Origin: a virus
Taxonomy: Duplodnaviria; Caudoviricetes
DNA length: 29,678 nt
Virus record (IMG/VR): IMGVR_UViG_3300031857_000985
Span: 1 to 29,678 of that record
Reading direction: 5' to 3' (one strand)
Each line of letters opens with the position of its first letter. Within the stretch, counting starts at the first letter, position 1. The notes beneath the pieces are model-generated. The model saw nothing but the letters and a program-made list of their open reading frames with translations. It did not search any database and had not been told where the DNA came from. This document shows positions 1-29,678 of the stretch, piece after piece. A program made the position numbers and the translations under genes.

Positions 1-134
1 GTTTTACCGTATTTCAGGTTAAACTCAGTTTTGTCACCGAATTTATAAACACCAGCCTGACCTGCCGCTTGCCAGTCTTTAATGTCCGCTTTCTGTGTGC
101 CTGCTTTTACTTTAAAGGAAGGCACACTCTCTGA
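1..134. repeat. Inverted repeat copy A (reverse complement of 29545-29678)
   Basis: Positions 1-127 are the exact reverse complement of 29552-29678. There is one mismatch at 128/29551, then 6 more matches. Confidence 0.97.
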
Positions 135-3100
135 TGTACCGAGTTTTAAAGCGGCTTCATCAAGGTCATCTTGAACCATTCGACTTACCTCAGTAACTAG
201 GTTCTCGTAGTTCTCACTTATTTTACCTGCGTTGTCTAGTATTTTAACTAGAGCCTCAGCTTCCTGTTTTGTTGCCTCTCTAATTTTATCCGCCTCTGCT
301 CTAATTCTATCTCCTAGTGGTACTCTCTTTCCTTCTAGTGGTACTCCAATAGGCTCTACCACTACCTCTACAGGTACAGCTTCGGGTTCTGGTTTTAATT
401 CAGGTTGTCCTGCATCAGTCCTTCTAATTAGTTCATCAGACTTGCCTTCTAACTCTTTAAGTATTCTAGTCTTCTCAACGCTAGTAGCCGACTCATACTG
501 TTTCCATAGGTCATCTATTTCCTCAGATAACCGTTCTACCACAGCGTCATCCTTCGGAGCCTTGTCTAGGTTCTCCTCAATTCTATCAAACAACTCATCA
601 GATACCTCATCTAGCTGTTCCACTAATTGGTCAACAGACTCTTCAACGTCATCCTCCTTAAAGAAGCCTTTTGATAACCCTAGAGATACTTCCGTTTTCT
701 CTACCCTAATAGACTCATATTTATCATCTATTAAGTCAAGTATTCTAGACTTCTCAGACTCATTGTTTGCTAGTTTAGCGGACTCATACTGTTCCCACAG
801 GTCACCTATTTCAACTTCAACTACCTGTCTAGTATCTGGTTTTAATGTCTCAGATAGGTCAACTAAGTTACTCTGCTCTACCACTTGGTTAGACTCTAAG
901 GTACTAATTAACTCACCGAACCGAGAAGTTCTAGCAGGAGAATCTATTAAGTTAACTTTATCTACCTTTCCTACTCGGTACTTCTGAGTAATTATCTTTT
1001 TGATAAGTTCCCTTTCATTAGCATTCTTTATCCCGTTGCCTTCTAGGAGTTTGTATAGGTCATCTATAGACAGGTCGGTTAGGTCTTTTCTGTAAGCCTC
1101 ATAAGCAAAACCTATCTTCTGAATTACTTCGTCTTCCAGAGCCTTGTTATCTCTTAGTTTAGCTCCGTCAAACTGCTTCCACAGCTTACTAATCTCTTCC
1201 TCTTTAGCTTTACGGATGGGGTCAACAGGGGAATCCTCTGGTTTTGGTTTTTTTGTTCGTTTTCTTTTAGGTAGAGCATCATCAGATATAGGCTTATCTG
1301 AGACTGCCGGTGGGTTTTTCCCCCTTTTAGCCTTGGGTACACTGTAGTCCTTAGCTTCACTCGTCTGCGTAGCTCGCTGTCTTCGGGTTTTAGCTGACTC
1401 AACTAAGTCATTCTGTACTACAGAGCGCACAGCTTCTACGGTGTCGCCAGTAGCTTCTAACTGTCTAACCGTTTCTTTTTGTTCTTTTCTAACTATAGTC
1501 TCAAGGTTATCCTTTTTAACTATATACTCCTCAAGCATTTCTTTTTGTCTGTTTAGCTCTACAGCCAAGTTTTCTGCCGCCTCTCTAGTAGCCTGCTCTG
1601 CATAGTCTAGGTTAGACTGCATTGCGTTATGGATGTTTGAGTTTGACGGTTCAGTTTGTCTTGTAAGCTTATCTAGCCAGCCTCGTGCCTCAAACTGTTT
1701 TATGTACGGAGGGGCTGGTAGTTTTTGTGGGACATTAGATGTGGTTAAAAGTTTCGGGTTATACACAACCAGAACTGGGTTATCCCCATTCTTTAGAAGA
1801 CCAGCTTGAACGTCACGTTCTTTAAACCCTTCCAAGATAATTTGCTGAAATTCTCTTATCTGCTTCTCAGATGCAGGAGAACCCGCTACGTTATACACGC
1901 TGTCCCGTACAGAGTCCCATGCCTGTCTAAGCTTAACGTTTGTAGTGGACTGTCTGAAAGCATCATCAGCTACGTTTTTCCCAAAGATACTCACTGTTGT
2001 CTGATAGAACAGTTCATCTATGTCTTTAGGCATAGGAGCATCAAGGTCAAACAAACGAGTAACCCTTGAGGTATCTACTGTGTATCTAACCGGAACAGTG
2101 TCCACACTCTCAGGCCTAGGTGGACGGTTAATTTGAGGTAATGCTAGTGCTGCTTGGTCTGCTACATTTTCATTTTTAGTTAAATACACACCTAACCCAT
2201 ACTCAGACGGTGTAGCCCCTTTAAGGATGTCCATGTCTGGAATAGGCACACTAGAGGATGTACCATGATACCACAAAGTCATCTCTGAGTTTTGCTTTGC
2301 GAACTCAGTTGGGGGTAGCTTACCAATTAACCAGTCGTCCATTGAATTAGTAGCCTTTGCTGGGTTAAAACCAGCCCCAGCTAAGTCAGCGTACTGGTCT
2401 GCCTCAGACACTTTGAAGCCCATTTCAGGGACATCCTGCCCACTGTACACCTCATAGGTTCCCAAAGCTTCTTCTACGCTCTGTCTTCCTACAGGCTTGA
2501 TGGTAGGTGCTGTCTCTTCTAATTGGTTTCGGACTACCTTTATCTCATCAACTTCTTGAATTAACTGTTCAACTACGACACGCTGAGAGGTTAAAGCTCT
2601 CTCAACACTAACCATGTCATTCCCCACAATTTTAGCTGTGGTAGAGAAGCTCTCTTGTGTACTAGGTAATTCATTCTCTAGAAGTCTTGTTGTGTAAGCA
2701 GACTCCGCCGGCTCTGCTGCGTGTCTTAGTGATGCCTCATTACGCTTTCTGTAGAGTTCCAGTAGTCTTTCAAGCTTGTCCTCACCTGGAGACACCGTGT
2801 ACTGTTTACTTAGGTCATCTAGTTCTCGGCGTAGGTTAACTAGGACATCAACAGTAGGTAGCCCTTCTTTAATAAGAGCTTTACTGGTATTGTTTAGAAC
2901 AATTTCTCTTACAGTACCATCCTCTAAGGTAACATAGGACGCTCTGGGGTAGTCAGGGTGCATAGTTGTTTGACCATCAAACAGCCTACCTTGTTGTCTA
3001 GCTAGTTCAGCTAACTCTCCCTCACTCAGGGTTCTTTTAAACTCTGGTTCTATAATGCCTTGTCGTCTAGCTAACTCAGTCCCCTCAACGTCACTAAGAG

Positions 3101-5030
3101 GCCTTCTTACTAGGTTCTCAGCAGATGGGGGTACTTCTACTTTTGGTGTAGTTACACCCTCAACCACGGTATCAGACACACGCCGACCAGAAGGGATGTC
3201 TTTAACTTTAACTACTTGACCATCCCCTACTTCTATTTTTGGTAGTTCTGGTTCTGGTGCTGCTGTGTTTAAGTCAGGCACTGCTGGTGCGTCTGGTGGT
3301 GTTTCAGGACGTAGTATAGGTCTGGTGTTTACTCTAACTACTACAGGGTCTCCGACAACAGGGTCAACGTTTGGGGTAGGGACTTCAATAGAGTTACCGG
3401 ACACCACGCTGGTATGAGGTACAGCTTCATCTGCTCCTTTACGGACACCCGGTAAATCTATGTTTGGTACGGTAGCTTGAAGGTCGTCTAGCTGTCTTCC
3501 TAGACTGGTCACATCCCCAACTTTACCTGGAAGCTTCAACAGCCCACCTACTCCTAAGTCAGCTACACCCCCAGTAATTACCTCACCAACCATAGCGGGT
3601 ATAGTCTGGAGAGCTATGTGGATGTTTTTACTAAAAGCCCCACTCTCAGACTGTCCGAATGTCTTAGCTATGTTCTCTGGTAAGTCCCAATAAGGGTTTC
3701 CGGTTCTATCCCCTGCTACTTTTCCTGCTGGTTCCTGTAAGGCTATGTACCGTTCTTCTGACCAACGGTTAGAAACACCCCAGTCACGCCCAGCTAATGC
3801 CCCAAGAGTTCTAGTCCGGTTATCCCATGACTTACTTTTATCTCCACCTAGAGCATCTGCTGTGTCGTAAACCAGACCCATTAAGATATTCTCAGGGAGG
3901 TTAAGCAGGTAGATAAGAGGGGACAACAGGGGGTTCTTACCTGCGTCTCCATAGTAACCCCTAGAGGGGTCAAACACAGACCCATACTGCTCTAGAGTTA
4001 GCTGACCTGTAGGAGTTTCAGCAACAGTATTATTTGTTAGTTGGTCTAGCCCTCCAGTATCTCTCCACTTCTGCCAGCCCTCTTGTTCCCAAGCCTCATT
4101 CTCTCTTCTTTTTTCAGGGGTGATGTCGGTGTTTAAAGGGCTAGAAATTATCCATCCAAGAACACCCTGAGCTAGACCGGGGATTTGGTCAAAGCCGGCA
4201 CCTCCTATTCTGTTGCGTCTGTCTTGGTCTATTAGACTTCTAGAGTATTCGCCAACTTGCTGTAACCAGCCTAGTAACCCCGTAGCTGTGTTCTGTTCTC
4301 TCTTGGGGTCTAACTTGTCTTGAAGGTTTGTACCTATAATAGACCCTAGACCTGTACCAGCTAAGGCGTTGTCTATAGCCGACGTTTTAAATATTCTCTC
4401 TCCACCTCCGGGAGTTACCGAGAAGTCCTGTAAGCCCCCTCTATTCTGTCTTACTATGTGTTCATTAGCCTTTCTCAGGGCTTCTACACGAGACGTAACA
4501 GTGTTTCTACCCGTAACAGGGACATTGGCGAACTGGACTTGGGGAACTTGAATAGACTGTAGAGCCTCTACCATCTCCTCTGGTTGCGCCCGACGCTGTG
4601 TCTCAGCACTCTGTTGGTAGATAGGTTCTAGTGTCGGGGCTGTAAGAATATCCCCAAAGTTAGCGTCTGGTTGTCTCGGCTCCTCTACCTGAAACCCCCC
4701 ATCAGAAGGGAACACAGAAGGAAGAGCCTGTTGCTCCTGTAGAGTTGGGGGTGCCTCCTGTAAACTTGGGGATACAGGTTGCTCCTGTGGAACTGAGGGT
4801 TCTGGTTGCTCCTGTAAACTTGGGGATACAGGTTGTTCTACTACAGGTGCTGCCGCTTCCTCCGGTACAGGAGGAGCAGTAGGCTGTTGTTGTTCTACTA
4901 CAGGTGCAGTAGGTACAGGAAGAGCAGGTTCAGGGGAAGGATAGCCAGCATTACCGATGGTAGGAATGCGTCGTCTTCTAGCCTGCTCTACAAGACTTTC
5001 AGATGTGTTCGGTTTAAGAATATCACCCAT
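1..5030 (-). CDS. Giant internal virion/ejection ('polyvalent'-type) protein, >1676 aa, 3'-truncated by the window edge; contains an ART-like domain
   Basis: Absent from the ORF track because it has no stop. Manual translation from ATG at 5030 (overlapping the upstream gene's TGA) stays open to position 1 (MGDILKPNTSESLVEQARRRR...FNLKYGK). It has a P/Q/E-rich N-terminus and the motif WYHGTS...EYGLGVYLTKNENVA...VLVVYNP at ~1740-2280. It is the last gene of the ejection-protein cluster. Confidence 0.85.
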   Translation of the reverse strand, partial: MGDILKPNTSESLVEQARRRRIPTIGNAGYPSPEPALPVPTAPVVEQQQPTAPPVPEEAAAPVVEQPVSPSLQEQPEPSVPQEQPVSPSLQEAPPTLQEQQALPSVFPSDGGFQVEEPRQPDANFGDILTAPTLEPIYQQSAETQRRAQPEEMVEALQSIQVPQVQFANVPVTGRNTVTSRVEALRKANEHIVRQNRGGLQDFSVTPGGGERIFKTSAIDNALAGTGLGSIIGTNLQDKLDPKREQNTATGLLGWLQQVGEYSRSLIDQDRRNRIGGAGFDQIPGLAQGVLGWIISSPLNTDITPEKRRENEAWEQEGWQKWRDTGGLDQLTNNTVAETPTGQLTLEQYGSVFDPSRGYYGDAGKNPLLSPLIYLLNLPENILMGLVYDTADALGGDKSKSWDNRTRTLGALAGRDWGVSNRWSEERYIALQEPAGKVAGDRTGNPYWDLPENIAKTFGQSESGAFSKNIHIALQTIPAMVGEVITGGVADLGVGGLLKLPGKVGDVTSLGRQLDDLQATVPNIDLPGVRKGADEAVPHTSVVSGNSIEVPTPNVDPVVGDPVVVRVNTRPILRPETPPDAPAVPDLNTAAPEPELPKIEVGDGQVVKVKDIPSGRRVSDTVVEGVTTPKVEVPPSAENLVRRPLSDVEGTELARRQGIIEPEFKRTLSEGELAELARQQGRLFDGQTTMHPDYPRASYVTLEDGTVREIVLNNTSKALIKEGLPTVDVLVNLRRELDDLSKQYTVSPGEDKLERLLELYRKRNEASLRHAAEPAESAYTTRLLENELPSTQESFSTTAKIVGNDMVSVERALTSQRVVVEQLIQEVDEIKVVRNQLEETAPTIKPVGRQSVEEALGTYEVYSGQDVPEMGFKVSEADQYADLAGAGFNPAKATNSMDDWLIGKLPPTEFAKQNSEMTLWYHGTSSSVPIPDMDILKGATPSEYGLGVYLTKNENVADQAALALPQINRPPRPESVDTVPVRYTVDTSRVTRLFDLDAPMPKDIDELFYQTTVSIFGKNVADDAFRQSTTNVKLRQAWDSVRDSVYNVAGSPASEKQIREFQQIILEGFKERDVQAGLLKNGDNPVLVVYNPKLLTTSNVPQKLPAPPYIKQFEARGWLDKLTRQTEPSNSNIHNAMQSNLDYAEQATREAAENLAVELNRQKEMLEEYIVKKDNLETIVRKEQKETVRQLEATGDTVEAVRSVVQNDLVESAKTRRQRATQTSEAKDYSVPKAKRGKNPPAVSDKPISDDALPKRKRTKKPKPEDSPVDPIRKAKEEEISKLWKQFDGAKLRDNKALEDEVIQKIGFAYEAYRKDLTDLSIDDLYKLLEGNGIKNANERELIKKIITQKYRVGKVDKVNLIDSPARTSRFGELISTLESNQVVEQSNLVDLSETLKPDTRQVVEVEIGDLWEQYESAKLANNESEKSRILDLIDDKYESIRVEKTEVSLGLSKGFFKEDDVEESVDQLVEQLDEVSDELFDRIEENLDKAPKDDAVVERLSEEIDDLWKQYESATSVEKTRILKELEGKSDELIRRTDAGQPELKPEPEAVPVEVVVEPIGVPLEGKRVPLGDRIRAEADKIREATKQEAEALVKILDNAGKISENYENLVTEVSRMVQDDLDEAALKLGTSESVPSFKVKAGTQKADIKDWQAAGQAGVYKFGDKTEFNLKYGK

Positions 5031-8000
5031 AATGTACCACAAATGTTCCTTTCTGTTTCATAGCTTGACAAGTGGGGCAACCACCACGAGACTCTTTGTG
5101 TAAGGCTCTACCTGTGTTTTGTCTCATGAAGTGTCCATACTGCCTACCGGCAGCCTGCCCCAACTGGTTTAAATACTGACGTGCTGTCGTCCCGTTAAGC
5201 CCATCTGTTGTAGCTGCCCTCCGTTGGTTATTCATTTTTAGACCAGGGCTTCCTCTCCAGATAGAGAATAGGAGGTCTTCCATTGTCTTAATAGGTTTCC
5301 CTGCCTCTCTCTGCATAGCTAGTAGGTAAGGTCTTACTACTAACCTAACTTGTTGTCCTAGAGATAGTTTTCCTATCTGTTCAGTGGTCATGTTAGCATA
5401 AGCCTTAGCATTTGTAGGGCTTATTTGAATTAACCCATAGTACCCCCATTGGTTTGCTCTTCTAACGTGTGTCCAGTTGCCTGTCTCTACCTGCATTACA
5501 TCAGCTAAGAACACAGCGGGTATCCCTAATTCATCAGCTAAATTAGCCAACTCTTTACGGAACTCAGGGTCATCTTTAAGAACTTTATAACCATAGTCTT
5601 CATCCGGGTTATTTTTACCAGCACCATAGTCCGCTGAGTTGGTACTAAGGAACCCGTTTGTACTAACTACACTAGGCTTGTATCCACTAGACATAGTAGC
5701 TGTTTCGGACTGTGTAGCTTCTCTAACTGTGTTTGTTTTCAAGTCCAAAATTCTACCGTTTGAAAGTAGGTAAGTGTCTTTGGTTAGCTTGAATATATTG
5801 TTAGATGACTGTCCTTGTCTGTTTCTATTATTTGGCGGGTAGTAAGCACCAGTCTTTGTTTGTAGGTACTGTTCGGCAGATGTAGTATTAGGAGATAACA
5901 TACCGTTTTGAAACACAGGGTTAGAACCCCATGTAACTATAGAGAAACTAGAAGGGGACTGCTCTTTAGCTAGAAGCTGTTGGTATAGTGTCCCTTCTGG
6001 AACATACGTTGTTTGTTGTCTGTCCCCAATAAGACCTAAGTGAATGTGAGGGGCTACTGCTGTCCCTGAAATGCCTAGTTGAGTCTCAGTTGTTACTCTC
6101 TCTCCTGGTTTAAGACCAGATAAACCTCCTAAGTGAGTCAGATAGACCATATTGTACGTTTTACCATTGTAGTCAATAGGCTTGTCTAGCTTAATTAGAA
6201 CTGAGTATTGAGGCTGATGACCAGGTTGACTTCTCATTGAGTCTTCCGTGATACGGGTATGTCCCGCCTCTGAGTACACGATACTCCCAGACACAGGGGA
6301 AAACACTGGAGTCCCTTCTGGAACCATAATATCTACCCCTCTGTGGTCACGGTACTTATTCTCTTGCCCCTCTTGAGTAGCATAGTCTTGGTCTAGAGTT
6401 ATTTTTCCTATGTCTCTAATTGGGTTTTTTAGGAAGTCACCTAGTGGTTTAGGTTTACCAGAACCACTACCTACTTTACCTAGAGGAGAGTTTGCTGTAA
6501 CATTGTCTCCTACTTTTCTGTACTGGTTCACAATACCTACGTACCCTTCGTAAACCCCATTGTGTGTTTTTACTATGGTTACAGGCTTTCCATTCTGTGT
6601 CCCGATATAAACTACCTTTCCATCAGACAGAGCATGAACGTTCTGTTTACCAGTAACGTCAAACGTCACAGCATTAGGTATCCCAAAGGAAGTGTCTGGG
6701 GTAGAGGCTATCTGATGGTTACTACCTTTGAAGGGGGTTACAATACCGTTTCGTCTTTCATATTCTCCGTTAGATAAAGGGTAGCTACGATTAGGAGTGT
6801 CGGTCGTACTACCCCCCGAAGGGTTTCTTGGTGCCTCCGCAGGTCTAACTGTCTGGAACTGTTTAAGGAAGTGCTTGTAGGAGTCCACTAATTGTGTGGA
6901 CTGCCTAGTAAACTCTCTTAGAAGATAGGTATTAAGCTTGTTATCAATTTCCTCGTGTCCTTGTCTAGGGGTTGTCCGAGTGTTTTTATAACTCTGCTGT
7001 ATCTGTTTCAGGGCTTCATCGGGGTTGACCCCTTGAGCCAACGTCCTCTCTAACTGGTTTAGGTGAGAGTCCACTTTATCCAGTCCACTGTAAGCCTCAG
7101 CTATCCGTAGTTCTTTAGGGAAATTATTCATTACCCTCACAGTAGCCGGTACTTCTTCCCCTTTATCATCGTACCTACCTGTTCTAGCTCGTCTAGAGGC
7201 GTTGTTTACTGCCCGGTTTCTGATACTTTGAGCATCTCTAGGCTCGGTAATGGTTACTCCCGGTGTTCTGTTCGGGTTCGTGTTTAGTCTTCCTACACCC
7301 TCTTGGTCAGCCTTAGCTTGAACACCAGCCGCCCGTACCTGTAACTCCTCTAGGTAGCCCTTATTTGCTGGGTTAGTAACATCTAACCCGAAACTCATCC
7401 ACTTACTCTGTAATTCTACCTGTTGAGACTTGAGGGCATCCATCTGCTTAAGGATACTCTCTCTCTCTTCTTTTAAGGCTGTCGGTGATGGAGAACCCGA
7501 TACATCTACGAAACCACCACCAGTGCCTAACTCAGGATTCGGGGGAACTAATGTTCTTCGCTGTCCTAGAGTTTCAGGCTCTACCTTCGGGGTTAAGGCA
7601 TAAGCCTTCTGTTCTAATGCTAGGAGTTGCTTTCCTAGGTCTGTGTAGCTCTGTCTATCCGCAGCAAAGCTATCAGCTAACTCAGGGATGTTCTGTAAGT
7701 GAACTGGGTACTGGTTTCTATTATTTTTAATATGGGCTACATAGGCTAGAGTACCGGGGTCACGGTTAACGAAGGAGTATAAGACAGACCCTGTAGATGC
7801 GCCTATAGCGGACTTACCCATAATAGAGTTCGGGTCAATAGGGCTATCGTTGGAATTAAGCAGTGCTTCTAGGTTTTTAGCTTGCTCTAGCTGTGTTATC
7901 TGCCGCTCCGTAATTTTAGAGGGGGTAACTTCAAGTCTATCAACGTAGGAAGGAATACCTAAACCTATCCCCTTCTGTTCAATTAGAGTAGCTACTTCTG

Positions 8001-9072
8001 CCTGAGTAAACGGTTGTCCAGTATTGGGGTTAACTACTTGTTGTTGTTGAGCTAACCACATCCCTTGGGCGTACTCAGATAGTTCCTTGTACTTACCGGC
8101 TGTACTAAAGCTAGACGCACGTGACCCGTACATCTTCTCTAGTCTGGTGGCTAAGTCAGCATAGATGGGGTTAACCACCTTCATCATGTAGGTAGCGTCC
8201 ATAGGTTTCCCCGTACGCTCTTCTACAGACTTTTTCCAGGCAGCTACTCCTTCTTCTAGTTTGGCTACAGCGGCATTAGGGTCAACTCCATTCTCAATAT
8301 CTGCAAATGCAGCGGCACCGTAGTTAATACGGATGTACGCTATGTCAGTGTCAACTTGCTGGGCTTCATACTCTTTTTGTTGCTGAACAGCCTGAGTTGT
8401 TTGGTTCTGTTGAATGTCCCCAAAGTGACTCCTGTAGTATGTTCTAACCTGTACCTGGTCTTCTGGGGTTAGACCTTTAAACACATCTGACTGGAACAAG
8501 GCTTCTAGTTGAGTTTGTGCTTTATTCACGCCCTCAGTGTACCCGTAGTCTCTAATAAAGCCTTGTGTTTGGGTCACCATCTGGTCAATGGTTCCAATTA
8601 GTGCTGCCTTAGTAGCCTCAGACTGTTGTTTAGCCGCCTCTATCTCAGCTTTTTGTTGTGCTGCTGCCTGTCTAGCTTCTGCATCTTGTTGACTTGCTGC
8701 ATACGCTCGTTCGGCTTGTGTAGCTTTAAGGTCTAGTTCCTTACCTACAAGGTCAGCTTCCTGAAAACTACTATAAGCCTCTAGTAATGTTTTACTAATA
8801 TCGGCTAATGCAGACCCTATACCACCAGACGCACCATTCTTCTCAGCCTCCAATTGGGCTTTTTTCATTCTGTAGTTATAGTCTGCTGAACGAGCCTCGT
8901 CGTTGGCTTGTATAGTCTGCATTACATTGGCGTACCCAGTCATTACATTAGACTGAATACTCTCTAGGTGCTTACCGACGTTTTGACTTAGAGAAGCTGG
9001 GTCTGGGAGAGACACCGTATGCAACTGCTTCTCCGGGTCTAGTAAGCTACCTATATTTCTACTACTCGCCAT
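5023..9072 (-). CDS. Internal virion/ejection protein with peptidoglycan hydrolase domains (degenerate M23, intact M23 peptidase, lytic transglycosylase-like)
   Basis: M23 Zn ligands HRGVD...YLTHL...PHIHLG; an upstream M23-like repeat lacking them; C-terminal LADELGIPAVFLADVMQVETG...YGLIQI (SLT-like E and GLxQ motifs); long helical N-terminus; AGGAG RBS. Confidence 0.85.
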   Translation of the reverse strand: MASSRNIGSLLDPEKQLHTVSLPDPASLSQNVGKHLESIQSNVMTGYANVMQTIQANDEARSADYNYRMKKAQLEAEKNGASGGIGSALADISKTLLEAYSSFQEADLVGKELDLKATQAERAYAASQQDAEARQAAAQQKAEIEAAKQQSEATKAALIGTIDQMVTQTQGFIRDYGYTEGVNKAQTQLEALFQSDVFKGLTPEDQVQVRTYYRSHFGDIQQNQTTQAVQQQKEYEAQQVDTDIAYIRINYGAAAFADIENGVDPNAAVAKLEEGVAAWKKSVEERTGKPMDATYMMKVVNPIYADLATRLEKMYGSRASSFSTAGKYKELSEYAQGMWLAQQQQVVNPNTGQPFTQAEVATLIEQKGIGLGIPSYVDRLEVTPSKITERQITQLEQAKNLEALLNSNDSPIDPNSIMGKSAIGASTGSVLYSFVNRDPGTLAYVAHIKNNRNQYPVHLQNIPELADSFAADRQSYTDLGKQLLALEQKAYALTPKVEPETLGQRRTLVPPNPELGTGGGFVDVSGSPSPTALKEERESILKQMDALKSQQVELQSKWMSFGLDVTNPANKGYLEELQVRAAGVQAKADQEGVGRLNTNPNRTPGVTITEPRDAQSIRNRAVNNASRRARTGRYDDKGEEVPATVRVMNNFPKELRIAEAYSGLDKVDSHLNQLERTLAQGVNPDEALKQIQQSYKNTRTTPRQGHEEIDNKLNTYLLREFTRQSTQLVDSYKHFLKQFQTVRPAEAPRNPSGGSTTDTPNRSYPLSNGEYERRNGIVTPFKGSNHQIASTPDTSFGIPNAVTFDVTGKQNVHALSDGKVVYIGTQNGKPVTIVKTHNGVYEGYVGIVNQYRKVGDNVTANSPLGKVGSGSGKPKPLGDFLKNPIRDIGKITLDQDYATQEGQENKYRDHRGVDIMVPEGTPVFSPVSGSIVYSEAGHTRITEDSMRSQPGHQPQYSVLIKLDKPIDYNGKTYNMVYLTHLGGLSGLKPGERVTTETQLGISGTAVAPHIHLGLIGDRQQTTYVPEGTLYQQLLAKEQSPSSFSIVTWGSNPVFQNGMLSPNTTSAEQYLQTKTGAYYPPNNRNRQGQSSNNIFKLTKDTYLLSNGRILDLKTNTVREATQSETATMSSGYKPSVVSTNGFLSTNSADYGAGKNNPDEDYGYKVLKDDPEFRKELANLADELGIPAVFLADVMQVETGNWTHVRRANQWGYYGLIQISPTNAKAYANMTTEQIGKLSLGQQVRLVVRPYLLAMQREAGKPIKTMEDLLFSIWRGSPGLKMNNQRRAATTDGLNGTTARQYLNQLGQAAGRQYGHFMRQNTGRALHKESRGGCPTCQAMKQKGTFVVHYG

Positions 9073-9097
9073 GCTGTTTTATCTCCTACTGTGCTGT

Positions 9098-11233
9098 TTA
9101 CCAACTACCTGATGTGCCTGAGTTCCAAGTACCGGAAGATGTACCGGAGACACCAGAACTTCCTAAATTACTCATTCTGTTTAAGTAGTTGTTTTGGGAC
9201 TGGTAGCCTTGGTTTCTACTAAAGAGACTTGCCAGACTGCCGAATAGACTATTAAAACCACCACCCCAGTTAGTACCACCACCTGTACCACTAGATAGCA
9301 TTCCAGTTTGAATGCCTGACAGAGCCTGGGATAGGGCAGCCCTCTGTTGAGCTAAGTACGATGCTTGTTGTAAGTCAGTAGCGGACATTGTACTTAGTCT
9401 ATTCTGCTCTGCTGCGTACTTACCCAACTCATAGTTCTTTTGAGTTAACTGACTTCCGTAGTTCACATCTGACTGTGCTTGTAGGTACTCAGCATAGGCT
9501 TGTTGGTTAGCGGAGTTAAGGGCATCATAGTCTTGCTGTCTCATAATGTTAGAGTAGCCAGCGTCTGCATTATACGCACCAGTGGCTACGTCCATATTGT
9601 ACTGGTCACTTGTGTTCTGGAGGTCATACATAGACCGACCTGTTCTGTTAGCTAGGTCATACTGACTTGCTGCATTTTCATTAGATAAGTTATACATAGA
9701 AGCGTCTAAGTTACTACCTAAGTTGTACATAGAAGCATCTAAGTTTCTGCTTAAGTTGTACGCAGAAGTGTCCCGTGTATTTTCTAAGTTATAGTTAGAT
9801 GTGTCGTACGCATTCTCTAAGTTGTACATGGACAGACCATAGTCACGACTTATCTGGTTTCTGGTGTTTACAAAGTCAACGTTCTGTAGTTTGGAGATGG
9901 AGTTATTAATGCCCCCTTGAACAAATGGAACAGTTAGATATGAGAAACTCTCGGCTAAAGATGTGAGCTTCTGTTCAGCGGACAGTTGTGACAGAGCAAC
10001 AGCCCGGCTAACCTCATCTAGCTTACTATCAGAGAGTATAGCTTGTCTCTTTGTAATTAGACCAGCTTTAGATGCCCTAACAGAAGCTAATGCGGAACCG
10101 GTAGAGGCATCTATTAGACCACGAGACACAGCATTCTGAATAGACGCTTGTTGGTTAGCTTCCTGTATTTCGTTAATTTTCTGGTCATTTAAAGCACTAA
10201 TACTATCCGAGCTAGAACTACCTCCCATTATCATCCGTTTAGAAGCCTCAGATAAGGCTTGCTCACTAGATTCACTCAGGGAGTTTAAGTCACTACTCAG
10301 AGACATGAGAGTTTGTGCAACTTGAGCAGACCCTGACTGTTGTGCATCTAGACCACTCTGAGTTAATTGTGTCTCTGCTTGGTCTAGTTCCCCAGACTGT
10401 CTCTCAAGTTCTACAAGTTTCTGTGTCCTGCCTAACTGAGAGTTTCCAGCAGCCGCAGTCATACCTAATGCTCTGCTCTGTTCCCCCATGTCAAACTGTT
10501 GTTTACCGACAGCTTGGTTAAACTGGGACTCCTGTAGGGTCTGGTTGTATGCCGCTTCACCTTGTTGTCTGGTGAACTCTCTTTCTTTCTCAGCATTATC
10601 TAAACCTAACGCTCTCCCCTGTACGGAGGTACTTAAATTTAAGGCTCTCTGTTGTTGGGTAGTATTGTAGTCTAGTTCTTTTTGCTGCTGGTTGGCATTA
10701 TACTGTAAGTCTCTTTGTTGTTGGTTAGCGTTGTATTCTAGTTCTCTTTGTTGGTTCCCATAGTTAAGTCCTTGTGTTCTAGCCTGTTCCTCAGCAAGTA
10801 ACTGAATAGACCTAGCGTCCATCCCTGTCTGCGTCCCGTACATTTGGGATGTGTAAGCTTGCTGCTTCTGGTAGTCCTCGTACTGGTTTTTTACGTTATA
10901 CAGGTATTCTTGGTTCTGTAGGGCTGCCTGGGTATTATTATAGTTATAATTGGCTAAAAGCCCCTGTTGTTCTATCTGTACCTCTTGCTGCTGCCTCATT
11001 AGGTCTAACTGAGACAGTTCGGAGTCGAAATTAGCATTAGCGAAGTTCTTGGCTGTCTCCATCATCTGGAGAGTTAAAGCCTCCTTCTGCTTCTGTCTCT
11101 CCTCTAGGTAGGCTACTTGGTCAAGACTTACTTGCTGCATAGCGTTAGTATTATAGGAAGTACCCCCACTAAAGCTAGATGCAGTGGAGGCAGCAGAGCC
11201 TAAAGCCCCAAATACTACTGGTAAAGCACCCAT
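9098..11233 (-). CDS. Internal virion/DNA-pilot-like ejection protein, Q/N/S-rich coiled coil with 11-residue repeats
   Basis: Lies after the nozzle gene; hydrophobic Gly/Ala N-terminus; hendecad repeats (QQRELEYNANQ, SMYNLGSNLDA); Gly-rich C-terminus; AGGAG RBS. Confidence 0.7.
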   Translation of the reverse strand: MGALPVVFGALGSAASTASSFSGGTSYNTNAMQQVSLDQVAYLEERQKQKEALTLQMMETAKNFANANFDSELSQLDLMRQQQEVQIEQQGLLANYNYNNTQAALQNQEYLYNVKNQYEDYQKQQAYTSQMYGTQTGMDARSIQLLAEEQARTQGLNYGNQQRELEYNANQQQRDLQYNANQQQKELDYNTTQQQRALNLSTSVQGRALGLDNAEKEREFTRQQGEAAYNQTLQESQFNQAVGKQQFDMGEQSRALGMTAAAGNSQLGRTQKLVELERQSGELDQAETQLTQSGLDAQQSGSAQVAQTLMSLSSDLNSLSESSEQALSEASKRMIMGGSSSSDSISALNDQKINEIQEANQQASIQNAVSRGLIDASTGSALASVRASKAGLITKRQAILSDSKLDEVSRAVALSQLSAEQKLTSLAESFSYLTVPFVQGGINNSISKLQNVDFVNTRNQISRDYGLSMYNLENAYDTSNYNLENTRDTSAYNLSRNLDASMYNLGSNLDASMYNLSNENAASQYDLANRTGRSMYDLQNTSDQYNMDVATGAYNADAGYSNIMRQQDYDALNSANQQAYAEYLQAQSDVNYGSQLTQKNYELGKYAAEQNRLSTMSATDLQQASYLAQQRAALSQALSGIQTGMLSSGTGGGTNWGGGFNSLFGSLASLFSRNQGYQSQNNYLNRMSNLGSSGVSGTSSGTWNSGTSGSW

Positions 11234-11324
11234 GACATTTTATCTCCTAGTTCTCTGTATAGTCGGACATTAGGCTGCGTGTTACTTAAAACAAACACAA
11301 AGACAGCATAAATTAACTCTAGCA

Positions 11325-11591
11325 TTAGTTTTCTTCCTCCTTCTTATCCTTATTTAGGATATACTGTATTTTTCTGTGTAGATTCTCAAGCTCTCTCTCA
11401 CATGGTTCAGATATATCCCCGTAAATAGGGATGTCCTTTATCTCTGCTTCACAGTCATCTGATAGGGCTAATCCTTTCTTCCCTTGTCCTACATTTAGTA
11501 GGGTGTCTGATACGGGTAGCCCCAGTGCTGTACCTACAATGAAAAGTATAACAGCTATCCACGAACTAACTCTCTGTAGTTTTTCTCCCAT
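11325..11591 (-). CDS. Small single-TM membrane protein (possibly lysis-related)
   Basis: N-terminal hydrophobic helix WIAVILFIVGTALGLPV and a charged tail; begins 2 nt after the nozzle stop. Function is inferred only. Confidence 0.55.
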   Translation of the reverse strand: MGEKLQRVSSWIAVILFIVGTALGLPVSDTLLNVGQGKKGLALSDDCEAEIKDIPIYGDISEPCERELENLHRKIQYILNKDKKEEEN

Positions 11592-11592
11592 C

Positions 11593-14500
11593 TTAGTACA
11601 AGTCCTGCCAGCTTCTGTGTTTACTGCCTACCCTCCTAGATATTAACTGATACCCTATAAGCTCAAATTCGTGGTATCCGTAAGAAAACACACAAATTTG
11701 TGCTGAATGGTTAACACCAAGAAAAGGTAAGACTATCCTACTCGTTGTGTCTCTCCGTATTTTAGGTAAGGTTAGCGAACCATAGGTATCTACGTTAGTC
11801 GCATTGTCGTACACGAGGTACTGTGTAGATGCGTGTGAACCATCAAAAATTAGTGACAAGTTAGCGTCGTATGTGGTCTTGTACTTATCCACAATTGTAG
11901 AGGCGGCTTGGCTTGCAGCAGTGTTTAAGTCAGAATGAATGAACTGAGAGTTGTCAGGGTTCCTAAAATGTAGAATACAGTGGGAGTACCGTTTACTATG
12001 GTTATCCTGTCTAACCCCGGACATATACGCACGGGTTATTACTGCTGACCTTACCCATACAGGGAACCCAGAACCTAGTAAAACCTTTGAAGCAGCATTA
12101 ATACCAGATATACCAGAGTTCCAGTCCATCCACACGTTGTCCACGTTAGCGTACACAGGGTAAAGAGAGGTTCTAGGGTCTATTGGTCTTGCCTCTTGAG
12201 TACCACCGTTTAAAGTGGAAACAGAGTCAACTACATCGTAAATGTCTATTGTTCTTAGGACATTGGTAGAGTTTACTGTTCTAAGGTCATAATTGTAGAA
12301 CTGTTGGGAAGCATTATAGGGTAGAGCAGCAACAAAACTGGGTATTGGTGAAATAGACGAGTACGACGTTGCGCCGGTCTTACTTACCACAAAGTCTAAC
12401 TTAGCGTACTTAGAGAACTCTACAAGTAAGTGTGTACTACCGGCTGTCCCTAGAAGTAAGTTAGTGCTGGTTATAAAGTCAACGAACACTCTACCCGATG
12501 GGAGACACAGACCCATGGTAGAGAACCAGAAACCATTAGACGTAGCATACTCAGACCATGCTCGTAGTCTCATATCAAAAGTAAGTAGCCTCGTAGCTAC
12601 GTTTGAGCCTTGAGTGCATATACCGACGTAAAGCACTTGGTCTTTATCAACGGTTATCCAATGGTTGCTTGTAGCCTCTAGGCTCATATCATTGAATATC
12701 CGTTTAATCTTACTAGATAAAGGGATAGGTGTGTATCTTCCCGTTGTATCTGTAGATGGAACTAGAAGGTATAAACCAGACTTAGATAGAAACACTATAC
12801 CCGCTTCTGTGGTTGCTACGGTGTTCTGATTAAAACTCCCGATGTCCAGTAACTTTGAAGTTACGTAGCTTGTTGGAGTTACATACCCTGAGTTCTCCGT
12901 TGACGTTACTATATGGACGCTTCTATTTGTGAACACTAGAAGAGTATTTTCCGCAGGTAGTAAAGCTGTTATGTACTCTCCACTATCGGTGCTTATCTGT
13001 ACCTGTAGAGGGTTGAACGCTAAGTTGGGGTCACTGTACCACGTTTGGAAGTTACGGTTTGAAGCAAGCAAGTTACCTCCTACATCCCACTCATACTCAT
13101 AACTTGAGTTAGAGAAGGCAAGTAAGTTAGGGTATTTAGAGAACCCCGATAAAACTATTCTGTTTTGGAAGTAAGATACTAGCCTTCCGAAGTCTCTAGT
13201 GGCGGTATCATCAGAGAATGTTGAAAACTCATAAAGACCACCTACAGGTACTTTAGACTTGTTTCTAAACCTAACTTTCCCGTGGTCAGTATAACCAGTT
13301 CCCCCAGTACCTGCATCATCTACTGTGTTCTCATCTCCAATGTAAGAGTGAGACACAAAAGAAATGTAGTTTGAGAGGGAACCATACCCAGATGGTAAGC
13401 CCAACGGATATGACCCTGTAAAAGCCCAATAGTTATAGTCCGTGGTGTTTGCCTTAGCTGGTGTGAACCACAAAGCATCTACAGAAGCAGCGTAACTTTT
13501 TGTACCTGTAAGCCAGCTGGTAGGGTTGGGTCTATCTGGTGTTTGGGGGATGGTGTAGCCATCAGCATAACTGGTTAGTAATGCTAGGTTTACTTCTTCA
13601 CTTGTGTAGGGGTTAAAAGTACACCTTACATCCCTGGAGTCCATTAGACCAGCGTTGTTGTGTAACCAATTTCGGTAGTGCCTGTGAAGATAGAAAGTAT
13701 TAGACGACAGCGAAGACAAGTCTCTTGGAATAACATAGGTATCACCAACTGGGAACCATTTTTCCTCTATAGGGTCAGTAATAGTCTCTGTGTATATCTG
13801 AGTTTCGGATACTGTAAAGATGCACTCAGTAGCACCAACGCCAGTATCTGGAAATTGGCTAAAAGGGGCGAACCATTGTTGAGTGGCTTCGGTATCGTTA
13901 GTTCTTGATAAGGAGAAAGGACTGTACCTAAACGCCCCAGAAACCCCGGCGTTAAGTCGTCTATCCTCAGCAGCATTTCTACCCTGTTCATCTGGAACCA
14001 GTATAGCGTAAGAATCAGGAGAGAGTAGGAGAGGTTGAGTTGCTTGACTTGCATCTATCATAATGCTCTCAGTCCACATTACCCAGCCGAACCGGAGAAC
14101 GGTGTATGAGCCAGCAGGTAGATTACCATAAGCACCCGTTGACATGACAGACCTAAAACCACTAGAGAACGTAACTGTGTTCGTGGTTGTTGACTTAGTG
14201 TTCGCTCTATACACTACCCAGTTCTCTTCATCTGTAACATAGTTAGGTATAAATAGGATGGTTTCTACATCTACAGTATTAGACCTACCCGCATCCAGTA
14301 GTAAAAAGGTGGGTATTTCAGCAAAGGGTTTGTCTTCTATAGCTACACTTGATGTAGGTGAAGACACAGTTATAGTTTTAGTATAGACTACACACTCAAC
14401 TACTGTATTGTTTCCCGTAGCTATAAGCACTCTAGGTATAGCGGAAGGCACTACAGTAAAACTAGGTTTTAAAGTAGCATCTGCTGTCCATACGTCTTCA

Positions 14501-14889
14501 AAAACTAGACGTGGATATGTTAGGTTATTTCTACCCATCTTCTCATGGAAACACACAAGCTCACAGAGTAAGTCTCTACCAGCCTTACCTACTATAATTG
14601 TGTGTCCATTAGATATATTTAGACTTACTAAACCATTACCTTTAGGGGCAGCGGCAGTATTACTATACAGAGACTCATCTCTAATTATAGTTCCGGGACG
14701 CTTAGTTAGAGTACCTGCTGGGCTTATCTGAATATTTAACATATCAGGGGAGTCTCCAGTAGGCATACCCATAGGGTTAGACTCTGTGTTTAGTCCCCCG
14801 ATAACTGTAGTCACTAAGTCACCATTATCAGACTCACTAGCAGGGTTGACTAGACCATAATAGTCATTTGTGTTATTACCTGCGACCAT
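11593..14889 (-). CDS. Tail nozzle (tail tubular protein B-like)
   Basis: 1098 aa, beta-rich; GGLNT...DMLNI...GTLTKRPG N-terminal motif and YFQNRIVLSG propeller-type motif typical of podovirus nozzles; follows the adaptor gene. Confidence 0.8.
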   Translation of the reverse strand: MVAGNNTNDYYGLVNPASESDNGDLVTTVIGGLNTESNPMGMPTGDSPDMLNIQISPAGTLTKRPGTIIRDESLYSNTAAAPKGNGLVSLNISNGHTIIVGKAGRDLLCELVCFHEKMGRNNLTYPRLVFEDVWTADATLKPSFTVVPSAIPRVLIATGNNTVVECVVYTKTITVSSPTSSVAIEDKPFAEIPTFLLLDAGRSNTVDVETILFIPNYVTDEENWVVYRANTKSTTTNTVTFSSGFRSVMSTGAYGNLPAGSYTVLRFGWVMWTESIMIDASQATQPLLLSPDSYAILVPDEQGRNAAEDRRLNAGVSGAFRYSPFSLSRTNDTEATQQWFAPFSQFPDTGVGATECIFTVSETQIYTETITDPIEEKWFPVGDTYVIPRDLSSLSSNTFYLHRHYRNWLHNNAGLMDSRDVRCTFNPYTSEEVNLALLTSYADGYTIPQTPDRPNPTSWLTGTKSYAASVDALWFTPAKANTTDYNYWAFTGSYPLGLPSGYGSLSNYISFVSHSYIGDENTVDDAGTGGTGYTDHGKVRFRNKSKVPVGGLYEFSTFSDDTATRDFGRLVSYFQNRIVLSGFSKYPNLLAFSNSSYEYEWDVGGNLLASNRNFQTWYSDPNLAFNPLQVQISTDSGEYITALLPAENTLLVFTNRSVHIVTSTENSGYVTPTSYVTSKLLDIGSFNQNTVATTEAGIVFLSKSGLYLLVPSTDTTGRYTPIPLSSKIKRIFNDMSLEATSNHWITVDKDQVLYVGICTQGSNVATRLLTFDMRLRAWSEYATSNGFWFSTMGLCLPSGRVFVDFITSTNLLLGTAGSTHLLVEFSKYAKLDFVVSKTGATSYSSISPIPSFVAALPYNASQQFYNYDLRTVNSTNVLRTIDIYDVVDSVSTLNGGTQEARPIDPRTSLYPVYANVDNVWMDWNSGISGINAASKVLLGSGFPVWVRSAVITRAYMSGVRQDNHSKRYSHCILHFRNPDNSQFIHSDLNTAASQAASTIVDKYKTTYDANLSLIFDGSHASTQYLVYDNATNVDTYGSLTLPKIRRDTTSRIVLPFLGVNHSAQICVFSYGYHEFELIGYQLISRRVGSKHRSWQDLY

Positions 14890-15598
14890 AGTTAATACCT
14901 CTATTTCTAGTTCTGTTGTTCCGGTACATTGTGTACCCTGTGTCTCCTATTTGGTTGTTGTTTCTGCTTATATCTTTAAAGAGGTTAGTGTATCTCATCA
15001 TTAGGCTCTGAAACATAGTGCTGTCCTGAATGTGAGACATGGATAGATTAGCTGCTGCTTTCAACTCTAAGAGGTCTGTAAAGAAGTCAGGAGTTGACCA
15101 GTTGGTACTATCAGCTGCCGGTAAAGACGGGAACACAAACACATCAAAGATAACTTTAGCTCTCTCACCAGCACTGGTAGGGTACGGGTTGACCTTAACT
15201 TTGTGGTAGTCATCTTTAGTCCAGACACTGGGACGGTTACTCGTGTCTGAGTAAGGGTACAGGTAGAAGCTATCAAACTCTTGTGGGGTCACGTAGTCTA
15301 GAGACACAGTGGGGTAGTCAAAGGCTGTTTCTGCTGTCCCGGTAGGAGATGTGTACCAGTAAACACCAAGTATCTGATACACACTAGACGACAGGGTAGC
15401 AGTACAGGTTGTCCATGTAGAACTTGTAGCCCGTTCCCGTAAGCATTCCCATTTGGCAGCCTGACAGACCTCAGATATAGCCTGGGTTATGCACTGCTTT
15501 GTTAGGCTACCTAAGATACCTGTGGCTGTACTGGTTAAAGACCTTTCCCCAACTAGGTTTAGGACATTGTTTATAGAGGTTAGTAAAGTTCTAGACAT
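14876..15598 (-). CDS. Head-tail adaptor (tail tubular protein A-like)
   Basis: 240 aa; starts LLTSINNVLNLVGE as in T7 gp11-like adaptors; PDFFTDLL-type C-terminal helix; overlaps the nozzle start. Confidence 0.8.
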   Translation of the reverse strand: MSRTLLTSINNVLNLVGERSLTSTATGILGSLTKQCITQAISEVCQAAKWECLRERATSSTWTTCTATLSSSVYQILGVYWYTSPTGTAETAFDYPTVSLDYVTPQEFDSFYLYPYSDTSNRPSVWTKDDYHKVKVNPYPTSAGERAKVIFDVFVFPSLPAADSTNWSTPDFFTDLLELKAAANLSMSHIQDSTMFQSLMMRYTNLFKDISRNNNQIGDTGYTMYRNNRTRNRGINYGRR

Positions 15599-16493
15599 AG
15601 TTTACATTCCCGTACTGTGAACTTGAGAGACAATTACCAGCGTAGAGGGATAGACCAACGTCACCAATGTCCCTTAGCCACCAGACAGCCTCTTGGAATG
15701 AGTGGTTCGCACTAGTAAACCTCCCAGTACCACCTATAAGTAACGACCCAAGAGCACCGGTTGGTGTGTAAACTACGTCCGTAGATAGGTGTGTAACCCC
15801 GTTAAACCTAACTCTGGTTGTGGCAGGACTACCACCTGTAGCAGACCATCCAGTGACGTAACTTGTGTTTGTCGTTGGTGCGACTCCAGTAACAAAGTTA
15901 GTTATAACGGGAGTTGCGTCGAACACTTCTGGGTCATACCCTAGATTAGGGAAGTAAACCCCAGAGACTGAACCCCCATTCGCATATACAGTTCGGAGTA
16001 CGGTTGTAGGTGCTGATGCGCCAAAACATCCACTTACACAACAAATAGACATAGCTGTTGTCTCTATTGGGATAATACTAAAACGAACATAATTCCCGTT
16101 ATTGGCTAGAGGAGCGGTGATAGGTCTATTGTTTATTGTAGCCACCCAGTCTCGTGTAGAACCATCCCAAATTTTATACTGTAGATTAGCGGTGAACTGT
16201 GGTATATTGTAACCATTACCTGACTGGTCATAAAAAGACACAACAAAACCATCATTTGTCGTACAATGTGCATCTACAGCAGACTTGTCTATCCAGTTAC
16301 CAGAGAAGGGAATCTCAGCCTCCGCATTATCATTAGCCCGTCTAATACGCATACAGAAACCAGTGTAAGCACTTCTAAGTTTTCTTAGGGAGTATGCTGC
16401 AAATGCCCCAGTTAAACCTTCGGTGTCCAGAAGGTACTGGGCTGCCGAGTTTTGAGTTATGCCAGACTCACCAATTTTTCTCAGGGTTTTCAT
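15591..16493 (-). CDS. Putative fibre/receptor-binding protein with a ConA-like (GH54 arabinofuranosidase-B N-terminal-like) domain
   Basis: AAYSLRKL...YTG..MRIRR..DNAE..I.F and GFVVSFYDQSGNG motifs, characteristic of ArabFuran-catal-like/LamG-like phage structural domains. Confidence 0.65.
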   Translation of the reverse strand: MKTLRKIGESGITQNSAAQYLLDTEGLTGAFAAYSLRKLRSAYTGFCMRIRRANDNAEAEIPFSGNWIDKSAVDAHCTTNDGFVVSFYDQSGNGYNIPQFTANLQYKIWDGSTRDWVATINNRPITAPLANNGNYVRFSIIPIETTAMSICCVSGCFGASAPTTVLRTVYANGGSVSGVYFPNLGYDPEVFDATPVITNFVTGVAPTTNTSYVTGWSATGGSPATTRVRFNGVTHLSTDVVYTPTGALGSLLIGGTGRFTSANHSFQEAVWWLRDIGDVGLSLYAGNCLSSSQYGNVNYV

Positions 16494-16930
16494 TGAGGAG
16501 CTTCTCCTACTTCTACTGGATATACAAACGTGTCATCGGTAAAATCAAGCTGCTCTGTAAAAACCTTACCATCAGAGGCACTGTTTAAAGCCGCATAGAG
16601 GGTTTTTAAAGTTATTGAAGGGCTATCATCCACAAGTCTAGCCAAGCCAGCATACGCAGGTCTAACTTTACTAAGAGCCACTGTATCTGCTTTACTGAGT
16701 TTGATAATTGTTTTGTCCCACATATCAGAAGGGATAAAAGCAGTCTTCTTGTCTGGTGTAGTACAAAATAGTAACTTAGTTACTCTTTCTTCTCTTGGTA
16801 CACCTGATACCCAGTCCATGCACAGCATAGAGAGTTCCCGCATATCAGCAACCTCAGAGGTTACTTTCATCATAAACATAGGACACTCACCCCAAGTATC
16901 TAAACCACTGGTATTGTAAGACAGCCCCAC
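16490..16930 (-). CDS. Hypothetical protein in the structural module (true start may be a downstream Met)
   Basis: Stop overlaps the next start (ATGA); 44-nt overlap with the upstream gene as called. Confidence 0.6.
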   Translation of the reverse strand: MGLSYNTSGLDTWGECPMFMMKVTSEVADMRELSMLCMDWVSGVPREERVTKLLFCTTPDKKTAFIPSDMWDKTIIKLSKADTVALSKVRPAYAGLARLVDDSPSITLKTLYAALNSASDGKVFTEQLDFTDDTFVYPVEVGEAPQ

Positions 16931-17186
16931 TAACTAACCATACCTTAATGTCTAGTTCAGTAAGGTCTATCCTTAATTCGTAACTACTAGCGTAAAGCCT
17001 AAACCCAGTATCGGCATCGGGGTTACTTTCGTCTAGCGTGTAGAGGAGTATAGCCGAGCCAACGTTTTGAATAATTATCCCGTCAGCACCGGAAGGTCTG
17101 GTTAGTGTCTGAACAGAACCAGAAGTTGTGAGTTCTGAATGTGCGCCAATGGGATAAAGTCCATGCTGAAAATTACGTCTATTCAT
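16887..17186 (-). CDS. Small beta-rich structural protein
   Basis: 99 aa with an alternating beta pattern (GIIIQNVG..LLYTLD...GFRL); co-oriented within the virion operon. Confidence 0.65.
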   Translation of the reverse strand: MNRRNFQHGLYPIGAHSELTTSGSVQTLTRPSGADGIIIQNVGSAILLYTLDESNPDADTGFRLYASSYELRIDLTELDIKVWLVSGAVLQYQWFRYLG

Positions 17187-17194
17187 AGTAAGAT

Positions 17195-17215
17195 GGAGAG
17201 GTGTTTATCCTCTCC
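17195..17215 (-). terminator. Intergenic hairpin after the capsid/cement genes (possible attenuating terminator)
   Basis: Perfect 7-bp stem GGAGAGG-N7-CCTCTCC in a 36-nt gap; weak U-tract. Confidence 0.4.
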
Positions 17216-17222
17216 GATAGGT

Positions 17223-17657
17223 TTACACTACGTTAATTTCTTGAACCCCTCGTAAACCGAACTCATGCACGACAATAGTGCTTGCTGCTGTGGCAAGAGT
17301 ACCCGTGGTTACAACCAGTGTCTCACCCCCAGCTACGGGGAGAAGCTCTGAGTGGTAAGCACCACCAGCAGCTAACGGGGGGAGAGGAATACCAACGGTA
17401 TCAGTAGCTTGAACTGCCACACTAGACCGAGTTATAGTACCCGTAGTTGAGAACATGGATACTAGAACAAAGCAGGTCTTAGCATTAAGAGTTACAGTAA
17501 AGGTGTCTGTACTGGTAGCAGCAGTATTACCTGAATTAACGATAAACGGTACAGCGGTAAAATTACTAGAGCCTAGTTGTCCAATTCGGGGTCTGTTGTT
17601 TTTTTGTCTGTTTTCGGAACCTAATAGGTTCAGTTTAGTGACTGTGATAGCAGCCAT
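17223..17657 (-). CDS. Putative capsid cement/decoration protein
   Basis: 144 aa, T/A/V/G-rich beta composition, two genes downstream of the major capsid gene; GGAGGG RBS. Confidence 0.6.
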   Translation of the reverse strand: MAAITVTKLNLLGSENRQKNNRPRIGQLGSSNFTAVPFIVNSGNTAATSTDTFTVTLNAKTCFVLVSMFSTTGTITRSSVAVQATDTVGIPLPPLAAGGAYHSELLPVAGGETLVVTTGTLATAASTIVVHEFGLRGVQEINVV

Positions 17658-17660
17658 GGT

Positions 17661-17864
17661 TTAATTCCCTCCTTTAGCTTGAATTTCTGCTTTTAGTTTA
17701 GTGAACTCATCTGTTATGTAAGTCTTAAGTTCTGCCTCAAGATTAGCTAGTCGCTTACTAAGTTCAACTTCATTAACCCCTACTTCTACACGAACAGATG
17801 TATTAGAAGTAGGAGTGTTACTTCTGCTTCGTTGTCCTTCTCGTAACTGGAATGACTTTGGCAT
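17661..17864 (-). CDS. Small coiled-coil hypothetical protein
   Basis: AGGAG RBS; fills the gap between MCP and the cement-like gene; heptad pattern LSKRLANLEAELK. Confidence 0.65.
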   Translation of the reverse strand: MPKSFQLREGQRSRSNTPTSNTSVRVEVGVNEVELSKRLANLEAELKTYITDEFTKLKAEIQAKGGN

Positions 17865-17887
17865 TCTTTTACTCCTACGTATCTACC

Positions 17888-18898
17888 CTACACAGCACCA
17901 GTCTCGTCAGTGTTTATGATGACTGCGTGGTCTGGACGGAACACTTTAACGTCGTAAATTTGGGTTAGTACAACGTGGTGTTCTTGGTAGTCAACAGACC
18001 ACTCGTAGTCAACGGAAGGAGTTTTCTGGATAGCCATCTTACACCAGTCTTTGTGGGCTAAGATAGCTGTGTGATAGCCCGCTGTTAAAGCAGAAGCTGT
18101 AACGCTACTACCAGAACGTAACTCAGGGTTCTGCGTGGGGAAGTAGGGTGCAGTGGACATACCAGGGGTGGGAGAAGCTAAACCATTCTCACCGTTGGTG
18201 TAACCAGTTGTACTGTTTAAACCAATGTTTGTGGACATCTTCATAGAGATACCCAGAGGAGAGAGAGGTTGCCCACTCTCAATAGAACCACCTTTAGTGA
18301 AGTCTTTGTTGGATAACAGGGGGTCACTAATTAAGGAAGTCCACTGTAGGGGAGACATCAGCAGAACGAGTTCATTAGTATTGATGTTATTCTGTAAAAG
18401 AATTTCGTAAGCAGATAGAATGTCTGAGAACGATAGAGGAACAGAAGAAGTTACAACGTTAGAACCACTATTAAACCCATTGATGGTTGCCCGTTCAGCT
18501 AAGACAGCATTGTCTAAGTCACGAGCTAAAGCATAACCGGCTTCACGAGTGTATTCGGCACGGAGGTTAACGTTAGCTTGAATTTCTAAGAGTTTATCAA
18601 TAGCGAACGCAACGTCTTTGTACCGTCGAACTACCATAGACCAACGTTTTTCAGAGAGTGCCTGGTAGGTGACGGGGTTTCCGGGGGTCTTACTCTCCAC
18701 AGCTAACCGACTGATAAAGGGCATATAAATCGTGTCCCCTTTATTACCAGCAAAGTTTATCATACTAACTAACTCTTTAGCTGCAAAGTTAGCGTCTCGG
18801 TAACGGATAACGTCTGTTGACCATACCTCTGGGATAAACACACCAGAAGTAGCATTAGTGAAGGGTGCGCCTTGAGGGGCTGAACCATATAAACCCAT
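17888..18898 (-). CDS. Major capsid protein (HK97 fold)
   Basis: 336 aa; FIPEVWS N-terminal motif, GDTIYMP, EAGYALARDLD, YDVKVFRPDHAVII C-terminus; follows the scaffold gene; AGGAG RBS. Confidence 0.92.
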   Translation of the reverse strand: MGLYGSAPQGAPFTNATSGVFIPEVWSTDVIRYRDANFAAKELVSMINFAGNKGDTIYMPFISRLAVESKTPGNPVTYQALSEKRWSMVVRRYKDVAFAIDKLLEIQANVNLRAEYTREAGYALARDLDNAVLAERATINGFNSGSNVVTSSVPLSFSDILSAYEILLQNNINTNELVLLMSPLQWTSLISDPLLSNKDFTKGGSIESGQPLSPLGISMKMSTNIGLNSTTGYTNGENGLASPTPGMSTAPYFPTQNPELRSGSSVTASALTAGYHTAILAHKDWCKMAIQKTPSVDYEWSVDYQEHHVVLTQIYDVKVFRPDHAVIINTDETGAV

Positions 18899-18914
18899 AA
18901 TTGTCTCCTAAGAA

Positions 18915-19715
18915 TTATCTAATGTCATTAACAACTTGCCCACGACGGAAGGCTTCCTCTAGTTGAGGCTGAATGCGAATATACTCGGCTTCCGAAAGCT
19001 TGACTACTTCACTCATTCGGTACTTAGCTGTAGCTCCCGAACGTGGCTTAACAGACCCTTGACGGATGTACTGAGGGTTCTGACGAACAGAGGCAGACTG
19101 GTTAGTAGCCTTATCTTTTGTAAGTAGGGCATATATAAGTCTAGCTCCCTCAACGTTGTCAAGTGCCTTTTTCTGAGGTGCTGGTAGTTTTTCCCAGTAA
19201 CCTTTAACCTCTTGAAGGGTGGTTTGGTAGTCGTCACCCCACTCCTGTTTTAGAATATTTGTCTGCTGCTCTACTACATACTGGGCTTTAAACTGTTGTA
19301 GTTCTTGGAGAAGCCCGTAAACGTCGTGTAACCCTACACCCAGAAGTTGTTTAACCTCCTTATCTACATAAAGGAGACGTTCTCTAAGCTTCTTCTCGTC
19401 TTCGGGTTCCTCTTCTTCCTCTTCTTTTTTTGGTTCCTGTGCTGCCTCTGGGGGTGTTTCTTCTGCTGCTGGCTGCTGTCCTACGCCGAGTAAGCCTGCC
19501 AAAGCATCCACATCTACACCTAGTTTAGAGGCTATAGAGGCTAGTTCTTCTGAGGACACAGAGGATGAAGCCTCAGCGTCTGCATTGTCCTGTAAAGTTT
19601 GGGGGTCATCTACACCCATAGTGTAGCTACCGTTTAAGTACCCGTAGTCCACAGGTGCGTCTGCTGTCTGTTGTTGTAGGGTGTTATCCACCACGGACTC
19701 ATTTTGGTTTTGCAT
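18915..19715 (-). CDS. Capsid scaffolding protein
   Basis: Acidic, helical 266 aa between portal and MCP; EWGDDY motif; C-terminal short helix pair (KLSEAEYIRIQPQLEEAFRRGQV). Confidence 0.8.
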   Translation of the reverse strand: MQNQNESVVDNTLQQQTADAPVDYGYLNGSYTMGVDDPQTLQDNADAEASSSVSSEELASIASKLGVDVDALAGLLGVGQQPAAEETPPEAAQEPKKEEEEEEPEDEKKLRERLLYVDKEVKQLLGVGLHDVYGLLQELQQFKAQYVVEQQTNILKQEWGDDYQTTLQEVKGYWEKLPAPQKKALDNVEGARLIYALLTKDKATNQSASVRQNPQYIRQGSVKPRSGATAKYRMSEVVKLSEAEYIRIQPQLEEAFRRGQVVNDIR

Positions 19716-21759
19716 ATGTCTGTTGTGCTTTTAACTGTAGAAATTTCTGTAGCTCTTCTGGGTTGCTGGCTATAGCTTGGGCTACACGCTGTCCGGGTTT
19801 GCCTCCTGTAATTAAACCTTTATCCATTAGCTCATTCACCTCTGGACTAGCACCCATAGCACCCGGAGACATTTGTGGGGGCATAGGGGGCATTTGTGGA
19901 GGAGCCGACACAGGGACATCAGTAGGGAGAGGAGGGGCAGCAGCAGCAGGGGTGGCAGGTGCGGCTAAGAACTTGTGCCAATTATCTCTCCGCATAAACT
20001 TAGAGGTTAGATGTTCCGCTACTGCGTCCCAATTAACTCTACTGGACAGTTGCTCATTTTGAGACATAACGGACACGAAGTCCACAGCATTCTTAACGTC
20101 GTACTCTTTATCGGCTACATGAGAAGAACCAAGAGGGCAGACAGTGTAGCTATCCGCTAGTTCCTCTTGTCCGACTAACCAGAAGTCATAAACTATACTG
20201 GCTTTTCTAGAAGGGACACGAACTACCTCTTCATTCTCTTGGAACTGTTGAAGATGAGCGTACATCTTATTTAAAAACTTGTAGAGGGCTGTACTCTCAA
20301 TATGCCCGTGAATACGGTTAAGTCTATTACCGCCAGCACTACGTTGAGCTTTAACCTCCTCTGCTGTAACCCGTTCTCCGTCACGTCCAGAGTTCACGCC
20401 TAAGTAAGCACCTACTCCAGTAGTCTTTTCTATCCTCTCGTCTAGTATCTGTTCATCCCTTACCGAGATGTTATTGGTTCTCTCAATAGGAATAGGACGG
20501 ATATTGTCGGGTGTTTCTACACGGATGAGCTTACCGGGTTCACTGTACAAGTTTTCAAAGTCTATAACCCCATCGTCAACGACAGCGTACATAGGGTTAA
20601 CCGTTAACTCGTCACAGTCTAGTCTATGGTTCTGTACCTCAAACATTTGATGAAGTTGACCAATGACGGGTTGTAGTAAGGACACACCATAGGGTGAGCC
20701 TTGTGTATTAACATAGGTTCCGACTATAAAAGGTTTACCATCCCAGAATGGGTTAGTTTCTATATTTAGAAGCTTGGTTCCCATAATGGTACAAACTACG
20801 TCTAGGTACACAATGTCATCTAAGTAGATGTCTCCCCAGTATTCATATAGTTCTAATGACTGGTTAGCGTTGAAGGTAGTATCTGGAATTAGACCGACCA
20901 TTTCATTAATGTCTTGTTTAAACACACGGGAGACTGAAAGGTCTGTACTTGTAGCTCCTTTAACGTCCTCAACGTCTATTAAGGGGTACACACCTTCTTC
21001 TACTAACCTAATTACTTCTGCTTTAGTCTTGGTTATTCTGCGGATACAGGCACAGTCAACAGTACCAGAAAACCCACTAGAAGGGTCTAGGTAGAAGTCA
21101 TAAAGGTCAATAACCTCTAAGTCAATACCGTCATAAATTACCTTCTCAATGGGTACGGTAGTAAAGGACTCCCTACCATCAGGCTGTCTTACTTTTACCT
21201 TTCTAAAGGTAGGTTTTACATCATACCTATACGGGAGAGCCATGACGGAAGTCCCTACTACACAAAGCTGACGGACAAACACATCCCACCAGTCCTCGAA
21301 GTTAGCTTGGTTTAGCTTCTTCTGAATAAGCTTTTTAACCCGTTCAAGTCTCATCAACCAGTTGTCGTCTTCACCTCCGCCGCCACCTGCATTAGGCATT
21401 TGTGGGATAAGGTCAAACCAGTCTTGAGCAGGGAATGTAGCCTGTTGAATATAGGAGTTCACCGTCTCTACAAGGTCAAAACCCTTGCCTGTGTGTATTT
21501 GGTGTCTCCAGGAGCCTTCATCAACAGACTGCCCTAAGTCTAGAGCCTGTCTTCTTAACCAAGAAGCTGACTGAGGAGTAGAGAAGTAGTGCGCCCACTC
21601 TGCTGTCCAGAGAGTCTCTACCTCTTGTCGTCTAGAAGACCAGTCCTGTAAAGTCTCGGTAACGTACCTAACGATGCACTCTTTCCGCTTTTCAACAGAG
21701 GTATTGTCTGTCTCCTCTATAAACTGTACTAAAAGGTCGTCCTTAGTCTGCTTTATCAT
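19699..21759 (-). CDS. Portal protein
   Basis: 686 aa between terL and scaffold; DFYLDP, LYEYWG, YGVSLL and RVTAEEV motifs of podoviral portals. Confidence 0.9.
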   Translation of the reverse strand: MIKQTKDDLLVQFIEETDNTSVEKRKECIVRYVTETLQDWSSRRQEVETLWTAEWAHYFSTPQSASWLRRQALDLGQSVDEGSWRHQIHTGKGFDLVETVNSYIQQATFPAQDWFDLIPQMPNAGGGGGEDDNWLMRLERVKKLIQKKLNQANFEDWWDVFVRQLCVVGTSVMALPYRYDVKPTFRKVKVRQPDGRESFTTVPIEKVIYDGIDLEVIDLYDFYLDPSSGFSGTVDCACIRRITKTKAEVIRLVEEGVYPLIDVEDVKGATSTDLSVSRVFKQDINEMVGLIPDTTFNANQSLELYEYWGDIYLDDIVYLDVVCTIMGTKLLNIETNPFWDGKPFIVGTYVNTQGSPYGVSLLQPVIGQLHQMFEVQNHRLDCDELTVNPMYAVVDDGVIDFENLYSEPGKLIRVETPDNIRPIPIERTNNISVRDEQILDERIEKTTGVGAYLGVNSGRDGERVTAEEVKAQRSAGGNRLNRIHGHIESTALYKFLNKMYAHLQQFQENEEVVRVPSRKASIVYDFWLVGQEELADSYTVCPLGSSHVADKEYDVKNAVDFVSVMSQNEQLSSRVNWDAVAEHLTSKFMRRDNWHKFLAAPATPAAAAPPLPTDVPVSAPPQMPPMPPQMSPGAMGASPEVNELMDKGLITGGKPGQRVAQAIASNPEELQKFLQLKAQQTYAKPK

Positions 21760-23486
21760 CTTAATCCTCCGAACATTTTATTAACTGGTCTAGGGGGTGT
21801 CTTGTTTTCTGCTGACTGTCGCTTCACAGGTTTTCCTATCTCCCGTATCATCTCAATAACGTCCAGGGGGTCATCCTTCACGGTGTCTGATGGGAACAGG
21901 TTAAACATATCTATAAGTTCCTTCTGGCAACCCGTGTAGGCTGGTAGGTAAAGCCCCTTATTAAATATTAGGGGTTGTAAGCCTGCCTCTATCCTTTCCT
22001 TTTTAGACTTGTCTCTAGGGGGGTTATACTCCTTTACCATCACTTGGTGTCCCACCCTAATAGAAGCCTGTTTAATATAGGTAGAGAGGGCAAACGAGAA
22101 GGCTACTGACTCAAGGTACACAGACCAGCATTCCCACCTTTGGGCTAACTCTATGACTTGTGCCGCCCACTGCTCAGGCGACCATCTACCGAACTTAAGG
22201 TCAAATATGAGTAGTCTAGTCCAGTCAGGTGTTTCAACGATACCTCCTATACCTATAGCTGTGTAGTCACTGTTTTTATTAGCTTTACCGGCAGGGTCAA
22301 TTACAAGTCTTGGGAATATACGGTGAGCCTCGTCTGTGTCTCCGAATTTGTACAACCAGTAGTTAGTATTTTTCTCTTTAAGTAGAGAACCAGGTCTAAT
22401 AAACTGTACGCTGTCCCAAGTTAGAGTAATGTCCTCAGTGACTAAGACTTTATTCAGGTACTGAGCGTACCAGTGCCTATTAGACATACTTTTACGTCTT
22501 TTATTGGCTACATCATCATTCCAACGCTCTCCCCAGAGGTATCCGTCTGTGTTATCCTCACCGTTTTTATAAATGTTCTTTTCGTAGTATAACCAGCAAG
22601 AGTCGCCGGTTTTAACGTCGTCTTCTATCTCCTGATACCAGTCCCATCGGAAATAACGAGTCCCGTTAACCCCGACTTCATCTCCTACACGACACAGAAA
22701 CTGTATTCTATCTTGGTACTGTTTAGCTTTACTGAGGGGTTTTAGTCTTTCATATAGTTCCTGGTCAAAGAACTCTGGGTCAACTACAGAGAATAAGTCA
22801 TTTTTCCAAGTGTCTATTTTCTCCTTTTTAGCTGTGGTGTCGTAGTTGGTAAAGTCTATCATGTCGTCAATGTGAATAACGTCATAGTGGAACCCAGTAG
22901 AGGCAGACCCTGCACAACCGACACCAATAGTGGGGTCTTTAGATATAATGTCCCTTAATACCTGTATTTGGTTCTGGTTCCAGATAATTTTCTTATCTAT
23001 AGCCTCTGTATTGTACGTACTTTCATCTTCGTCTGCCACGAACAGGGCATTACGAGACTGTTGACGTGCTGTAACCCCAGAAGCCTTCTCCATTAAAGGG
23101 ATAAGACGAACACCAGGGTAGTGAGGTCTGTTATTCCAAATATTCTCTTGGTTCCACGGGTCAACTAGGTACTGTTGCATCTCCCGCATGATAGCCTGTC
23201 CTAGTTCCTTCCTACCCGTGCCTATAAATATTCTAATGTTTGGGTTGACGTATATTAAATGTAGATACTTGAGGATGCTTAAGGTAGTTTTTAAATGACC
23301 ACGAGGGAAGATGGTACAAACCTGTTTACCTTCCCATCGTAGTTCTGAGAGTTCTTTGTGGCACTCACCGAATGCTTTAGAGCCACCATGAAAATTAATT
23401 AGGTCAGCAAATTTCCAGAGGTCTGTAATGCTCCCAATTAACTCCTGTTTAGTCGGTACTCGTCTTTCTTTAGTGACTCTAGGCAT
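21756..23486 (-). CDS. terL: Terminase large subunit
   Basis: Walker A PRGHLKT, Walker B GFHYDVIHIDD, coupling motif NGTRY, nuclease motifs VIDPA...SDYTA and KDDPLD. Confidence 0.93.
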   Translation of the reverse strand: MPRVTKERRVPTKQELIGSITDLWKFADLINFHGGSKAFGECHKELSELRWEGKQVCTIFPRGHLKTTLSILKYLHLIYVNPNIRIFIGTGRKELGQAIMREMQQYLVDPWNQENIWNNRPHYPGVRLIPLMEKASGVTARQQSRNALFVADEDESTYNTEAIDKKIIWNQNQIQVLRDIISKDPTIGVGCAGSASTGFHYDVIHIDDMIDFTNYDTTAKKEKIDTWKNDLFSVVDPEFFDQELYERLKPLSKAKQYQDRIQFLCRVGDEVGVNGTRYFRWDWYQEIEDDVKTGDSCWLYYEKNIYKNGEDNTDGYLWGERWNDDVANKRRKSMSNRHWYAQYLNKVLVTEDITLTWDSVQFIRPGSLLKEKNTNYWLYKFGDTDEAHRIFPRLVIDPAGKANKNSDYTAIGIGGIVETPDWTRLLIFDLKFGRWSPEQWAAQVIELAQRWECWSVYLESVAFSFALSTYIKQASIRVGHQVMVKEYNPPRDKSKKERIEAGLQPLIFNKGLYLPAYTGCQKELIDMFNLFPSDTVKDDPLDVIEMIREIGKPVKRQSAENKTPPRPVNKMFGGLR

Positions 23487-23508
23487 GGTTTTGTGTTGTT
23501 TCTCTAGT

Positions 23509-24021
23509 TTATACTTCGGCTGTGGTTAGTGCGGCAGTAGAGATAGCCCCAGCCCCTCCAGAGCTTTCCATGTAGAAGGGGAGGTTGAAAAATTCAGCAA
23601 ACACAATAACCCGTGTAGCCTGTTCGGAGTCAGAGTCACTGGCGACTAGCTCGACACACTGAACAGTGGTATTCGCAGTGGGGGTAACGGTGAAGTTACC
23701 AGAACCGGAGCCGATAGCAGCACCGGTGTACGTTGTGTTACCACCACTCGCACGGGTAATGGTTCCGGTTTCAGTTTCACCAGCAACCAGGGTTCCACCG
23801 ATATTATAGATAGCTGTCCATCGAACGACACAAGAAGAACCTTCTGGGACATAGATAGCCTGACTACCCTTCTCATCTTTCAGGTAGAAGTCAACGTTAG
23901 GGGAGTTATCCACGGTACCAGCAGCGTAGAACAGGCGGCTCCAATTGGTTTTAGTTGAGAACAGGGTATGGTCTTGTGACTGGAATGAAGAAAATTGGTC
24001 TGCGGGGTATTGAATAGGCAT
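23509..24021 (-). CDS. Putative virion structural (cement-like) protein
   Basis: 170 aa, T/G/A-rich beta composition; tightly packed in the late operon. Confidence 0.55.
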   Translation of the reverse strand: MPIQYPADQFSSFQSQDHTLFSTKTNWSRLFYAAGTVDNSPNVDFYLKDEKGSQAIYVPEGSSCVVRWTAIYNIGGTLVAGETETGTITRASGGNTTYTGAAIGSGSGNFTVTPTANTTVQCVELVASDSDSEQATRVIVFAEFFNLPFYMESSGGAGAISTAALTTAEV

Positions 24022-24025
24022 GGTT

Positions 24026-24643
24026 TTATTTAGGGTTTTGTTGGTTGTTTGAACTACTCAACAGTCCGGCTAGTTGTGCTAGAAGGCTGTTTACCTGCGT
24101 ATTAATATCAGCACCAGAAACAGACATTAAAGGGGCATTGGTTACATTAGAAGGTACAGCAGACTGAGGAGCAAACACAGAGGGAGGTACAGCAGCCTGC
24201 GGGGTATAAACAGAAGGAGGTGCAGGGGGAGTACCACCTGGGGGTCTAGTAGGGTAAGCTACTGGAGTAGTAGGAGTGTACTGGAAATTAGTAGGGGGAG
24301 CCTGAGTGGGCATAGGAGCCGCCGGCATAGTTGTACGAGTAGGGAGTTCCTGCTTCACCCCTTGTTCTGCTGTCTTAGCTGGCTGTTGCTGCTGCTCTTT
24401 TTTCCAAGCCTGCTCCTGCTTATACCACTCATCGTACTGGTTGTAGTTAGCAGGGGATAGGTAAAAGGCTTTTGACCCAGAGTCAGCTTTCCACTGTTTT
24501 GTGTCTATGTCAGAGGAGTCACCACCTTGACCGGTAGGTACTTCACTCCACATATTTTTATCCCGGTATTCGGAATACCTCTTATACTGTTCCTGAGCCA
24601 CAGGGTTTAACCTATTAAAGGTTTCTATCCAATTTGATGTCAT
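24026..24643 (-). CDS. Hypothetical Pro-rich protein (possible internal virion protein)
   Basis: 205 aa with a P/A/T-rich linker; 4-9 nt spacing to its neighbours. Confidence 0.65.
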   Translation of the reverse strand: MTSNWIETFNRLNPVAQEQYKRYSEYRDKNMWSEVPTGQGGDSSDIDTKQWKADSGSKAFYLSPANYNQYDEWYKQEQAWKKEQQQQPAKTAEQGVKQELPTRTTMPAAPMPTQAPPTNFQYTPTTPVAYPTRPPGGTPPAPPSVYTPQAAVPPSVFAPQSAVPSNVTNAPLMSVSGADINTQVNSLLAQLAGLLSSSNNQQNPK

Positions 24644-24652
24644 AGTTTACAC

Positions 24653-25561
24653 CTAAGAAACAGAACCAAAGAAGCTACCACTACTCATACCCGAAGTATT
24701 ATTAGACAGCATTCTCCTACTAGAAGTTAGACGCTTTCTCTGTTCTGCCAACCTCATGTCAAGGTTCCTTTGGTCTTGTTCAGCTTTTTGTCTAGCCCCT
24801 TCCTCTATGAAGAAGCTTTGTAGCATTGAAGCTGACGAGTCAAGTTCTGCCGCTCGTAGTTCCGCAGCTTGCTTTTCTCTAGCCGCCTGCTCATCAGCAA
24901 GGACTTGGTTTGTTATGGTGTTTGCATTCTGAAAGCTGGTATTAAGGCTGTTAACCGTGTTCCCCGCACTAGCTAAACTAGACGCAGCAGCATCATTTAG
25001 CGTAGTTAAGTACCCTTGTACTTCTGTGTTACTGTTGTTAATTGACTGCCCTAGAGTCCCTGACTGGGATGGGGGGGTAGTAAAGAGTGAAGTAGTAGAG
25101 GAAGTAGCTACAGGAGCAGCAGACGACGTGGAGGGGTAATAAATAGAGGGGGTTGTGGTTAGAGAAGTAGAATTAGTAGGGGTAGCGGCAGTGGGGAGGA
25201 CAGTAGCAGCAGTGGGAGCAGTAGTAGTTGTAGGAGCAGCAACGGGAGCAGTAGTAGTAGCTGGTGTGGTTGTTGTTGTTTCTGTCGCCGCTCTAGCAGC
25301 TGCTGCCTCATTATTCACTGCGCTCTGTGCAGCTAGTGCAGCTTCTTCTTCTTGTCGTTTCTTTTCCTCTGTAGATGCCCACTTCTGATAAGCAGAACGC
25401 ATCCACTGGTTTTCCCAACTAGCTTCTGTGTCTAATGTACCGTCTGGGTTAAGTGGGTTCGAGGAAAAGATACTCCAAGCACTACCCCCTTCAAGCTTTT
25501 TAAGTGTCTCTGGGTCATACCCAAGCATCTGTCTGTACAGGTTAGAACTCTTTGTACTCAT
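24653..25561 (-). CDS. Hypothetical T/A/S-rich and coiled-coil protein (possible internal virion protein)
   Basis: 302 aa; GGAG RBS; low-complexity linker and C-terminal coiled coil. Confidence 0.7.
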   Translation of the reverse strand: MSTKSSNLYRQMLGYDPETLKKLEGGSAWSIFSSNPLNPDGTLDTEASWENQWMRSAYQKWASTEEKKRQEEEAALAAQSAVNNEAAAARAATETTTTTPATTTAPVAAPTTTTAPTAATVLPTAATPTNSTSLTTTPSIYYPSTSSAAPVATSSTTSLFTTPPSQSGTLGQSINNSNTEVQGYLTTLNDAAASSLASAGNTVNSLNTSFQNANTITNQVLADEQAAREKQAAELRAAELDSSASMLQSFFIEEGARQKAEQDQRNLDMRLAEQRKRLTSSRRMLSNNTSGMSSGSFFGSVS

Positions 25562-25563
25562 AG

Positions 25564-25941
25564 TTACTCCTGCCCTCCAGTTAGGAATTTCTGTAGGATA
25601 CTAAAGTTAGCGTCAACTGGGGCATTCACAGGTCTGAATAAGGCATCTAGGTTACCTAACGACGCAGTGTTCCGATTACGACGTTCCTCGTTAAGGGTAT
25701 CTATAGAGTCGAAGAACGATGTAAGGACTTTGGTATTATCCTTAAGCTGGTCTAGTTGTAGCCCACCTATCTCTGTCTGTTTTTTACCGATGCCCAGTGT
25801 AGCCTCTAGACCCTGGTTAGAAAGCTGAGTCTGCATTTCGTACAGTTGGTCTTCAAAGGCATCTGCTGACTTTTGAACGTTAAGCTTCTTTTTCTCTACG
25901 ACAGCTTGTGACTTACTGGTATCTACGCTTCTAGCTCCCAT
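25564..25941 (-). CDS. Hypothetical helical protein (possible internal virion protein)
   Basis: 125 aa; AAGGAG RBS; overlaps the upstream stop. Confidence 0.7.
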   Translation of the reverse strand: MGARSVDTSKSQAVVEKKKLNVQKSADAFEDQLYEMQTQLSNQGLEATLGIGKKQTEIGGLQLDQLKDNTKVLTSFFDSIDTLNEERRNRNTASLGNLDALFRPVNAPVDANFSILQKFLTGGQE

Positions 25942-26173
25942 TATTACTCTCCTTAGTTGTAACTCGTTTTACTTGTCTTGCCTTCTCTAAACCTTCTACT
26001 CGTTTCCGTTCTCTCTCGGCTTTCGTTCTGTGACTGAGTAGCTTCTGTTTAACTACGGGGACACGAGCCTTGTACTCAGTAATGTCTTCTACAGTTAGAC
26101 CATAGAAGTCTAGTGTCTCACACACACCGTGTAGGGCTGTGTCTTTCAGTCTTTCTTTAGTTGGTGTTCTCAT
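25931..26173 (-). CDS. Small basic protein, first gene of the late operon (terminase small subunit or DNA-binding candidate)
   Basis: ATG at 26173 is preferred over TTG at 26182; K/R-rich C-terminus. Function is inferred from position only. Confidence 0.55.
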   Translation of the reverse strand: MRTPTKERLKDTALHGVCETLDFYGLTVEDITEYKARVPVVKQKLLSHRTKAERERKRVEGLEKARQVKRVTTKESNNGS

Positions 26174-27040
26174 AGGGTACAAAAAAAAAATAGAGAGACA
26201 GTGGCTGGGTGTTCTCGTTACACCACTTGCTGCTGCTGCTCTCTACTTTCACACACAATACACACGACACACACGACCACACGGAGGTCACACTTTTATA
26301 GTTACACACGCCTTCTTCACACGCTCTAAAACACACAACTAGGGTAGTACAGCTAGTACCGGGTAAGCGGACTGTAGTATTGATAGACGAACACTAGACA
26401 CAGCAAGGGTTTAGGTAAAAAGAAGACCACTAAGCCCTACCGTGCTTAGTGCCTAGCTCATCTGTTCCGGTCTTTTATACAGCAGAACAGCCTCAGCGAG
26501 CTTATCCTTATAGGTGAAGTCTAGACACTAGACACAGTAAGGGTTAGTTACATTTTTGTACGAATTGTCTTAGGCTGTTGGTGCGTGCGCGAGTTCCCCC
26601 CCTTTGTACTAGGTACGTACTGTAGTAATTAGTACCAAAGTAGTACATCGGAACGTTCTCTATTAAACACTAGGTAGTACGTTTATACCATAGTACATAC
26701 TAGAGTACAGGTACACTATCTCTATAGAACACAGGCTAGTCAAGGTTTGTGCAGGTCTTTAAACACAGGCACATAGTAGTACATCGGAACTATCTCTATA
26801 ACACGGGGAAAGAGGTAGTAGGGTACAAGTGTTTCTTTTTATAGGTACGAGTATCTTTTTATAGGAGAGTACACAGTGAAAGTCTTGCATTGTCTTGCAT
26901 TGTCTAGCCTTGTCTTGGTTTCTATTGCTTTGTACTACACGTGGACACAGACACAGATAGTCAAGACACATAACTGATAAGTAAATATTATATAGTTCAG
27001 CTAAAGGTATAAGTGTTTCTATATACACACAGACAGACAC

Positions 27041-27084
27041 AAAAAAAGAGTATAGAGCTTCCTTTCTCGCACATTCTATACTCT
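27041..27084 (-). terminator. Rho-independent terminator-like hairpin
   Basis: 10-bp stem AGAGTATAGA/TCTATACTCT followed by a T-run on the minus strand; the loop is large. Confidence 0.5.
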
Positions 27085-27265
27085 GGACTATAATTCACGA
27101 GAGGGTTTTTATACCCTTGAGTGAATGTATTGTGTCTTAACATCACTCCGAATGCTTTAGGGCATTCTCCGTTAGTAGTTCTTTTACTACACTCGAAGGT
27201 TTTAAGACCTTCTTCGTTTCTTTATTCTAAAGACTACTTACACATAAGAGACGAGGTGTCTGATG

Positions 27266-27298
27266 AAAAAAAGGTACGGTAAACCGAACAAACCGTAC
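27266..27298 (-). terminator. Rho-independent terminator-like hairpin
   Basis: GTACGGT/ACCGTAC stem followed by C and T7 on the minus strand. Confidence 0.55.
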
Positions 27299-27390
27299 AA
27301 TATCTCTGTACTAGACAACGAGAGAATAAGGGTTTCAGCCTATAAGTCTTAATATTCTCTTTATATTCTGTGTGTTGTGTGTCCCTATAG

Positions 27391-27420
27391 AAAGAGAAAA
27401 GGACACTTTGTAAGGTGTCC
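27391..27420 (-). terminator. Terminator-like hairpin downstream of the 69-aa gene; also matches the operator-like palindrome
   Basis: GGACAC-N8-GTGTCC followed by TTTTCTCTTT on the minus strand, 23 nt after the stop. Confidence 0.55.
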
Positions 27421-27443
27421 TAGTAGTTCTTCTGTTCTGGTTT

Positions 27444-27653
27444 TTAGTTGAGGAACCAGGTGTACTGGTTGTTGTCGTCGTTGGGTCGGAAGTCTATAAC
27501 TCCTATATTCAGTAGGGCTTCTAGGACTTTAAGGAAGTCTTCGGTGTGTACTATCTCAGAGTATTGTTTGACGACTGCGTAGTCCATATTTCCTTCTAGG
27601 CTTTGTCTGAATACTTGGAATGTTTTGTTCATTGCGTAGGTGGTAGCGTTCAT
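27444..27653 (-). CDS. Divergent small early protein, winged-helix-like
   Basis: Has the same GAGGTTACTATG start context as the plus-strand early genes; upstream TATAAT at 27686-27691 (minus strand); helix plus beta-hairpin pattern FLKVLEALLNIGVIDF...QYTW. Confidence 0.75.
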   Translation of the reverse strand: MNATTYAMNKTFQVFRQSLEGNMDYAVVKQYSEIVHTEDFLKVLEALLNIGVIDFRPNDDNNQYTWFLN

Positions 27654-27715
27654 AGTAACCTCTGTCTTTTTCTGTGTACCTCTTTATTATATACTATTTT
27701 TCTGGTGTTGTGTTA

Positions 27716-27769
27716 GTACATCAGAACTATGAGGACAGTTTGTAAAGTGGCACAGTAGTTCTAATGTAC
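27716..27769. promoter_or_regulatory. 54-bp dyad operator-like element between divergent promoters
   Basis: Arms GTACATCAGAACTA / TAGTTCTAATGTAC (13/14 complementary) flank the pseudo-palindrome GGACAGTT-TGTA-AAGTGGCA. Confidence 0.7.
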
Positions 27770-27773
27770 CCTC

Positions 27774-27803
27774 TTGACATTCCACCTAACTATATGTTAT
27801 AAT
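27774..27803 (+). promoter_or_regulatory. Consensus sigma70 promoter P1
   Basis: TTGACA-18nt-TATAAT with an extended -10 TG. Confidence 0.85.
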
Positions 27804-27906
27804 AAAAATATTCCTTGAAAGAGATGAAGGTGTGCGTGATGCACTGGTACAGGGATTGGTACAATTTCCTCACCTTCATAGGCTTATCGTTGTTGGGTAA
27901 GCAAAG

Positions 27907-27993
27907 TAGTACATCAAAACTATGGACAGTTAGAAAAGTGTCACACTACCCTGCCTAAGACCAGAAATATTTGTTATATTGAAAGAGTGAGGA
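27907..27993 (+). promoter_or_regulatory. Second operator half-unit plus extended -10 promoter P2
   Basis: TAGTACATCAAAACTAT-GGACAGTTAGAAAAGTGTCA, then TGTTATATT followed by the GAAAGAGTGAGGA start sequence shared with P3/P4; poor -35. Confidence 0.6.
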
Positions 27994-28034
27994 AAAGGAA
28001 AGGGGAACAGAGAAAAAGAAAAACAACCAACCCC

Positions 28035-28063
28035 TTGACAAACTCCCAAACATTAGTTATACT
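28035..28063 (+). promoter_or_regulatory. sigma70 promoter P3
   Basis: TTGACA-17nt-TATACT, A-rich upstream element, followed by GAAAGAGTGAGGA. Confidence 0.85.
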
Positions 28064-28115
28064 GAAAGAGTGAGGAAAGAAAAAAGAGGGGGTCAAAAAA
28101 AAAACAAACAACCCC

Positions 28116-28144
28116 TTGACAAAACAGAAAAGATAAGCTAGACT
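28116..28144 (+). promoter_or_regulatory. sigma70 promoter P4
   Basis: TTGACA-17nt-TAGACT, A-tract upstream, followed by GAAAGAGTGAGGA. Confidence 0.8.
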
Positions 28145-28149
28145 GAAAG

Positions 28150-28361
28150 AGTGAGGACAGAACAGACAGAGAAAGATAGACAACTGAATAACAAGCGGAT
28201 AGACGCTCCTGTAGAATGAGACCTAAACACAGTAGGATGGTCATCAGGGAGACAACTGTCGTAACAACCCGCCGCACTTCGGTCGGACAGGTGTTACCCA
28301 GACTCCCAAGCTTACCCTTAACCGGCAAGCTTATCTATCTTTCTCTGTCTCTTGTGTCCTT
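28150..28361 (+). ncRNA. Structured ~210-nt RNA, 6S RNA-like
   Basis: 27-bp closing stem (28154-28180 with 28334-28360, 2 mismatches), central bubble with small hairpins, bulged apical rod 28247-28307 capped by cUUCGg; begins at the predicted +1 of P4. Family assignment rests on architecture and recalled similarity and was not checked by a search. Confidence 0.7.
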
Positions 28362-28425
28362 CTTAACAAGTTTGCAACAAAGCATATCGTTTTTGGACAC
28401 GCACACACATACCATAGAGGTTACT

Positions 28426-28620
28426 ATGTTTGACTTAGATGACTTGTTCACCGATTTGTTCACCGATGAAACAACCACCCAAGAAACTGATGCGGCGTAT
28501 GTACAGCCTGACTTTACTGGTGATGCTTACGGGTATGCACCTGTAGTAGAGAGTACAGAGCCTAGTGATTGGGAGGCAAGTGCGGAGGCACTAGCGGATG
28601 AACTGTTCGGGAAACGATGA
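28426..28620 (+). CDS. First early protein, 64 aa, very acidic (DNA-mimic/anti-defence candidate)
   Basis: The true start is ATG 28426 after GAGGTTACT, not 28216; 17 D/E versus 2 K/R. Confidence 0.8.
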   Translation: MFDLDDLFTDLFTDETTTQETDAAYVQPDFTGDAYGYAPVVESTEPSDWEASAEALADELFGKR

Positions 28621-28680
28621 TGAGTTAAATTGAAACCTACCTAACTTACCCAGATAGGTAGGCTTGAGTTTAACTACTCA
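28621..28680 (+). promoter_or_regulatory. Intergenic extended stem-loop (RNase III-type processing site candidate)
   Basis: CCTACCTA/TAGGTAGG core with outer AGTTAAA/TTTAACT pairing; no U-tract. Confidence 0.5.
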
Positions 28681-28705
28681 GTACACACACACCATAGAGG
28701 ATACC

Positions 28706-29029
28706 ATGAACGACGTTAAAAGCTTACTTAACAACGCTGAAAAACACGCTTACGTACACAACGCTCCTAACCATACTGGTTGGTTAATCCCTGTAAGCCA
28801 AGAGCTTATAGACAGTGAATGTGATGAAGATGATGTAGTTGAGTACATCGAGAAGTACATAGACGAGCCACTGTTCCTTATCGGACGCACCGAAATAGGT
28901 TGGTTTATCCAAGAGGTGGTGTGGTCTAACGTACCCTCATCGGTTAACCCAAGCTTCTCTATATGCGACAAGGCTTGGTTCAAAGATGACGAGGACGAAA
29001 TAACCTGCCCGTTTAACTACTTCAATTAG
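28706..29029 (+). CDS. Early acidic hypothetical protein, paralogue 1 (107 aa)
   Basis: Start ATG 28706 after GAGGATACC; about half of residues identical to 29112-29441 by manual alignment. Confidence 0.85.
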   Translation: MNDVKSLLNNAEKHAYVHNAPNHTGWLIPVSQELIDSECDEDDVVEYIEKYIDEPLFLIGRTEIGWFIQEVVWSNVPSSVNPSFSICDKAWFKDDEDEITCPFNYFN

Positions 29030-29033
29030 ACCA

Positions 29034-29084
29034 CTAGATTGTACGGGTAAGTGTTCTAGCTTACCCGATAGAGTCTAGGCTCTA
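29034..29084 (+). repeat. Intergenic hairpin repeat copy 1
   Basis: CTAGATTGTACGGGTAAG-loop-GCTTACCCGATAGAGTCTAGGCTCTA; repeated at 29438-29488. Confidence 0.85.
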
Positions 29085-29111
29085 CATACACGCACACACA
29101 TAGAGGTTACT

Positions 29112-29441
29112 ATGGATTACAACCTTCAAAACTTACTGAAAAAGGCTGAGGAACACGCTTACGCACACAGTGTCCCTAAGCGTACTGGTTGGTTAACTCC
29201 TATTTCCCAAGAGCTTATAGACAGTGAATGGGGAACAGAGGCAGATGTTATCGAGTACATCGAGAACTACCTAGATGAATCCCAGGTGTTTGTTGGCTGT
29301 ACTGAGTTTGGATGGATTGTCCAGGAAGTGGTGTGGTCTGAGGAATCAAGACCAAATAAACCCTGTTACTCACTAGACAACGAGGACTGGTATAAAGACG
29401 GTAAGCTTATGTTAGATAGTCCATTCGACTATTTCAACTAG
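29112..29441 (+). CDS. Early acidic hypothetical protein, paralogue 2 (109 aa)
   Basis: GAGGTTACTATG start; shares TGWL, SQELIDSE, QEVVWS and PFxYFN with paralogue 1. Confidence 0.85.
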   Translation: MDYNLQNLLKKAEEHAYAHSVPKRTGWLTPISQELIDSEWGTEADVIEYIENYLDESQVFVGCTEFGWIVQEVVWSEESRPNKPCYSLDNEDWYKDGKLMLDSPFDYFN

Positions 29442-29488
29442 ATTGTACGGGTAAGCTTAAGGGCTTACCTGATAGAGTCTAGGCTCTA
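29438..29488 (+). repeat. Intergenic hairpin repeat copy 2
   Basis: Same arms as 29034-29084 with one substitution and a different loop. Confidence 0.85.
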
Positions 29489-29514
29489 ACACACACGACC
29501 ACACTGAGGTTACT

Positions 29515-29678
29515 ATGTCTAACAGAAACACTGCTGAATACTGGTCAGAGGGTGTGCCTTCCTTTAAAGTAAAAGCAGGCACACAGAAAGCGGACATTAA
29601 AGACTGGCAAGCGGCAGGTCAGGCTGGTGTTTATAAATTCGGTGACAAAACTGAGTTTAACCTGAAATACGGTAAAAC
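29515..29678 (+). CDS. Early protein, 3'-truncated; nearly identical from residue 11 to the distal part of the giant virion protein
   Basis: GAGGTTACTATG start; MSNRNTAEYWSEGVPSFKVKAGTQKADIKDWQAAGQAGVYKFGDKTEFNLKYGK, open to the window end; not in the ORF track. Confidence 0.85.
   Translation, partial: MSNRNTAEYWSEGVPSFKVKAGTQKADIKDWQAAGQAGVYKFGDKTEFNLKYGK
29545..29678. repeat. Inverted repeat copy B (reverse complement of 1-134)
   Basis: 133/134 identity to the reverse complement of 1-134. Confidence 0.97.

Follow-up and report, generated by a model that had tools for sequence, protein, structure and literature searches.

Capture of a probable virion-protein module by an early gene of the same phage genome, still segregating among strains

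Phages Mu and P1 carry the site-specific inversion systems Gin and Cin. Domains with both injected and non-injected representatives have been described for T4, where Alt stands beside ModA and ModB, and among the polyvalent proteins, and both solo and fused versions of such domains occur (Iyer et al., PMC5512222). Recent domain mosaicism, in which a near-identical fragment is found in otherwise unrelated proteins, has been described by Smug et al. (PMC10684548), in a main text where the words ‘ejection’, ‘same genome’ and ‘intragenomic’ are absent. In cyanopodophage A4 (A-4L), the pre-ejectosome is built from gp26 to gp29, with a bond between gp27 Cys1715 and gp26 Cys5 (PMC12002296). Here we describe a phage locus that resembles each of these systems in part. 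A small early gene that encodes one domain, E, has acquired an in-frame copy of a module, which we call V, from a gp27-like gene. Our literature search, which covered few subscription papers, found no in-genome capture of this kind from an ejection protein. Solo and fused phage conflict domains are mostly seen as old end products, and at this locus the intermediate step is still segregating.

The window analysed, 29,678 nt, is a whole IMG/VR record (IMGVR_UViG_3300031857_000985) that is labelled as having inverted terminal repeats and as 48% complete. Its capsid protein scores 33-38% against freshwater cyanopodophages such as CHP58, TR020, A-4L and PP. The complete relative G001, 45,373 nt in length, shows 96% identity across the nearest long match and has a map like that of A-4L, with early and replication genes on one strand and structural genes on the opposite strand. 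Judged by its relatives alone, the phage probably has a cyanobacterial host. Between the diverging arms of the window there is a long, nearly gene-free stretch (26300-27900) with one small minus-strand ORF, and following the A-4L map the physical genome ends are likely to lie within it. The structural arm contains the following features:

1..134, minus strand: beginning of the giant gene's resident V copy, truncated where the contig stops; continues in contig L017 and in proteins P0039/P0043
3..5042, minus strand: giant gene, probable counterpart of the A4 ejection protein gp27; 3' end open
135..1355, minus strand: variable cassette that precedes V and is made up of shuffled modules
2139..2270, minus strand: YHGT...EYGLGVYL motif, common to A-4L gp27
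5023..9072, minus strand: gp28-like ejection protein with M23 peptidase (PF01551; 9k2v_E, E 2e-21)

We consider the giant gene to be the likely counterpart of gp27 because its neighbours, its C-terminal cysteine motif, the HC of the next protein and the YHGT motif all agree with A4. The gene order gp29-gp28-gp27-gp26 is that of A-4L (PMC12002296), with both neighbours matching: the giant gene lies between homologues of A4 gp28 (9k2v_E, E 2e-21) and gp26 (9k3a_A, E 2e-35), in line with the proposal of an initial annotation that the donor of the repeated domain is a virion protein. The giant protein, about 1924 aa long when complete (P0039), ends in DDPCL where A-4L gp27 has DNPCQF, i.e. a common D[DN]PC motif, and in both phages an HC stands near the start of the next protein; the motifs for a near-terminal cysteine facing the N-terminal cysteine of the gp26 homologue are thus present in G001 as in A-4L. 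The YHGT...EYGLGVYL motif is kept in A-4L gp27 and in all 20 full-length sequences examined, and its region, which we take to be an ADP-ribosyltransferase-type domain of the ejection protein, gives a DUF3990 match below the cut-off (E 0.0087). Pairwise similarity to A-4L gp27 is otherwise weak (E 0.004 and 0.014), and a PDB sequence search with the giant protein returned no match. By this likeness to A4 the giant protein would be a component of the capsid core that is injected into the host.

In contrast to A-4L gp27, which by tblastn has neither V nor E, the giant protein carries V and a long variable cassette that V closes. From the AKDYSVP motif to the first KDW motif of V the cassette spans 109-522 aa in full-length homologues, and its helical modules (LW.QY repeats and others) are gained, lost and reordered between close strains. 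The C-terminal third of this gp27-type ejection protein can therefore be regarded as a swappable cargo region.

The two ends of the window, 1-134 and 29545-29678, are an inverted repeat of 134 nt with 99% complementarity, identical over 127 nt with a sole mismatch at 128/29551, and both arms are translated in one common frame, in agreement with the initial annotation. The runner-up inverted repeat in the window reaches 40 nt at 70%, and the 134-nt arms are far beyond chance. The suspicion that 127 nt reflects an assembler k-mer was well founded: the first 127 nt of an independent contig (L016) are precisely this sequence, and in sequencing run X2 a collapsed contig of 701 nt begins at the same base. 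The longer collapsed repeat postulated behind the contig break is indeed there, in two copies of 704-711 nt, and the contig ends are the product of its collapse during assembly. They are not true physical termini, since both frames continue in relatives and G001 carries the site internally. On a practical level, an ‘inverted terminal repeat’ label in IMG/VR may stem from an internal duplication in a half genome.

At the other end of the window, the repeat lies in the early region, where we find the following features:

27774..28144, plus strand: three sigma-70-type promoters, all strong matches (12, 11 and 10 of 12), ahead of the early gene cluster
28706..29441, plus strand: two tandem paralogous small early genes just upstream (family D4, 80% identity)
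29438..29482, plus strand: stable intergenic hairpin, repeated before the preceding gene (z -3.5 and -3.9; family D12)
29506..29510, plus strand: ribosome-binding site GAGGT of the early gene
29515..29544, plus strand: the ten codons with which early gene E natively begins, not strain-specific
29545..29678, plus strand: start of the inserted V copy, cut by the contig end

This copy had been described as a stand-alone early gene that follows an early ribosome-binding site and ten unique codons. The ribosome-binding site is as described (GAGG at 29506-29509); so are, as seen above, the arms and their frame. The remainder of the description has to be revised. In runs X6 and X9 the identical 30 nt lead without a gap into the E domain, and the same holds for proteins P0029, P0030, P0037 and P0041: the ten codons are the ordinary start of the early gene, which without the insert runs straight into its own 116-aa domain. 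G001, where the repeat is present in one copy, has the same start and then directly this domain, E. The second V copy is an in-frame insertion after codon 10 of an existing gene of 126-127 aa, present in some strains only. In the filled state, represented by the 374-aa protein P0034, the ten codons are followed by V, a short linker and an intact E. The full insert is 744-747 nt long (248 codons in P0034, 249 in L017) and consists of a core of 708-711 nt and a 36-nt linker, after which E begins. The linker is what is left of the gp27 tail after an in-frame deletion of 72 nt, and it ends before the anchor cysteine. There is no target duplication at the insertion site, and microhomology is at most 1 nt.

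The V-carrying gene is likely to be expressed early, because it sits behind the three sigma-70-type matches and the repeated hairpin, which may be an RNase III processing site by its resemblance to one. Within the tandem early pair (28706-29441), G001 has the second type only and L023 the first type only, and the repeated blocks of hairpin and ribosome-binding site between early genes may aid cassette shuffling. The early region of G001 also contains a small gene of the endonuclease VII type (L005:10163-10462, minus strand), possibly a free-standing homing endonuclease.

Inteins end in His-Asn, followed by Cys, Ser or Thr. A precise in-frame insertion at one site, beginning with Ser and with the endonuclease VII-type gene a few genes downstream in G001, could recall a selfish element (an intein, an intron or a homing element) that is spliced out of E. 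We give this very little credence: the insert ends in DDVR and the next residue is Asn, at odds with the intein rule; V has no match in Pfam, PHROGs or NCBIfam; and V is fixed in gp27, remnants of whose tail the insert bears.

Eight of the 23 listed runs were compared with L017, and seven gave coverage; the raw-read run X21 yielded 0 reads in a 3% sample. The assembly graph of run X2 is the full graph of a two-copy repeat, in which gp27 (19x) and the early gene (20.8x) both lead into the shared 701-nt contig (28.6x), with, exits to E (18x) and to the gp27 tail (20.8x), and no empty-site end, which substantiates a real second copy. Of the node at about twofold coverage joined to both contig ends that the initial annotation had foreseen, the two entries and two exits are in place, but its depth is 1.4-1.6 times that of the flanks; variant sites between the copies may have lowered the shared depth in X2. 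The duplication of V is real and not a chimera. The notion that assembly or amplification had produced an artefactual early junction could draw on the halt of both contig ends at the 127-nt k-mer and on mixed strains in some runs; however, at least three studies have runs with the base-exact junction, as do four database proteins; the reciprocal junction exists too, has a 36-nt linker of its own and does not occur as a single string anywhere in G001; and flank depths are equal in X2, so that we attach next to no probability to it.

The junction between the early gene and V is found in four of the seven covered runs (X2, X3, X4 and X8) and the empty site in three (X6, X9 and X11), while contigs of X3 and X4 bridge the junction from V through the linker to E, and X2 covers it. 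X6 yielded a single contig of 45,711 nt with one V and an empty early site. X3 and X4 appear to be one data set filed twice and, like X2, are not surely independent of the window; since X2 to X4 are possible sources of it, X8 is the only other run, and the sole clear one, with the left junction. X2 and X3 represent different populations, as their tail alleles differ, and the insert-bearing early region thus stands beside two different gp27 tail alleles. The empty site was not seen in X2, X3 or X4 and is present in several complete genomes. Among the E-family proteins retrieved, the insert linker was found in 4 of 27 and was missing from 23; none of four viral contigs had the insert, and exact junction scans of viral contigs gave no further matches. 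The insert is a minority state, which counts against an explanation by double delivery, discussed below. The insertion is real and still segregating among strains. One empty allele, P0037, has a nearly identical E (1 difference), which implies that the event was recent or that recombination next to the insert is free, and exact junctions together with near-identical empty alleles provide natural controls. P0044 and P0035, both on 3461-nt contigs, are apparently one filled allele broken near a polymorphic PKGG/PNGGG site; the break looks like an assembly gap or a decaying allele.

The direction of the transfer can be read from the distribution of V. It lies inside the giant protein in 17 of 17 long matches, one of which has half of V, and a distant homologue (P0057) carries it as a single unit; since most E-family proteins lack the linker, V was copied from the virion gene into the early gene. 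A recent capture or gene conversion had been suggested from the near-identity of the copies, and the extended comparison agrees, with a core close to the resident allele and edges like other alleles. Compared with separately assembled alleles of the resident type, the core of the insert has 5-7 aa differences, against 23-57 aa for others (alleles 0-1 residues from the insert were excluded as probable collapsed consensus); its left edge is like G001-type alleles and its right edge like a third type. In X3, mid-V alleles have depths of 26.8x and 7.9x and the flanks 14-17x; such depths would be expected if roughly one in two gp27 copies had the early-type core. Foreign edges around a resident-like core suggest gene conversion, with which the split in depth is also compatible, and a gene for an ERF annealing protein is present in the genome. 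A mosaic donor allele would account for the foreign edges equally well, and mixing between strains also fits both the edges and the depths.

V is a tandem pair of units of about 115 aa that are 41% identical to one another. Outside the gp27 clade we found no family match for it in Pfam, PHROGs, NCBIfam or PDB sequences, and nothing in phage records, plasmids or GTDB genomes. A full-library search with V gave three matches, one of which, the Ig-repeat protein P0058, we discarded as unrelated. Fold searches of the ESM Atlas and of viral structures gave no match, with a weak model (pLDDT 55, about 80 for the second unit) that makes this no proof of a new fold. V has no evident catalytic motif and we therefore infer that it is a binding module, probably host-facing, given its place among several swappable modules that precede the cysteine anchor in gp27. 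No family, structure or catalytic motif came up that would point to the anti-defence or host-takeover factor conjectured by the initial annotation. Solo V is known only as P0001, a possible mis-join. The model of E is confident (mean pLDDT 84), with residues 1-14 mostly under 50, and the insert falls in this low-confidence N-terminal arm. E is a widespread phage domain without a name: at E<=0.001 it has matches to 23 viral models, some of them small solo proteins and others segments of proteins of 433-1102 aa, with XkdF and zeta-toxin-domain protein among the names, and Foldseek against the PDB gave no match at E<=0.001. For a phage SAM lyase, considered as a candidate identity of E, support does not go beyond a weak 7ock_L score (Z 3.7, rmsd 4.8, 88 aligned), which ranks 16 for E amid unrelated rows. 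V and E are candidates for early host interaction in cyanophages.

This is an intragenomic domain capture, caught during segregation. The explanation that we favour, with a probability of roughly 0.55, is that the early gene captured V and that V is delivered twice, first by injection and then newly made as V-E. In some strains, 744-747 nt from the end of the gp27-like gene sit in frame behind codon 10, where a single illegitimate recombination probably placed them; V would enter the cell as cargo of the ejection protein and then be made early as the V-E fusion. The insert may be tolerated by virtue of its place in the poorly ordered N-terminal arm, which leaves E whole; the ERF annealing protein may keep both cores alike through gene conversion, and full crossovers, which flip about 16 kb, would be rare dead ends. 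Double delivery of an effector is plausible. It has a likeness in Alt versus ModA/ModB and in the polyvalent proteins, where a domain is found injected and non-injected (PMC5512222). Unlike Alt, ModA and ModB, which are old paralogues of a known enzyme, the V copies are 97-99% identical, segregating and uncharacterised, and V was copied from a large protein into a small gene. Disparate activities in one chain, as in polyvalent proteins, are represented here by the sub-threshold DUF3990 match alone, and the modules, none with an assigned activity, shuffle; solo or smaller architectures exist for E, and V occurs in the small V-E fusion. The near-identical fragment in otherwise unrelated proteins is shared with the mosaicism of Smug et al. 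(PMC10684548), from which this case differs in that donor and recipient lie inverted in one genome and filled and empty alleles persist.

Alternatively, V might be a structural or spacer module of gp27 whose early copy is idle and, with E unbroken, persists by drift or hitchhiking. The minority status of the insert would fit such a tolerated passenger, as would the plasticity of the early region and of the gp27 cassette (a tandem gene duplication, modules gained and lost), the absence of half of V from P0027 and the resemblance of P0044/P0035 to one interrupted allele. It accounts less readily for frame and orientation being kept at both junctions and across the 72-nt internal deletion, for a left edge that coincides with a natural module boundary, for the lack of the empty site in X2, X3 and X4, and for an insert-bearing early region that accompanies two gp27 tail alleles. 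We regard an idle passenger as possible but unlikely.

As the initial annotation noted, recombination between the copies could also swap C-termini. In a working inversion switch, about 16 kb would flip, with both isomers propagating, to give gp27-V-E, in which E would be injected, and an early V that is free and bears the anchor tail. Assemblies contain each of the four possible pairings of ends (P0034, P0043/P0039, P0033/L017 and P0001), E-type domains are natural within large viral proteins, and the ERF gene is present. However, short-read graphs leave the repeat unresolved and assemblers may join it either way, so that mis-joins explain the swapped C-termini (P0001, P0033, L017) as well as a true inversion does; the core of P0033 is 1 aa from the early copy, matching a collapsed consensus; and a flip would strip gp27 of its terminal cysteine, bonded to gp26 in A4, and would presumably put replication genes behind the structural arm. 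As in Mu Gin and P1 Cin, inverted repeats within reading frames could swap C-termini, but here the homology extends over 700 nt (704-711 nt, not the short crossover sites of site-specific inversion systems), and no invertase or recombinase family was found among 31 ORFs searched against Pfam and 17 against PHROGs, a set that includes not every small ORF. Since short reads cannot phase a 700-nt repeat, inversion isomers are hypothetical, and we judge a working switch to be very unlikely. Somewhat less doubtful, though still unlikely, is that the 700-nt repeat serves as an invertase-free exchange, with conversion between copies and crossovers swapping the injected anchor tail and E; if true, a lytic phage would have in it a novel means of shifting effectors between injected and expressed delivery.

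Elsewhere in the structural arm, the gp28-like protein (window 5023-9072, minus strand, compared with L003:1537-5592) has a swapped middle module between near-identical flanks, M23-like in the window and unrelated in G001. The 711-aa gene at the gp29 position is far longer than A4 gp29 (380 aa) and contains 33-nt (11-codon) repeats at 9653-9832 and 10607-10753 (minus strand).
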